Below are positions 1-64,000 of a stretch of DNA of 64,000 nucleotides, in pieces. This DNA comes from a virus: positions 109,790 through 173,789 of the IMG/VR virus record IMGVR_UViG_3300028025_000091, one strand, 5' to 3'. The translations under genes and the position numbers were made by a program. How positions within the stretch are numbered: position 1 is the stretch's first letter; each line of letters opens with the position of its first letter. The notes under the pieces are model-generated. The model saw only the letters and a list, made by a program, of their open reading frames with translations, ran no database searches and was not told where the DNA came from.

Positions 1-1575
1 AGACTTAATACAGATGGTACTAGAGATACAACATTTAATATAGGTACAGGATTTAATAATACTGCAACCTCAGCAACTGTACAACCAGATGGAAAAATAG
101 TTATTATGGGACTTTTTACTACATATAGTGGTTCCTCTTCAAACCGTATAATTCGCCTTAACCCTAGTGGTACTTTAGATACAACATTTAATATTGGAGC
201 TGGAATTGATACCGTAAGCAGCGCAGTTGGAGCTTCTAAGATTATTTCCACCCCAGATAACAAAGTTTATGCTACTACAGTAGGTATGGCTAGTTATAGT
301 GGTTCATCTATTGGTAATCTTGTTAAAATTAATTCAAGTGGTTCTATAGATACCACATTTGGTACTACTTCTTCATTTTCTTTTAATAGTACTGGAAGGG
401 GATTTTATGCTGCATCTAGCCCTGGTGGATACACATTGATTCTTAGTGGTTCAAGCGTAATAGTAGGAGGACAATTCTTAACATATAAAAATACAGCATT
501 TCTGTATGGTGGCATGATAGATACAACAGGTGCCATTTCTTCTTCATTTAACATAGGGGCAGGATTTAGTACTACAGTTCGAACATGGGTTACTCAATCT
601 GATGGTAAAATTTTAGCAGCCGGAGCATTTACCACATATAGTGGTTCCTCAACTAATACAACACGAATTATTCGTTTAAATAGAAATGGTACCCGAGATA
701 CTTCATTTGTAATAGGAACTGGATTCAACAGTACTGTAACAGATCTTAGAATACAATCTGATGGAAAAATATTAGCAATAGGACAATTCACAACATATAG
801 TGGATCCTCAACTAGTGGAATAGTTCGTTTAAACATAAGCGGTACTCGTGATACTACATTTAATGTAGGAACAGGTTTTACATTAGCACCAGATGCTAGA
901 CATTGTAAAATTCAATCAGATGGAAAAGTTGTAGTAGTAGGTAACTTTACTACATATAGTGGCTCTACACAACAATATATTACTCGAATTAATACTGATG
1001 GTACTAGAGATACAACCTTTAATATAGGCACAGGATTTAATAACACTGCAGAAGCAGTGATTCTTCAACCTGATGGAAAATTAATTGTAGGAGGACAATT
1101 TACAACATATAGCGGATCAAGTCAAAACCGTATAACCCGAATAAATACAGATGGTACTCTTGATACTACATTCAATTCAGGAACAGGATTTGGTGGACCG
1201 ACATATGCTTTAGCACTCCAATCTGATGGAAAAATAATATGTACCCATCAAAATCAAACATATAGTGGTTCTACAACTAGATATATAACACGGATTAACC
1301 CTAGTGGTACTTTTGATAATACATTTAACGCGGATGCAAATTCTTCTTTATCCTCTACATCAAATACCCAAAATAGTTTAGTAATTGCTAATGATGGCTC
1401 AATATATTGGGGAAATGCTTTTACTACTTTTAGTGGATCTTTTATACCAAACCGTATAGTAAGATTAAATACTAATGGATCAGTAGATGAAACATTTAAC
1501 CAAGCATTCCCTAATTTTGTTAACAATACAGGAAAAGGAGCAGATAGTACAGTAAACGCAGTATTATTAATATAA
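1..1575 (+). CDS. Delta-60 repeat (DUF5122-like) beta-propeller protein, likely virion/adhesin; 5'-truncated by window edge
   Basis: Repeated QSDGKI..G.FTTYSG...I.RLN..GT.D.TFN.G.GF units; frame is open from base 1 (RLNTDGTRDTTFNIGTGF...), so the true start is upstream of the window. Confidence 0.85.
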   Translation, partial: RLNTDGTRDTTFNIGTGFNNTATSATVQPDGKIVIMGLFTTYSGSSSNRIIRLNPSGTLDTTFNIGAGIDTVSSAVGASKIISTPDNKVYATTVGMASYSGSSIGNLVKINSSGSIDTTFGTTSSFSFNSTGRGFYAASSPGGYTLILSGSSVIVGGQFLTYKNTAFLYGGMIDTTGAISSSFNIGAGFSTTVRTWVTQSDGKILAAGAFTTYSGSSTNTTRIIRLNRNGTRDTSFVIGTGFNSTVTDLRIQSDGKILAIGQFTTYSGSSTSGIVRLNISGTRDTTFNVGTGFTLAPDARHCKIQSDGKVVVVGNFTTYSGSTQQYITRINTDGTRDTTFNIGTGFNNTAEAVILQPDGKLIVGGQFTTYSGSSQNRITRINTDGTLDTTFNSGTGFGGPTYALALQSDGKIICTHQNQTYSGSTTRYITRINPSGTFDNTFNADANSSLSSTSNTQNSLVIANDGSIYWGNAFTTFSGSFIPNRIVRLNTNGSVDETFNQAFPNFVNNTGKGADSTVNAVLLI

Positions 1576-1593
1576 ATTTAAAAAATAAAAACT

Positions 1594-1830
1594 ATGACAC
1601 TTAAAGAATTTTTACAAGACAAAACATTAACAGCTGTTGAACTAATCGACTATGATTACAACCAAGTTATCAACGTTTATGTTGATGGAGCAGGCTATGG
1701 CTTAGCTATAGATACATCCAATATCCCTGCCGGAACCCCATTAACATATACTACAGAATTTACATTAGAAGGAGATGTTTTATCTGTAAGTGATTTCTCT
1801 ATCAATACAAATGATATAGATATGCTTTAA
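1594..1830 (+). CDS. Hypothetical acidic protein
   Basis: 78-aa ORF after an A-rich leader, followed by a hairpin. Confidence 0.6.
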   Translation: MTLKEFLQDKTLTAVELIDYDYNQVINVYVDGAGYGLAIDTSNIPAGTPLTYTTEFTLEGDVLSVSDFSINTNDIDML

Positions 1831-1837
1831 AAAAATT

Positions 1838-1857
1838 AGGCCCCCCAAAGGGACCTT
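1838..1857 (+). terminator. GC hairpin, probable terminator overlapping the next promoter
   Basis: AGGCCCCCCAAAGGGACCTT, near-identical to the hairpin at 20529-20551. Confidence 0.45.
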
Positions 1858-1882
1858 CGTACATTTAATGAAAATAAAGGTT

Positions 1883-2467
1883 ATGTACGCATTTATTAAA
1901 GAAGGAAGTATTCGTCACAGTAGAGAAACGGTTATGGAGCATATCAAAAAACTTCAACCACTCAACTACAACCGATTCATGTGGTGGAGAACACATACTG
2001 ATAAAGTTACTCCACTAGGAAAACGTGCTTTACTCAAAGACCGTATCCTAAATGGTGATTTCAATCCATCTTCCTATTTTTGGCAAGCACAATTAGCACT
2101 TTATGTTGCTAAAGACAAACTTGACTTGAGAATCCACGATACTCGTTATCAACTTGATCTTGCTGGTGTTGATTTTATGCGTCACAAAAAATTAATGGAA
2201 GACTTTGAGAAGGAAGAAAAAAACCGTATGTTTGCTTTGTATGAAGCGTTTACTTCCGAATACAACATTACCAAAGAAGAATTAGAGGAGGCATTCCTCA
2301 AATCCCATGGCACCATTTTAGATTTCTATTACTATGCCGAGGAATTTTTGTACAAAACACCATCTTCCAACCGTAAAGACATGCGTGGACGACCTAAAAA
2401 AGTAAGAACTGAATCCGTACCTAGAGTTTTACAAAAAAAACGAGGTAGACCAAAAAAGAATAAATGA
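1883..2467 (+). CDS. Hypothetical protein with two C-terminal AT-hook-like RGRPKK motifs
   Basis: Start moved to the ATG after AAGGTT; MRGRPKK and KRGRPKK near the C-terminus. Confidence 0.65.
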   Translation: MYAFIKEGSIRHSRETVMEHIKKLQPLNYNRFMWWRTHTDKVTPLGKRALLKDRILNGDFNPSSYFWQAQLALYVAKDKLDLRIHDTRYQLDLAGVDFMRHKKLMEDFEKEEKNRMFALYEAFTSEYNITKEELEEAFLKSHGTILDFYYYAEEFLYKTPSSNRKDMRGRPKKVRTESVPRVLQKKRGRPKKNK

Positions 2468-2868
2468 AAACAGGAGTTATAGCAGGAAATTTTGACGTAA
2501 TCCATCCAGGATACATTTATATGTTTGATGAATGTAAACAAAATTGTGATCACCTTGTAGTATACCTACATAAAGATCCATCAATTGAACGTCCCGAAAA
2601 ACTAAAACCGATTTTATCGGTTGAGGAACGTCGTAAAATTCTATTTGCTTTAGATATCCCTACAGTTATAGCTTACGATACTGAAAAGGAGTTGTATTGG
2701 ATGCTTCATGATGGGAATTTTGATGTTCGATTTTTAGGAGATGATTACATTGGAAAACCATTCACGGGTGATGATTTAGATATACCCATCCATTATCTTA
2801 GTAGAGATCATGGTTGGTCAACAACAAAATATAAACAATTAATAGCAAATAGTTTAAATGAAAAATAA
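2464..2868 (+). CDS. Cytidylyltransferase family protein (TagD/RfaE-like)
   Basis: GNFDVIHPGY HxGH-type motif, ERRKIL, LGDDY, WSTT. Confidence 0.85.
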   Translation: MKTGVIAGNFDVIHPGYIYMFDECKQNCDHLVVYLHKDPSIERPEKLKPILSVEERRKILFALDIPTVIAYDTEKELYWMLHDGNFDVRFLGDDYIGKPFTGDDLDIPIHYLSRDHGWSTTKYKQLIANSLNEK

Positions 2869-3085
2869 CCAATACCCACAACCAAATGAGATTTGGCAAC
2901 ACTACAAAGGTGGAAAATACCAAATTGTAGCAATGTGTAATCACACAAATACAGATGAAGTACTTGTAATATATAAATCAATGTCATTTGGAGGTTTCCA
3001 TGCTCGTCCGTATAGTGAATGGCATGAACAAGTTGGAGAAACAGGAGCCGCAGGATATCCAATTTATCGTTTTGAAAAATTATGA
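2858..3085 (+). CDS. DUF1653-like protein
   Basis: WQHYKGGKYQIV..C.HT.T.E.LVIYK....ARP pattern. Confidence 0.8.
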   Translation: MKNNQYPQPNEIWQHYKGGKYQIVAMCNHTNTDEVLVIYKSMSFGGFHARPYSEWHEQVGETGAAGYPIYRFEKL

Positions 3086-4182
3086 ATATAGAACATGATT
3101 ACCTTAGACTCCTAAAGGATATCCTAGACAATGGAGTACAAAAACAAGATAGAACTGGAACAGGTACTATCTCAGTATTTGGAAGACAGATTAGACATAA
3201 GATGTCTGAGGGATTTCCTTTGATTACAACTAAGAAAATGCCATTTCGTCTTATAGCAACTGAATTGTTATGGTTCTTACGTGGTGATTCTGATATTAGA
3301 TTTTTATGGGAAAATAATTGTACAATCTGGGATGGTGATTGGTATAAGAAGTATAAAACTACTTGTTCTGAACCATACACATTAGAAGAGGTTAAACAGA
3401 AAGTAAAAGATGGTAACCATTCTTTTCACGATTCAATGTTTGATATGGGTCCTGTTTATGGTAGACAATGGAGAAGTTGGAGACGATATAGAAAATTACC
3501 AAAAGATGATTACACTACAGATTACAGAGAAAATGAACCAATAGATCAAATCCAAAATCTAATCAATGACCTTAAAACAAACCCAGATTCTAGACGATTG
3601 ATGGTTAATGCTTGGAATGTAGGTGAATTAGACCAAATGGTTCTTCCACCTTGTCATTATGGATTTCAAGTTTATACAAGAGAGTTGAGTTTCGCGGAGA
3701 GAGTTGTTTGGATAAAAAATAATTCATCAACCCAACAAATAACTCTACCACAATATATAGATGATAAATTTTCTTTGGATGAATTTTTTAAACCATATGG
3801 AGTTCCAACCAGAGCAATCTCCCTAATGTGGAATCAAAGATCAGTAGATACATTCTTAGGTTTACCATTCAACATTGCTTCATATGGTTTGTTATTAGAA
3901 ATTATTGCTAGAGAAGTCAATATGGTACCTGATGAATTGATTGGGAATTTAGGTGATGTACATTTATATTCAAATCATTTAAATCAAGCAAAAGAACAAA
4001 TTACGAGAGAGCCATTTAAATTACCTGAACTTCAGTGTTTAGATGAATATCATTACTTAATGGATGAAGAATTGGTTGATCCAATTCCACTCGATAAGAA
4101 AATACAACAATTTAGACCCGACTTTTTTATAATGAACAATTACGAATCCCACCCACATATTAAAGCACCTTTATCAAATTAA
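3082..4182 (+). CDS. thyA: Thymidylate synthase
   Basis: DRTGTGT, ELLWFLRG, GPVYG.QWR, LPPCH, QRSVD.FLGLPFNIASY, GDVHLY. Confidence 0.97.
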   Translation: MNIEHDYLRLLKDILDNGVQKQDRTGTGTISVFGRQIRHKMSEGFPLITTKKMPFRLIATELLWFLRGDSDIRFLWENNCTIWDGDWYKKYKTTCSEPYTLEEVKQKVKDGNHSFHDSMFDMGPVYGRQWRSWRRYRKLPKDDYTTDYRENEPIDQIQNLINDLKTNPDSRRLMVNAWNVGELDQMVLPPCHYGFQVYTRELSFAERVVWIKNNSSTQQITLPQYIDDKFSLDEFFKPYGVPTRAISLMWNQRSVDTFLGLPFNIASYGLLLEIIAREVNMVPDELIGNLGDVHLYSNHLNQAKEQITREPFKLPELQCLDEYHYLMDEELVDPIPLDKKIQQFRPDFFIMNNYESHPHIKAPLSN

Positions 4183-4186
4183 AATT

Positions 4187-4426
4187 ATGAAAAAATTAGT
4201 ATTAATATTAGCAGTATTAGGATTAACAAGTTGTGTTAATCAAATGGACCGTCTAAAAGACGCTCAAAAAAAGTATCCAAAATGTATTGTACAACCAACA
4301 ACAAGTTTACTAGCCAGAGATGGATATGAAATTATGGTAGAAGATACCATCACTAATCAAATTTATGTATTGAGTTACTACTCATTTAGTACAACAAAAA
4401 TTTCAAGTATCCGAAACATCAAGTAA
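4187..4426 (+). CDS. Small lipoprotein
   Basis: MKK + hydrophobic stretch + LTSC lipobox. Confidence 0.65.
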   Translation: MKKLVLILAVLGLTSCVNQMDRLKDAQKKYPKCIVQPTTSLLARDGYEIMVEDTITNQIYVLSYYSFSTTKISSIRNIK

Positions 4427-4842
4427 TGGAACTACTAAACACACACCCAATTAAAAAATCCGATTTAGGTTTCCATGGAAATCTATTTGGTGGCAAATTA
4501 CTATCATGGATAGATGCTTCAGCTGCAGGTTATGCAATGCAACTTTGTGATACCCCGAGAATGGTAACAGTATCGATTGATCAATGCAACTTTGAGAAAC
4601 CAGCCAAGGAATCCCAACTATTAAAAATTTATGGATATCCAAAACGTGTAGGAAACAGCTCAATGACTCTTTATATGGAAGCAAGAGCCCATAATGTTTA
4701 TACAGGCAAACAGGATATTGTATTGAAAACAAACACTACATTTGTTCAGATTGATGAAGGTGGAAATTCAATCCCACTTGGTGAAAAAGCTAAAAAGAGA
4801 ATTAATGGGATGCTTGGAGAAAACTTGGTTTTTGAAAAATAA
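4426..4842 (+). CDS. Acyl-CoA thioesterase (hotdog fold, YciA-like)
   Basis: DLGFHGNLFGGKLLSWID, VTVSID...F..P, RVGNSSM. Confidence 0.85.
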   Translation: MELLNTHPIKKSDLGFHGNLFGGKLLSWIDASAAGYAMQLCDTPRMVTVSIDQCNFEKPAKESQLLKIYGYPKRVGNSSMTLYMEARAHNVYTGKQDIVLKTNTTFVQIDEGGNSIPLGEKAKKRINGMLGENLVFEK

Positions 4843-4874
4843 TTTTGTATATTCCGGGTATAAAAATAAGAGTT

Positions 4875-5111
4875 ATGATATTTAGAAAAAAAACAAAAGC
4901 CAAATTTAAATTATTCCTACGAAATTTAGGAATGCTTTGTAAAGGACCAACTGGATCCTCAAAACGAATTAGAATCTCCAAAACAGTTTACCCAGACAAT
5001 ACAGTTGTTGAACATGGTTATATTACAGAAGTACCTCAAAACAAAGATTCATTTGCTTCCGAGTTGCATGTTTACAATGAAATTAAAAAATCCGTAAAGA
5101 AAAATAAATAA
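4875..5111 (+). CDS. Hypothetical basic protein
   Basis: ATG after AGAGTT; promoter-like TTTGTATATT at 4844. Confidence 0.55.
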   Translation: MIFRKKTKAKFKLFLRNLGMLCKGPTGSSKRIRISKTVYPDNTVVEHGYITEVPQNKDSFASELHVYNEIKKSVKKNK

Positions 5112-5131
5112 ATCCCCTAAAAATAAAAGTT

Positions 5132-5455
5132 ATGAAAATCGAGAGAGAAAAAGTTATGAATTTGTTAAAGCCGGCTATGAACCTTATTATTGTAGCAGCT
5201 GTTGGAACAGCTATGTTCCGTTTAGGAATTGCTTATCAATCACATGAAAGCAAAGAAAATATCAAAGTAGATAACCCATATGCACACGCATTTTCCCCTG
5301 AGGAAATTTCAATCGCAGTTAACGAATCAAACGAGTTGATCATGATTGAACGTTCAACTGGAAAATACATTGTATATTCAGATCAAATTGGCCAAACCAT
5401 CTTTGGAATGTATGCCAATCGTATTCACCAAGAGGTAACTAATGTTAGTAAATAG
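5132..5455 (+). CDS. Hypothetical membrane-anchored protein
   Basis: N-terminal hydrophobic segment; coupled to the downstream transglycosylase gene. Confidence 0.6.
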   Translation: MKIEREKVMNLLKPAMNLIIVAAVGTAMFRLGIAYQSHESKENIKVDNPYAHAFSPEEISIAVNESNELIMIERSTGKYIVYSDQIGQTIFGMYANRIHQEVTNVSK

Positions 5456-5963
5456 TATCAAAATCGGTATTGTAGCGGGGGCAGTTATTGCCACCGCTCT
5501 TACTGTTACTGAACCGGAAGTTCAAGCAACTCAAGACGTGCGCATTCCGGACAGTATCGATCAAAGTTCACCCCCATGTCTGCAGATGTATGAGTACATT
5601 AAAGCATACGCTGATACGTTTGATATTCCATTAAATTATGCATTTGGAATAGCATATTGTGAAACAAGATATGAAGGTCCATTTCAGTGGAAATATAACC
5701 CTGCCCAAACCTCCCCTACAGGTGCTGAAGGACCAATGCAAATTTTGCTTTCAACAGCACGTTACTTAAACAAAGATAAAGTTTCACGTGAACGTTTACG
5801 TACTGACATTGGGTATAACGTGAAAACTTCAATGGGTTATTTAAGACGTTTATACAATCGTTACAAAAGTTGGCCAATTGTGTTTGGATACTACAATACA
5901 GGTTACCCTAGAGTAAATGATTATGCAAGAAAAGTTGTAAATTTTAAAATGAATTGGATATGA
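5442..5963 (+). CDS. Lytic transglycosylase (SLT domain) with N-terminal signal/anchor
   Basis: IAYCET catalytic Glu, GAEGPMQI, N...GYL, YNTG motifs. Confidence 0.85.
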   Translation: MLVNSIKIGIVAGAVIATALTVTEPEVQATQDVRIPDSIDQSSPPCLQMYEYIKAYADTFDIPLNYAFGIAYCETRYEGPFQWKYNPAQTSPTGAEGPMQILLSTARYLNKDKVSRERLRTDIGYNVKTSMGYLRRLYNRYKSWPIVFGYYNTGYPRVNDYARKVVNFKMNWI

Positions 5964-6208
5964 AAGAAGTAGTTTGTATAAACGATAAAAACCTACCTGA
6001 AGGTGCAGCAGTAGTAAAGGGTAGAGAATATAATGTAGTAGAAGAATTTATAAACAACTATGACCAGCGAGTTTATATCATTGAAGGTATTGTAAATGAA
6101 GGTACTACTAAAATGGGATTACGTTGGGTTGGATATGATGCATCTCGATTTGCAATCCCCGAAACATTAATGGAAGAAACTTACGAACACGCATACGCAG
6201 AAGCTTAA
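5960..6208 (+). CDS. Hypothetical protein
   Basis: ORF overlapping the upstream stop (ATGA). Confidence 0.6.
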   Translation: MKEVVCINDKNLPEGAAVVKGREYNVVEEFINNYDQRVYIIEGIVNEGTTKMGLRWVGYDASRFAIPETLMEETYEHAYAEA

Positions 6209-6209
6209 T

Positions 6210-7007
6210 ATGAAAAAAGTAAAAATTAGTCACGAGGTACCATTTTGCCTCTTAGAACAAAGTAGAAAATTTAACGACTACGATTATTGTTTACCCCACT
6301 TGATGGACGAAAATGAAGAATATCGCAACTTCTTCTACGAATCAAAGAAAATGGGTCGATATATTGTAATGGACAATTCACTCCATGAACTAGGTGAAGC
6401 ATACAATACAGAACGTTTAATGCACTGGATTGGAGAAATCAAACCAAATGAATTCATAGTTCCAGATGTATGGGAGAACTATGCTGAGTCAGTTAGAAAT
6501 GCAAAACAATGGGCTCAAGTAGAATTACCAGACGGAGTAACTAAAGTAGCAGTAGTACAAGCAAAATCAATGTATGAAGCAGGATTATGTGTTCAAGCAT
6601 ATCGTGATTTTGGATACAAGAAAATTGCATTTTCATATGGTGCAGAATACTACCACAGTGAAATGTGTCCACATCCAAACAAAGATTTAGGTAAAGCAAT
6701 TGGTCGTTACATGGTTTTATCAACTTTCCAAAACAATAAAACACTTTTGCCAAACGATAGAGTACATTTGCTTGGAACCGCATCCCCAATTGAATTTGGA
6801 ATGTATAAAAATATGCCATTTATTGAATCAATTGATACTTCAAATCCAATTATGGCAGCAATTGGTGAAATGCCTTATACAAAAATGGGGTTATATCAAA
6901 AACCACTTGCAAACATGAACAAATACCAAGATATAAGCATTGATTTTGTAAACGAAGATCTTATAGAATACAATGTTGAAATGTTTCGTACAATAAATGG
7001 ACTCTAA
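6210..7007 (+). CDS. DpdA-like 7-deazaguanine DNA transglycosylase (TGT fold)
   Basis: TGT-family motif order MDNS..ELG, VPD, VAVVQ, HLLG, SIDTS; lies next to queC/queD/queE. Confidence 0.7.
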   Translation: MKKVKISHEVPFCLLEQSRKFNDYDYCLPHLMDENEEYRNFFYESKKMGRYIVMDNSLHELGEAYNTERLMHWIGEIKPNEFIVPDVWENYAESVRNAKQWAQVELPDGVTKVAVVQAKSMYEAGLCVQAYRDFGYKKIAFSYGAEYYHSEMCPHPNKDLGKAIGRYMVLSTFQNNKTLLPNDRVHLLGTASPIEFGMYKNMPFIESIDTSNPIMAAIGEMPYTKMGLYQKPLANMNKYQDISIDFVNEDLIEYNVEMFRTINGL

Positions 7008-7054
7008 TTTGGAGTCCATATTTTATTTTAGTATATTTATACAAACAATAAGTT

Positions 7055-7312
7055 ATGGAATATTTAAGTTTATATGATTACCTAAAAAGACCCGCAGGTG
7101 GTGAATTAGGTAGAGAAGTAGCACAAGCAGCTAGTAAAGCAGGTGTTAAATTAGAAACTCGAGAGGTTTCAACCCCAAATTATACAGGAATAGTATATTT
7201 GTATCCTAATGATTTCTTAGATTTTTATTTTAGAGAACCTGATTCAAATCTAATGGATGAATTACCTGGAGAATTAAATTATAATATTGGAGACGACGAT
7301 TTACCATTTTAA
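7055..7312 (+). CDS. Hypothetical protein
   Basis: 85-aa ORF ending DDDLPF (SSB-like acidic tail). Confidence 0.6.
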   Translation: MEYLSLYDYLKRPAGGELGREVAQAASKAGVKLETREVSTPNYTGIVYLYPNDFLDFYFREPDSNLMDELPGELNYNIGDDDLPF

Positions 7313-7321
7313 TAAAAAAAT

Positions 7322-8170
7322 ATGAAACACGTAGTAGTATCCTTATCTGGAGGGATGGATTCCTCCACATTGTTACTTCGTTGCTTGAAAGAGTACGATA
7401 CCGTAACAGCAATTTCATTTGACTATGGTCAAAAACATCGAGTTGAGCTTGAACGTGCTCAATCGTTGGTAGATTATATTAATCATATTAATTCTGCCTA
7501 TTCATCAATTCGTTATCGTCAAATCCAATTAAATGGATTAGTTGATCTTTTAGATTCAGCTCTGGTAACAGGTGGAGATGATGTACCTGAAGGACATTAT
7601 GCTGAAGAAAACATGAAAGCAACAGTTGTTCCAAATAGAAACAAAATATTTGCTTCAATCGTACAAGCAGTTGCACTTTCAGTAGCAAATAAAACAGGAG
7701 AAAATTGTGATATTGCAATGGGAATCCATGCAGGTGATCATGCAATTTACCCTGATTGCCGACAAGAATTTAGAGATGCAGACGACCATGCTTTTAGAAT
7801 GGGGAATTGGGATGCAGAGCGAGTAGGTTACTTTACACCATACCTTGAAGGTGATAAATTTACCATCTTACAAGATGGAGAAGTATTATGTGGTGAATTA
7901 GGTTTAGACTTTAATGAAGTATATAAACGTACAAACACTTCATACAAACCAATTTTCCTTAATTTAGCATTTGTAAATAATGAAGATGAAATAGTTGATT
8001 GTTCAGATTGGTTCTCTGATTATAAATCAGCAAGTTCCGTGGAGCGAGTAGAGGCCTTTATTAAATTAGGAAGACCTGATCCCGCAGGATATGCAGATGA
8101 AGAAGGTCCTGTAAGTTGGGAACATGTAGTAACAGAAGTAACAAAAGTACTAGAAAACCATGAAGGATAG
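7322..8170 (+). CDS. queC: 7-cyano-7-deazaguanine synthase
   Basis: SLSGGMDSST PP-loop, FDYGQKH..E, VPNRN, YPDCR. Confidence 0.95.
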   Translation: MKHVVVSLSGGMDSSTLLLRCLKEYDTVTAISFDYGQKHRVELERAQSLVDYINHINSAYSSIRYRQIQLNGLVDLLDSALVTGGDDVPEGHYAEENMKATVVPNRNKIFASIVQAVALSVANKTGENCDIAMGIHAGDHAIYPDCRQEFRDADDHAFRMGNWDAERVGYFTPYLEGDKFTILQDGEVLCGELGLDFNEVYKRTNTSYKPIFLNLAFVNNEDEIVDCSDWFSDYKSASSVERVEAFIKLGRPDPAGYADEEGPVSWEHVVTEVTKVLENHEG

Positions 8171-8204
8171 TTGTATTATAGACTGGGAATTATACCAAAA
8201 AGTT

Positions 8205-8339
8205 ATGGCAAAGAAAAGAACAATTAAAGTATGTACCGGGATTGGATTGAATATGTTTTTTCCCGAATACATTACTATCGAATTAACCGATATAGATACA
8301 GAAATTAAAACACCTAAAAAAACAAAGAAAAATGGGTAG
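8205..8339 (+). CDS. Small hypothetical protein (44 aa, not in ORF track)
   Basis: AAAAGTTATG start context; overlaps the queD start. Confidence 0.45.
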   Translation: MAKKRTIKVCTGIGLNMFFPEYITIELTDIDTEIKTPKKTKKNG

Positions 8340-8817
8340 ATATATTAGCACAAAATTATTTGAAAATTATTCCGTTGCACTTAGACAATGGAGAGCATCT
8401 CACTCACATTGTGAATTGTTACATGGTTATGCTTTGAAATTCAAAGTATGGTTTGCTTCAAACGAACCGCTAGAGGAAAACCAATTAGATGACATGAACT
8501 GGATCGTTGATTACGGTGGGTTCAAAGATGCACCTAAAGGTAATGGTTTGAAATCTTGGATGAATTATATGTGGGATCACACATTGTTGATCGAGAAGGA
8601 CGATCCATACTTAGACTTTTTCGAATCGGCAGCAATGGAAGGTTTATGCGCACTTCGAGTAATGGACAAAATGGGCGCAGAATCATGTGCTAAATTAGTG
8701 TTTGATCATTTTAACGACGTTTTAGCCAAAACAGACGCCGGAAGATGCAAAGTAATTAAAGTAGAATGTTTCGAAAACGACAATAACTCTAGTATTTATG
8801 AAGAAACGGAAGCCTAA
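8332..8817 (+). CDS. queD: 6-carboxytetrahydropterin synthase
   Basis: HC.LLHGY, WIVDYG, WDHTLL, AES.A, CFEN motifs. Confidence 0.9.
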   Translation: MGRYISTKLFENYSVALRQWRASHSHCELLHGYALKFKVWFASNEPLEENQLDDMNWIVDYGGFKDAPKGNGLKSWMNYMWDHTLLIEKDDPYLDFFESAAMEGLCALRVMDKMGAESCAKLVFDHFNDVLAKTDAGRCKVIKVECFENDNNSSIYEETEA

Positions 8818-9025
8818 ACAACTTAAACCTGTTCCTCCAATTACAATAGGACCATTTAGTCCTAGAGTAGCAAAAATTCTTACAGATGCTGATAAAGAAT
8901 ATCAAAAAAATAGAAAAGATGAACAATAGCTATTACACAACAACCACCACTTTTGGTGACATTAAATTCACTTATATATTTTAACAAAATAGCGACTTTG
9001 GTGCGTTTTTACCATATGTATAATC

Positions 9026-9607
9026 ATGGAACGCACCAAAATTTACTATCTACATTACGGAAATAATGTACCAATTTATGTAGGAAAATCTAATAGAATC
9101 CAAGGTAGAATATCTAATCATAGAAAAAATTTCGGAAAAGATATTATAGCTGAAGTGTTAGATGATGTACCTTTACATGAATGGAAGTTTTGGGAGTGTT
9201 TTTGGATAGAACAATTTAAACAATGGGGGTATGTTCTTTCAAACAAAAACAATGGTGGTGGAGGAGCTACTAAACAAAATTTTTCCCCTATTAGAAGTCA
9301 AAAAATAAGTAAAGCTAGACTAGGTAAACCTATGCCCCATAAAGGAAAAAAATTCACAGAAGAGCATAAAGAGAAAATTAAATCTACTCGAGGTTTTCTC
9401 CAATCCCGCCCAAATACTTGGACAAATCAACCAGTTCTTCAATATAATTTAGATGGAACTTTTATAAGGGAATTTGGTTCCCAATTAGAAGCTTCGTATT
9501 TTTTACAGGTAAAAGGAGATGGAGTTGGAGCCTGTTGTAGAGGTAAACAAAAATCTGCTTATGGTTACATATGGAAATTTAAAAATATAAAACAACAAGA
9601 ACAATGA
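9026..9607 (+). CDS. GIY-YIG homing endonuclease with NUMOD DNA-binding motifs
   Basis: KIYYL...IYVGKS, EEHKEKI (NUMOD3-like), VLQYNLDG...SAYGYIWK (NUMOD1-like); paralogous to 52043-52732. Confidence 0.8.
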   Translation: MERTKIYYLHYGNNVPIYVGKSNRIQGRISNHRKNFGKDIIAEVLDDVPLHEWKFWECFWIEQFKQWGYVLSNKNNGGGGATKQNFSPIRSQKISKARLGKPMPHKGKKFTEEHKEKIKSTRGFLQSRPNTWTNQPVLQYNLDGTFIREFGSQLEASYFLQVKGDGVGACCRGKQKSAYGYIWKFKNIKQQEQ

Positions 9608-9807
9608 AGACAAAATTTTTACAAAGTGTAGAGAGATACACAAACACGAAAGGAAAAACAGGTTACAAAGCTATTTATAGCAATGGAATTGATTTTCAAA
9701 CATTATTCTTCCCAATTAGAAATGGAGTAGATGTTATTAATATTCCTTCAATTATTAACTCAGTTCAAACAATAGATGATTTAGAAGCTATTGGAGCAGA
9801 ACTTTAA
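9604..9807 (+). CDS. Cassette-borne hypothetical protein
   Basis: Starts at the junction ATG; bounded by junctions. Confidence 0.65.
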   Translation: MKTKFLQSVERYTNTKGKTGYKAIYSNGIDFQTLFFPIRNGVDVINIPSIINSVQTIDDLEAIGAEL

Positions 9808-9819
9808 AAAACAAGAACA

Positions 9820-10047
9820 ATGAAAGAGAAACAATTAACAGCAGTAGAACAAGCAGCAGTTGCTTTAAGATTATGGTCAAATGCTTGGAGGGAATTTGAT
9901 AAGACAGGTAAAAATAAACCTGAATCATTTGAAAAAGTAATTGAACCGTTTATTAAAATGGAGAAGGAGTCACTCCAGGAATCCTATGTTAATGGATATG
10001 CAAAAACCAAAAAGATGCTTATACAATTTAAACAACAAGAACAATGA
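9820..10047 (+). CDS. Cassette-borne hypothetical protein, paralog of 63306-63509
   Basis: Ends KQQEQ; 77 bp identical to 63430-63506. Confidence 0.75.
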   Translation: MKEKQLTAVEQAAVALRLWSNAWREFDKTGKNKPESFEKVIEPFIKMEKESLQESYVNGYAKTKKMLIQFKQQEQ

Positions 10048-10292
10048 AAGAAATCCTTTATTTCTCAGCCAGCTGGTGTATGCCTTGTAAACGCTTCAAA
10101 CCAGTTATGGAACAGGTAGGACAAAGTATACCTGTACGATTTGTAAATGTAGATGAAGACCCTCAATTGTCTTCCCAATACAATATCAGAAGCGTACCTA
10201 CATTGGTATTTTTAAAAGACGGACAAGAAGCAGACAAATCAATCGGAGTTTTAACGGAATCACAAGTAAAAGAAAAATGGAATCTACTTTAG
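10044..10292 (+). CDS. Thioredoxin
   Basis: FSASWCMPCK, IRSVPTL. Confidence 0.92.
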   Translation: MKEILYFSASWCMPCKRFKPVMEQVGQSIPVRFVNVDEDPQLSSQYNIRSVPTLVFLKDGQEADKSIGVLTESQVKEKWNLL

Positions 10293-11059
10293 GAAGAATA
10301 GAAGATTATAACAAAACGTTACCTATTATAGAATTGTATCGTTGCGTTCAAAGCGAGGGATCTCGTTTTGGACGCCCAACGATTGCAGTTCGCACAACAG
10401 GTTGTACTCACCGTTGCTACTTTGGTGAAGGGGGTTGGTGTGATTCTTGGTACACAAGCATCCACCCCGAGAAAGGAACATTCAACTTTAACGATATTAT
10501 TCGTATTTATGATGAAAACCCACATATCAAAGAAATGATGCTAACGGGTGGTTCACCTACTATGCATCCTAAATTGGTTAATGAATTAACACATTTTGCA
10601 CATGAAAGAGGTATTCTCATTACTATTGAAACCGAAGGTTCTCATTTCCTCGCTACTGACTATCCTATATCTCTTATTAGTCTCAGTCCTAAGTTTAGCA
10701 ATAGTGTTCCCGTTGTGGGTGTTGCCACGCCGAATGGTTCTATTACGGATGAGAAGATGGTTACCCAACATAACAAACATCGATTAAAATTAGATACAAT
10801 CAAACAAACACTGGAATACCACTCAGATTATCACTATAAACCAGTTTGGGATGGTACAGAAGAAAATCTAAATGAAATTGAAACATTCCGCTTAGCATTA
10901 GATATCCCTAAAGACAAAACCTATATCATGCCCGCTGGCGATACAAGAGAAGAATTAATTAAAATGTATCCACTTGTATTTGATATGTGTGCTGAAAAAG
11001 GATACAACATGACAGGAAGAGATCATATTATTGCATTTGACACTAAAAGAGGAGTATAA
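10277..11059 (+). CDS. queE: 7-carboxy-7-deazaguanine synthase (radical SAM)
   Basis: QSEG...G.P...VR..GC..RC.......CDS, LTGGSP, IETEG, LSPK. Confidence 0.92.
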   Translation: MESTLGRIEDYNKTLPIIELYRCVQSEGSRFGRPTIAVRTTGCTHRCYFGEGGWCDSWYTSIHPEKGTFNFNDIIRIYDENPHIKEMMLTGGSPTMHPKLVNELTHFAHERGILITIETEGSHFLATDYPISLISLSPKFSNSVPVVGVATPNGSITDEKMVTQHNKHRLKLDTIKQTLEYHSDYHYKPVWDGTEENLNEIETFRLALDIPKDKTYIMPAGDTREELIKMYPLVFDMCAEKGYNMTGRDHIIAFDTKRGV

Positions 11060-11256
11060 TGAAAAGAGAAACACCAATGAAAAGACCAAAACGTAAAGAA
11101 AAACACCTCCATATGGTTACTTGGGATGGTACACGTTATGAATCAATTAACATGCCTGATTATTTAGCAGATGACTATGTTAGAGAGTTTGATTTAGTAC
11201 ATACCCCAAAAACTATTGAATTAAAGGAATGGATTAATAAAAAAACCAGGAAGTAG
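11059..11256 (+). CDS. Hypothetical protein
   Basis: 65-aa ORF coupled to the queE stop. Confidence 0.5.
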   Translation: MKRETPMKRPKRKEKHLHMVTWDGTRYESINMPDYLADDYVREFDLVHTPKTIELKEWINKKTRK

Positions 11257-11297
11257 ATAATTATCCGTTAGGTATCTGATATGTATAATAAAAACAG

Positions 11298-12269
11298 ATG
11301 CCTACATATCCTTTTTTAACCCGAGCGTATGGACCTAATGCAAAAGGATCTACACTAACATGGGAAGATTTAGATAATAGTTTATTATTCCTCTCAGAAT
11401 CTATCAATGAACTTAATTTTGAACCATTATCAGGTTCAAATTATCTTTTTGTAGAAGCAAATAGTACACCAACTCAAAATGGTTTATCACTATCTGCTTC
11501 TTACGCTCAAGCAAAAGCTAGTTCCCCATCAGCTACAAATAGAATTTCTATTTTAGTTAGTCCTGGTGAATATACTTTTGCCTCTACTTTTACTTTAAAT
11601 ACTCAATATATTGATGTAGTATCTCTTACAGGTGAATGTGATGTATTAGTAACTGGTAGTGGTACTATTCAAATCGGTGCAAACGATGTTTATGTAAGAG
11701 GTATTGATGTTGATGTTAAAAACTTTACTATAACAGCAAGTTTACCTTTACTTAAAGTAAAAAATTGTAAAGGTGGAGATTTCAGTTTTGGAGGCTATCC
11801 AGACCCAACAACAGGAGGTACTCCTTCTCCTGGATACACTGTTGTAGGAACATTTATAGACTGTGAAGGTGGGAATATTAGCTTTGCCGGTAATGGATCA
11901 GCATATGGTACTTTTATAAATTGTACTGCAGGTAGTGGTTCATTTGGTAATTATTGTGATGGTACATTTATAGATTGTATTGCTGGTGATTCTAGTTTCG
12001 CTACTCTTGGAGATATTGAAGGAGGAACTTTAGAAAATTGTGTTGGTGGGGCAGATAGTTTTGCCTCTGTTGGAAATATATCTGAATCTATTCTTAGAAA
12101 CTGTACAGGTGGACAAAATAGTTTTGCTTTCAACACCAATATTTCCGGAATATTACAAGATTGCAGATTAACAAATGGAAGTTTTTCCTCAACTGGTACA
12201 AATATTGCCCCTGGAGGTCAATTAATTACATGCATTAACTCAGATAACACTCCTATAACATACCCATAA
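11298..12269 (+). CDS. Putative virion/tail-associated protein with beta-helix-like repeats
   Basis: N-terminal KGSTLTWEDLDN motif; repeated GTF.DC.GG..SF units; preceded by ATATGTATAA. Confidence 0.6.
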   Translation: MPTYPFLTRAYGPNAKGSTLTWEDLDNSLLFLSESINELNFEPLSGSNYLFVEANSTPTQNGLSLSASYAQAKASSPSATNRISILVSPGEYTFASTFTLNTQYIDVVSLTGECDVLVTGSGTIQIGANDVYVRGIDVDVKNFTITASLPLLKVKNCKGGDFSFGGYPDPTTGGTPSPGYTVVGTFIDCEGGNISFAGNGSAYGTFINCTAGSGSFGNYCDGTFIDCIAGDSSFATLGDIEGGTLENCVGGADSFASVGNISESILRNCTGGQNSFAFNTNISGILQDCRLTNGSFSSTGTNIAPGGQLITCINSDNTPITYP

Positions 12270-12282
12270 TTTAAATAAGAAT

Positions 12283-15200
12283 ATGACAACTTATTCATTT
12301 ATACAATACGATGTTTTAAACAATTTGATGTCCTTTAAAGGAACACCAACCCCAGGTTTAAAGACACTTATTAAAAACAATAATTCTAATATTTCTTCTA
12401 TTAGAGATATTTTACAAAATGACCAATATGCAGGCGATACTGTAGTCCCAACAGCAGCATCTTCAGCAATAATTAGTTTTTTAGGGGCTACTCCTGAAAT
12501 TAATTTAGCTAATTCAAAAACAATTATTTTAACTATTGAAATCATTGATGATACATCAATAGGAAATACAGTTATAGTTTCTAAAAACTTAGACGGAACT
12601 AAAACAGTTGTTACTAAAGGAGGATTATCATTAGCTATTGAAAACATCAAACCATCTAAAAAATGGGATACGATGGGCAAATGTGATAACTGTCTTAAAT
12701 TTGCATTTAGTTCATCAAACGCATATAATTTTACAGGAAATTTAGGAGGTGCATGGAACGGTACATTTAAAAATGGACAAAAAGTTTATGAATTTTATAT
12801 ACCAAACTATTCATCTCCTGTAGGATTTGGATCTACTGAATTATATAGAATATATTGGAAACCTAACATCACATATTCGGGTATTAATTACAATGGTACT
12901 CCATTTACTATTACTAATAAACATAAGTGGATAGCTACTCCTGCATCTACAATGGATGTACTTAATGATAATACATTTTTCCACGTTTTAGATAATTTTG
13001 ATGCTCCTTGTCCGTATGCTTTAGCTCCTTCATGGTATAATTTCTTTGGAAAGGAAGGATTTTTCCTATTAAATTCTGTTCCACAAACAACTCAAACAAA
13101 ACCTTGCCCTAATTTTATCCCAACCCCAGGAACAGTAAATTGGGGATACAATTGTGGAACAAATGGTTGTGTATCCTCCCCTTCAGGATCAATAGGTGAA
13201 TTTGCTACTCTAGCGGCATGTCAAGTAAGTTGTAGTTTACCTACTCCTCCAGCAAGTAGCAGCAATGGATATAACTGTATTGATGGAGATTGTGTTGAAA
13301 GTCAAATTTCAGGAACATTTCAATATACTACTTTAGCTCAATGTGAAGCAAGTTGTAGTGCTCCTTCCCCTGTAACAAGTAGCTGGTATGCTTGTACTCA
13401 AAATGGATGTGTTCAAGTACCATCTGGTTCAGCAGGAGCATTCGTAACTCAAGCAGAATGTGAATCTATTTGTAATATCCCAGTAGGTGGAACTCCAACA
13501 ACATGTAGTTGTGATCCTGATTTAAGTCCTGTTATAAACCCAAGTTTTTTCTTAGGATCAACAGGATGGACATTTTCACCATCTGCTTTCACCCCAGGAA
13601 TTGGTAGTTGGGATTTTTCACAAGGATATGCTCAAGCTGAGACTGGTGTTACTATGAGTGCACAAAATACTTCAAGTGTATCTTTAACTCAAGCTAACTT
13701 GTTTACACTTTCATGTTCATATGACGTATGTTTCCAAGCATGGACTGGAAATCCTACAAATAATGCCTTAATTACTATTGATACAGGAAATTATACTACT
13801 AATTTACCTCAAGGAACTAGTCCTTTAACAACTGTACCAACAGCATATTCATTTACTATAAACAATATTGAAACTAATGATCTAACTTTATTCTTTGGAT
13901 TAGATATTACTGGCTCAAGTGCAAGAATAAATGTAGATAATGTTTGTGTAACTTTAATTGGATGTCCTCCACCTCCACCACCACCATCTGAAGGTACAGG
14001 ATCAGTAATTCCACCTGAAGATTGTTACATTACTGGATCTATATATTCTTATGTATCTGCTTCTTATGATTGTTTATGCCCTGAAGGATATGTATCTGAT
14101 GGAAGTGGAAGTTGTATTAATAATACCCCAACAATTGTACTTGCTAATTCAGGTCTTTATACTCCATCAAGTATATCCCAATCAAATATAGGTTGGCCTC
14201 AAGGTAATGGTAATATAATACCTGGTTTTTCAATTAACCAACCAAGTACATTATATGCAATTGACCCAACTAATGTTGCAGGATATATCCCGGCAATGGT
14301 TGGTATGGCTCAACCTATATTATTTTACAGTTGGAGTTTTAATGGTGCTGGTTACTCATCAACAAATAACACATCTTCATTTTCTGGAAGTTCTTTAGTG
14401 TATAATACTCAATATACTTTTGATATATTAAAAAATAATTTCTGGTACCAACCAGATTTAGGTCAAAACTGGACTGCAAGATGGGTTGCTCAACTAGCAA
14501 GACAAACAACAATTGGAACACCAAGTAATGGGTTTCCTTCAAATGATAGATGGACAGGAATGGGTACTACTATAAGTGCATCCTCCGCAAAGACATATTA
14601 TATCGGGATTATAGGTCAAGGAGCCATGAAAATTAAATTGGATGGTAACACAATACTTTGCACATCCCCTTCAGTAACAAATACTCCTTTATACAACCAA
14701 GCTACTTATCCAGCATATGCCCAAAACGGCTATGCAAGATACCCAAATTATCCTTATGGTCTTTATAATTGGGGGGTATTACCATCACCACTATTTGGTT
14801 TTAATAATACTCTTACTAGTTCGATCTCAAGTTCTTATTTTGACTTTTATTTTCAAAATGCTGGTCCTGAATATGCTTTTGTTGATCCACCAAACACATT
14901 TGCAGGAAATGGTAAATTCCTTTCAGCATATAATTTATACCTTTACCCAGTAACTATGTCTGCGGGATGTCATCAAATTAATATTGAAGCTAATCCTGAT
15001 AATTTTAAATATTGTATATCTTATCAAGGTTTCTTAGGTGGAATTATTTTAGATAATACAGCAGAACAATTAGTTAGTGCTAGTAATTATAACGATTTAA
15101 ATATTGTTTGGGATTCAACATATTTAGACCCAATTACTTCTTCATTTCTAGGATATAGTAATAATAATGCAATTACTGAAAGTTATTACCTTTACACATA

Positions 15201-16419
15201 TGATGTAACCACAATCCCTCCAACATCATCATATATTTCCTGGTGCCCTTCAGGATCAACTGCTATTAGTGGAAGTCCATGTAATGGATGTTTAAAATCT
15301 GGAAGTATAAATAGTACAATAGCATGTGGTAATTGTTTAGAATGTACTCATGGTTTATTATATAACGGATATGTAGTAGATAAAGGTAGTGCTCCTCTAC
15401 AAGGACGTGGTCCTGGTGGAATTGTCAATACTGGATCAGCTAATGCTACCACTTGGGTTATACCAACCGAATCAGATTGGAATAACTTAGTAACTTTCTT
15501 AAACAATAATACAGCACCTGTTGATGTAACTATAACAGGTAGTTTAGGAACAATTGCTGGTGGTAAATTAAAAGATTACACTAGAGATTTAGAAGCTACT
15601 TGTTGGGAAAATCCAAATATTGGAGCCCAAACAAATACAGGTTCAAGTGGATGGACAGGAACAGCAGGTGGAAGACGTAAAGACGACGGTACATTTGAAG
15701 GTCTTGGATTTGAAGGATTATGGTGGAGTGCTAACTCGTTATCAACCCCACCAATTCAAAATGGAGCATTAATGGCCGCTCGCCGTTTAGAACACTATTC
15801 AGCTGATGTTTATAGAGATATTTTCCCTAAAAGCTATGGTTGTTCAATCCGTTTAGTTAGACCTGCTACAACCGGTGAAACAAATGGAATGTTTATCCCG
15901 GATGCATATGTTGGTAAAAACGGAACCATGTATGATGGTATTGTAATTAATGATCAAGTTTGGATTGATAAAAACTTATCTGAAACATTATATAATAATG
16001 GTACTGCGATTACAATTACTACCCCAAATGGTCTTTGGAGTTCAACCCCAGCAGTAGCAACAGCAACATCATGTTATTACGATAATAATGCTACTAATGC
16101 TAACATTTTAAATGGAAATATAAACCCTGTAACTCAAGAATGTTATATCTTCCCAACATATTACATATATGAAAAATGTGATGGGTCTGAATTTTTAGTA
16201 CAACCTGTTTCAGGTAGCACTACTACTGTAGGAAAAGTATTAAAAGATTCAAATTCAGATTGCTGGTCATTCTTTGAATCATCTGAAGGAATCCCAACAT
16301 ACCCTCACACATATTCCACAACTAATTATTTCTCAGGAAGTAATGTGATATACAATAATTGTAATGAATGTGAAGCGATTCATACCATTTACATGAAATT
16401 TGGAACTAAAAACTGTTAA
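12283..16419 (+). CDS. Large Cys/Ser/Thr-rich virion or adhesin protein with a FISUMP-like (Fib_succ_major) domain
   Basis: Three Y.C...GCV...F.TLA.C..SC repeats; GLLYN, PT..DW..L, AGGKLK, WWS, SIRLVR, QVW..KNL motifs. Confidence 0.65.
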   Translation: MTTYSFIQYDVLNNLMSFKGTPTPGLKTLIKNNNSNISSIRDILQNDQYAGDTVVPTAASSAIISFLGATPEINLANSKTIILTIEIIDDTSIGNTVIVSKNLDGTKTVVTKGGLSLAIENIKPSKKWDTMGKCDNCLKFAFSSSNAYNFTGNLGGAWNGTFKNGQKVYEFYIPNYSSPVGFGSTELYRIYWKPNITYSGINYNGTPFTITNKHKWIATPASTMDVLNDNTFFHVLDNFDAPCPYALAPSWYNFFGKEGFFLLNSVPQTTQTKPCPNFIPTPGTVNWGYNCGTNGCVSSPSGSIGEFATLAACQVSCSLPTPPASSSNGYNCIDGDCVESQISGTFQYTTLAQCEASCSAPSPVTSSWYACTQNGCVQVPSGSAGAFVTQAECESICNIPVGGTPTTCSCDPDLSPVINPSFFLGSTGWTFSPSAFTPGIGSWDFSQGYAQAETGVTMSAQNTSSVSLTQANLFTLSCSYDVCFQAWTGNPTNNALITIDTGNYTTNLPQGTSPLTTVPTAYSFTINNIETNDLTLFFGLDITGSSARINVDNVCVTLIGCPPPPPPPSEGTGSVIPPEDCYITGSIYSYVSASYDCLCPEGYVSDGSGSCINNTPTIVLANSGLYTPSSISQSNIGWPQGNGNIIPGFSINQPSTLYAIDPTNVAGYIPAMVGMAQPILFYSWSFNGAGYSSTNNTSSFSGSSLVYNTQYTFDILKNNFWYQPDLGQNWTARWVAQLARQTTIGTPSNGFPSNDRWTGMGTTISASSAKTYYIGIIGQGAMKIKLDGNTILCTSPSVTNTPLYNQATYPAYAQNGYARYPNYPYGLYNWGVLPSPLFGFNNTLTSSISSSYFDFYFQNAGPEYAFVDPPNTFAGNGKFLSAYNLYLYPVTMSAGCHQINIEANPDNFKYCISYQGFLGGIILDNTAEQLVSASNYNDLNIVWDSTYLDPITSSFLGYSNNNAITESYYLYTYDVTTIPPTSSYISWCPSGSTAISGSPCNGCLKSGSINSTIACGNCLECTHGLLYNGYVVDKGSAPLQGRGPGGIVNTGSANATTWVIPTESDWNNLVTFLNNNTAPVDVTITGSLGTIAGGKLKDYTRDLEATCWENPNIGAQTNTGSSGWTGTAGGRRKDDGTFEGLGFEGLWWSANSLSTPPIQNGALMAARRLEHYSADVYRDIFPKSYGCSIRLVRPATTGETNGMFIPDAYVGKNGTMYDGIVINDQVWIDKNLSETLYNNGTAITITTPNGLWSSTPAVATATSCYYDNNATNANILNGNINPVTQECYIFPTYYIYEKCDGSEFLVQPVSGSTTTVGKVLKDSNSDCWSFFESSEGIPTYPHTYSTTNYFSGSNVIYNNCNECEAIHTIYMKFGTKNC

Positions 16420-16437
16420 TATATAAAAAAATAAAAA

Positions 16438-18000
16438 ATGGCATTCAATTATAATACTAATATCAAAAACATTTTATTATCAATGTCCCTTAGCCCGTAT
16501 TTACCTACGGGCTCAAGTGTAGGATATGGTTTTAAAATGGCCTATAGTGGATCTAGAACAGGATCCCTTTCAGGGTCTATAACAATATATGATACTGGTT
16601 TAGTATCTACAGGAACCGCTTCATTACAAGTTTTTGTTCCCACATCTTCCTATTTAGATACAGGACTTATTTCCCAATCAATAGCTGCACTAGTAACTCA
16701 GTATACTAATTTCCCTACAGGTACTGCAGATGAAACTATTTCTACTCAAATTATTTATTCTCCTGGAGAAATTACACCTTTAGCTTGTAGCTCAACGTGT
16801 TATCAAGGAGAAACTTATCCATGGGTATGGGATACTCCAACATTAAACCCCCCAGAAATATATACTAGCTTAGTAAATAGACAAACTGTACGACCACTAA
16901 AAGGTGGTGTTTCAATTACATCAACTTCCCATTCAACACCATTTACAAATGGTACTGTTGGAACAATGGGTCTTATATGTCAAGATTCGGCATCTGGTGC
17001 TATAGTTGGTTTAACAAATAATCACGTAGTAATTAGAGATGCTTTTTATACTAGTCAAAGAACCTATACAAACCCACAAAACGAATATAACTTAAACGAT
17101 TCAAGTACTACAGTTCAAGGGGATTATGTATATCAAACAGGTGACTCCCAACCAGTAAATCCTGGAGGAGCAAATGAAATAGGTAGAGTATTAAGATATG
17201 TCCCTATTTACACCTCAGCTTCAATTGCAGCTAATCCTTCTTTAGTAAATAACGTAGATGCTGCTATATTTTCTTTATATTGTACTTCTAGTACAGGACA
17301 AACAATTATAAATTTTTCTCAAGTAGGAGGTGAACAAGTAGGATTAACTTATGGATCTACAATTCCATTTGCATCAACTGTTGAAATTGACCAATTGATG
17401 AACTCAAACTATGAACTTTTCAGTTCAGGTAGAACTACAGGACCTAAAGGTTCTCCTAGCACATTATGTCCTTTAAGAATACTTGGTTATAAATCATTCC
17501 CTATAAAATATCCACTTCAAGGAGTTCAAACATTATCTTATTTTACAGATGTAATTGCGTTTGTTAAACCTAACAATAGTGCTTCTTATAACCCTGGTAC
17601 AAGTAATTCAATTGTTGATATTTGCCCTTGGCCAGTATGGGGTGGAGATTCAGGATCTACATTAATAGCTAATATTGGTGGTGTTTGGAAAGTTGTTGGT
17701 TTAGTATTTGCAGGAGATGGTCTTGCTTATAATCCTCAAACTGGTTCTCCAAGTGCTCTTTTACCAAATGGGACATTAGTACCATATCAAATAGCATCTT
17801 CAGTAGGATACGCTTGCCGTATAGATCAAGTAGCAGCTCAATTAGGAATTAAAGCATGGACTGGGAGTGCAGCACCCGTGGTAGATCATAGTACAATCAC
17901 ATACAAAACAATATCAGGAAGTAATAGTACTAAAACTTTAGTTTGTAGTGGTTCAACTTATTGGCAAGTTGGTCTTACAGAAAAACATAACATTTGTTAA
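16438..18000 (+). CDS. Trypsin-like (S1/PA clan) serine protease in a structural gene block
   Basis: GTMG, LTNNHV (His), VDAA (Asp), GRTTG, GGDSGS (Ser), VGLVFAG. Confidence 0.8.
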   Translation: MAFNYNTNIKNILLSMSLSPYLPTGSSVGYGFKMAYSGSRTGSLSGSITIYDTGLVSTGTASLQVFVPTSSYLDTGLISQSIAALVTQYTNFPTGTADETISTQIIYSPGEITPLACSSTCYQGETYPWVWDTPTLNPPEIYTSLVNRQTVRPLKGGVSITSTSHSTPFTNGTVGTMGLICQDSASGAIVGLTNNHVVIRDAFYTSQRTYTNPQNEYNLNDSSTTVQGDYVYQTGDSQPVNPGGANEIGRVLRYVPIYTSASIAANPSLVNNVDAAIFSLYCTSSTGQTIINFSQVGGEQVGLTYGSTIPFASTVEIDQLMNSNYELFSSGRTTGPKGSPSTLCPLRILGYKSFPIKYPLQGVQTLSYFTDVIAFVKPNNSASYNPGTSNSIVDICPWPVWGGDSGSTLIANIGGVWKVVGLVFAGDGLAYNPQTGSPSALLPNGTLVPYQIASSVGYACRIDQVAAQLGIKAWTGSAAPVVDHSTITYKTISGSNSTKTLVCSGSTYWQVGLTEKHNIC

Positions 18001-18038
18001 TGTAAAAATAAAAATAATATTTATAATAAAACTCAAAC

Positions 18039-20507
18039 ATGGATTACGCAATTTGCTTAGATCAATTCTCAACTAACTTTGATGTTAATAATTTATCATC
18101 TAACGGTTTTAGTATTTACACAAACCTTGATAATTATACAACCCCAATAGCGCAAAATATCCCCTACCAGGATTTATTTGCACCTCCAATTGGAAACTGT
18201 CCTTTAGTAGTAACTCTACCTCAAGGGGCAACTCAATTAGTAGTAATTGATGCTTGTACAACTTTACCTACAAACATTGCTTCCATTTTTACCAACGGAT
18301 CAAGTACCGCTAACAACTTGATCACTCAATGTTGTTATGCTATAATCAATGTTCCTACTCAATCTATTTCATGGTGTGATACGGCAGATTTAAGTTTTGA
18401 TGTATTTAGTGCAAGTTTTGTAGGGCAAATTATAGCAGGAAACTTAAACAGCTCAATTGGATCTGTAACAGATTATACAATCGGTTGGTACAAAGATGGA
18501 GATTATTCATCCCCCGAATTTGTTTCGGGATACGGCAATGCATTTGTTCCTTACCAACTAACTCATCCATTAGCAGCAAATACAGCACCATATGTTACAG
18601 CAGGTGATTGGGAAGGTATTATTCACGATATAGCAATCAATGGAATTACTTATAGCAGTGTAAGTGGTTCTGCTAATGGAACTCCAATCCCTTTTATAAG
18701 CTGCTTTGGTACAATTGTAGTAGCTCCTCTTACTTGTAATAATGGAACATTTCCATTACCATATACCCACCAAAAATCATTTACCGCCGCAGGAAATGGA
18801 GCCCCACCACCAATAATTGGTGCTACTTATGTACTTTCTGATACTACAAATTATTTTGCATATAGATTTGATGGATATAATGTTTGGGATGAACTCGAAA
18901 TTAAATTTATTTCAGGTGATCCAAATAATACTGGAAATCCTTCTTTATATTCTCAACCTATTTACTTAGAAAAAGTCCAAATTGGTTTAGATGTTACAAA
19001 CCCTAATACTATTTCCCTTCCCCAAATTACTAATAATAATTATCCAAAAAAAATAAAATATAGTTACTATAAAAGAATATTTACCCTTACTAATATTTCT
19101 AGAAGTGCTAATCCTTCTCTTCCTGATTCTTTAGAAATAAAAATATCACCAAACTCAACAAATAATCAAACCAATTGGAAACTTCAGATGCAATGTCTAG
19201 ATACTTTTGATTGTGATGAATGTTTAGATCAAGCACCACCCCCAATTTCTTATGTTGAATTGAATAAAGATTGTTGTAATACTATAATTCCTACAATAAA
19301 GATAAGTTCTTCTTGTGATTCTGGGTTTGATATATGGGATTCAAAACTCCTCACTTACGCCCCATCAACAGTTAGTCAGGGATACACAATGGGGGGTAGT
19401 TATTTAGCATCTACTTTTACCCCTACCCCCATAGAAATACCCCTTTCCTTCTACCCTCTTCAAGTCATCGCATCCACTTCATGTTACTCAACTGGAATAA
19501 ATCCTTCAAATCCATGTAGTCCTGCTACTCCTAACTCAATAATAAGTTACCATAAATCAGTAACAACTGTTAATGGACAGCTTCAAGGGATAATTTCCAT
19601 GTCTTTTAATAATCAGACGGATTATCAATTTTATAAAGATAAATTAATTGATGCAAAAAATTCATTAAATAATGGATTAAGTGTTGCTAATTTTAATTTT
19701 AATCCAACCCAACCTCAATATTACAGCATGTTTAGGATATGGCTTCCAAAAACCACCGCTCCCTGTGGAGATGGGGTTATATATGAAGATTATTGGTTTC
19801 ATCCTTCTACTAATATAACATATGTTGAGAATCCATCAAATAATTATTGGTCTATTACAATACCAATGCCTACAATAATAAATGGACTTCCTCCAAGTAT
19901 TTGTTCTTCTTGTGATGATTACTCTTCTGGTAATACAACTATTATAAATGCTAGTTCTTTAGGAAGCCCTGATTTAGATGTAACTAATAATTATGGAAGT
20001 AAACTCCAAACCCCAGTTGGATACCTACTTGTTAACTCTTACCCAGGAGGATATCAACCAAATGATATGATGTGGGATGTTGTAAATTCTAGACAAATGC
20101 CCTATTATTCATGGAATACTCTTCCATTTATTTCATCTGTTTCATCTCCAACAGGATGGGTTAATTTACCTACATTAAATGCCAATCCATGTCCCTCTTT
20201 AGTATCTTCAAATATGCCATATTCTACTAATGGATATCCCACTCTTACCCATGTAGGATTTTCAAATTATGGATATGATATACATTATTTTCTTAAATTC
20301 CCTAATTTAACGGCTAGTGTAGATTGGTTCCAAATATATACAGGCGTTACCTCTTCTAATGGCGGGCATGTTGGTCCTCTGTATACACCATCCCCCCAAT
20401 ATATGATTTATGAATATAGTGCTTCAATAGGTACAGTTTATTCATCTTCATATTTTATAAATGGTGCCCCAACATTAAATATTGAAACAACTTTTCCAAA
20501 TTGTTAA
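18039..20507 (+). CDS. Large hypothetical virion-type protein
   Basis: 822 aa, Ser/Thr/Asn/Pro/Cys-rich, preceded by AATATTTATAA. Confidence 0.6.
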   Translation: MDYAICLDQFSTNFDVNNLSSNGFSIYTNLDNYTTPIAQNIPYQDLFAPPIGNCPLVVTLPQGATQLVVIDACTTLPTNIASIFTNGSSTANNLITQCCYAIINVPTQSISWCDTADLSFDVFSASFVGQIIAGNLNSSIGSVTDYTIGWYKDGDYSSPEFVSGYGNAFVPYQLTHPLAANTAPYVTAGDWEGIIHDIAINGITYSSVSGSANGTPIPFISCFGTIVVAPLTCNNGTFPLPYTHQKSFTAAGNGAPPPIIGATYVLSDTTNYFAYRFDGYNVWDELEIKFISGDPNNTGNPSLYSQPIYLEKVQIGLDVTNPNTISLPQITNNNYPKKIKYSYYKRIFTLTNISRSANPSLPDSLEIKISPNSTNNQTNWKLQMQCLDTFDCDECLDQAPPPISYVELNKDCCNTIIPTIKISSSCDSGFDIWDSKLLTYAPSTVSQGYTMGGSYLASTFTPTPIEIPLSFYPLQVIASTSCYSTGINPSNPCSPATPNSIISYHKSVTTVNGQLQGIISMSFNNQTDYQFYKDKLIDAKNSLNNGLSVANFNFNPTQPQYYSMFRIWLPKTTAPCGDGVIYEDYWFHPSTNITYVENPSNNYWSITIPMPTIINGLPPSICSSCDDYSSGNTTIINASSLGSPDLDVTNNYGSKLQTPVGYLLVNSYPGGYQPNDMMWDVVNSRQMPYYSWNTLPFISSVSSPTGWVNLPTLNANPCPSLVSSNMPYSTNGYPTLTHVGFSNYGYDIHYFLKFPNLTASVDWFQIYTGVTSSNGGHVGPLYTPSPQYMIYEYSASIGTVYSSSYFINGAPTLNIETTFPNC

Positions 20508-20528
20508 ATATAAAATAATAAAAAAATT

Positions 20529-20551
20529 AGGCCCCTCAAAGGGGCCTTTTT
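20529..20551 (+). terminator. Rho-independent terminator
   Basis: AGGCCCCT-CAA-AGGGGCCT followed by T-run. Confidence 0.8.
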
Positions 20552-20575
20552 ATATTTCCCGTAAAAATAAGTTAT

Positions 20576-21070
20576 ATGATTCTTTTCACCTCCAAACAAA
20601 TCCAAGACAAAGTAACAGAAATAGCCCATGCTATTGACTTCAAACATACAGTAGACGATGATGTAGTAATGATTTGTCTATTAAATGGTGGATTTATGTT
20701 CTTTAGTGATTTAGTAAAAAACATGTCAACGGATATTGAATGTGACTTTATGAGAGTAAAATCATATAATGGTCAAGAACAAGGTTTAATCCATATTACA
20801 AAAGACATTGAGACAAATATTGAAGGAAAAACAGTATATGTAGTAGATGACTTTTATGATACTGGAAATACTTTAGATATTGTTGTAGAACATTTATCTA
20901 CCCACAACCCAAAATCAATTGAAATGATTACTCTATTGACTAGAGATATTTCCCCACTCCCAGAATATCCTTTACACTATGGTTTTATGATCCAAGATCA
21001 ATGGGTAGTAGGTTATGGGATGGATAACAATAAAAAAGAGCGCAATTTAGATTACATTTATGTACTTTAA
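20576..21070 (+). CDS. hpt: Hypoxanthine-guanine phosphoribosyltransferase family
   Basis: LLNGGFMF..DL, KSY, VYVVDDFYDTGNTL PRPP-binding motif, WVVGYGMD. Confidence 0.9.
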   Translation: MILFTSKQIQDKVTEIAHAIDFKHTVDDDVVMICLLNGGFMFFSDLVKNMSTDIECDFMRVKSYNGQEQGLIHITKDIETNIEGKTVYVVDDFYDTGNTLDIVVEHLSTHNPKSIEMITLLTRDISPLPEYPLHYGFMIQDQWVVGYGMDNNKKERNLDYIYVL

Positions 21071-21120
21071 TTTGGATACCCAAAATATCCTTCATACATT
21101 CATACAAAATAATAAGTTAT

Positions 21121-21819
21121 ATGTCAGAAAACAAACGTAAAAAACAGCACACAGATCTAGAATGTGTACAAATTGGTTTTGCAAATGGGGTTGCACCCGG
21201 TTTCCCACTTACAGAACCAGAAAAATGGAAAATGGTAGATGAAGCAGAAGAAGCTTATGGTAAGTTCTTAACTGCATTAGGTGTAGATTGGGAAAACGAC
21301 CCAAACTCATCTGATACACCTCGCCGTGTAGCCAAAGCCTATGTATTTGATTTATTTGCAGGTAGATATAATGCAATGTCAGATATTACTTCATTTCCAT
21401 CAGACGGTTACGATGGTATTGTAATCGAAAGAAACATTCCAGTTACTTCAATGTGTTCACACCACCACCAAACAATTGGAGGAGTAGTTCATATTGGTTA
21501 TGTAGTTGGAAACGAAGGACGAGTAATTGGTCTATCCAAATTGAACCGTATTGTAGAATTATTCGGTCGTAGAGGTGCTATCCAAGAACAATTAACTTCA
21601 GCAATCCACAATGCAGTAAATAAAATTTGTGAGAAAAACAGAGGTGTAATTGTAACTGTAGTAGCAACCCACAACTGTGTATCTTGTAGAGGTGTTAAAC
21701 ACCAAGGTGCTTCAATGGTAACTACAAAAGCATCAGGTGTATTCTTGGAAAACGATAACCAAGCACGTAAAGAATTCTTCGATTCAATCAAAATTAATAA
21801 CGGAGGACACCAGATATGA
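21121..21819 (+). CDS. folE: GTP cyclohydrolase I
   Basis: DTPRRVAK, SMCSHH, GLSKLNRIV, QEQLT, HNCVSCRGV. Confidence 0.96.
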   Translation: MSENKRKKQHTDLECVQIGFANGVAPGFPLTEPEKWKMVDEAEEAYGKFLTALGVDWENDPNSSDTPRRVAKAYVFDLFAGRYNAMSDITSFPSDGYDGIVIERNIPVTSMCSHHHQTIGGVVHIGYVVGNEGRVIGLSKLNRIVELFGRRGAIQEQLTSAIHNAVNKICEKNRGVIVTVVATHNCVSCRGVKHQGASMVTTKASGVFLENDNQARKEFFDSIKINNGGHQI

Positions 21820-22436
21820 CCAAATTAGAAACAACCCAATCTAAATTAATAGAATTGCTACTTGATCAAGTCATTAGTCTTTCTATGATGTCCAAAATCG
21901 AACTTGGAAATGATGTGCTAGAAGAGCTTAACACGCTAAACAGAGAAATTTCCCAAATAAGAGAAAGCTATGTTCCATTTGTGTCAGAAGTTGAGGAATT
22001 TAATGCAGTTATGGGAAAACCCAATAATTATAACCCGGTCATTCCCGAGGAGAAGGAGTGGATGTTTGTGTATAATTTCATTTTGGAAGAACTCGAGGAA
22101 TATAAACATGCGTGTGAAACAGGCAATATTGTTGAAGTGCTTGATGCTCTATGTGACATTACCTACGTCTCGCTTGGTAACGGCGCTATGTTACATGGTC
22201 TTAAGGATAAAGTATGGCCTGCGTATCAAGAAGTACAAGCATCGAATCTTAGTAAAGCTTGTATTAGTGAAGAAGAGGCACAAGAAACCGTTAGAGTACG
22301 TTCCACAGAGCAAGAGGAACCATGTCACTATGAACAGGTTGGTAAATATTATATCGTCTATAGAACACGCGATCGCAAAGTCATGAAGAACATTAATTAC
22401 TTCAGACCTGATCTTACCCAATTTTTAAACAAATAG
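21816..22436 (+). CDS. MazG-like (PRA-PH-like) NTP pyrophosphohydrolase with N-terminal extension
   Basis: V.EF...M, ILEELEEY, DALCDITYV, EVQASNLSK, KVMK...YF.PDL. Confidence 0.8.
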   Translation: MTKLETTQSKLIELLLDQVISLSMMSKIELGNDVLEELNTLNREISQIRESYVPFVSEVEEFNAVMGKPNNYNPVIPEEKEWMFVYNFILEELEEYKHACETGNIVEVLDALCDITYVSLGNGAMLHGLKDKVWPAYQEVQASNLSKACISEEEAQETVRVRSTEQEEPCHYEQVGKYYIVYRTRDRKVMKNINYFRPDLTQFLNK

Positions 22437-22438
22437 TT

Positions 22439-22747
22439 ATGAGAGAACCATTAGAAATTATTACTGAAATTAGAGGTTTTATATCGAGTCAAAACCCTAT
22501 GAGATTTCCACATCAAGAAACAATTTTAATAAATCTACTTAATGAGTTGGAAGTAACATTATCTCCTATTGAAGAAGTAGGAGTTGAAGAACCAATTGTA
22601 GAGGTTGTTGAAGAACCAACAGAAGAATTTAATGAAGATATTAGTGAATCTCTTTCAAACATTTTATCTCTTTTAGAAAATGGAGCCACTGAAGAACCAA
22701 TTGTAGAGGTGGTTGCACCTAAAAAAACAACAACTAGAAAAAAATAA
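22439..22747 (+). CDS. Hypothetical acidic protein
   Basis: EEPIVEVV repeated twice; basic tail. Confidence 0.55.
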   Translation: MREPLEIITEIRGFISSQNPMRFPHQETILINLLNELEVTLSPIEEVGVEEPIVEVVEEPTEEFNEDISESLSNILSLLENGATEEPIVEVVAPKKTTTRKK

Positions 22748-22762
22748 TTTAAAATAAAAGTT

Positions 22763-25492
22763 ATGTACCAATCTGTTTTTTATAACAGGTTACCAGGAGA
22801 AGATCAGTACCATTACTATCTGAGGGACGATAAAAAAGGAATACACAAATTCCAATATTGGCCTACCCTATATAAGCTCGATGAAGATGGAGAATTCGAG
22901 ACCCTATTCGGTGATCGATGTTCTCCATTTCAGGGCAAATATGATAGAAAAGATCCTACAATTTATGAAAAGGATATTGATCGTGAACTAGTAATCTTAA
23001 GAGATCTGTATTACAAGACAGATGAAATGCCCTCATACCACAACACAGTTTATCTGGATATTGAGATTGAAATTCTAGGAGCACTTACACCACAAACCAT
23101 TAGAGAAGCAAACGCTGAGGTTACAGCTATTGCTTTAATCGATGTTTCCACTAAGGAAAAAATATGTTTTATCTTAGATAAAGCAGGTGCAATTGAAGAC
23201 TTAAATCAAGATGGTAAAGTAATTGTATCTTGTCCTGATGAAAATACTTTGTTACGTAAGTTTTTATTAAAGTGGGAACAAATGGACCCTACAATTGTTG
23301 CAGGATATAACAGTGATTTCTTCGATATTCCCTATTTGTACTATAGAATACAAAAACGCTTAGGAGATGAAGTATATCGTTTATCCCCTATAGGTAAAAT
23401 TACAGAAACATTATCCCAACCAAATGACCCAATCAGAATTGGCTTAGTTAACAGTTTGGACTATATGTTGCTGTTAAAAAAATATATCGCCAAAGAAGAA
23501 CCATCGTATAAGTTAGGTGATATTGGACTTAAATATGCTAAGCTAGGTAAGATTGAATACAATGGTAGTTTAGATACTTTATTTAGAGAAGATCCAATCA
23601 AGTTTATAGACTATAACATTCGAGATGTTGAAATCATTGAGGTGTTAGAGGAAAAATTAAAGTTCATTGAATTGACCATTTTGATTTCCCATTTATGTCA
23701 TACACCATATGAATCAATCTACTACAATACAGCATTGAATGAGGGAGCGATTTTAACGTATCTAAAACGCAAGAATATAATTGCACCCAATAAACCGACT
23801 ACAACAAATCCATCCATTAGAGAGCTTGAACTCGGTGATCACGTTATACATCAACGAGGTACTCCAACAATTGAAGGTACTGTATATAGCTTTGAGAAAG
23901 ACAATATTGTTGTAAAAACAATGTCTGGAAAATATATGAACCGTTACCCTAAAACAATCCGTAAAAAAGATAGTTATGCAGGTGGTTATTTGCTTGACCC
24001 TATCCCTGGACTATACTCAGATGTAAGTGACCTTGACTTTACCTCACTATACCCTTCAATTATCAAATCTTTGAATTTGGGTGTTGAAACATTGGTAGGT
24101 AGAATTATTACAAAGAACAACTACGAACAGTACAATTCACTTGAGCAGTTAAAGAAACTTGACCCCGAAGAAAAACTACACATACAAAAGCTAGTCAAAT
24201 CTACTTATGCTTTAAAAGATGCTACAATAGCAGCCGGTGCCTTAATCCGCCTAATCGAAGACAATAATTGGACCATTTCAGCCAGTGGAGCGTTCTATAG
24301 AACAGATCAAAAGAGTATTGCTTGTGAGGTACTAGAGGATTGGTTTGATAAGCGAGAGCACTATAGAGCGCTTAAGAAAACAGCAGGTAAATCAGAAGAT
24401 TGGGTAAACTACAAGCTATATGACTTGTACCAAATGGCATTCAAAATCCTCCAAAACGCATTATACGGTACGTATGCAATTAATTCATGGCGTTTTACCG
24501 ATGGATTCAAAATATGTTCTGCTGCCATTACAAATAGTGGACAACGTTTAACTAAAGAATCTATTGCATTTGTAAACGACTACATTTCAGAACAATTAGA
24601 TATTGACCCTAGAACATTTGTAATCGCCTCTGATACCGATTCACTTTATATGGAGTTAACTGACTTATTAAAGCACAGAAATCCAGATTTGGAATACGAT
24701 AACCGTGAAGAGAAAATTAAACGATTGCTTGTTTTAACCGAGGAACTACAACAGGTAGCAAACGATAATCTGAACAATATATCGCAGGATCTGTTCAATA
24801 TGACCGAAGCACACCACTTTGTGTTAAAACAAGAGGTAATCGCTGAAAAAGCGTATTGGTCTGGAAAACGCCGTTACGCAATGTATATTGTAAATAAAGA
24901 AGGTGTTGAAATCGAGGAACTAGAGATGAAAGGATTAGACATTATGAAATCCAATTTCCCACCTCTATTTAGAAATTTTGGAGAAAACCTGATCAAAAAT
25001 ATCCTATTTGGTAAACCAAAAACCGAAATAGATAAAGACGTAATGGAATTCAAACAAATGGTAGGTGAAATCGAATGGATCAAGCTATTGAAACCAACTG
25101 GATTGAAGAAAATGGGTGAATATATTGAGCGTAGACCTATGGCAGGCGAATTATTTACCAAACTGAAATTGAAATGTCCGGTAAACACTAAAGCAGCCAT
25201 TAGATACAACGATTTCTTGAGATACAAGAAACTCAATGTCAAATACCCTGAATTTACAATTGGAGACAAAATGTATATAGCCAATTTGAAACCAAATCCA
25301 TACCAGATTGATGCTATAGGATACAACGGTTACAATGACCCAGATGACATTACTGAATTGATCAATAAGTACATTGATAGAGATGGTTTATTTGATAGTG
25401 TAATGCGAAACAAATTAGAAACAGTGTACAATGATATCGGTTGGGATTTCAATTTGAACCCATTTAAAGCAAAGTTCTTTACATTTAACTAG
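22763..25492 (+). CDS. Family B DNA polymerase with 3'-5' exonuclease
   Basis: DIE, YN..FFDIPY, YNIRDV, DFTSLYPS, KILQNALYG, DTDS, KRRY. Confidence 0.97.
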   Translation: MYQSVFYNRLPGEDQYHYYLRDDKKGIHKFQYWPTLYKLDEDGEFETLFGDRCSPFQGKYDRKDPTIYEKDIDRELVILRDLYYKTDEMPSYHNTVYLDIEIEILGALTPQTIREANAEVTAIALIDVSTKEKICFILDKAGAIEDLNQDGKVIVSCPDENTLLRKFLLKWEQMDPTIVAGYNSDFFDIPYLYYRIQKRLGDEVYRLSPIGKITETLSQPNDPIRIGLVNSLDYMLLLKKYIAKEEPSYKLGDIGLKYAKLGKIEYNGSLDTLFREDPIKFIDYNIRDVEIIEVLEEKLKFIELTILISHLCHTPYESIYYNTALNEGAILTYLKRKNIIAPNKPTTTNPSIRELELGDHVIHQRGTPTIEGTVYSFEKDNIVVKTMSGKYMNRYPKTIRKKDSYAGGYLLDPIPGLYSDVSDLDFTSLYPSIIKSLNLGVETLVGRIITKNNYEQYNSLEQLKKLDPEEKLHIQKLVKSTYALKDATIAAGALIRLIEDNNWTISASGAFYRTDQKSIACEVLEDWFDKREHYRALKKTAGKSEDWVNYKLYDLYQMAFKILQNALYGTYAINSWRFTDGFKICSAAITNSGQRLTKESIAFVNDYISEQLDIDPRTFVIASDTDSLYMELTDLLKHRNPDLEYDNREEKIKRLLVLTEELQQVANDNLNNISQDLFNMTEAHHFVLKQEVIAEKAYWSGKRRYAMYIVNKEGVEIEELEMKGLDIMKSNFPPLFRNFGENLIKNILFGKPKTEIDKDVMEFKQMVGEIEWIKLLKPTGLKKMGEYIERRPMAGELFTKLKLKCPVNTKAAIRYNDFLRYKKLNVKYPEFTIGDKMYIANLKPNPYQIDAIGYNGYNDPDDITELINKYIDRDGLFDSVMRNKLETVYNDIGWDFNLNPFKAKFFTFN

Positions 25493-25524
25493 GATACCTA
25501 AAAAATATTTCATACATTCATAAT

Positions 25525-26259
25525 ATGGTAAATAAATTAGTACTTCAGTCAGTTATAAACAAATACTACTTGGGCGAAAACGAGTCCGTCAAGTGGAAAA
25601 TTAAAGACAAAACCCTTACAATTGACTTTATGTCAATTTCAAAAGAGGTAATAGGTAAAATCACTCACAACAATATTGATATTGAGGATAGTGAGTTAGC
25701 CATTTTCGATACCAAAAAACTATTGAACCTATTAGGTATTACTCAAGGTGACTTAATGTTTGAGTTAGAGAAAGGCAGATCAGTCTATACCAAAATGAAA
25801 TTTGCTGATGCCTCATTTAACTTAACTTATGCACTAGCTGATCCTTTACTAATTGGTAAAGTAGGTGCTGTAAGTGAACCGGAATGGGATGCTATACTTC
25901 CACTTGAAAAAGAAAATGTCGACAATCTAGTTAAAGCAAAATCTGCTTTAGCAGGAGTTGGTTTATTAACAGTATCTGTTGATAAAGATTTGAACGATGA
26001 TGATATGTGTGTATTCACATTTGGAGATGAGCAAGGTCACAACAACAAGATCACTTACCAAATGTATGGCCTAATCAAACAACAAAAATGTGAAATCCCA
26101 TTCAATTCAGATATATTCAAAAACATATTTCAAGCAAACAAAGACCTTGAACGTGGTACCTTATATTTGAGCTACCAAGGTTTAATGAAACTTGAATTCA
26201 AATCCGAAGACACTACCAGCGAATACTATATGGTTCGTAAAGAAGAAAGTGCCTTCTAG
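25525..26259 (+). CDS. Sliding clamp (T4 gp45/PCNA-like)
   Basis: Size, position after the polymerase, AIFD..KLL.LL and C-terminal Y.MV pattern. Confidence 0.65.
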   Translation: MVNKLVLQSVINKYYLGENESVKWKIKDKTLTIDFMSISKEVIGKITHNNIDIEDSELAIFDTKKLLNLLGITQGDLMFELEKGRSVYTKMKFADASFNLTYALADPLLIGKVGAVSEPEWDAILPLEKENVDNLVKAKSALAGVGLLTVSVDKDLNDDDMCVFTFGDEQGHNNKITYQMYGLIKQQKCEIPFNSDIFKNIFQANKDLERGTLYLSYQGLMKLEFKSEDTTSEYYMVRKEESAF

Positions 26260-26327
26260 TATGTATAACAGAATTAGGAAATTCAAATAAGTTTTTGTAT
26301 ATTACAGTTATAAATTTAAATTTAGTT

Positions 26328-26684
26328 ATGGAAGAAACCAAAAGACGCGGTCGTCCCGCTAGAGACGAGAATGACACACAATCAAATTTATGTACAATTA
26401 AAGATCCATCAATGGAGCCTTTTTATATTGTCAAAGATTCATCCAATTTTACCGTTGTAGAAAGATCAACATCCACAAGAGGATTTGCTGGTAAAGAAGC
26501 AACCGGTAAAGAAACAGAGAAAGTAATAGGTTATTACTCTTCATTCAAAAATGCGCTGAACCGCGTAGCCAAAGAAAAATTTTATGAAAACCAAGCCGAA
26601 TACGATACCATTCAAGATTATATCGGTACTTGGAATACAGTCAAAGAAGGAATGGAAACAATGTTAAACAAAGTAGAGTTATGA
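26328..26684 (+). CDS. Hypothetical protein with N-terminal RGRP motif
   Basis: ATG after TAGTT; KRRGRPA. Confidence 0.6.
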   Translation: MEETKRRGRPARDENDTQSNLCTIKDPSMEPFYIVKDSSNFTVVERSTSTRGFAGKEATGKETEKVIGYYSSFKNALNRVAKEKFYENQAEYDTIQDYIGTWNTVKEGMETMLNKVEL

Positions 26685-26986
26685 GTAAATTAGAAGCATT
26701 ATTTGATGCGGTAATCGTTAAGCCGCTTGAATTAGAAGAAACCCAATTTGGTTCAATCTTCATTCCAGATGCAGGAAAAGACAGAAACGAACAAGGAGAA
26801 GTAGTAGCAGTAGGCCCAGGATCAGAGTACGGAGGTATTGGATTTATTCCAACCCAAGTAAAAGTAGGAGATATTGTAATTTTGCCTACAATGGGATTCT
26901 CAAGATTGCAATTCCAAGGAGATGAATACTATATCGGAAAAGAAAGAGAAATTTTAGCTAAAGTAAATAAAAAAGAAAATGAGTAA
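26681..26986 (+). CDS. groES: Co-chaperonin GroES
   Basis: LFDAVIV, IFIPD, GEVVAVGPG, VKVGDIV, EILA. Confidence 0.93.
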   Translation: MSKLEALFDAVIVKPLELEETQFGSIFIPDAGKDRNEQGEVVAVGPGSEYGGIGFIPTQVKVGDIVILPTMGFSRLQFQGDEYYIGKEREILAKVNKKENE

Positions 26987-28616
26987 GAGAATTGAATTTG
27001 GAGCAGAAGCTCGAAAAAAGTTAGTTAAAGGTATTGACACTATTGCAGATGCAGTAGTAGCAACTTTAGGTCCAAACGGACGCAATGTTGTATACATTGA
27101 AAATGGAGTAGTTGTTTCAACAAAAGATGGTGTATCTGTAGCAAAACAGATTGTTTCATTGGAAGATCCAATTGAGGATTTAGGTGCTCAAATGGTAAAA
27201 CAAGCAGCTATCAAAACAGCTGACCATGCTGGAGATGGTACAACAACATCTACTTTGTTGGCACGCGAGTTAGTTAAAGGCGGTTTAACTAAATTAAACG
27301 AAGGAGCAAATGCAGTTGAGATCAAACGTGGGATTGATGCAGGTGTAAAAGAAGTATTAGCTACACTTAAATCAAATTCAGAAAAAATTTCATCTGAAGA
27401 ACAGTTAGAACAAATTGCTACCATTTCAGCAAACAATGATCCTGAAGTAGGTAAATTGATCTCTCGTGCTATGGAAAAAGTAGGACGTGAAGGTGTAGTT
27501 TACATTGAAGAGTCTAAAACAGACGAAACATATTTGGAAGTTGTAGAAGGTATTCAATTTGAACGTGGTTACAAATCTCCATATTTTGTTACTAACAATA
27601 GTACAATGACAGCAGTTCTAAACGATTGTTATATCTTGTTAGCAGACCACCGTTTCAACCCAGTTAAAGAATTGGTTCACATTTTGGAAGGTGTAGCTCA
27701 AAGCGGAAAATCATTATTGATCATCGCAGAAGATATCGATGGTGAAGCATTAGCAGCACTTATTGTAAACAAAATGCGTGGTACACTTAAAGTAGCTGCA
27801 GTTAAAGCACCTGACTTTGGTGAGCGTCGTAAATTGATCCTTGAAGATATTGCTATCTTAACTGGTGGTAAAGTATTTGACAAGGAAAAAGGAATGAAAT
27901 TGGATAAATTTGATTTCGCTTGGTTAGGTAAAGCTCAAACAGTAACAGTTACTAAAGAAAAAACTACAATCGTAGATGGTGGTGGTGAAGAAGAAGCAAT
28001 TACTTCAAGAGCAGAAGAACTTACAGCACAAATCGAAAAAGCTGCTACACCATTTGAAGCAGAAAAATTACAAGAACGTTTATCTAAATTTGTAGGTGGT
28101 GTTGCTTTGGTTCACGTAGGTGGAAGTACTGAAACCGAAATGAAAGAGAAAAAAGATCGTGTAGACGATGCTTTACACGCTACACAATGTGCCCTAGAAG
28201 ATGGTATTGTACCAGGTGGAGGCTCAGCTCTATTATATGCACGTGAAGGTATCACTTATTCAAAATCTGAATCAGATGATTTCAAATACGGTAAAAAATT
28301 AGTTTACAGAGCATGTGGTAAACCGTTTGAAACAATTTTACACAATGCAGGTTACGATGAGCGTGATATGTACCCAATCAACATGCAAATTGGTAAAGCC
28401 AAAGGTGTATGGAGCGGTTACAACATCAAAACCGAAACTATCGTTGACATGAAAGAAGCAGGTATTATCGATCCACATAAAGTGACTAAAAATGCACTTA
28501 TGAACGCAGCTTCAATTGCCGGAACAATCCTATTAACAGAATGTACAATCGTTGATACTCCAGAAGATAAAAAAGAAGGTGGATTTGATCCTTCTATGAT
28601 GGCTGGAATGATGTAA
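26979..28616 (+). CDS. groEL: Chaperonin GroEL
   Basis: TLGPNGRNV, KDGVSVAK, GDGTTT, GGM tail. Confidence 0.98.
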   Translation: MSKRIEFGAEARKKLVKGIDTIADAVVATLGPNGRNVVYIENGVVVSTKDGVSVAKQIVSLEDPIEDLGAQMVKQAAIKTADHAGDGTTTSTLLARELVKGGLTKLNEGANAVEIKRGIDAGVKEVLATLKSNSEKISSEEQLEQIATISANNDPEVGKLISRAMEKVGREGVVYIEESKTDETYLEVVEGIQFERGYKSPYFVTNNSTMTAVLNDCYILLADHRFNPVKELVHILEGVAQSGKSLLIIAEDIDGEALAALIVNKMRGTLKVAAVKAPDFGERRKLILEDIAILTGGKVFDKEKGMKLDKFDFAWLGKAQTVTVTKEKTTIVDGGGEEEAITSRAEELTAQIEKAATPFEAEKLQERLSKFVGGVALVHVGGSTETEMKEKKDRVDDALHATQCALEDGIVPGGGSALLYAREGITYSKSESDDFKYGKKLVYRACGKPFETILHNAGYDERDMYPINMQIGKAKGVWSGYNIKTETIVDMKEAGIIDPHKVTKNALMNAASIAGTILLTECTIVDTPEDKKEGGFDPSMMAGMM

Positions 28617-28617
28617 T

Positions 28618-28866
28618 ATGGAACAAGTAGAATACAATGAATTAATCGCTGAACGAGTACCACCTGGAGACAAGTGGTTACTCGTTGGCGATTCTACTAA
28701 AACAATATACAATTCACTTACAGAAGTTTTAGAGGCATGGTTTGAAAAAAACCAAGAGAAAGCGGAGTTCCGTTTAGCTCCTTTGGATAGTAAAGTATAT
28801 GTTATTCGAACTGAAAGTAAAACACCTGAACCACCTAAGCGATACAACATTTACGGGGATTATTAA
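28618..28866 (+). CDS. Hypothetical protein
   Basis: 82-aa ORF. Confidence 0.6.
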   Translation: MEQVEYNELIAERVPPGDKWLLVGDSTKTIYNSLTEVLEAWFEKNQEKAEFRLAPLDSKVYVIRTESKTPEPPKRYNIYGDY

Positions 28867-28877
28867 TATGTATAATT

Positions 28878-30302
28878 ATGAAATTAACAGATATACTACA
28901 CGAAATTGGAGAAGCATCATCCACTCCATATAACTACAAGTATTCTGGGGATCTTTATGAGGCATATTTTACTACAGATAAAGGTACTCCGTATAAAGTT
29001 AACTTTGGTATTGATGAGTATGATGAAATGGAAATTTCTTTTGGTACTGTAGATGAAAGGGATAATATAAATTATGAAATTGATACCAATGAAGGGAATC
29101 CATTTCGAGTTATGAGTACTATTATGAAAATAATAAATCAAGCAGTTACTCAATTTAAACCTTCAATAATTTCTTTTGGAGCTACTAAGTCAGATCCTCG
29201 AAGAATGAACATGTATAGAAAATATGTAATTAATAATATAAAAGGATATTCTATTGCCCATGATAAAGATTCATTTTTGACTCTTCAACGTGATACTTTA
29301 AAGGAGAAATTGAAAAAAACATTTAAAATTACAGAAAAAGGAATGAAATTAACAGATATATTACGCGAAATTGAAGGTGATGAAGATGGGATGAAACAAA
29401 TGAAGGTCAATTACGACCTTGCTGTTCAACCAACGGATTTAAACGCGGCACTTGATGCTATGAATAATACCGCTAATTACGGTATTTACGCGCAGAATAT
29501 GCGTGATCCTAAAGCTATTGTAAAAGCATTCGGACCTTCAATTCCTGCACAAAAAGCAGGAGCTGCTTGGAAAGATTGGGATTCTCGTTCAGACGATGAA
29601 AAAGCGTTCAAGTTAATTGACATAAAAAATAGAGTACCTGAAGCATGGGCTGCAACTGAAAAAGAAGCAGAAGCAGGCTTTGAAAAATGGCAAGCAGAAG
29701 GAAATGATGGCAGTTTAAACGACTATTTATTTACACTCCCAGGTAAATCACTTCCAAAAAGTTTTGTTGGTACATACGGAAAAAATTACTACCCAATGAA
29801 AACCCCAGACAATTTGAAAAAATATGGTGGTAAATTGGAACAAGACATTCACTATGTAGTAAAAGATGGTAAAATCATCTTCCCATCAACACTTGAAAAC
29901 CCATACAAAACAAAACCATACTTGTCCAAAGTATTGAAAACAATCATGGACAATGCAGGAGTTGAATTCCAATTGGTAGATGTTGAACAAGATGGAGGTG
30001 AAGCACCAAAAACAGTAGAAAAACCAAAAGCAGAAACAGTACCACCATTGTCTGTAACAGCTGATAGTTTAGATAAAATAGACAAAATTCGTAAAGCATT
30101 CCAAAAAGAAATTGGAGACGTTCCAACAGCAAAATACGAAACAGAAGCAGTTGAAACAGAAGCTGGAAGACAATACAAACTAGTAGTAACCGGTATTTCA
30201 GCTGATCAACGTAAAAAACTTTTAGTAAGAAAATCTACGTTGAAAGAGGAAATGGATTTTGATTATGGAATGTATAGAATGAAAAAATTAGCAGGATTAT
30301 AA
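28878..30302 (+). CDS. Putative internal head protein, fusion of two MKLTDILxEI-led modules
   Basis: Leader repeated at 28878 and 29343; C-terminal RMKKLAGL. Confidence 0.55.
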   Translation: MKLTDILHEIGEASSTPYNYKYSGDLYEAYFTTDKGTPYKVNFGIDEYDEMEISFGTVDERDNINYEIDTNEGNPFRVMSTIMKIINQAVTQFKPSIISFGATKSDPRRMNMYRKYVINNIKGYSIAHDKDSFLTLQRDTLKEKLKKTFKITEKGMKLTDILREIEGDEDGMKQMKVNYDLAVQPTDLNAALDAMNNTANYGIYAQNMRDPKAIVKAFGPSIPAQKAGAAWKDWDSRSDDEKAFKLIDIKNRVPEAWAATEKEAEAGFEKWQAEGNDGSLNDYLFTLPGKSLPKSFVGTYGKNYYPMKTPDNLKKYGGKLEQDIHYVVKDGKIIFPSTLENPYKTKPYLSKVLKTIMDNAGVEFQLVDVEQDGGEAPKTVEKPKAETVPPLSVTADSLDKIDKIRKAFQKEIGDVPTAKYETEAVETEAGRQYKLVVTGISADQRKKLLVRKSTLKEEMDFDYGMYRMKKLAGL

Positions 30303-30652
30303 TGGATAATTTCGATTTAAAAAAATATTTAGCTGAAAACAAGCTAAATGAAGCTGTTGGGTATGTACTCTATAATACAGCAGGACAAATGATCTCTCAA
30401 GTTGGTTTATTTACCCAAGAACTTGCAGACGAGTTAGAAACAGAAGGCAGAGGAAATTTATCTCGTTTCTTTGACACCCCAGAAGAAAAAGCAGAATTGA
30501 TTAAAATTTCAGAAGCATATCCTGCTTATCTAGCTAAAGTAAAAGCAATGATGGATGAATTGATGAATGATCCAATGTATCAAGTTGCAGTAGGTGATGC
30601 TGGAAGAGACAATGCATTAGAAAAAGCTTATTATAGAGCAAAAAATATTTAA
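30302..30652 (+). CDS. Putative internal head protein
   Basis: Leader MDNFDLKKYLAENKLNE. Confidence 0.5.
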   Translation: MDNFDLKKYLAENKLNEAVGYVLYNTAGQMISQVGLFTQELADELETEGRGNLSRFFDTPEEKAELIKISEAYPAYLAKVKAMMDELMNDPMYQVAVGDAGRDNALEKAYYRAKNI

Positions 30653-30653
30653 T

Positions 30654-31001
30654 ATGAAAAAGGAACAACTTAGACAACTCATCAAAGAGGAAATTAAGAA
30701 CATCCTTCAAGAATCTATAAATATGAATGATGTGTATTTCATTTTGAAAACATATAAATTTAACCCCGAAATTATTGATGGTAATAGAATTACAGGAATC
30801 AAAGCTATTGATTTTGGAACGTACGATGAAAAAACAGGTGAAGATGCAGGGCGTCTAAGGATTGACTCAAATGGCACAATGTATGGTCATGATCTATGGG
30901 GAACGGATATAAAAAAGGCTGAAGAAATTTTAGATGCTATTGATCATTATAGAAGAGATCAAAGAGATTTAGAAAATTCCAAAAGATCAAAAAATATTTA
31001 A
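30654..31001 (+). CDS. Putative internal head protein
   Basis: Leader MKKEQLRQLIKEEIKNILQE. Confidence 0.5.
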   Translation: MKKEQLRQLIKEEIKNILQESINMNDVYFILKTYKFNPEIIDGNRITGIKAIDFGTYDEKTGEDAGRLRIDSNGTMYGHDLWGTDIKKAEEILDAIDHYRRDQRDLENSKRSKNI

Positions 31002-31008
31002 ATGAAGA

Positions 31009-31032
31009 GCTTGCCTAGTGCAAGCCTTTTTT
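31009..31032 (+). terminator. Rho-independent terminator
   Basis: GCTTGC-CTAGT-GCAAGC plus T-run. Confidence 0.65.
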
Positions 31033-31045
31033 GTATAATACGGTT

Positions 31046-31954
31046 ATGAAAGAAAATACGTTATATGTAGAACGTTTTCGTCCTACCGAACTGCAATATT
31101 ATGTTGGTAACGAAAACATTAAAGAGACAATCCAAAAATACCTAGACCAAGGTGATATCCAAAACTTCATCTTCTATGGTCCTGCAGGTACAGGTAAAAC
31201 TACCCTAGCAAAAATTATCGTTAAAAATCTAGACTGCGATTATCTTTATATAAACGCATCTGATGAAAATGGAATCGATACTATTCGAGAGAAAGTAAAA
31301 GGATTCGCTAGTGCTGCATCTTGGAAAGGTATTAAAGTAGTAATTCTAGATGAAGCAGATTTCATTACAATCCAGGGACAAGCCGCTTTACGAAATGTAA
31401 TTGAAACATTCTCCCGCTCAACTCGATTTATCTTAACCTGTAACTTTGTAGAGCGAATTATTGACCCACTCCAATCACGTTGCCAGGTACTTAAAATTGT
31501 ACCACCAACAAAAATGGATGTGTACAATCATTTAGTTTGGATATTGGAGGATCAATTATCTATTGAATACTATCCCGATGGTTTAAAAGCACTCATATTA
31601 AAATACTATCCTGATATGCGTAAGATGTTAAACGTTTTACAAATGTCTGTAAAAGATGGTATTGTTGAATTTGACGAAACCGTTTTGACCTCAAACAACT
31701 ATGTCAAAGATGTATTGAAAGAGCTAGCAGGTAAGAAAAATTGGATTGCCATTAGACAGATTATAGCAGATTCAAACGTTAAGGATTTTGAAGAACTATA
31801 TCGCACCCTATTCGAATACGCTCCCAAATACGCCCCAGGCAAGGAAGGATCAATCACAATCATATTAAACGAGCATTTGTATCAAGCAAATTTCCGAATT
31901 GATAAAGAAATTAATGTAATGTCTGCAATTGCAAAAATTATAGAAGTGATATGA
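31046..31954 (+). CDS. Clamp loader large subunit (RFC/T4 gp44-like AAA+ ATPase)
   Basis: VERFRP, GPAGTGKTT, INASDENG, LDEAD, SRC. Confidence 0.95.
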   Translation: MKENTLYVERFRPTELQYYVGNENIKETIQKYLDQGDIQNFIFYGPAGTGKTTLAKIIVKNLDCDYLYINASDENGIDTIREKVKGFASAASWKGIKVVILDEADFITIQGQAALRNVIETFSRSTRFILTCNFVERIIDPLQSRCQVLKIVPPTKMDVYNHLVWILEDQLSIEYYPDGLKALILKYYPDMRKMLNVLQMSVKDGIVEFDETVLTSNNYVKDVLKELAGKKNWIAIRQIIADSNVKDFEELYRTLFEYAPKYAPGKEGSITIILNEHLYQANFRIDKEINVMSAIAKIIEVI

Positions 31955-32154
31955 AACACCTATTAAGATATACTCTTTCGTGGATATCTCAAAATTTGGC
32001 TGTACCTTTCTGGACAATCGGACATATCCACTTGATGACAACAATATATGCTGACATATATGAAATCATAATGTCGCTTGGATTAAACCTAATTGTAGCA
32101 GCTGGATTTATAGCTGACTTTATAGATTATAGAAAAGAAAAAACAAATAAATAA
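31951..32154 (+). CDS. Small membrane protein
   Basis: Two hydrophobic segments; ends KEKTNK. Confidence 0.6.
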   Translation: MKHLLRYTLSWISQNLAVPFWTIGHIHLMTTIYADIYEIIMSLGLNLIVAAGFIADFIDYRKEKTNK

Positions 32155-32167
32155 AACAACAAGAACA

Positions 32168-32347
32168 ATGAATAAAATAGAAAGAGCAATCTATGATGTA
32201 AAACTACACATAGCAAATAAACAAAGTCAATTTGAAATCTTAAAAGCACAACTTGTTACATTGGAAGCTGTGTTAAAAACTATGGAATTAATACGGGAAG
32301 ATGATTCAATACCACACGAAGTATATAAATCAGAAGCAGATTTATAA
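32168..32347 (+). CDS. Cassette-borne hypothetical protein (59 aa, not in ORF track)
   Basis: MNKIERAIYDVKL...; starts at the junction ATG; after its TAA the frame continues TIKQQE*. Confidence 0.65.
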   Translation: MNKIERAIYDVKLHIANKQSQFEILKAQLVTLEAVLKTMELIREDDSIPHEVYKSEADL

Positions 32348-32367
32348 ACTATTAAACAACAAGAATA

Positions 32368-32712
32368 ATGAATAAAGAATTTGTGCCTTATGAGTTGGCT
32401 TTAAAACTCAAACAACTTGGCTTTGATGAGCCTTGTATTGCAACACATGGATATTTAGAATTATACATAAATACTGATGATGGACATCTTAAAGCACCAC
32501 TATTCCAACAAGTATTTAGATGGTTTAGGGATGTGCATGGACATAATGGAATTGTTGAGGGTTGCAAAAAGCATGGTTTTGAATGGTGTATATTTCCTGA
32601 TATGGAACATTACATAAAACCACCAAATAATTTTAACACCTACGAAGAAGCAGAACTTGCTTGTCTTGAGAAGCTAATTGAGATTGTAGAAACTAAAAAA
32701 CAAGAACAATGA
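32368..32712 (+). CDS. Cassette-borne hypothetical protein
   Basis: MNKEFVPYELALKLKQLGFDEPC...; ends KKQEQ. Confidence 0.75.
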   Translation: MNKEFVPYELALKLKQLGFDEPCIATHGYLELYINTDDGHLKAPLFQQVFRWFRDVHGHNGIVEGCKKHGFEWCIFPDMEHYIKPPNNFNTYEEAELACLEKLIEIVETKKQEQ

Positions 32713-32894
32713 AAACAGCAGTAGAATTTTATAGAGAAGAATTAAATGCTTTGGTTAGCTTTAAAGAATCCAAATATAAAACGGAACAAGAAATTTTTGA
32801 ACAAGCCAAAGAAATGGAGAATAAATTTATTGAAGACTATAAGATATATAAAAAGTATTGGGAAATAACAGCTAAATTATCAATTAAAAAATAA
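32709..32894 (+). CDS. Cassette-borne hypothetical protein
   Basis: MKTAVE...EQAKEME modules. Confidence 0.7.
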   Translation: MKTAVEFYREELNALVSFKESKYKTEQEIFEQAKEMENKFIEDYKIYKKYWEITAKLSIKK

Positions 32895-32905
32895 AACAAA
32901 ATAAA

Positions 32906-33427
32906 ATGGAAACAAGAAAAAGCAAAGTAACAATTAAGGATGCAGTACATAATGATTATTACTGCCCCATCCCATTAGATGTATTTCCTAATTATATGGG
33001 AATAAATTTAGTAAGTGTTGACTCAGTAGAATGGGTCAAACAAGAAGACGGACAGTTAGTCACATTAACAGTGAACTTTATTCCAAACAATGACGGAACA
33101 ATTGAAGAAATTGCTGAAGAATTTTATTCTGAACAATCAAAAGCTTACGAAGATGCAACAGAACCTATGTTTGATAATTCAAGATATTTAGTTGCAGGTT
33201 TTATTGATGGAGCTAAATGGCAACAAGAACAAGCCAAACAAATGGAGAAAGAGCATCGAGAAACCCATAAGTACACTGAATTTGATATAATTAATGCATT
33301 TGAATATGGGTGGAATCAATATGGGTGGAATAAACAACAATATGGTATAATGGATGAAGATAAGATACATCGAATACAAAAAAGGCTTATACAATCCCTC
33401 AATGAAACTAAACAACAAGAACAATGA
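32906..33427 (+). CDS. Cassette-borne mosaic hypothetical protein
   Basis: Internal QQEQ-AKQMEK junction; ends KQQEQ. Confidence 0.7.
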   Translation: METRKSKVTIKDAVHNDYYCPIPLDVFPNYMGINLVSVDSVEWVKQEDGQLVTLTVNFIPNNDGTIEEIAEEFYSEQSKAYEDATEPMFDNSRYLVAGFIDGAKWQQEQAKQMEKEHRETHKYTEFDIINAFEYGWNQYGWNKQQYGIMDEDKIHRIQKRLIQSLNETKQQEQ

Positions 33428-33771
33428 AAACAACAGTAGAATACAAATACCCAGTAGGTGATTTTTTAAGCGGATTTTCTGAGGATAAAAATAATCCATG
33501 TGACTATGAATTAGAATGCCAAAGAATGGTAATTAGAGGTGTAGAATATTTTGACCAACACCCAGAACTATTTGATTTAATAACAACTACAAATGTGAAG
33601 ACTTCTGATGATGTTATGAAACCTATGATTGAGTATATGTGTTTAAATGAGGAAAACCCAGAAGAATCAGAAGGTCAAACAGGTGCAATGGTAGCACATA
33701 CAGTTAAAGTAGCTTATCATGCTAAAAAAATGGGTTGGGAAACATATATTCAAAAGATAACAGAAAAATAA
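33424..33771 (+). CDS. Cassette-borne hypothetical protein
   Basis: MKTTVE start at a junction. Confidence 0.7.
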   Translation: MKTTVEYKYPVGDFLSGFSEDKNNPCDYELECQRMVIRGVEYFDQHPELFDLITTTNVKTSDDVMKPMIEYMCLNEENPEESEGQTGAMVAHTVKVAYHAKKMGWETYIQKITEK

Positions 33772-33783
33772 ACAACAAGAACA

Positions 33784-34155
33784 ATGAGTAAAGGAACATT
33801 CAAGGTTATTCCAATAGAAATATATTGCACAGAACTAGTAGTATCAATTGGACAGACAGATGACGAAATCTTTGATGAGTGTAAGAAACGTTGGGAATGG
33901 GATAAATATGAAAGTGTAGTAATTTCATCAGTATCAAGCCAGAGCCTAGCCAATTTCTCCAGCAACTCAAAGATGTTTATGATCCGGTTTAAGGAAAAGG
34001 AACCTAAGGATGGATTGATTGCACATGAAGCATTCCATGCCGCCTTTAGGATACTTAATTCGATTGGACTCAATCCAAGCTATGAAACCGAAGAAGCCTA
34101 TGCTTACTTGTTAGATTACATCGTTAATAAAATAAAAGAAAAAACAAATAAATAA
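33784..34155 (+). CDS. Cassette-borne protein with HExxH zinc-metallopeptidase-like motif
   Basis: IAHEAFHA...EEAYAYL. Confidence 0.6.
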   Translation: MSKGTFKVIPIEIYCTELVVSIGQTDDEIFDECKKRWEWDKYESVVISSVSSQSLANFSSNSKMFMIRFKEKEPKDGLIAHEAFHAAFRILNSIGLNPSYETEEAYAYLLDYIVNKIKEKTNK

Positions 34156-34160
34156 CACAT

Positions 34161-34406
34161 ATGAACCAACAACCAAAAATGAACATTGACTTCAAAAACA
34201 CTACATCAGTAGAAGGTTTTGATGGAGGTAAATTATTCGGACAAGCAGTATTGATCCGTAAAATCTCAAAATTCTTAGTAGGAGCAGATGAAGATGCTTT
34301 AATTCCAATCCCAGTATTTTATTGCTTGGAATCGAAAAAAATCCTAGTAGATTCACTCCCACCAGAATTGAGAGAAGAATATAAAGATATTACTTTAGAT
34401 GTCTAA
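34161..34406 (+). CDS. Conserved-looking hypothetical phage protein
   Basis: 81-aa ORF between the clamp-loader genes. Confidence 0.6.
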   Translation: MNQQPKMNIDFKNTTSVEGFDGGKLFGQAVLIRKISKFLVGADEDALIPIPVFYCLESKKILVDSLPPELREEYKDITLDV

Positions 34407-34830
34407 GAAACAGATAAAAGATATTTGGGGGTGGTTGAATGAAATCACCCTTTATAAAACACCTGTAGAAAACATTTCCGAGGAATCATGGGATAAATGG
34501 AACTCTTACATGATACATCGATATGTATCTATGAATATAAATTATGTTGAGCTAGCTAATTATGTTCAAACTCTGCCTTACGAGAACAAGCAACAAACAT
34601 ATATAATTTATAGAGAGATGATTCCAAAAACTAAAGTATTCTTGAAGTACATCAAGTCAAGAAACAAAAAACAGCCTGCAACGTTAGTAGAGTACGTAGC
34701 AAAACATTTTGAATGCAGCCTAGGTGAAGCTGAAGAGTATATTGATATTTTAAGAGAAGCAGGCACACGAAGTGTCCTCTATAGAATGGGAATTGAAGAT
34801 AAAGAAATAGAAAAGTTATTAAAAAAATGA
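34399..34830 (+). CDS. Clamp loader small subunit (T4 gp62-like)
   Basis: YMIHRYVSM....ELAN, FLKYIK, VAKHFECS..EAEEY. Confidence 0.7.
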   Translation: MSKKQIKDIWGWLNEITLYKTPVENISEESWDKWNSYMIHRYVSMNINYVELANYVQTLPYENKQQTYIIYREMIPKTKVFLKYIKSRNKKQPATLVEYVAKHFECSLGEAEEYIDILREAGTRSVLYRMGIEDKEIEKLLKK

Positions 34831-35090
34831 CAGACAATACAGACGTTGGAAGACATAGAGTAGAATCGTTTTATACAAGAACTGTTAAAAAAACAGATTC
34901 GGTTGTAGATTCAATCATCGATAAATTTATTGAGAGAGCAACAGTAGGTAAAGCCAAATACGGAACAGACCTAGACCGCAATGACCTATCTTTAGAAGAC
35001 TGGCTAGAACATAGTATCCAAGAAAAAATGGATGATATTTTGTATATGCAAAAGACCCTAAAAGTAGTGCGCGAAACAAAAAACTCATAA
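34827..35090 (+). CDS. Hypothetical protein, possible all-alpha NTP-pyrophosphatase fold
   Basis: G.AKYG..L, W.EH..QE.MD.ILY. Confidence 0.45.
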   Translation: MTDNTDVGRHRVESFYTRTVKKTDSVVDSIIDKFIERATVGKAKYGTDLDRNDLSLEDWLEHSIQEKMDDILYMQKTLKVVRETKNS

Positions 35091-35112
35091 TATTTATTAT
35101 AAAATACATAAA

Positions 35113-35625
35113 ATGGATAAAGAAACCTTACGTATGCAAATGTTGGCTGGTGTAATCACAGAAAGTGAATATGTAGCTATTATCAATAAAGAAATCGAAG
35201 AAGAAGATAAATCATCTTTAAATGAATCTATGATCGGAGGGATTGTAGGAGTTGGAGCAATTAACCAAATCCCACCTCGTGAAAAAACAGATTATGAATT
35301 AGCATTTGAACACTTTTTAGGTGAGCGTTACCAAATCAAACCAAACCGAGAAAGAGACGACATCAAAGACATCAACGAGGAAGATAAAGTTGAAGAAGGT
35401 AAAGAAGGAAAAATGTATTTTCATGTATTAGAAGATGGTGGGTATGGTGAAATAGGATGGAAAGGTGTTTATAACACTGAAGAAGAAGCTCAAAATAGAG
35501 CTGATTCATTATCTGATATGTTCTCTGATTCATCATTTTATGTTGAAGCTTCAGATAGTGAAGATGAGCCATATAATGTTACTATGGAAGAAGGTAAAGA
35601 AGTTGAAGAACCATACAACTACTAA
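35113..35625 (+). CDS. Putative internal head protein
   Basis: Leader RMQMLAGVITESE; acidic; preceded by AATATTTATT. Confidence 0.5.
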   Translation: MDKETLRMQMLAGVITESEYVAIINKEIEEEDKSSLNESMIGGIVGVGAINQIPPREKTDYELAFEHFLGERYQIKPNRERDDIKDINEEDKVEEGKEGKMYFHVLEDGGYGEIGWKGVYNTEEEAQNRADSLSDMFSDSSFYVEASDSEDEPYNVTMEEGKEVEEPYNY

Positions 35626-35626
35626 T

Positions 35627-35863
35627 ATGAACCCAAAAGACACAATTATAGTAGATGTTCCTCTATTCATTCGCTTGCTAGAATATGCTCGTGAAGATGC
35701 TAAAACAGATATGGACCTACATAACGTAGCAGAAAATATTATCGACTTAAGCGAAGAAGGACAAGTTCTATCAATGGATGACTACAATGCAATTGTAGGA
35801 ACTACCGAAGAAGAAATTGCTGAGATTCGAATGATGCAAGTTAGAGCAGGAATCATTAAATAA
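35627..35863 (+). CDS. Hypothetical protein (head-associated candidate)
   Basis: DVPLFIRLLEYAREDA; C-terminal RMMQVRAGII. Confidence 0.6.
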   Translation: MNPKDTIIVDVPLFIRLLEYAREDAKTDMDLHNVAENIIDLSEEGQVLSMDDYNAIVGTTEEEIAEIRMMQVRAGIIK

Positions 35864-35872
35864 TATTTAGGA

Positions 35873-35931
35873 CCGTTACACAAACTGTAACGGCGAAACC
35901 CCCAACGTCGCTATCGTGGGGGTTTCTTTTT
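35873..35931 (+). terminator. Double hairpin with T-tail
   Basis: CCGTTACA/TGTAACGG, then GAAACCCCCA/TGGGGGTTTC + TTTTT. Confidence 0.75.
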
Positions 35932-35968
35932 CCTTGGATAAGCAAAAAATTTTTTGTACATTTAGGTA

Positions 35969-36904
35969 ATGAAAAAGAAGTTACCTGCTTTACTAAAAGA
36001 AATTAAGAGCAAACAATTGCCTCAAATAGATTATGCAACCCAAAAATCGGTTTCATATTCCCAAATGTCCATGTTCAATGAGTGTCCTAAAAAATGGTCA
36101 CTCCAATACAAAGAAGGACATAAACAATTCACTTCATCTATTCATACTGTTTTTGGAACGGCACTTCACGAAGTACTTCAAGCATACTTGACTGTAATGT
36201 ATGAAAAAAGCGGAGCCGAAGCAGACCGTTTAAACATGTATGAAATGTTTGAAGATGCTTTACGTGAAGAATATAAAAAACAATACAAAGCAAACAACAA
36301 CCTACACTTTTCAGCTCCAGACGAGCTTAGGGAATTTTTTGAGGATGGGATCGCTATTATAAGGGAATTTGCTAAAGACAAAAGTAAATATTTTTCTAAA
36401 CGCGGTTGGCATTTAGTGGGATGTGAGCTACCTTTGGTTCTGACCCCATCTTCAAAATTACCTAACGTTATGTTTCAAGGTTTTCTTGATTTAGTAATGT
36501 ATCATGAACCAACCAACAGAATTAAGATCATAGATATCAAAACAAGTAGACAAGGTTGGAGCAAAAAAGAAAAATCGGACGAAAACAAACAATTCCAACT
36601 TATCCTATACAAAAAATACTTTGCTGAAACATATAACATCCCAGTAGAGAATATAGAGATTGAGTTTATGATTGTAAAACGTAAGATATTTGAAAGCGAA
36701 AACTTTGTAATCAAACGCGTACAATTATACAAACCTGCATCAGGTAAAGTAAAATTAAACAAAGTATCAAAATCTATTGAAGCCTTTGTAGAACAAGCAT
36801 TTGATCAAAACGGATACAAAGATGTTGAACATCAACCAACACCTCATAAAAATTGTAATTGGTGTCCATTTCATAAAACCCATTTATGTTCTGCGACTTT
36901 TTAA
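35969..36904 (+). CDS. PD-(D/E)XK nuclease (RecB/Cas4-like exonuclease)
   Basis: SYSQ....ECP, GTALH, G.LD, IIDIKT, QL.LY, C-terminal CNWCPF...C. Confidence 0.85.
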   Translation: MKKKLPALLKEIKSKQLPQIDYATQKSVSYSQMSMFNECPKKWSLQYKEGHKQFTSSIHTVFGTALHEVLQAYLTVMYEKSGAEADRLNMYEMFEDALREEYKKQYKANNNLHFSAPDELREFFEDGIAIIREFAKDKSKYFSKRGWHLVGCELPLVLTPSSKLPNVMFQGFLDLVMYHEPTNRIKIIDIKTSRQGWSKKEKSDENKQFQLILYKKYFAETYNIPVENIEIEFMIVKRKIFESENFVIKRVQLYKPASGKVKLNKVSKSIEAFVEQAFDQNGYKDVEHQPTPHKNCNWCPFHKTHLCSATF

Positions 36905-36948
36905 GATCTCTTATATATGTATATTATATAAATAAATAAAAATATACC

Positions 36949-37146
36949 ATGAGTGAAAAAAACCAACAATTAACATCTGTCAAATTAGACAAAGATCTAT
37001 TTGAACAGTTTAAAGTTGAATGTATCAAAAGAAAATTCAGCTTTCAAAAACTATCCGAACGAGCAGTTCACCTTTATTTAACGGATGACAGCTTTAGAAA
37101 ACAAGTTCATAACCACAGTGATTTAAGTTTGGAAACCGAAGATTAA
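36949..37146 (+). CDS. Ribbon-helix-helix-like DNA-binding protein
   Basis: LTSVKLDKDLFEQFK..C......FQKL.ERA..LYL. Confidence 0.55.
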   Translation: MSEKNQQLTSVKLDKDLFEQFKVECIKRKFSFQKLSERAVHLYLTDDSFRKQVHNHSDLSLETED

Positions 37147-37179
37147 TTTCTTACATTTATTAAAAATTAAAATAGTTAT

Positions 37180-38619
37180 ATGAATTCAAGTTTTAAACAT
37201 TTGCCGCAAAACGAGCGGAAAAAAATCTTACTAATTTGTGATGATATTCGAGTACACTCAGGTGTAGCTACAATCGCACGTGAATTAGTTCTCAACACAG
37301 CTCAACATTTTAATTGGGTAAACATTGCAGGAGCCATAAACCACCCAGAAAAAGGTAAACGTTTTGATCTATCAACAGATACAAACACAAATACAGGTTT
37401 AACAGATGCATCTGTATTTTTATACCCTGTAGATGGATATGGTGACGCTGATTTTATCAGACATATGATTAAAATGGAAAAACCAGATGCAATCATGTTG
37501 ATTACCGATCCAAGGTATTTTGAATGGTTGTTTATGATTGAGAATGAAGTTAGAAAAACAACTCCAATTATTTACTTGAACATTTGGGATGATTACCCAG
37601 CTCCATTATACAATAAAGCATTTTATGAGTCATGTGATGCATTATTAGCAATCTCAAAACAAACAAAATTGATCAATGAATTAGTTTTGGATGAAAAACG
37701 AGGTAAAAAAGTTGTTGAATATGTTCCCCATGGTTTGAATCATGAAATTTATTATCCAATTGAAAAAGATGATGAATTAAAAGAATTAGAGCAATTCAAA
37801 TCTGTTGTATTTGGTGGTAAAGAAAAAGATTTTGTTGTATTTTTCAATTCAAGAAATATCCGACGTAAACAAATCCCGGATACAATGCTTGCCTTTAGAA
37901 TTTTCTTAGATACTTTACCTAAAGAAAAAGCAGAAAAATGTGCCATGATTATGCACACAGAAATTATTTCAGACCATGGAACTGATTTAGAAGCAGTACG
38001 TAAAGTATTATTCCCTGATTATCCTGAAGCAATTTATTTCTCCCAAAACAAATTAGACAATAAACAATTAAACCAATTGTACAACATTGCCGATGCCCAA
38101 ATCTTATTAACATCAAACGAAGGTTGGGGTCTATCATTAACAGAAGCAATTTTGGCTGGAACAGTTATTATTGGTAACGTAACAGGTGGTATGCAAGATC
38201 AAATGGGATTTGAAGATGAATATGGAAATTGGTACACACCATCACCAGATATCCCTTCAAACCATACAGGACGCTATAAAAACCATGGTGCCTGGGCATT
38301 TCCCGTTTACCCAACTAATCGATCACTTCAAGGTTCTCCTAAAACACCTTATATTTGGGATGATAGATGCAATGCTGAAGATGCAGCTGTACAAATTGGA
38401 AACGTTTATGCTTTAGATAGAACAATGAGAAAAGATCTTGGTAAAACAGGACGTCATTGGGCAATAAATGAATCAGGATTCACTGCTGAAGCTATGGGAG
38501 AAAGAACAATTAACGCGATAGATCAATTATTTAATACGTGGACTCCACGAGAAAAATATGAGTTAATCAACGTTAATGACGTTAAAGAAGACACAATCGA
38601 TCACAAATTTGTATATTAA
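37180..38619 (+). CDS. Glycosyltransferase, GT-B/GT4-like
   Basis: SGVA, PHG, RNIRRKQ, NEGWGLSLTEA. Confidence 0.88.
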   Translation: MNSSFKHLPQNERKKILLICDDIRVHSGVATIARELVLNTAQHFNWVNIAGAINHPEKGKRFDLSTDTNTNTGLTDASVFLYPVDGYGDADFIRHMIKMEKPDAIMLITDPRYFEWLFMIENEVRKTTPIIYLNIWDDYPAPLYNKAFYESCDALLAISKQTKLINELVLDEKRGKKVVEYVPHGLNHEIYYPIEKDDELKELEQFKSVVFGGKEKDFVVFFNSRNIRRKQIPDTMLAFRIFLDTLPKEKAEKCAMIMHTEIISDHGTDLEAVRKVLFPDYPEAIYFSQNKLDNKQLNQLYNIADAQILLTSNEGWGLSLTEAILAGTVIIGNVTGGMQDQMGFEDEYGNWYTPSPDIPSNHTGRYKNHGAWAFPVYPTNRSLQGSPKTPYIWDDRCNAEDAAVQIGNVYALDRTMRKDLGKTGRHWAINESGFTAEAMGERTINAIDQLFNTWTPREKYELINVNDVKEDTIDHKFVY

Positions 38620-38622
38620 AAT

Positions 38623-39186
38623 ATGGAAAGTCAAGAATTTAAACGAATGCAAGAATTAGCCGGTATAATTGTTGAAGAAAAACAAACATATGATTTTGGT
38701 TGTGCCATGTTGTATTTCGATTTCCCACAAATGAATAAAATTCATGATGCAATTGATCCTAAAGATGTTTATACTCAAGAAGGAGACAGGTCATTTGGGT
38801 TTGAAGATGAACCACATTGTACTTTACTTTATGGTTTACATGATGGAGTATCAACTGATGATGTTAGAAGTGTATTAGATAAATATACTTACTCAACTTT
38901 AAAAGCACATAATGCTTCATTATTTGAAAATCCTGAATATGATGTTTTAAAATTTGATATTGAAGGAGATAATTTACATGAAACTAATAAATCCCTTCAA
39001 CAATACCCCTTCACATCAAACTTCCCAGACTATCATCCCCACATGACAGTCGCCTACTTAAAACCAGGTACTGGGGGAAAATATGTAAAAATGCTTAAAG
39101 GGCAAGAATTTGATTTACTTCCTCAATATGCAGTATATTCAAAACCCGAGGGAGATCAAGATAAAATTAACATAAATATAGATTAA
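38623..39186 (+). CDS. 2H phosphoesterase (Acb1/T4 gp57B-like)
   Basis: Two HxT motifs: PHCTLLYG and DYHPHMTVAY. Confidence 0.7.
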   Translation: MESQEFKRMQELAGIIVEEKQTYDFGCAMLYFDFPQMNKIHDAIDPKDVYTQEGDRSFGFEDEPHCTLLYGLHDGVSTDDVRSVLDKYTYSTLKAHNASLFENPEYDVLKFDIEGDNLHETNKSLQQYPFTSNFPDYHPHMTVAYLKPGTGGKYVKMLKGQEFDLLPQYAVYSKPEGDQDKININID

Positions 39187-39195
39187 AAAACAACC

Positions 39196-39681
39196 ATGAA
39201 AACAAAAATCATTTCAGCATTTCCAGGCACAGGAAAAAGTGTTTATCATCAAAAACATAAAGAAACTACATTAGATAGTGATTCATCTAACTTCAGTTGG
39301 ATAATTGATGAAAATGGAAACAAATCAAGAAATCCAGAGTTTCCAAAAAACTATATTGAGCATATAAAGGAAAATATAGGTAAGTATGAATTTATATTTG
39401 TTTCATCACATAAAGAAGTTCGTGATGCTCTTTTAAATGAATGTATTTTCTTTTACTTAGTTTACCCCGATGATAGAAGAAAAGATGAATTTATTGAACG
39501 ATATAAAAACAGAGGCAATGATGAAAATTTCATAAAACTTGTTTCAGACAATTGGGATAATTGGATGAAAGAATTATGGTTTCTTCCCGATGGTTGTCAA
39601 CATATTAATATGGTTTTACCTAATCTTGAAGATGAGTTAGATCATTTAGAAAGAGTTGAATATAGGGAAGTTTTAAATTAA
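39196..39681 (+). CDS. P-loop kinase-like protein
   Basis: ISAFPGTGKS, LDSDSS, R...RG. Confidence 0.65.
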   Translation: MKTKIISAFPGTGKSVYHQKHKETTLDSDSSNFSWIIDENGNKSRNPEFPKNYIEHIKENIGKYEFIFVSSHKEVRDALLNECIFFYLVYPDDRRKDEFIERYKNRGNDENFIKLVSDNWDNWMKELWFLPDGCQHINMVLPNLEDELDHLERVEYREVLN

Positions 39682-39711
39682 ATTATATATTAAAAACAAA
39701 AATAAAGTTAT

Positions 39712-41004
39712 ATGAGCAAACCAACATTTGTAATCAGTTGCCCTATTGATACCTATTCAGGATATGGAGCACGTTCTCGCGATATCGTTAAAGCGATTAT
39801 TGAAATGGATAAATATGACGTTAAGATCTTAGGTCAACGATGGGGAAGTACTCCATTTGGATTTATTGAAGCTAACCCTGAATGGGAATTTTTAATTAAA
39901 CATATTTTACAATCCCCCCAATTACCATCACAACCTGAAATTTGGATGCAAATTACAGTTCCAAATGAATTTCAACCAATTGGAAAATATAATATTGGAT
40001 GTACAGCTGGAATTGAAACAACAATAGCCCCAGCAGAATGGGTTGAAGGTTGTAATCGAATGAATTTGATTTTAGGTTCATCTGAGCACACTATCAAAGT
40101 ACTTAAAGAGAGTAAATTTGAAAAACGCGACCAACAAACAAACCAAACAGTAGGAACTATTGAGTGGAAAACTGATAGTGAAGTAATATTTGAAGGTGCT
40201 AACACAGATATTTACAAACCAGTAAAATCAACATTTGATTTATCTAATGTAAAAGAAGAATTTGCTTATTTGTTTGTAGGTCACTGGATGCAAGGTCAAT
40301 TAGGTGAAGATAGAAAAAATGTAGGTTTACTAGTAAAAGCGTTTTATGAAACGTTTAAAAATAAATCAAAGAAACCTGCACTTATCATGAAAACTTCAAC
40401 TGTAGGTTCTTCTTATATGGATAGAGATGAGTTAATTAAACGTATCCAAATGATTAAAGATACTGTTAAATCAAATAACCTTCCAAATATCTATTTGTTA
40501 CATGGTGAGTTTACTGATGTAGAAATGAATGAGATTTATAATCATTCCAAAGTTAAAGCAATGGTTAATTTAACTAAAGGAGAAGGATTTGGTCGACCAT
40601 TACTTGAATTTTCACTTACTAATAAACCTATTATTACTACAAATTGGAGTGGCCATACAGATTACCTAAATTCAGAATTTGTTACACTTTTACCAGGTAA
40701 TTTAACCAAAGTCCACCCATCAGCAGCAAATAATATGCTAATGGCTGAAGCAGAATGGTTTAGTGTTGATTTTGGACAAACAGGTGGTTATTTAAGAGAC
40801 ATATTTGAAAACTATAAAAATTACACTGATAAAGCAAAACGTCAAGGTTTCCAAAGTAGAACAAAATTCTCATTTGAAGCAATGAAAAATAAGCTAGGTG
40901 AAGTTTTTACAAATAAAATCCCTGAATTTCCAAAACAAGGTCAAATTCAATTACCTCAATTGAAAAAAATTGAATTACCAAAACTTAAAAAAGTAGAACA
41001 ATAA
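39712..41004 (+). CDS. Glycosyltransferase, GT-B/GT4-like
   Basis: YSGYG, DRKNV, GEGFGRPLLE. Confidence 0.88.
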   Translation: MSKPTFVISCPIDTYSGYGARSRDIVKAIIEMDKYDVKILGQRWGSTPFGFIEANPEWEFLIKHILQSPQLPSQPEIWMQITVPNEFQPIGKYNIGCTAGIETTIAPAEWVEGCNRMNLILGSSEHTIKVLKESKFEKRDQQTNQTVGTIEWKTDSEVIFEGANTDIYKPVKSTFDLSNVKEEFAYLFVGHWMQGQLGEDRKNVGLLVKAFYETFKNKSKKPALIMKTSTVGSSYMDRDELIKRIQMIKDTVKSNNLPNIYLLHGEFTDVEMNEIYNHSKVKAMVNLTKGEGFGRPLLEFSLTNKPIITTNWSGHTDYLNSEFVTLLPGNLTKVHPSAANNMLMAEAEWFSVDFGQTGGYLRDIFENYKNYTDKAKRQGFQSRTKFSFEAMKNKLGEVFTNKIPEFPKQGQIQLPQLKKIELPKLKKVEQ

Positions 41005-41468
41005 TGCAACACGAAGAAATAATTAATTGCCCTAAATCAGGAGGTGACTTGTGCTATAAAGTACAAGTTGCCCCTGAAATTTACAACTACATGAGTATAT
41101 CTTGTGGATTCTGGACGAATTCATTTATGAAAGAAGGTCATGAATTCTATATGCAACAAATGGAAACATTACCTGAGTTGTATAAAGATTTAGCTTGGAC
41201 TGATCCGGAAACAGGATTGATTTGGTTACCAAATACAATTAATGTAGAGGATAAAGGTATGGTATTTGCCAATGGCACAAACATCTCCAATTGGAAATGG
41301 GCTGCTGTTAGAGCAATTGAAATCCCTAAAAAAGACCAGAAAAAACACCCAATACCAGGTAAACCAGGACAATTCATGAAATATAGAATGGACATGAAGA
41401 ATTTAAAATCGTTTGAAGAGCGTGATTATATGGATGCTCTTTCGTATATTGGAATATTACCTGAATAA
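41004..41468 (+). CDS. Hypothetical protein
   Basis: 154-aa ORF with Cys motifs. Confidence 0.6.
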   Translation: MQHEEIINCPKSGGDLCYKVQVAPEIYNYMSISCGFWTNSFMKEGHEFYMQQMETLPELYKDLAWTDPETGLIWLPNTINVEDKGMVFANGTNISNWKWAAVRAIEIPKKDQKKHPIPGKPGQFMKYRMDMKNLKSFEERDYMDALSYIGILPE

Positions 41469-41473
41469 GATAT

Positions 41474-42097
41474 ATGAAAATAAGTTATGCAATCACAGTC
41501 TGTAATGAATTCTTAGAAATTCAACGTTTAGTGCATTTTTTGCTTCAACACAAACGTATGCAAGACAATATTGTGATCCTATATGATGAAGCAAATGGTG
41601 ACCCCGAAATCGAGGCCTTCCTCCGCTCACATTCCCAAAATGAGGAATTTGTGTGGCACAAAGGAAAATTCGAAAGACATTTCGCAGACTGGAAAAACAA
41701 ATTATCCAGTCTGTGTAATGGCGATTACATTTTCCAAATTGATGCTGATGAATACCCATCAGAGGATTTGATCCAAAACCTACCTGAAATTCTAGAACTT
41801 AACCCTGAAATGGATATTTTTCTAGTACCACGAGTAAATACAGTTGAAGGTTTAACTCCCGAACATATCGCAAAATGGGGATGGAATGTAACAGATACTG
41901 GATGGGTTAATTGGCCTGATTTTCAATGGAGGATTTGGAGAAATGTACCTGAAATTAAATGGGTAAACAAAGTACATGAGCGTTTAGACGGATTCAAAAC
42001 ATACACTATGCTCCCAGATGCAGAATACTTTGCTCTATACCACCCAAAAACAATAGATAAACAAGAAAAACAAAACAGTTACTATGACACACTCTAG
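41474..42097 (+). CDS. Glycosyltransferase family 2
   Basis: ISYAITVCNE, QIDADE DxD motif, VHE. Confidence 0.88.
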   Translation: MKISYAITVCNEFLEIQRLVHFLLQHKRMQDNIVILYDEANGDPEIEAFLRSHSQNEEFVWHKGKFERHFADWKNKLSSLCNGDYIFQIDADEYPSEDLIQNLPEILELNPEMDIFLVPRVNTVEGLTPEHIAKWGWNVTDTGWVNWPDFQWRIWRNVPEIKWVNKVHERLDGFKTYTMLPDAEYFALYHPKTIDKQEKQNSYYDTL

Positions 42098-42938
42098 CCC
42101 ACTGACATTTTGTATTTCAACATATAATAACCTTCCCTACCTTAAAATTGCAATTGATTCAGTTAGAAAGAATAGTTACTACAAAGATGCTCCATTTATA
42201 ATACATGCTGAAAATTGTACTGATGGAACTAATGAATGGTTATTTGAGAATCGAGATAAATATAATTTAATTTTACTTGTTGAACCTGAAAATATTAAAG
42301 TTCGGGGTATTGGAGGTGGAATGAATATTTGTGCTGATCATGTTGAAACAGAATACATAATGTTTTTACACTCTGATTTTTATGTAACTAAAGATTGGGA
42401 TAAAGTATTATTAGATATTCATGAAAAATACCCCAATGAAAAATTATGGGTCAATTCTCAACGAGTAGAACCTAATATGTTCAACAATCTATCCCAAAGA
42501 CCAGGTACCGCAATAGTTCCTAAAGAAATATTTGGAGCATATCACCACGATTTTGATTCTGATTATTTTGATAATTGGGCTGAAGATTTTATTAGAATAA
42601 ACAAAGGTATTGAAATTCCAAAAGGTGAAGGTGTATCTGGATTAATTAAAAAATCAGTATGGGATGAGGTAGGAGGAAACGATCCACGTTTTGCCCCAAC
42701 AAGTTGGGATGATATGGATTTATTTTTACGAATGCTTCAACATAATGTGAGATTTATTCTTTCTACATCTTCTTTAATATGGCATTTTGGAGCTAGAGGC
42801 AGCCACCGACTAGAAGAAAATAATGGACAATCTTCAGATCGCCAAAGAAAAGCAGAAACTGAAAATATTAAAAAATGGTTGGAAAAATGGGAAAAGATGC
42901 CTATATTTGATGAATACGGAATGATAAAAATTATATAA
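42084..42938 (+). CDS. Glycosyltransferase family 2
   Basis: ISTYNN, CTDGT, LHSD, VGG.D, WDD.DL. Confidence 0.88.
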   Translation: MTHSSPLTFCISTYNNLPYLKIAIDSVRKNSYYKDAPFIIHAENCTDGTNEWLFENRDKYNLILLVEPENIKVRGIGGGMNICADHVETEYIMFLHSDFYVTKDWDKVLLDIHEKYPNEKLWVNSQRVEPNMFNNLSQRPGTAIVPKEIFGAYHHDFDSDYFDNWAEDFIRINKGIEIPKGEGVSGLIKKSVWDEVGGNDPRFAPTSWDDMDLFLRMLQHNVRFILSTSSLIWHFGARGSHRLEENNGQSSDRQRKAETENIKKWLEKWEKMPIFDEYGMIKII

Positions 42939-43625
42939 ATGAAAAATATACCAATAGTAATTTTAAATCGAGATCGATTATATCCATTAATTGATCAAGT
43001 TAATGCTTTAAGACAAAAAGGTTATAATAATATTACAATTATAGATAATCAATCAACCTATCAACCCTTATTGGAATGGTACAAACAAGACGGGCTAGAT
43101 GTATTTTATAATAATATTACAGAAAATTCTTGCCATGCTTTTAGAGATTTAGTTTTAATGCAACATCCTAAATTTATAGAAATTGTATCTAACTGGTATG
43201 TGTTTAATGATAGTGATATTATCCCATTAGACACGGTTCCTAATAATTTTATTGATGATTTAATTGCTTATGCTATTAAATATAATAAAACTAAAGTTGG
43301 TATGTCAATTAAAATTGATGATTTAGATATGTCATATCCATTAAATGAATGGGTTTATAGTTATGAATCGTCTTATTGGACAAATGCAATTATCGATGGA
43401 GATGTTGAATTATATCCCCACCCAATTGATACAACATTTGCCGTACATGCCCCAAATGTATTACCAACATGGAGTAACAATACATTACGTGTTGGAGAAC
43501 CATATATTGTTAAACATGCCCCTTTTTATTATGATCCGGAATCTTTACCGGAAGATGAAAAATATTATTTAACTCATATGAATAAACAAAGTAGTAATTG
43601 GTCAAGTAAAGTAAAAATAAAATGA
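42939..43625 (+). CDS. GT2-like protein
   Basis: IVILNRDR, IIDNQS, NDSD. Confidence 0.7.
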   Translation: MKNIPIVILNRDRLYPLIDQVNALRQKGYNNITIIDNQSTYQPLLEWYKQDGLDVFYNNITENSCHAFRDLVLMQHPKFIEIVSNWYVFNDSDIIPLDTVPNNFIDDLIAYAIKYNKTKVGMSIKIDDLDMSYPLNEWVYSYESSYWTNAIIDGDVELYPHPIDTTFAVHAPNVLPTWSNNTLRVGEPYIVKHAPFYYDPESLPEDEKYYLTHMNKQSSNWSSKVKIK

Positions 43626-44284
43626 TAAAAGTAAATAAAGCAGGTGTTAATTTTTTAGTTACACCATCAACCCCAAGTCTTGATAATTTTTGGCAAACTG
43701 TATATCAAGAATCTTGGGAAGGAGGTACATTTTACGATATATTACCTCATTTAAGTAAAGATAAAACTTTTATTGATATAGGTGCATGGCAAGGACCCAT
43801 ATCATTAGTAGCCCAACAGTTTTCAAAACAATGTTTATGTTTTGAACCAGACCCATATGCGTATAAATACCTAGTTAGTAATGTGGAATTGAATGGATTT
43901 CAAAACATAATCTGTGAAAATGCAGCTGTCTCTGCAGAACCTACATTAAATATAGGTGCTGATGAATTAGGAGGGGGTGTAACTAGTTTTACAAAATCAT
44001 CCAATAGTATTGAATGTAAAACTATATCAATCAAACAAATATTTGATAAATACCAATTAACATCAGATGACATTTCAGTTATTAAAATAGATATTGAAGG
44101 TTATGAATGTGAATTATTAAAAGATCCATTTTGGAAAACATTAAATGTAAATTTACACATTAGTTTACATAAATTATTTTTCCCAGACCCAGAAAAATAT
44201 TTTGATGATTTGCGAGAATTTTTTGGACCAAATTATCAATTTTCATATACTGATACACAAGAAATTTTTATAGGAAAAAAATGA
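43622..44284 (+). CDS. FkbM-family SAM methyltransferase
   Basis: FIDIGAWQG, FEP, IKIDIEGYE. Confidence 0.9.
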   Translation: MIKVNKAGVNFLVTPSTPSLDNFWQTVYQESWEGGTFYDILPHLSKDKTFIDIGAWQGPISLVAQQFSKQCLCFEPDPYAYKYLVSNVELNGFQNIICENAAVSAEPTLNIGADELGGGVTSFTKSSNSIECKTISIKQIFDKYQLTSDDISVIKIDIEGYECELLKDPFWKTLNVNLHISLHKLFFPDPEKYFDDLREFFGPNYQFSYTDTQEIFIGKK

Positions 44285-44928
44285 AGACAGTAGCATTATT
44301 TGGAGCCACCGGTGGCTTAGGAAAACAATTATTACCATTATTGCAAACAAAATATAACGTAATAGGAATAAGTTCATCAGATATTGATGTTACTAGCTTT
44401 ACACAAGTTAATGAATTTTTTGAAACTAATGATATTGATGTTGTAATTAATTTGAGTGGTTATAATTTTGATACATTTACACATAAAATAAATAATGAAA
44501 CTTTAAATCAAATTGATAAACAAATTGATGTGAATATTAAAGGAACCATTAATGTAGTTTCAAATTGTTTAAGTAAAATGCGAGAACAACAATTTGGTAG
44601 AATCATTCTTGTTTCATCAGTGTTAGCAGATCATCCCGTTATTAGTACTAGCATATATGCTGGATGTAAGGGGTTTGTTGACAGTTTTACTAAAACAGTA
44701 GCTTTAGAAAATGCAAATAAAAATATTAATTGTAATAGTTTGCAATTAGGATATTTCGATGGAGGATTAACATATAAAATTCCAGAAAACTTTAGAGATA
44801 CCCTTAAAAATAATATACCAGCAAAACGTTGGGGTACAATTGCTGAATTATATAATACAATTGATTATTTAATTGAAACTGGTTATATTACGGGACAAAA
44901 TTTAAATATAAGTGGAGGAATTATATAA
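44281..44928 (+). CDS. Short-chain dehydrogenase/reductase
   Basis: GATGGLG, SS, YAGCK, ITGQ. Confidence 0.9.
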   Translation: MKTVALFGATGGLGKQLLPLLQTKYNVIGISSSDIDVTSFTQVNEFFETNDIDVVINLSGYNFDTFTHKINNETLNQIDKQIDVNIKGTINVVSNCLSKMREQQFGRIILVSSVLADHPVISTSIYAGCKGFVDSFTKTVALENANKNINCNSLQLGYFDGGLTYKIPENFRDTLKNNIPAKRWGTIAELYNTIDYLIETGYITGQNLNISGGII

Positions 44929-45779
44929 TGCAGGAATATAAAGACATATTTAACAATGTACATATCACCTCTAAAGAATTAAATATTGGTACCAATGTAA
45001 AATTTGGTAAAGATATTAATATTAAAGTTAGAGGTTGTTTAGAAATTGGTGATAATAGTATTATAGGTGATAGATTTACTGTTAATGCTGAAAATGTTAC
45101 TTTAGGAGAATATTTTTATAATGGTCCTACTGATAGTAGAGGTATGGTTATTGGGGGTGGAAGTTCAAATTTCCCATACGCAAATCTTCAAATAGGAACA
45201 GGAATGGTATGTCATACAGGTCATATCAATCTCGCAGCACCAGTAACAATAGGAAACGATGTAGGATTGTCTCACGATGTTGATTTAATTACTCACGGTT
45301 TTTGGTCTAATATCTTAAAAGGTTACCCAAGAGTATTTGAAGAAATTAAGATTGGAAACAATGTTATTGTAGGATGGAAAACAGTTATTATGAGTGGAGT
45401 TGAAATTTGTGATGATGTTGTCATTGGGTCACATTCAACTATAACAAAATCCTTAACAACACCAAAAGGAATATATGTGGGTTCACCCGCAAAACTAATC
45501 AAAACGATAACAGAACCATCCTTTGAAGAAAAGATTAATATGGTTGAAGGATTAATTAAAGATTTTAATGATTTAATGTCATATTATGATATCCCGGATT
45601 ATACCATATCATATGATTATCCTAAGTTATTTATTAATAAGTTAGAGATTGATTTACTTAACTTCTCATATAAAGGAGAACATGATATGATTACAGATGC
45701 GTTTAGAGATTTTGCTAGACGATATGGAATTAGAGTATATGCTCCACAAGGATATAAATTTAATCTAAACAGAAAATGA
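44928..45779 (+). CDS. Hexapeptide-repeat acyltransferase
   Basis: IGDN/IGND/IGNN repeats, GSPAK. Confidence 0.85.
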   Translation: MQEYKDIFNNVHITSKELNIGTNVKFGKDINIKVRGCLEIGDNSIIGDRFTVNAENVTLGEYFYNGPTDSRGMVIGGGSSNFPYANLQIGTGMVCHTGHINLAAPVTIGNDVGLSHDVDLITHGFWSNILKGYPRVFEEIKIGNNVIVGWKTVIMSGVEICDDVVIGSHSTITKSLTTPKGIYVGSPAKLIKTITEPSFEEKINMVEGLIKDFNDLMSYYDIPDYTISYDYPKLFINKLEIDLLNFSYKGEHDMITDAFRDFARRYGIRVYAPQGYKFNLNRK

Positions 45780-46408
45780 AATTTCTAAATTTTAATAGAG
45801 TACTTTGCCTAAGCCCTCATCCAGATGATACTGAATATAGTATTGCCGGAGTAGTACTAAAACATCAAGATACTCACTTTGATATTTTATGTTTAACTCA
45901 AGGAGGTGATTGTGATACCACAACAGGTACTGATCGCATACAAGAAGTAAAAAATTCCTGGAAATCAACCCCAGCATCTAATTATTCTTTACATTTTAGT
46001 GGTGTAAAATTCCTTAAAGAACTAGGAGTAGATGAATGGATAAACTATATTGAAACTAATTTCACAAAACAATTTAATTATGATTGTATAATGACTACTT
46101 CAGAATTCGATAGTCATTTTGAACATGTGTTAATATCATCATTTGCAGCACCCTTAGCTAGAATTAAACCATATAGTATTATTCAATATAAATCTCCATC
46201 AACTTTAGATAAATGGACTCCAAACTTATTTGTCTCCTTAAAAGATTTTTATTATATTAAGAAGGAAATGTTACTTGAATTTAAATCTCAATTACATCAT
46301 GGATATTTTGATGAATCTGTTTTAGATGGATTTCATACTAATTTCCAATGCATGAAAAAAGGACAAGGATTTGTAGAATCATATAAAATAATTACAGCAT
46401 ATGAATAA
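45776..46408 (+). CDS. PIG-L family deacetylase
   Basis: SPHPDD, DSHFEH, FKSQ. Confidence 0.85.
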   Translation: MKFLNFNRVLCLSPHPDDTEYSIAGVVLKHQDTHFDILCLTQGGDCDTTTGTDRIQEVKNSWKSTPASNYSLHFSGVKFLKELGVDEWINYIETNFTKQFNYDCIMTTSEFDSHFEHVLISSFAAPLARIKPYSIIQYKSPSTLDKWTPNLFVSLKDFYYIKKEMLLEFKSQLHHGYFDESVLDGFHTNFQCMKKGQGFVESYKIITAYE

Positions 46409-47186
46409 ATTAGTATTATATTGCAAAAGCTATGATAAAGATGTACATAGAGCTAAGACCTTATTAGACAGTATTGTAAAATATAATACCGACAACATCC
46501 CATTTTACATTTCAGTCCCATCTTCTGATATAGAATTATTCAAACAAGAATTAGGTGAAAGTAATTATATTCTTTTAAAAGATGAAGATATTGATAGTTT
46601 AAATGAAGGGTGGAAAGGTCAACAAATAGTAAAAAGTCAATTTTGGAAATTGGGATTATGTGAGAACTATGTTTGTATAGATTCTGATTGTATCTTTATT
46701 AAAGATTTTACTGTATCTGATTTTATGTTTGATAATGATACTCCTTATACGGTATGTCATGAATATAAGTCATTTTTTGAATTTATGGAAAAGTATCCTT
46801 TAGGATTTGATCCATATGAATCATTTGCTAAAGAACGAAAACACATAATGGATTTATTTGGTAGAGAAGGAGCAATATATGATTTTGGTCCCGGACCTAC
46901 AATTTGGTCATCTAAAGTTTGGAAATCCTTAGAAGAAAACTATTTAATTCCAAATAAATTAAAATTTAGTGATTTAATTGAAGTAAATGGTTCTGAATTT
47001 ACTTGGTATGGAGAATGGTTATTGTATAGTCAAGTAATTAGATTAATGCCCAAAGGACCATTATTTAAAAATTATCACTATCCTCATCAATATGATTATG
47101 ATAAACATTGTGGGTATGATATAAAAAAAATTGCAAAATTATACTTAGGAATAGGTATGCAATCAATATATAAATTTAATATTTAA
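46401..47186 (+). CDS. Nucleotide-diphospho-sugar transferase-like protein (DUF6492-like)
   Basis: GWKGQQIVK, CIDSD, SEFTWYG. Confidence 0.6.
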   Translation: MNKLVLYCKSYDKDVHRAKTLLDSIVKYNTDNIPFYISVPSSDIELFKQELGESNYILLKDEDIDSLNEGWKGQQIVKSQFWKLGLCENYVCIDSDCIFIKDFTVSDFMFDNDTPYTVCHEYKSFFEFMEKYPLGFDPYESFAKERKHIMDLFGREGAIYDFGPGPTIWSSKVWKSLEENYLIPNKLKFSDLIEVNGSEFTWYGEWLLYSQVIRLMPKGPLFKNYHYPHQYDYDKHCGYDIKKIAKLYLGIGMQSIYKFNI

Positions 47187-47191
47187 AAAAC

Positions 47192-47809
47192 ATGAAAAAA
47201 AGTTTAGAAGAAATTAGTAAACAATACCAATCTGATAAAGGATTAGTGTATCATAATTATTTAGAAATTTATGAAAAATATTTTTCTAAATACCGTGATA
47301 CATTAGAAAATTTTTTAGAGATTGGACTATGGAAAGGAGATAGTATTAGAATGTGGCGTGACTATTTTGACACAGGTAATTTAGTAGGAGCTGATATATT
47401 AGATTTATCTCATGTAATATTACCAAATACTCAAATACACATATGTGATCAATCTGATAGAGATCAATTAGGAAATTTAGTAAATAATTCATTTAATGAA
47501 TTTGATATCATTATAGATGATGGAGGTCATTGGCAACACCAACAACAAATCACATTAGGATTTATGTTCCCATTTCTCAAACCAGGAGGAGTATTTGTAA
47601 TTGAAGATCTTCACACAGCTAACCATCCAGAATATACACGCCCTGGTGATGTTGCAACATTAGAAATATTACATACTTGGAAAGATACAGGTAATTTAAT
47701 TAGTAATTGCATGTCAGAAAGCGAAATAAAATATTTAACAGATACAGTTGCTGAAATCCATATTGAACAAGCTACAGTATCAGATATAGCATTTATTATT
47801 AAGAAATGA
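47192..47809 (+). CDS. Class I SAM methyltransferase (sugar O-methyltransferase-like)
   Basis: SDK...H.Y, LEIG, FDIIIDDGGH, LKPGG.FVIED. Confidence 0.85.
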   Translation: MKKSLEEISKQYQSDKGLVYHNYLEIYEKYFSKYRDTLENFLEIGLWKGDSIRMWRDYFDTGNLVGADILDLSHVILPNTQIHICDQSDRDQLGNLVNNSFNEFDIIIDDGGHWQHQQQITLGFMFPFLKPGGVFVIEDLHTANHPEYTRPGDVATLEILHTWKDTGNLISNCMSESEIKYLTDTVAEIHIEQATVSDIAFIIKK

Positions 47810-48651
47810 AAAGTTGCATAGTTTTTGCATGTACCATCATATCAGAACCTCGATTAATAGTATTGCATCGGTTTTTACAAACATTTCAACAACATTTTTC
47901 AGACAGTGACTTATTTATTGGAATTAATCCAAATAGTTTAGATGAAGTTGAAACTATTATAGATTCCTATGATCTAAATATTAAGTTTATACAACGATGT
48001 CCTGATGAATTGTATGCACATAGTGATGCATCTGCATATCAAATAGCTTTAAAGGGGTTAAAAGAATGGGGTGTTGAATATGAAAATTATTGGTTTATAC
48101 ATACTAAAAGTGGTGTAAATGAACATAGTAATTATTTACGAGAATGGTATATTGATAATTTTTTAGCAAACCGTATTCCTATTGAAAAATTTATAAATGA
48201 AAATCAAGATATAGGTTCATATGGTATGTTAGGATTAGCTTATGATGAAAATAAATCATATGGTGATACAGATGTTGAAATTGATATTTTTAAAAACGTT
48301 ATAACAGATGATTTACCTTTTACACATTCTCACTTTTTTTATATCCACTCATTATATGTAATTAATAAAAAACCTATACATAAATTTCTAAATTTAATAA
48401 CAGATAAATGGTTTAATACTAAGTTGGACCGTTATTATTTTGAAGGTGTTTTTCCATTTATAGTCTCCCGATCAGGATACTTTCCTTATATTGAAAATCA
48501 ATTTGATTGTTCTTATAATGATTTAACACCAAAAATCACTGAATGGATTGAAGTTAATAAATTAGAAAAGTATGAAAAATACAATAATATATTTAAAACA
48601 AATTTTACATTTAATCAATTAAATCCCCCATATGTTAATAGCAACTCTTAA
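47806..48651 (+). CDS. Hypothetical glycan-synthesis protein
   Basis: FIHTKS and RYYFE motifs; located in the GT island. Confidence 0.5.
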   Translation: MKSCIVFACTIISEPRLIVLHRFLQTFQQHFSDSDLFIGINPNSLDEVETIIDSYDLNIKFIQRCPDELYAHSDASAYQIALKGLKEWGVEYENYWFIHTKSGVNEHSNYLREWYIDNFLANRIPIEKFINENQDIGSYGMLGLAYDENKSYGDTDVEIDIFKNVITDDLPFTHSHFFYIHSLYVINKKPIHKFLNLITDKWFNTKLDRYYFEGVFPFIVSRSGYFPYIENQFDCSYNDLTPKITEWIEVNKLEKYEKYNNIFKTNFTFNQLNPPYVNSNS

Positions 48652-49354
48652 CCATAATCTCCCCCAGTGGACTGATAATTTGGTAAATCAATTAAAACGA
48701 GACCCATTATTTTCTGAATGTGAATTGATGGTAGTAGATAATGGTTCAAAAGAATCTTTAGCTCAATCAACAACTCACCAACTAGAAGAAAATATATTTT
48801 TTGGTGGTGGTTTTAATGTTGTATTAGATTATTTTCTTTCAACAGATCATGATTACTTATATTTTTTAAATAATGATCTAGTATTTCATGGTCCATCATT
48901 TTTAACTACTTCATTACGTGAAGCAAAAGAATCAGATGCCGCTGTTTATTCCCCAACAGTTGTAAACGCTTCAATGGAACAATGCCATTGGAAACAAATG
49001 TGGAATTGGGGTCAAGGATTACGTAAAGTAAAATGGATTGATTTCCAATCCCCTCTACTTAGACGAGATATCCTAGAAAAAATCCAATATTTCCCAGATG
49101 AATTAATTTATGGATGGGGTTTAGATTTTTACGCAGGATGTATTTCAGAACAAGAAGGATTAAATACTATTGTATCTGATACAAATACTATAACACATAT
49201 GAATTCTTTAACATTTAAAGAAAATAAAATTAATATTGGAGTAAGTGAATTCTGTCAAAGAGCAGATCAAAATATGAGCCAATATTTTTGGAAATCGGAA
49301 TTCAATTCATTATATTTAGACTTAAGAAAATACGGAGAAAACTATACAATATGA
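48632..49354 (+). CDS. Glycosyltransferase family 2
   Basis: VVDNGS, FLNND, GWGLD. Confidence 0.85.
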   Translation: MLIATLNHNLPQWTDNLVNQLKRDPLFSECELMVVDNGSKESLAQSTTHQLEENIFFGGGFNVVLDYFLSTDHDYLYFLNNDLVFHGPSFLTTSLREAKESDAAVYSPTVVNASMEQCHWKQMWNWGQGLRKVKWIDFQSPLLRRDILEKIQYFPDELIYGWGLDFYAGCISEQEGLNTIVSDTNTITHMNSLTFKENKINIGVSEFCQRADQNMSQYFWKSEFNSLYLDLRKYGENYTI

Positions 49355-50496
49355 TATCATTTATTATTCCAAGTTATAATAACTTAAAACACCTAAAAAA
49401 CGTTTACGCAAGTATTCAAAAACATGCTCCACAAGCTGAAGTTATCTTATTAGATGATGGTTCAACAGATGGAACACAAGATTGGATTCAACAACAAGAT
49501 TGTATCAAATATAGAAGTGAAGAACGAGTTGGTCATACTATATTATATGACAAAGGTATTGAAATGGCTACAAATGAAATAGTAGGTATTTTACATGCTG
49601 ATATGATTTTAGGTCCTAACTACATTGAAAACTTAATTAAACATTTAGAACCAGGTAAAGTAGTATGTGCAACCCGAATCGAACCACCTTTACATCCAGA
49701 AGGTAAAGAAAAAATCATCCGAGATTTTGGAATGGATTTTGATACACTGGATATAGAAGCATTTGAACAATTTGTTTTAGAATCCCAAACAGAATTCCAA
49801 GACCAAACCACTAAAGGGATGTTTGCACCTTGGATCCTTTATAAATCAGATTTTCAAGCAATAGGCGGACACGATCCATTATTTGCTCCATTCCCATATG
49901 AAGATTCAGATATTTTTCAACGTTGGATTTTAGCTGGATATGAATTAATTCAATCACGAGATGCGTTTGTTTACCATTTAACTTGTAGAGGGCATAGATG
50001 GAATGAACAAATAGGTAAAGATGATGATTACTATAAAATAGTATCAGAACGAGCAGGAAAAAATTATTTACGTAAATGGGGAAGTTGGATCAAAAATGAT
50101 GAATACCAATATCCTATCATTTTACCAAAATATAATATTGCTTTTGTAGTAAAAAACTGTAGTGGGAATATATTAGAAGCTTTAGAAACTTGGTGTGACC
50201 GTATTTATATTGAAAATCAAGATACAGTTGATACTTATATTGGTAAAGAACAACCTAATACCAAGTTTGATTTAACCAAACGAGTATTTACTTTAACTAA
50301 TAATACCCCAGAATGGGAAAATGATATAGTAATTGAATTTGATGCTACCCAACTTACTCCACAAAATTTCCAATTATTGACTCAAATGCCTATCATCATT
50401 AAAGATAGTGGTGAAATTGGTGAATTTGAATTAGATATTTTTAAAGTAGTAATTAGTCATTTAGAAGAATATCAAAATAATTTAATCAAATTATGA
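49351..50496 (+). CDS. Glycosyltransferase family 2 with C-terminal extension
   Basis: ISFIIPSYN, DDGSTDGT, HAD, YEDSD. Confidence 0.9.
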   Translation: MISFIIPSYNNLKHLKNVYASIQKHAPQAEVILLDDGSTDGTQDWIQQQDCIKYRSEERVGHTILYDKGIEMATNEIVGILHADMILGPNYIENLIKHLEPGKVVCATRIEPPLHPEGKEKIIRDFGMDFDTLDIEAFEQFVLESQTEFQDQTTKGMFAPWILYKSDFQAIGGHDPLFAPFPYEDSDIFQRWILAGYELIQSRDAFVYHLTCRGHRWNEQIGKDDDYYKIVSERAGKNYLRKWGSWIKNDEYQYPIILPKYNIAFVVKNCSGNILEALETWCDRIYIENQDTVDTYIGKEQPNTKFDLTKRVFTLTNNTPEWENDIVIEFDATQLTPQNFQLLTQMPIIIKDSGEIGEFELDIFKVVISHLEEYQNNLIKL

Positions 50497-50669
50497 AACC
50501 ATACATCTATTATAGCAAACTTGATTCTAAAAAAGAACCACAAGGTAAATTTAGCGCTATTGATTTAGAGGATGCAATTGAAATTGCAGCACATATTAAG
50601 CAGATGTCTATAGAGGATTTTTTAACAGTATTTACAATCGAGGAATGGAAGAAAAATTCAAAAAAATAA
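50493..50669 (+). CDS. Small hypothetical protein (58 aa, not in ORF track)
   Basis: ATGA overlap with the upstream stop; fills the gap. Confidence 0.5.
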   Translation: MKPYIYYSKLDSKKEPQGKFSAIDLEDAIEIAAHIKQMSIEDFLTVFTIEEWKKNSKK

Positions 50670-51022
50670 GTGAAATATTGGGCTCCAAGGTAATAGTAGA
50701 AGAAAACCCCAAATCAGCCAAAAAGAAAGATGAACGGTTTTTTATGACATTAGTAGAGCAATTATGTCAGATGGAAGCAGCCACCGCTTTATTATCATCT
50801 GTAGGTGTCTCAATAGATAACCATGAAAACCCAATATTCAAATCACTTGAAATGTTAATGAACGAACATTATGGTGAAATGAAAACAGCAATTATCCTAT
50901 GGTGGGTATTTGATAGTTTAACCCCAGATGGAGATGTTTATCCGTTAGTTGATGAGGAAGGAAAATCACACATAATTAAAACACCCACTCAACTATACAA
51001 ATTTATAAAAAAATATGACTGA
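50645..51022 (+). CDS. Hypothetical protein
   Basis: 125-aa ORF. Confidence 0.6.
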   Translation: MEEKFKKISEILGSKVIVEENPKSAKKKDERFFMTLVEQLCQMEAATALLSSVGVSIDNHENPIFKSLEMLMNEHYGEMKTAIILWWVFDSLTPDGDVYPLVDEEGKSHIIKTPTQLYKFIKKYD

Positions 51023-51332
51023 AGAAAGAAAATGTATCAAATGTAAAGAGGCAATCAACCCATTACGTTTGAAAGCACTACCAACAGCAAAAACCTGTGT
51101 TGAATGTTCAACTACAGGAGCAAAACGAGGAGTACCAATGATGTATGGTGAAAAAGACCACACGTGGACAGACATGGTAATCATGGAACCTGAAGAGTTT
51201 GATCGATTTGAAAAACTAAACAAACAAAAATCATCATTTGATGTGTTAGATAAAACAGAATTGAATACCGATGGTGATGACGATATGGATGTTTGGGACA
51301 ATACATTACTAGACGGATTAGAGGATTTGTAA
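51015..51332 (+). CDS. DksA/TraR-type C4 zinc-finger protein
   Basis: CIKCKEAI...RL.ALP....CVEC. Confidence 0.8.
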   Translation: MTEERKCIKCKEAINPLRLKALPTAKTCVECSTTGAKRGVPMMYGEKDHTWTDMVIMEPEEFDRFEKLNKQKSSFDVLDKTELNTDGDDDMDVWDNTLLDGLEDL

Positions 51333-51986
51333 ATGGCACACCCAAAACCCATATCAAAAGAGGACTGTCTACGAGCAATGAAACAAACCCGCTCAATTAA
51401 AGCGGCTGCTCGTTACTTAAACTGTTCATATCAACATTTGAAACCGTTTATGAAAGCCTACAAGGATGATGAAACTGGTATATCATTGTTTGATATGCAT
51501 AAAAATCAAAGTGGTAAGGGTATCCCAAAATTTATGAGCAATGCCCCATTTGGTAGAAAGCATCCCGCAATTGAGGATGTTGTCAATGGAAATGCAGACG
51601 CCTCATCATTCACCCCAGATAAACTAAAGTTTAAAATGGTTGAGGCCGGTTACATGATTGAACAATGTTACTGGTGCAGTTATGATGAACGAAGGGAATC
51701 GGATGGTAAATCCCCATTGATCATGTTCTTTAAAGACGGCAACAAACACAACTATCGTGATGGAAACTGTCAATTATCATGCTATAACTGCTATTTTCTG
51801 CGCTTAGGAAACGTGTTTACTGAGCGTGACATGGAGTCATTGGAAGGTCATCAAACCGTTTATAAAACGACTGAAATGGTTGATTTCCAAATGGATGAAT
51901 ATCAAAAACGCAAGTTACAAGAACTTGGTTTATGGGAGACAAAAGTAGAAGACGACCCATACTCTTTAGTTTCAAGAAAAAAGTAA
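51333..51986 (+). CDS. HNH-like zinc-binding protein with N-terminal HTH
   Basis: SIKAAARYL; CYWC...KDGN..N....N.QL.CYNC. Confidence 0.6.
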   Translation: MAHPKPISKEDCLRAMKQTRSIKAAARYLNCSYQHLKPFMKAYKDDETGISLFDMHKNQSGKGIPKFMSNAPFGRKHPAIEDVVNGNADASSFTPDKLKFKMVEAGYMIEQCYWCSYDERRESDGKSPLIMFFKDGNKHNYRDGNCQLSCYNCYFLRLGNVFTERDMESLEGHQTVYKTTEMVDFQMDEYQKRKLQELGLWETKVEDDPYSLVSRKK

Positions 51987-52042
51987 TATTTATCATCGAG
52001 ATTTGCTGCGAAAAGGTTGGATTTTGTCATATGTATAATAAA

Positions 52043-52732
52043 ATGACAAAAATATATTTAGTTGAAAACTGTTTTGGGGATTCTAATAAAGTTTATATAG
52101 GAAAAACTATTTCTTCTAGAAAAAAAGAACATGTAAAAACATATGGAGAAAAAATTATTTATACTTTTATAGATGAAATTGATAGTTTTGATAAAAAACT
52201 ATGGAAACCCCTAGAAACATATTGGATAGAACAATTTAGACAGTGGGGATTTGAAGTGGTAAATAAAAATGCTGGGGGAGGTGGTGTGGAATTCATGTCT
52301 TTTGAATCTAAACTGAAAATGAAAAAACCAAAACCAAATGGATTTGGAGATACCACTTCCAAGAGACTTTTGGGAACCAAACAAACCCCAGAAACCATAG
52401 AAAAGAGAAGGGTTCAGTTAATAGGTAAAAAAAGAACCCCGGAACAAAAACAAACACTCCGGGAATCCTTTAAGGGAAGAATTTTTAGTGAAGAAAGAAA
52501 TAAAAAAATTGGCGATGCACAAAGAGGTATCCCTCAACCAAAATCACCTGAACTTATAGCTAAACTAAAAAAACCCATATGTCAATACGATAAACAAGGT
52601 AATTTTATTCAAGAATGGGAGAGTGCTACGGATGCTGCTTTAAAATATGGCTCAACAACAACTATCCAAAATGCCTTGAAAGAAAGAAGATGTAAGACAG
52701 CTTATGGTTTTATTTGGAAATATAAAAATTAA
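52043..52732 (+). CDS. GIY-YIG homing endonuclease with NUMOD motifs
   Basis: KIYL...VYIGKT, ETIEKR, QYDKQG...TAYGFIWK; paralog of 9026-9607. Confidence 0.8.
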   Translation: MTKIYLVENCFGDSNKVYIGKTISSRKKEHVKTYGEKIIYTFIDEIDSFDKKLWKPLETYWIEQFRQWGFEVVNKNAGGGGVEFMSFESKLKMKKPKPNGFGDTTSKRLLGTKQTPETIEKRRVQLIGKKRTPEQKQTLRESFKGRIFSEERNKKIGDAQRGIPQPKSPELIAKLKKPICQYDKQGNFIQEWESATDAALKYGSTTTIQNALKERRCKTAYGFIWKYKN

Positions 52733-52764
52733 TTATTACATTCATATCAATATTTATAAGTGAA

Positions 52765-52920
52765 ATGAAGCAAAAAAAACATTCTAGATTAGTCAAAGAC
52801 TACGATAAGCAGAAGGAGAAACACCTAGAGCGTTTGGCTACTAAAATGCTAGAGAACGACGAAAAGCTTAGTAAATTAAAGGGAAAGAACATAAATACAA
52901 ACTTTTTAGATTTATTTTGA
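52765..52920 (+). CDS. Small basic hypothetical protein (51 aa)
   Basis: Follows AATATTTATAA; abuts the next ORF. Confidence 0.5.
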   Translation: MKQKKHSRLVKDYDKQKEKHLERLATKMLENDEKLSKLKGKNINTNFLDLF

Positions 52921-52921
52921 T

Positions 52922-53227
52922 ATGGCAACAGAGATTAGTGTATTTGATAGCGATGAATTTGAAGAGTTAGTTGCACAACGTGATTTGAGAATATCTAAAG
53001 CGTTAGTAGAAACAATTTTAAAAAATTTAAAAGGCAGAAAACGCCACCTACATGCACTATCAGTATTGATAGAGCAAGACCAAACTATTTACGACATAAC
53101 AATTGACAGACAAGAATTTGTTCACACATTGGAACAAAACCTACCAATTTATGAAAAACATGAGTTGTATGAGGGGTGTCAAGAAATAGTAAATGCAATC
53201 AAGTTTTTAAAAGAAAAACAAAAATAA
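52922..53227 (+). CDS. Hypothetical protein
   Basis: 101-aa ORF. Confidence 0.6.
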   Translation: MATEISVFDSDEFEELVAQRDLRISKALVETILKNLKGRKRHLHALSVLIEQDQTIYDITIDRQEFVHTLEQNLPIYEKHELYEGCQEIVNAIKFLKEKQK

Positions 53228-53257
53228 TTTGGTTACCTGATCTTTTGTTCGTATATT
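53228..53257 (+). promoter_or_regulatory. Early-type promoter TTTGG-N-TTCGTATATT
   Basis: Exact TTCGTATATT also at 56009, 58198, 58458, 58732, 59615, 60372, 61461, 62436; variants at 1856, 4844, 7028, 21091, 25509, 26294. Confidence 0.7.
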
Positions 53258-53274
53258 CAAGCAAATAAAAGGTT

Positions 53275-53727
53275 ATGAGTTTAAAGGAATTAAAAATAGT
53301 TTATGAAGATGGTACAAAGTATACAAAAATTGTTCATAACAGTAATGCTAGTATTAAACCTAGACGTGACCGAATTAGACACTGCGAGTGTGGACCTTTC
53401 AAATACAAAGTAGAAAAACACGCTTATCTATGTGTCTCGATTGTTAAATTTGGGAACAAATACATGATCATGCCCGCAGGTGTTCCATGCATCCCAGAAA
53501 CAACATTGAATGATATTGAAGTAATAGACAATAAGAAACCAAAAGTAGTAGTTGAAAAACCACAAAGGCAACAATGGATGTTTGAATCATCAAGTGGTGA
53601 TGGTTTTTATCAAGTAACTGAAAATATGGGCAAGCTAAAATGCAATTGTCCTGGAACATGGAGAGCAAAAGACAGACGTTGTAAACATATAAAAGAAGTA
53701 GAACAAGAACTAAATAAAACAAAATGA
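53275..53727 (+). CDS. SWIM zinc-finger protein
   Basis: Y.V......CNCPG.......CKH. Confidence 0.75.
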   Translation: MSLKELKIVYEDGTKYTKIVHNSNASIKPRRDRIRHCECGPFKYKVEKHAYLCVSIVKFGNKYMIMPAGVPCIPETTLNDIEVIDNKKPKVVVEKPQRQQWMFESSSGDGFYQVTENMGKLKCNCPGTWRAKDRRCKHIKEVEQELNKTK

Positions 53728-54006
53728 GCAAATCAAGCGCAAAGCAAAAAGTAGAACAGTTAAAGGATTGGTTAAGTTGGATTACATTCCAAGCAAAAAA
53801 GACCAACAAACGTAAATAAAAAAACGCTGATGTTCTGATTAGGCATCGAAGAGCAGTACCGGTAGCTCCGAGCAGGTTAAGCGTGCCCTGCATCATTAAA
53901 ACACATAAACTCAAGTACCCATACCGCAAACGTAGGGTTAAATAAGATACAATTTCGTGCTATCCATTGTGTAGGGGCGGGAAGTAGAATGCTTGAGAGT
54001 GTGGTT

Positions 54007-54091
54007 AGTCAGGTGGTGTAATTGGTAACACGGTCCTAATTTAATATGGTGCATACCAGGGCTAGTACAGGTTCGAATCCTGTCCTGACTA
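54007..54091 (+). ncRNA. tRNA-like RNA with an expanded 20-nt anticodon loop
   Basis: Acceptor AGTCAGG/CCTGACT, D arm GTGT/ACAC, stem GTCCT/AGGGC, T arm ACAGG-TTCGAAT-CCTGT. Confidence 0.7.
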
Positions 54092-54096
54092 CAATT

Positions 54097-54170
54097 GGTC
54101 TTTTAGCTCAGTAGGTTAGAGCAACTGACTCATAATCAGTAGGTGCTAGGTTCGAGCCCTAGAAGGACCA
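54097..54170 (+). tRNA. tRNA with CAT anticodon (Ile2-like or elongator Met)
   Basis: Full cloverleaf GGTCTTT/AAGGACC, ACTGA-CTCATAA-TCAGT, TTCGA loop; CCA not encoded. Confidence 0.92.
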
Positions 54171-54342
54171 CGAACAGTACCTACCACGCTACCCATTAGA
54201 ACAGCGCCCCAGGGTAGGTCTTTTCGTTATTGGGAAGTTGGGAAGATTTATAGGTGTAAACGCGTTACCTCTATAAACACCCATATAACCACTAACACCC
54301 CCAGATAAGACTATTTGATCAATAGAAACTGCCTGGGTTTAT

Positions 54343-54415
54343 TGTCCTATGGTGTAATTGGCAACACGTCTGGTTTTGGTCCAGAAGAGTCGAGGTTCGA
54401 GCCCTTGTGGGACAA
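54343..54415 (+). tRNA. tRNA-Gln(TTG)
   Basis: TGTCCTA/TGGGACA, TCTGG-TTTTGGT-CCAGA, TTCGA loop. Confidence 0.93.
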
Positions 54416-54436
54416 CTAATTTTAAAAAATAGTTAT

Positions 54437-54607
54437 ATGTTGCTTATTACAGGATTTCTTTGCCTAGCAATGGCAGGGATGATGATTTTAGTTGGTCATT
54501 TGATAAACCGAATAAATCGTTTAGAATACTTAATTGAGGATATGAATCATGATTTGAACATGATCGCTCACACTAAAAAGAATGAAAAACAAATTTTAAA
54601 AGGGTAG
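54437..54607 (+). CDS. Small membrane protein
   Basis: Start moved out of tRNA-Gln to the ATG after TAGTTAT; hydrophobic N-terminus. Confidence 0.55.
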   Translation: MLLITGFLCLAMAGMMILVGHLINRINRLEYLIEDMNHDLNMIAHTKKNEKQILKG

Positions 54608-54626
54608 GCTTTCGCCTACCTTTTTT
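54603..54626 (+). terminator. Rho-independent terminator
   Basis: GGTAGGC-TTTC-GCCTACC + T6. Confidence 0.85.
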
Positions 54627-54745
54627 GTATATTTATCTAAAACAAGGAATATGAAAAAAGATGAAGTTCAAACTCTTGTTATAGTGTTAAGCATATTTGT
54701 CACAATTGGTCTCTTAACATTATTACTTAGTTAAATCAAAACCAA

Positions 54746-55456
54746 ATGAAGGTTACATTAATTTCAGACACTCATACAAAACACAACCAACTCAATGGTG
54801 ACTTACCAGGAGGTGATTTGTTAATTCATGCTGGTGACTTCATGAACTCAGGTTATTATAAAACAGAAGCTATTGAATTTTTCAATTGGTTCAAAGCGAT
54901 TGATAACTATACTGATAAGATATTCATTGCAGGAAACCATGATCGTATAATGCAAGATGAACCTGAATGGGCTAAAAGTTATTTAACTGATTATAAAACA
55001 ATTGATTATTTACAAGACGAACAAGTTACATTATACTTTGATGGGATGAACGGAGATCATCCGGAAGATAATGTTCGCATCTATGGTTCACCTTGGCAAC
55101 CGGAATTTCATAATTGGGCATTCAACTTACCTCGCAATGGTGAGGAAATGAAAGCAAAATGGGATGCTATTCCAACCAACACAGATATCTTAATCACACA
55201 TGGTCCTCCATTTGGTTACCAAGATATACCAGGTGGGCATAGTATACGAGTTGGATGTGAAATGTTACGTTATCGAGTAGATGAAATTAAACCAAAAATT
55301 CATGTATTTGGACATATTCATGGTGGTTATGGTCACTATTACAATGGGCATACACATTTCTTTAATGCCGCCATATTAAATGAGCGATACAATTATTCAC
55401 ATTTACCATTCACGTTTGAATGGGATCCAATAACAAATGAAATAACTTGGTTATGA
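54746..55456 (+). CDS. Calcineurin-like metallophosphoesterase
   Basis: DTH, HAGD, GNHD, THGPP, GHIH. Confidence 0.92.
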   Translation: MKVTLISDTHTKHNQLNGDLPGGDLLIHAGDFMNSGYYKTEAIEFFNWFKAIDNYTDKIFIAGNHDRIMQDEPEWAKSYLTDYKTIDYLQDEQVTLYFDGMNGDHPEDNVRIYGSPWQPEFHNWAFNLPRNGEEMKAKWDAIPTNTDILITHGPPFGYQDIPGGHSIRVGCEMLRYRVDEIKPKIHVFGHIHGGYGHYYNGHTHFFNAAILNERYNYSHLPFTFEWDPITNEITWL

Positions 55457-55698
55457 AACAAACAGTAATGCTTCGGGTTCTAGACAAAGACCCATACAAA
55501 AAAGTAGTTGAAATTGACTTTAAATCATTTCAATTCAAATACCGATTAGGTAAAGAAGTAATAGGCACAATGGATGGAATCAGAGTAGCAATGTGTGTAG
55601 AGGATTATGATGCTGCTTTAAAAGAACAACGTGAACATGCACTCACCGAAATGGTAAGATTAGATCAAGAATTAGGTTTATATAATATAGAAGAATAA
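55453..55698 (+). CDS. Hypothetical protein
   Basis: ATGA-coupled ORF. Confidence 0.55.
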   Translation: MKQTVMLRVLDKDPYKKVVEIDFKSFQFKYRLGKEVIGTMDGIRVAMCVEDYDAALKEQREHALTEMVRLDQELGLYNIEE

Positions 55699-56063
55699 TG
55701 ATAGGAGGAACACAACCAAAAGTATCACTCACACAAGATGTAAACGATGTTTTACACATGAGTCCAGAACTAACAGAAGCACTTGGTTTAACAGAAAGTG
55801 AATTTAACTGGAGATTAGTTAGAGAAGGAGATGGTTTAAACAAAAAATCCAAAGCAATAATTTGGTTAGAATGGAATGAAGATGGTACATTTAATTCAAA
55901 ACATGATAAACCAGCAATTGGTCGTTCATTACTTATGTCTCCATTCAACCATTTTTATACTTGGCAAACAACAACTATTAAAGAAATCCTTGACTCCACA
56001 GAAGATCTTTCGTATATTAAATTCAAAACAAGGAATAGTATTTACGAATTATTTAAGTTATGA
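55698..56063 (+). CDS. Hypothetical protein
   Basis: 121-aa ORF. Confidence 0.6.
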   Translation: MIGGTQPKVSLTQDVNDVLHMSPELTEALGLTESEFNWRLVREGDGLNKKSKAIIWLEWNEDGTFNSKHDKPAIGRSLLMSPFNHFYTWQTTTIKEILDSTEDLSYIKFKTRNSIYELFKL

Positions 56064-56359
56064 AAAAACAAAATTATTACTACATTTTACACATTTTAGC
56101 AGGTATTACAATTGGATATTTATTGTTTTCATGCAAAGCCAATAAAGCAAGTTGCGATGCGTATTCTAGATTTTATCAATTTCGCATTGAAGGAAAAGTA
56201 ATACATGAAGGTGATACATGTGATGCAATAGCATATACAAATGAGTACCTAACAACAGACGATAGTGTATTTTATTTCAATTCAAACAACCGAATTCAAA
56301 CCATTTTACCCCCATACACAATCTATGAATGTACACGAGAGCAAAGGACGTCCAACTGA
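56060..56359 (+). CDS. Putative lipoprotein
   Basis: Hydrophobic N-terminus ending LFSC. Confidence 0.55.
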   Translation: MKKQNYYYILHILAGITIGYLLFSCKANKASCDAYSRFYQFRIEGKVIHEGDTCDAIAYTNEYLTTDDSVFYFNSNNRIQTILPPYTIYECTREQRTSN

Positions 56360-56558
56360 GAAAAAATTACCAGTAGTAGTTGTTTACAAAAAACCTACAG
56401 GTAAAAAACACTATATGTTGATTACAGAACATGAAATAGATGTTATTTTGAACCCATCTAAACGTAAACCATTCATCCCAGACAATTATGAAATAGTTGA
56501 TTTAGGTGTAGGTGAATCGTTTATTAAAACATTTAAAAAACAATACGACATCAAATGA
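56325..56558 (+). CDS. Hypothetical protein
   Basis: Start at MNVHES; contains KGRP. Confidence 0.5.
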   Translation: MNVHESKGRPTEKKLPVVVVYKKPTGKKHYMLITEHEIDVILNPSKRKPFIPDNYEIVDLGVGESFIKTFKKQYDIK

Positions 56559-56788
56559 TGAAAATCGACCAAGAAGAATTTAATCGCAAAACACAACATA
56601 TCCTCGACACGGTTGTAAAACCACAGGTTGAGAAATATGAAAAAGCCAAAGCAGATGGGGAACTCATTCCAAAACCAAGACAAATAGGAGCCGCTGGATT
56701 TTTATATGATGAGTACTTTTTAGACCGTTTATTTAAAGCAGTCATGGTACCAAGAGAATATTTAGGTAAAAAAGAAGAAGAACAATGA
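56555..56788 (+). CDS. Hypothetical protein
   Basis: Ends KEEEQ in a 2-mismatch copy of the cassette junction. Confidence 0.55.
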   Translation: MMKIDQEEFNRKTQHILDTVVKPQVEKYEKAKADGELIPKPRQIGAAGFLYDEYFLDRLFKAVMVPREYLGKKEEEQ

Positions 56789-57018
56789 GTTTCTATAGAC
56801 ACAACGACAAACTATACATTATCAAAAGACAAATCCGAATAGCAGATTTCACAGATAAAGAAGGTAAAGTCGATTTAGACTTGGTTAAGGAAGGAAGAGA
56901 TAGTATATTTAAAGTAGATCACGTATTACGAAATGAAACACATTTTTTATTTGCTGAAACGATTCCGGATGTGGAATTTGAAATGGTGGAAGAAACACAT
57001 AGCGGACACAGTGCCTGA
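56785..57018 (+). CDS. Hypothetical protein
   Basis: ATGA-coupled ORF. Confidence 0.55.
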   Translation: MSFYRHNDKLYIIKRQIRIADFTDKEGKVDLDLVKEGRDSIFKVDHVLRNETHFLFAETIPDVEFEMVEETHSGHSA

Positions 57019-57039
57019 ACATTTAAATGATATATTTTA

Positions 57040-57357
57040 ATGAAAACTAAACTATTAAAAAAACTACGTAAACGATTTTCTTGGAAATGTGTGCAGAAAG
57101 ATTGCGGAGGGATAATGATGGACCGGTGGGTTTTGCTTAATAATGATCAACATATTATTACAACGTATGCTAGTACCGAACGATTATTATATAGCATGTT
57201 AGACTACAATGCAGAATACGGCTTTGCTTATTGGAACAAGCTTCTACACACTCATGTAAACAAAATGATGCGACGAGAGTTTGACCGACATGGTAATAAC
57301 CCAATGGGCAGACAAGCTCCACCACCTCCACCATTTAATAGAAGGGCAATTATATGA
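57040..57357 (+). CDS. Hypothetical protein
   Basis: MKTKLLKKLRK start. Confidence 0.55.
   Translation: MKTKLLKKLRKRFSWKCVQKDCGGIMMDRWVLLNNDQHIITTYASTERLLYSMLDYNAEYGFAYWNKLLHTHVNKMMRREFDRHGNNPMGRQAPPPPPFNRRAII

Positions 57358-64000: not shown

Follow-up and report, generated by a model that had tools for sequence, protein, structure and literature searches.

The modular theory of Susskind and Botstein holds that phages exchange modules at 'linker' sequences. In T4-type phages, the hyperplastic regions carry short conserved motifs termed PeSL (promoter-early stem-loop), which recur between their small non-essential ORFs; by homologous recombination between the copies, ORFs are inserted, deleted, replaced or duplicated (Arbiol et al. 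2010, PMC2839356; Comeau et al. 2014, PMC4122927). PeSL-mediated shuffling is the closest described system to the arrays of small genes reported here, which share two recurrent words, a stop/start junction between genes (J1) and an in-frame joint within them (J2); the T4-like genome type, the hyperplastic location and the shuffling outcome are the same. However, a PeSL is an intergenic unit in which a sigma70-like early promoter stands before or after a stem-loop terminator, whereas J1 is a partly coding stop/start junction with no promoter or stem-loop, and J2 lies inside the ORF and splits a gene into two exchangeable halves. The hosts also differ, being here Bacteroidia-type and without Shine-Dalgarno sequences.

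In Flavobacterium johnsoniae, A at positions -3, -6, -12 and -13 is a measured positive determinant of initiation (Baez et al. 2019, PMC6847099). J1, which reads ...AAACAACAAGAACA|ATG, has A at these four positions and no Shine-Dalgarno sequence, as would be expected of a Bacteroidia start; it gives the next gene its ATG, a TGA overlapping that ATG (ATGA) and a TAA in a second frame. The Kozak-like initiation region of Bacteroidia is, however, a loose preference, whereas J1, a putative start, is a 21-nt near-exact word with stops in two frames. Integron cassettes resemble the J1 arrays in being co-oriented, promoter-less small genes between repeated elements, expressed from an upstream promoter, but neither a tyrosine recombinase of the IntI kind nor attC-like inverted repeats were found in the genome or in the J1 and J2 sequences, and exchange here also occurs inside ORFs. 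Ectopic gene conversion and linker exchange share with the gene pair described below an identical tract in diverged flanks, incongruent gene parts and exchange at short shared sequences. In contrast to classical linkers, the present joints consist of rare codons frozen even at their silent sites, and hundreds of contigs that are otherwise unrelated have them in common; in contrast to a classical module, what is exchanged here is half a protein some 70 residues long.

The stretch analysed (the window, 64,000 nt) is the last 64 kb, positions 109790-173789 (G000:C1), of a 173,789-bp IMG/VR virus record that CheckV rates as 100% complete and 'linear'; coordinates are those of the window unless the genome is named. 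The whole genome has a G+C content of 33%. It encodes a major capsid protein of the T4 Gp23 type (208 bits) and a UvsX-like recombinase candidate (genome 85775-86626, E = 1e-20), and its queuosine-pathway genes have their nearest relatives in Cellulophaga and Flavobacterium phages; we therefore regard it as a T4-like myovirus with a Flavobacteriia-type host. A search of the genome for tyrosine and serine recombinases gave no match to PF00589 or PF00239, while control genomes do match. About 25 good copies of J1 occur on the + strand in a few genome clusters, and the joints lie among small accessory ORFs of hyperplastic regions of this T4-like genome, the location described for PeSL-type motifs.

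One such cluster, at 9026-10292, consists of four cassettes chained by J1 between QueD (8332-8817) and QueE (10277-11059): a GIY-YIG/NUMOD homing-endonuclease gene (9026-9607, + strand), which itself ends in J1 (KQQEQ*), a 67-aa gene, copy A of the mini-gene that we call X, and an 82-aa thioredoxin gene. The annotation of Cellulophaga phage phiST places QueD and QueE side by side. QueC, QueD and QueE were looked for in the J1-bearing loci listed and none was found.

Mini-gene X is present as two ORFs on the + strand, at an offset of 53,474 nt. Copy A (9820-10047, 75 aa) joins a type-1 N-half (AAVALRLWSNAWREFDKTGKNKPESFEKVIEPFIK) to the tail SLQESYVNGYAKTKKMLIQFKQQEQ, and copy B (63306-63509, 67 aa) joins a type-2 N-half (AADA..NAWNEFDKTGKNKPVSIEEVIEPFIQ) to the same tail. 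The preliminary description had reported homologous genes at these two loci, with 5' parts clearly diverged and 3' parts 77/77 identical, and all three observations were borne out. Base comparison of 9956-10032 with 63430-63506 gave 77/77 identity at constant offset, with bounding mismatches at 9955 and 10033; this block, the putatively swapped C-half, starts 2 nt 5' of the ATG of Met47. At 10033/63507 copy A has C and copy B has T, which makes a TAA, and copy B stops five codons earlier. Sixteen further identical bases past 10033, running through the shared junction, extend the block to 94 nt with one mismatch. By contrast, of the 118 nt of the 5' part (9838-9955) 22 are mismatched, and 12 nt (4 codons) near the start are missing from copy B. 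In a repeat search the pair appeared as a 177-nt, 93% repeat, the only other copy being a partial third one at 63957-64000.

Both ends of the identical block fall at joints. The last site that discriminates A from B (9955) abuts the right half of J2 in both copies (ATGGAGAAGGAG = MEKE, at 9958-9969 in copy A and as the same 12 nt at 63432-63443 in copy B, both + strand). On the same strand, copy A is preceded by the J1 junction that gives it its ATG (9803-9823) and followed by another (TTTAAACAACAAGAACAATGA, 10027-10047), in which the TGA of X overlaps the ATG of the thioredoxin gene, and copy B is flanked by J1 at 63289-63309 and by a TAAATAAC variant at 63501-63521. An AlphaFold2 model of copy A built on the family alignment confidently predicts a helical hairpin (H8-29 and H37-74, pLDDT 88), and since the J2 motif lies inside helix 2, the swapped tail is modelled as the distal part of that helix. 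Searches with X gave no Pfam match at E < 0.1, no Foldseek match of the model in the PDB at E < 1 and nothing usable in the Atlas; the sole PHROGs match was phrog_2228 (unknown function), to copy B, with E = 0.002.

Copy B belongs to a 651-bp direct-repeat unit (62852-63502, + strand) that holds an 80-aa gene, a 67-aa gene and copy B and is bounded by J1 copies. A second copy of the unit, 498 nt long and 100% identical, runs from 63503, inside the J1 junction 3' of copy B, to the contig end (63503-64000, + strand), so that the last 498 nt of the record repeat 62852-63349 exactly; the third X copy, of which only the first 44 nt are present (63957-64000), lies within it. The start of the unit inside a J1 copy is consistent with unequal crossing-over at J1. 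In four relatives (L085, L049, L087 and L088) a DUF932 gene, an array of 1.4-2.4 kb with differing gene content and a metallophosphoesterase gene follow one another without a break. This record has its metallophosphoesterase gene at the contig start and its DUF932 gene close to the opposite end (62852-64000; genome 1-822), which makes it a circular permutation with its break inside array B.

Ten of the 22 mismatches in the 5' part lie within a single 12-nt patch of copy B, AACCTTTATAAC (63338-63349, + strand), which in the alignment turns the family-invariant ALRLWS into ATFITS. The preliminary description had quoted this very contrast as its example of divergence; it is real in the letters, but it is a private patch of doubtful origin and not ordinary allelic divergence. 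At the position of the patch the consensus reads TTTAAGATTATG, and in copy B the patch is followed by GTCAAATG. The sibling proteins P0002 and P0003 are without the patch and have ALRLWS. Preceded by GATGC, the patch (63333-63349, also 63984-64000) forms a 17-nt exact inverted match to 61323-61339 (- strand), which lies inside a tRNA-like RNA region 2 kb upstream of copy B; by chance no such match is expected. The patch may be a templated micro-replacement (template-switch mutagenesis) or an assembly artefact at the repeat boundary. By inspection, neither a frameshift pair nor a local inversion of the consensus fits.

Could the assembly have made the mosaic itself? An assembly or polishing error in a repeat-rich metagenome contig might have produced the tail identity or the 5' divergence: the contig breaks inside the array, the 498-nt perfect repeat reaches the contig end, the 3' end of the patch is exactly the base where repeat and contig end, and the patch-bearing protein (P0004) occurs on one contig only, while the consensus form P0002 occurs on three. 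We nevertheless consider this very improbable. The copy A protein (P0001) is found letter for letter on four contigs, and P0002 and P0003, which carry the same tail, come from other assemblies, so that tail sharing is independent of this assembly. Furthermore, a 77-nt repeat breaks contigs in k-mer assembly and makes no false identity. An artefact could explain the patch, but not the mosaic, and the case for the mosaic is independent of the patch.

Taken by itself, the A/B pair gives evidence of a mosaic that is suggestive, not decisive. Fisher's test, with 9955/9956 taken as the boundary, gave p = 9e-6 for all sites and, with the breakpoint fixed a priori and the patch left out, p = 0.0014 (12/106 versus 0/77). 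A max-chi-square permutation, which corrects for the choice of breakpoint, gave p = 0.002 for all sites, with the patch as the best breakpoint. Without the patch, this recombination-breakpoint test, which the preliminary description had proposed as its check, did place the best breakpoint at 9955, but with a weak p = 0.09. Synonymous divergence was 0.19 in the 5' part (4/21.3 sites) and nil in the 3' part (0/13.7 sites), a contrast of P ~0.06. It is because of these two marginal values that the pair alone only suggests exchange.

It is the relatives of X that settle the matter. A search of 5.8 billion proteins yielded 29 of them. About 30 family proteins match copy A at 74-98% identity over a block of 43 residues (8-50 in A) that closes with MEKE, but past MEKE their tails are only 5-35% identical to that of A; P0001-P0004, whose tail is the same, and P0006 (48%) are the exceptions. 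Copy A has its nearest N-halves in P0010, P0005 and P0008 (98%, 95% and 95% identity), and these three carry unrelated tails; to the B-type consensus P0002 its N-half is only 84% identical. The B-type N-half, with P0002, P0006 and P0019 as its nearest, is 93% identical to P0006, P0019 and P0020. Since A is so much closer to P0005, P0008 and P0010 than to P0002, the two N-halves are old alleles with a shared tail, and both types are indeed widespread, each being joined in other phages to a variety of tails. Protein-pattern scans of IMG/VR and the JGI metagenomes returned L009 and L010 only, and tblastn for X homologues against GenBank phages gave no match. At the DNA level, the N-halves of L009 and L010 differ at 2/106 positions and their tails at 30/56; for copy A and L009 the counts are 17/106 and 37/62, and for copies A and B, in the same comparison, 12/106 and 0/65. 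Such incongruence between N-half and tail is the signature of recombination at or beside MEKE, and the two copies have what is expected of mosaic paralogues, an identity tract between diverged sequence together with incongruent relationships of the two parts.

These data also bear on a reading without recombination, according to which stronger purifying selection, on the protein or on a nucleotide element, has kept the 3' parts identical. Most of the A/B differences in the 5' part are non-synonymous and the synonymous contrast is marginal, as selection would have it. Against it, the tail is the least conserved part of the family in protein and DNA alike, and constraint on the least constrained part of a protein cannot explain 77/77 identity; conservation of the 3' part across distant phages, which the preliminary description had named as the observation that would speak against exchange, is thus the reverse of what the homologues show. 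No exact 23-mer of the A/B tail occurs elsewhere in IMG/VR, on any other contig, and in the protein search the tail was found only in P0001-P0004. An RNA structure as the cause of the identical block was ruled out, as 9950-10050, which includes J1 and J2 of copy A, folds no better than shuffled sequence (z = 0.06); this fold, and the position of J1 and J2 in or overlapping coding sequence, also set the joints apart from the promoter plus stem-loop of a PeSL. The selection reading is largely refuted, and we hold it to be the least credible of all those considered.

Gene X is a subtype, with its own N-half, of a much larger superfamily with the layout J1 (the stop/start junction plus MKTAVE), variable N-half, J2, variable C-half, J1. 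Typical small ORFs at J1 loci read MKTAVEW... - variable - QAKEMEKEQI - variable - (E)QYYNETFKQQEQ*. J2 is the in-frame joint QAKEMEKEQ, of about 26-30 nt, with the nucleotide consensus GAACAAGCCAAAGAA|ATGGAGAAGGAGCAGAT. A 21-mer of J1, TTAAACAACAAGAACAATGAA, is found exactly in at least 118 IMG/VR contigs, and a 26-mer of J2, CAAGCCAAAGAAATGGAGAARGAGCA, in at least 120. Across hundreds of viral contigs both words are nearly invariant in nucleotides, and the halves between them reassort almost independently. Among 46 members from the J1 matches listed, N-half and C-half identity are uncorrelated (r = 0.11), and for the 130 distinct members at 226 loci among the matches listed r is 0.15. At an identity of at least 70%, pairs of these 130 members share the N-half only in 21 cases, the tail only in 16 and both in 1.

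When member pairs were aligned on the ATG of MEK, the similarity of same-tail pairs ended right 5' of CAAGCCAAAGAA and that of same-N-half pairs right 3' of ATGGAGAAGGAGCAGAT, so that in every displayed pair (nine same-tail, six same-N-half) homology breaks off at one or the other edge of J2. X-type tails also occur on non-X N-halves, as in the pairs P0005/L022 (89% identity in the tail, 22% in the N-half), P0019/L106 (81% and 24%), P0018/L080 (65% and 22%) and P0013/L098 (58% and 29%). However, of J2 the X-type genes retain just the right half, and its 12-17 nt are a short length on which to recombine homologously with non-X members. In the subset of members fetched only via J1, the J2 codons are GCC in 38/42, GAG in 40/46 and 33/35, AAG in 32/41 and CAG in 24/35, and the genome uses GCC, GAG, AAG and CAG at 8%, 13%, 10% and 8%. 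J2 is frozen at silent sites, in codons that are rare for this phage.

Two features of the joints are recorded here as side observations. The consensus sequences of J1 (AACAACAAGAACAATG) and J2 (GAACAAGCCAAAGAAATG) both consist of AACAAG, then an A-rich run, then ATG, and J2 might be a putative internal translation start that yields the C-half alone. In the window, 32906-33427 is a 173-aa ORF with an internal J1 remnant fused to J2 (...QQEQAKQMEKEH...), and the L031 gene (-925), which is far shorter, has the same tail; this layout suggests that two genes were fused at the joints.

We consider it probable that the A/B mosaic results from a recent half-gene exchange by homologous recombination at J2 and J1. 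Copies A and B are cassettes of one two-helix mini-gene in two hyperplastic arrays, and half of the gene would recently have been exchanged as a crossover or gene-conversion tract, with the left end in J2 (ATGGAGAAGGAG, directly past 9955) and the right end in J1. The enzyme would likely be the phage's own UvsX-type system, acting on short frozen homologies, and the partners could be paralogues within one genome or co-infecting relatives; since the A/B tail is private to this lineage, an intragenomic event seems favoured. As J1 combines what resembles a strong Bacteroidia-type start with the ATGA overlap, any cassette landing there is predicted to be expressed. The 651-bp direct repeat between J1 copies would be a second product of the same process, via unequal crossing-over.

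Ordinary homologous recombination is preferred here because the genome is without tyrosine or serine recombinase, the joints, examined for palindromes, are not palindromic, and the phage is T4-like with a UvsX-type enzyme. An enzyme-directed exchange, by an integron-like site-specific system at J1 and J2 or through homing-endonuclease breaks repaired from the paralogue, appears to us quite improbable, and its integron-like form was ruled out by the lack of a recombinase in the genome. In keeping with an endonuclease, the GIY-YIG/NUMOD gene precedes copy A by two genes, and 300 nt downstream of the L009 homologue there is an HNH-like gene; joints frozen at silent sites in rare codons also resemble a recognition site. 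GIY-YIG relatives, however, are present in only 4 of the ~118 J1-bearing loci listed, and repair set off by an endonuclease would likewise proceed through homologous recombination at these joints.

Whole cassettes are on the move as well. The 82-aa cassette g82 at the contig start (genome 104-352) is 96% identical to L112:4773-5018 (- strand), where the neighbourhood differs, with RecT-like and exonuclease-like genes, which indicates a recent transfer of the cassette between unlike phages. Cassette g67a is 94% identical in L056, again with different neighbours, and there the next gene is the 58-aa gene that follows X in L009. By these matches whole cassettes clearly move at J1. The outcome expected of PeSL-type recombination is found here, with breakpoints at the joints, halves reassorted and the 651-bp repeat starting inside J1.

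The same movement underlies another reading of the A/B pair, in which a whole cassette was duplicated between the arrays and the N-half of one copy was then replaced from a co-infecting relative at J2, so that the 3' half never moved alone. The wide distribution of both N-half types with many tails in other phages, the movement of g82 and g67a at J1 and the restriction of the tail to this lineage all agree with it. It needs two events instead of one, and it is a variant of the same mechanism that uses the same joints; we regard it as possible but rather unlikely. The preliminary description had proposed that the 3' half-gene was recently exchanged between the clusters, with MEK and the terminal junction as endpoints. 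The mosaic stands, and both endpoints turn out to be family-wide joints, but duplication followed by N-half replacement fits equally well as regards the 3' half as the moving part and the direct route from cluster to cluster.

Under recombination at J2 and J1, the reading that we prefer, nature provides a clean example of phage modular evolution working below the level of the whole gene: what changes places is one half of a protein some 70 residues long, at an in-frame joint of 26-30 nt. This joint is frozen down to its silent sites, and hundreds of uncultured phages have it. Should the joints be kept for their role in recombination, they would testify that phage accessory genomes are selected for evolvability and would offer an experimental system for measuring how short homologies steer gene shuffling. 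We also put forward, as a speculation that we think unlikely, that J1 and J2 are the selected or enzyme-targeted joints of a natural combinatorial system in Bacteroidia phages, in which a shared pool of two-helix halves is continually reassembled within genomes and between co-infecting phages into proteins of new specificity, directed for instance against host defence or takeover targets. Were this so, the freezing at silent sites would betray selection for recombinability, or else a dedicated nuclease or recombinase at work. Such arrays also break assemblies, here at the contig ends, and inflate apparent counts of orphan genes.

Two further repeated elements were seen in the window. The exact word TTCGTATATT occurs upstream of genes in its 41-62-kb part, on the + strand at 41441, 53248, 56009, 58198, 58458, 58732, 59615, 60372, 61461 and 62436, often with TTTGG about 20 nt further upstream, and is probably a class of phage promoter; the copy at 62436 directly precedes the first J1 of array B, and the element is separate from J1 and J2. 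At the other end of the window, 2-1345 is occupied by direct repeats of one family, 62-75% identical and recurring at ~153 and ~312 nt, which presumably encode a repeated protein domain.
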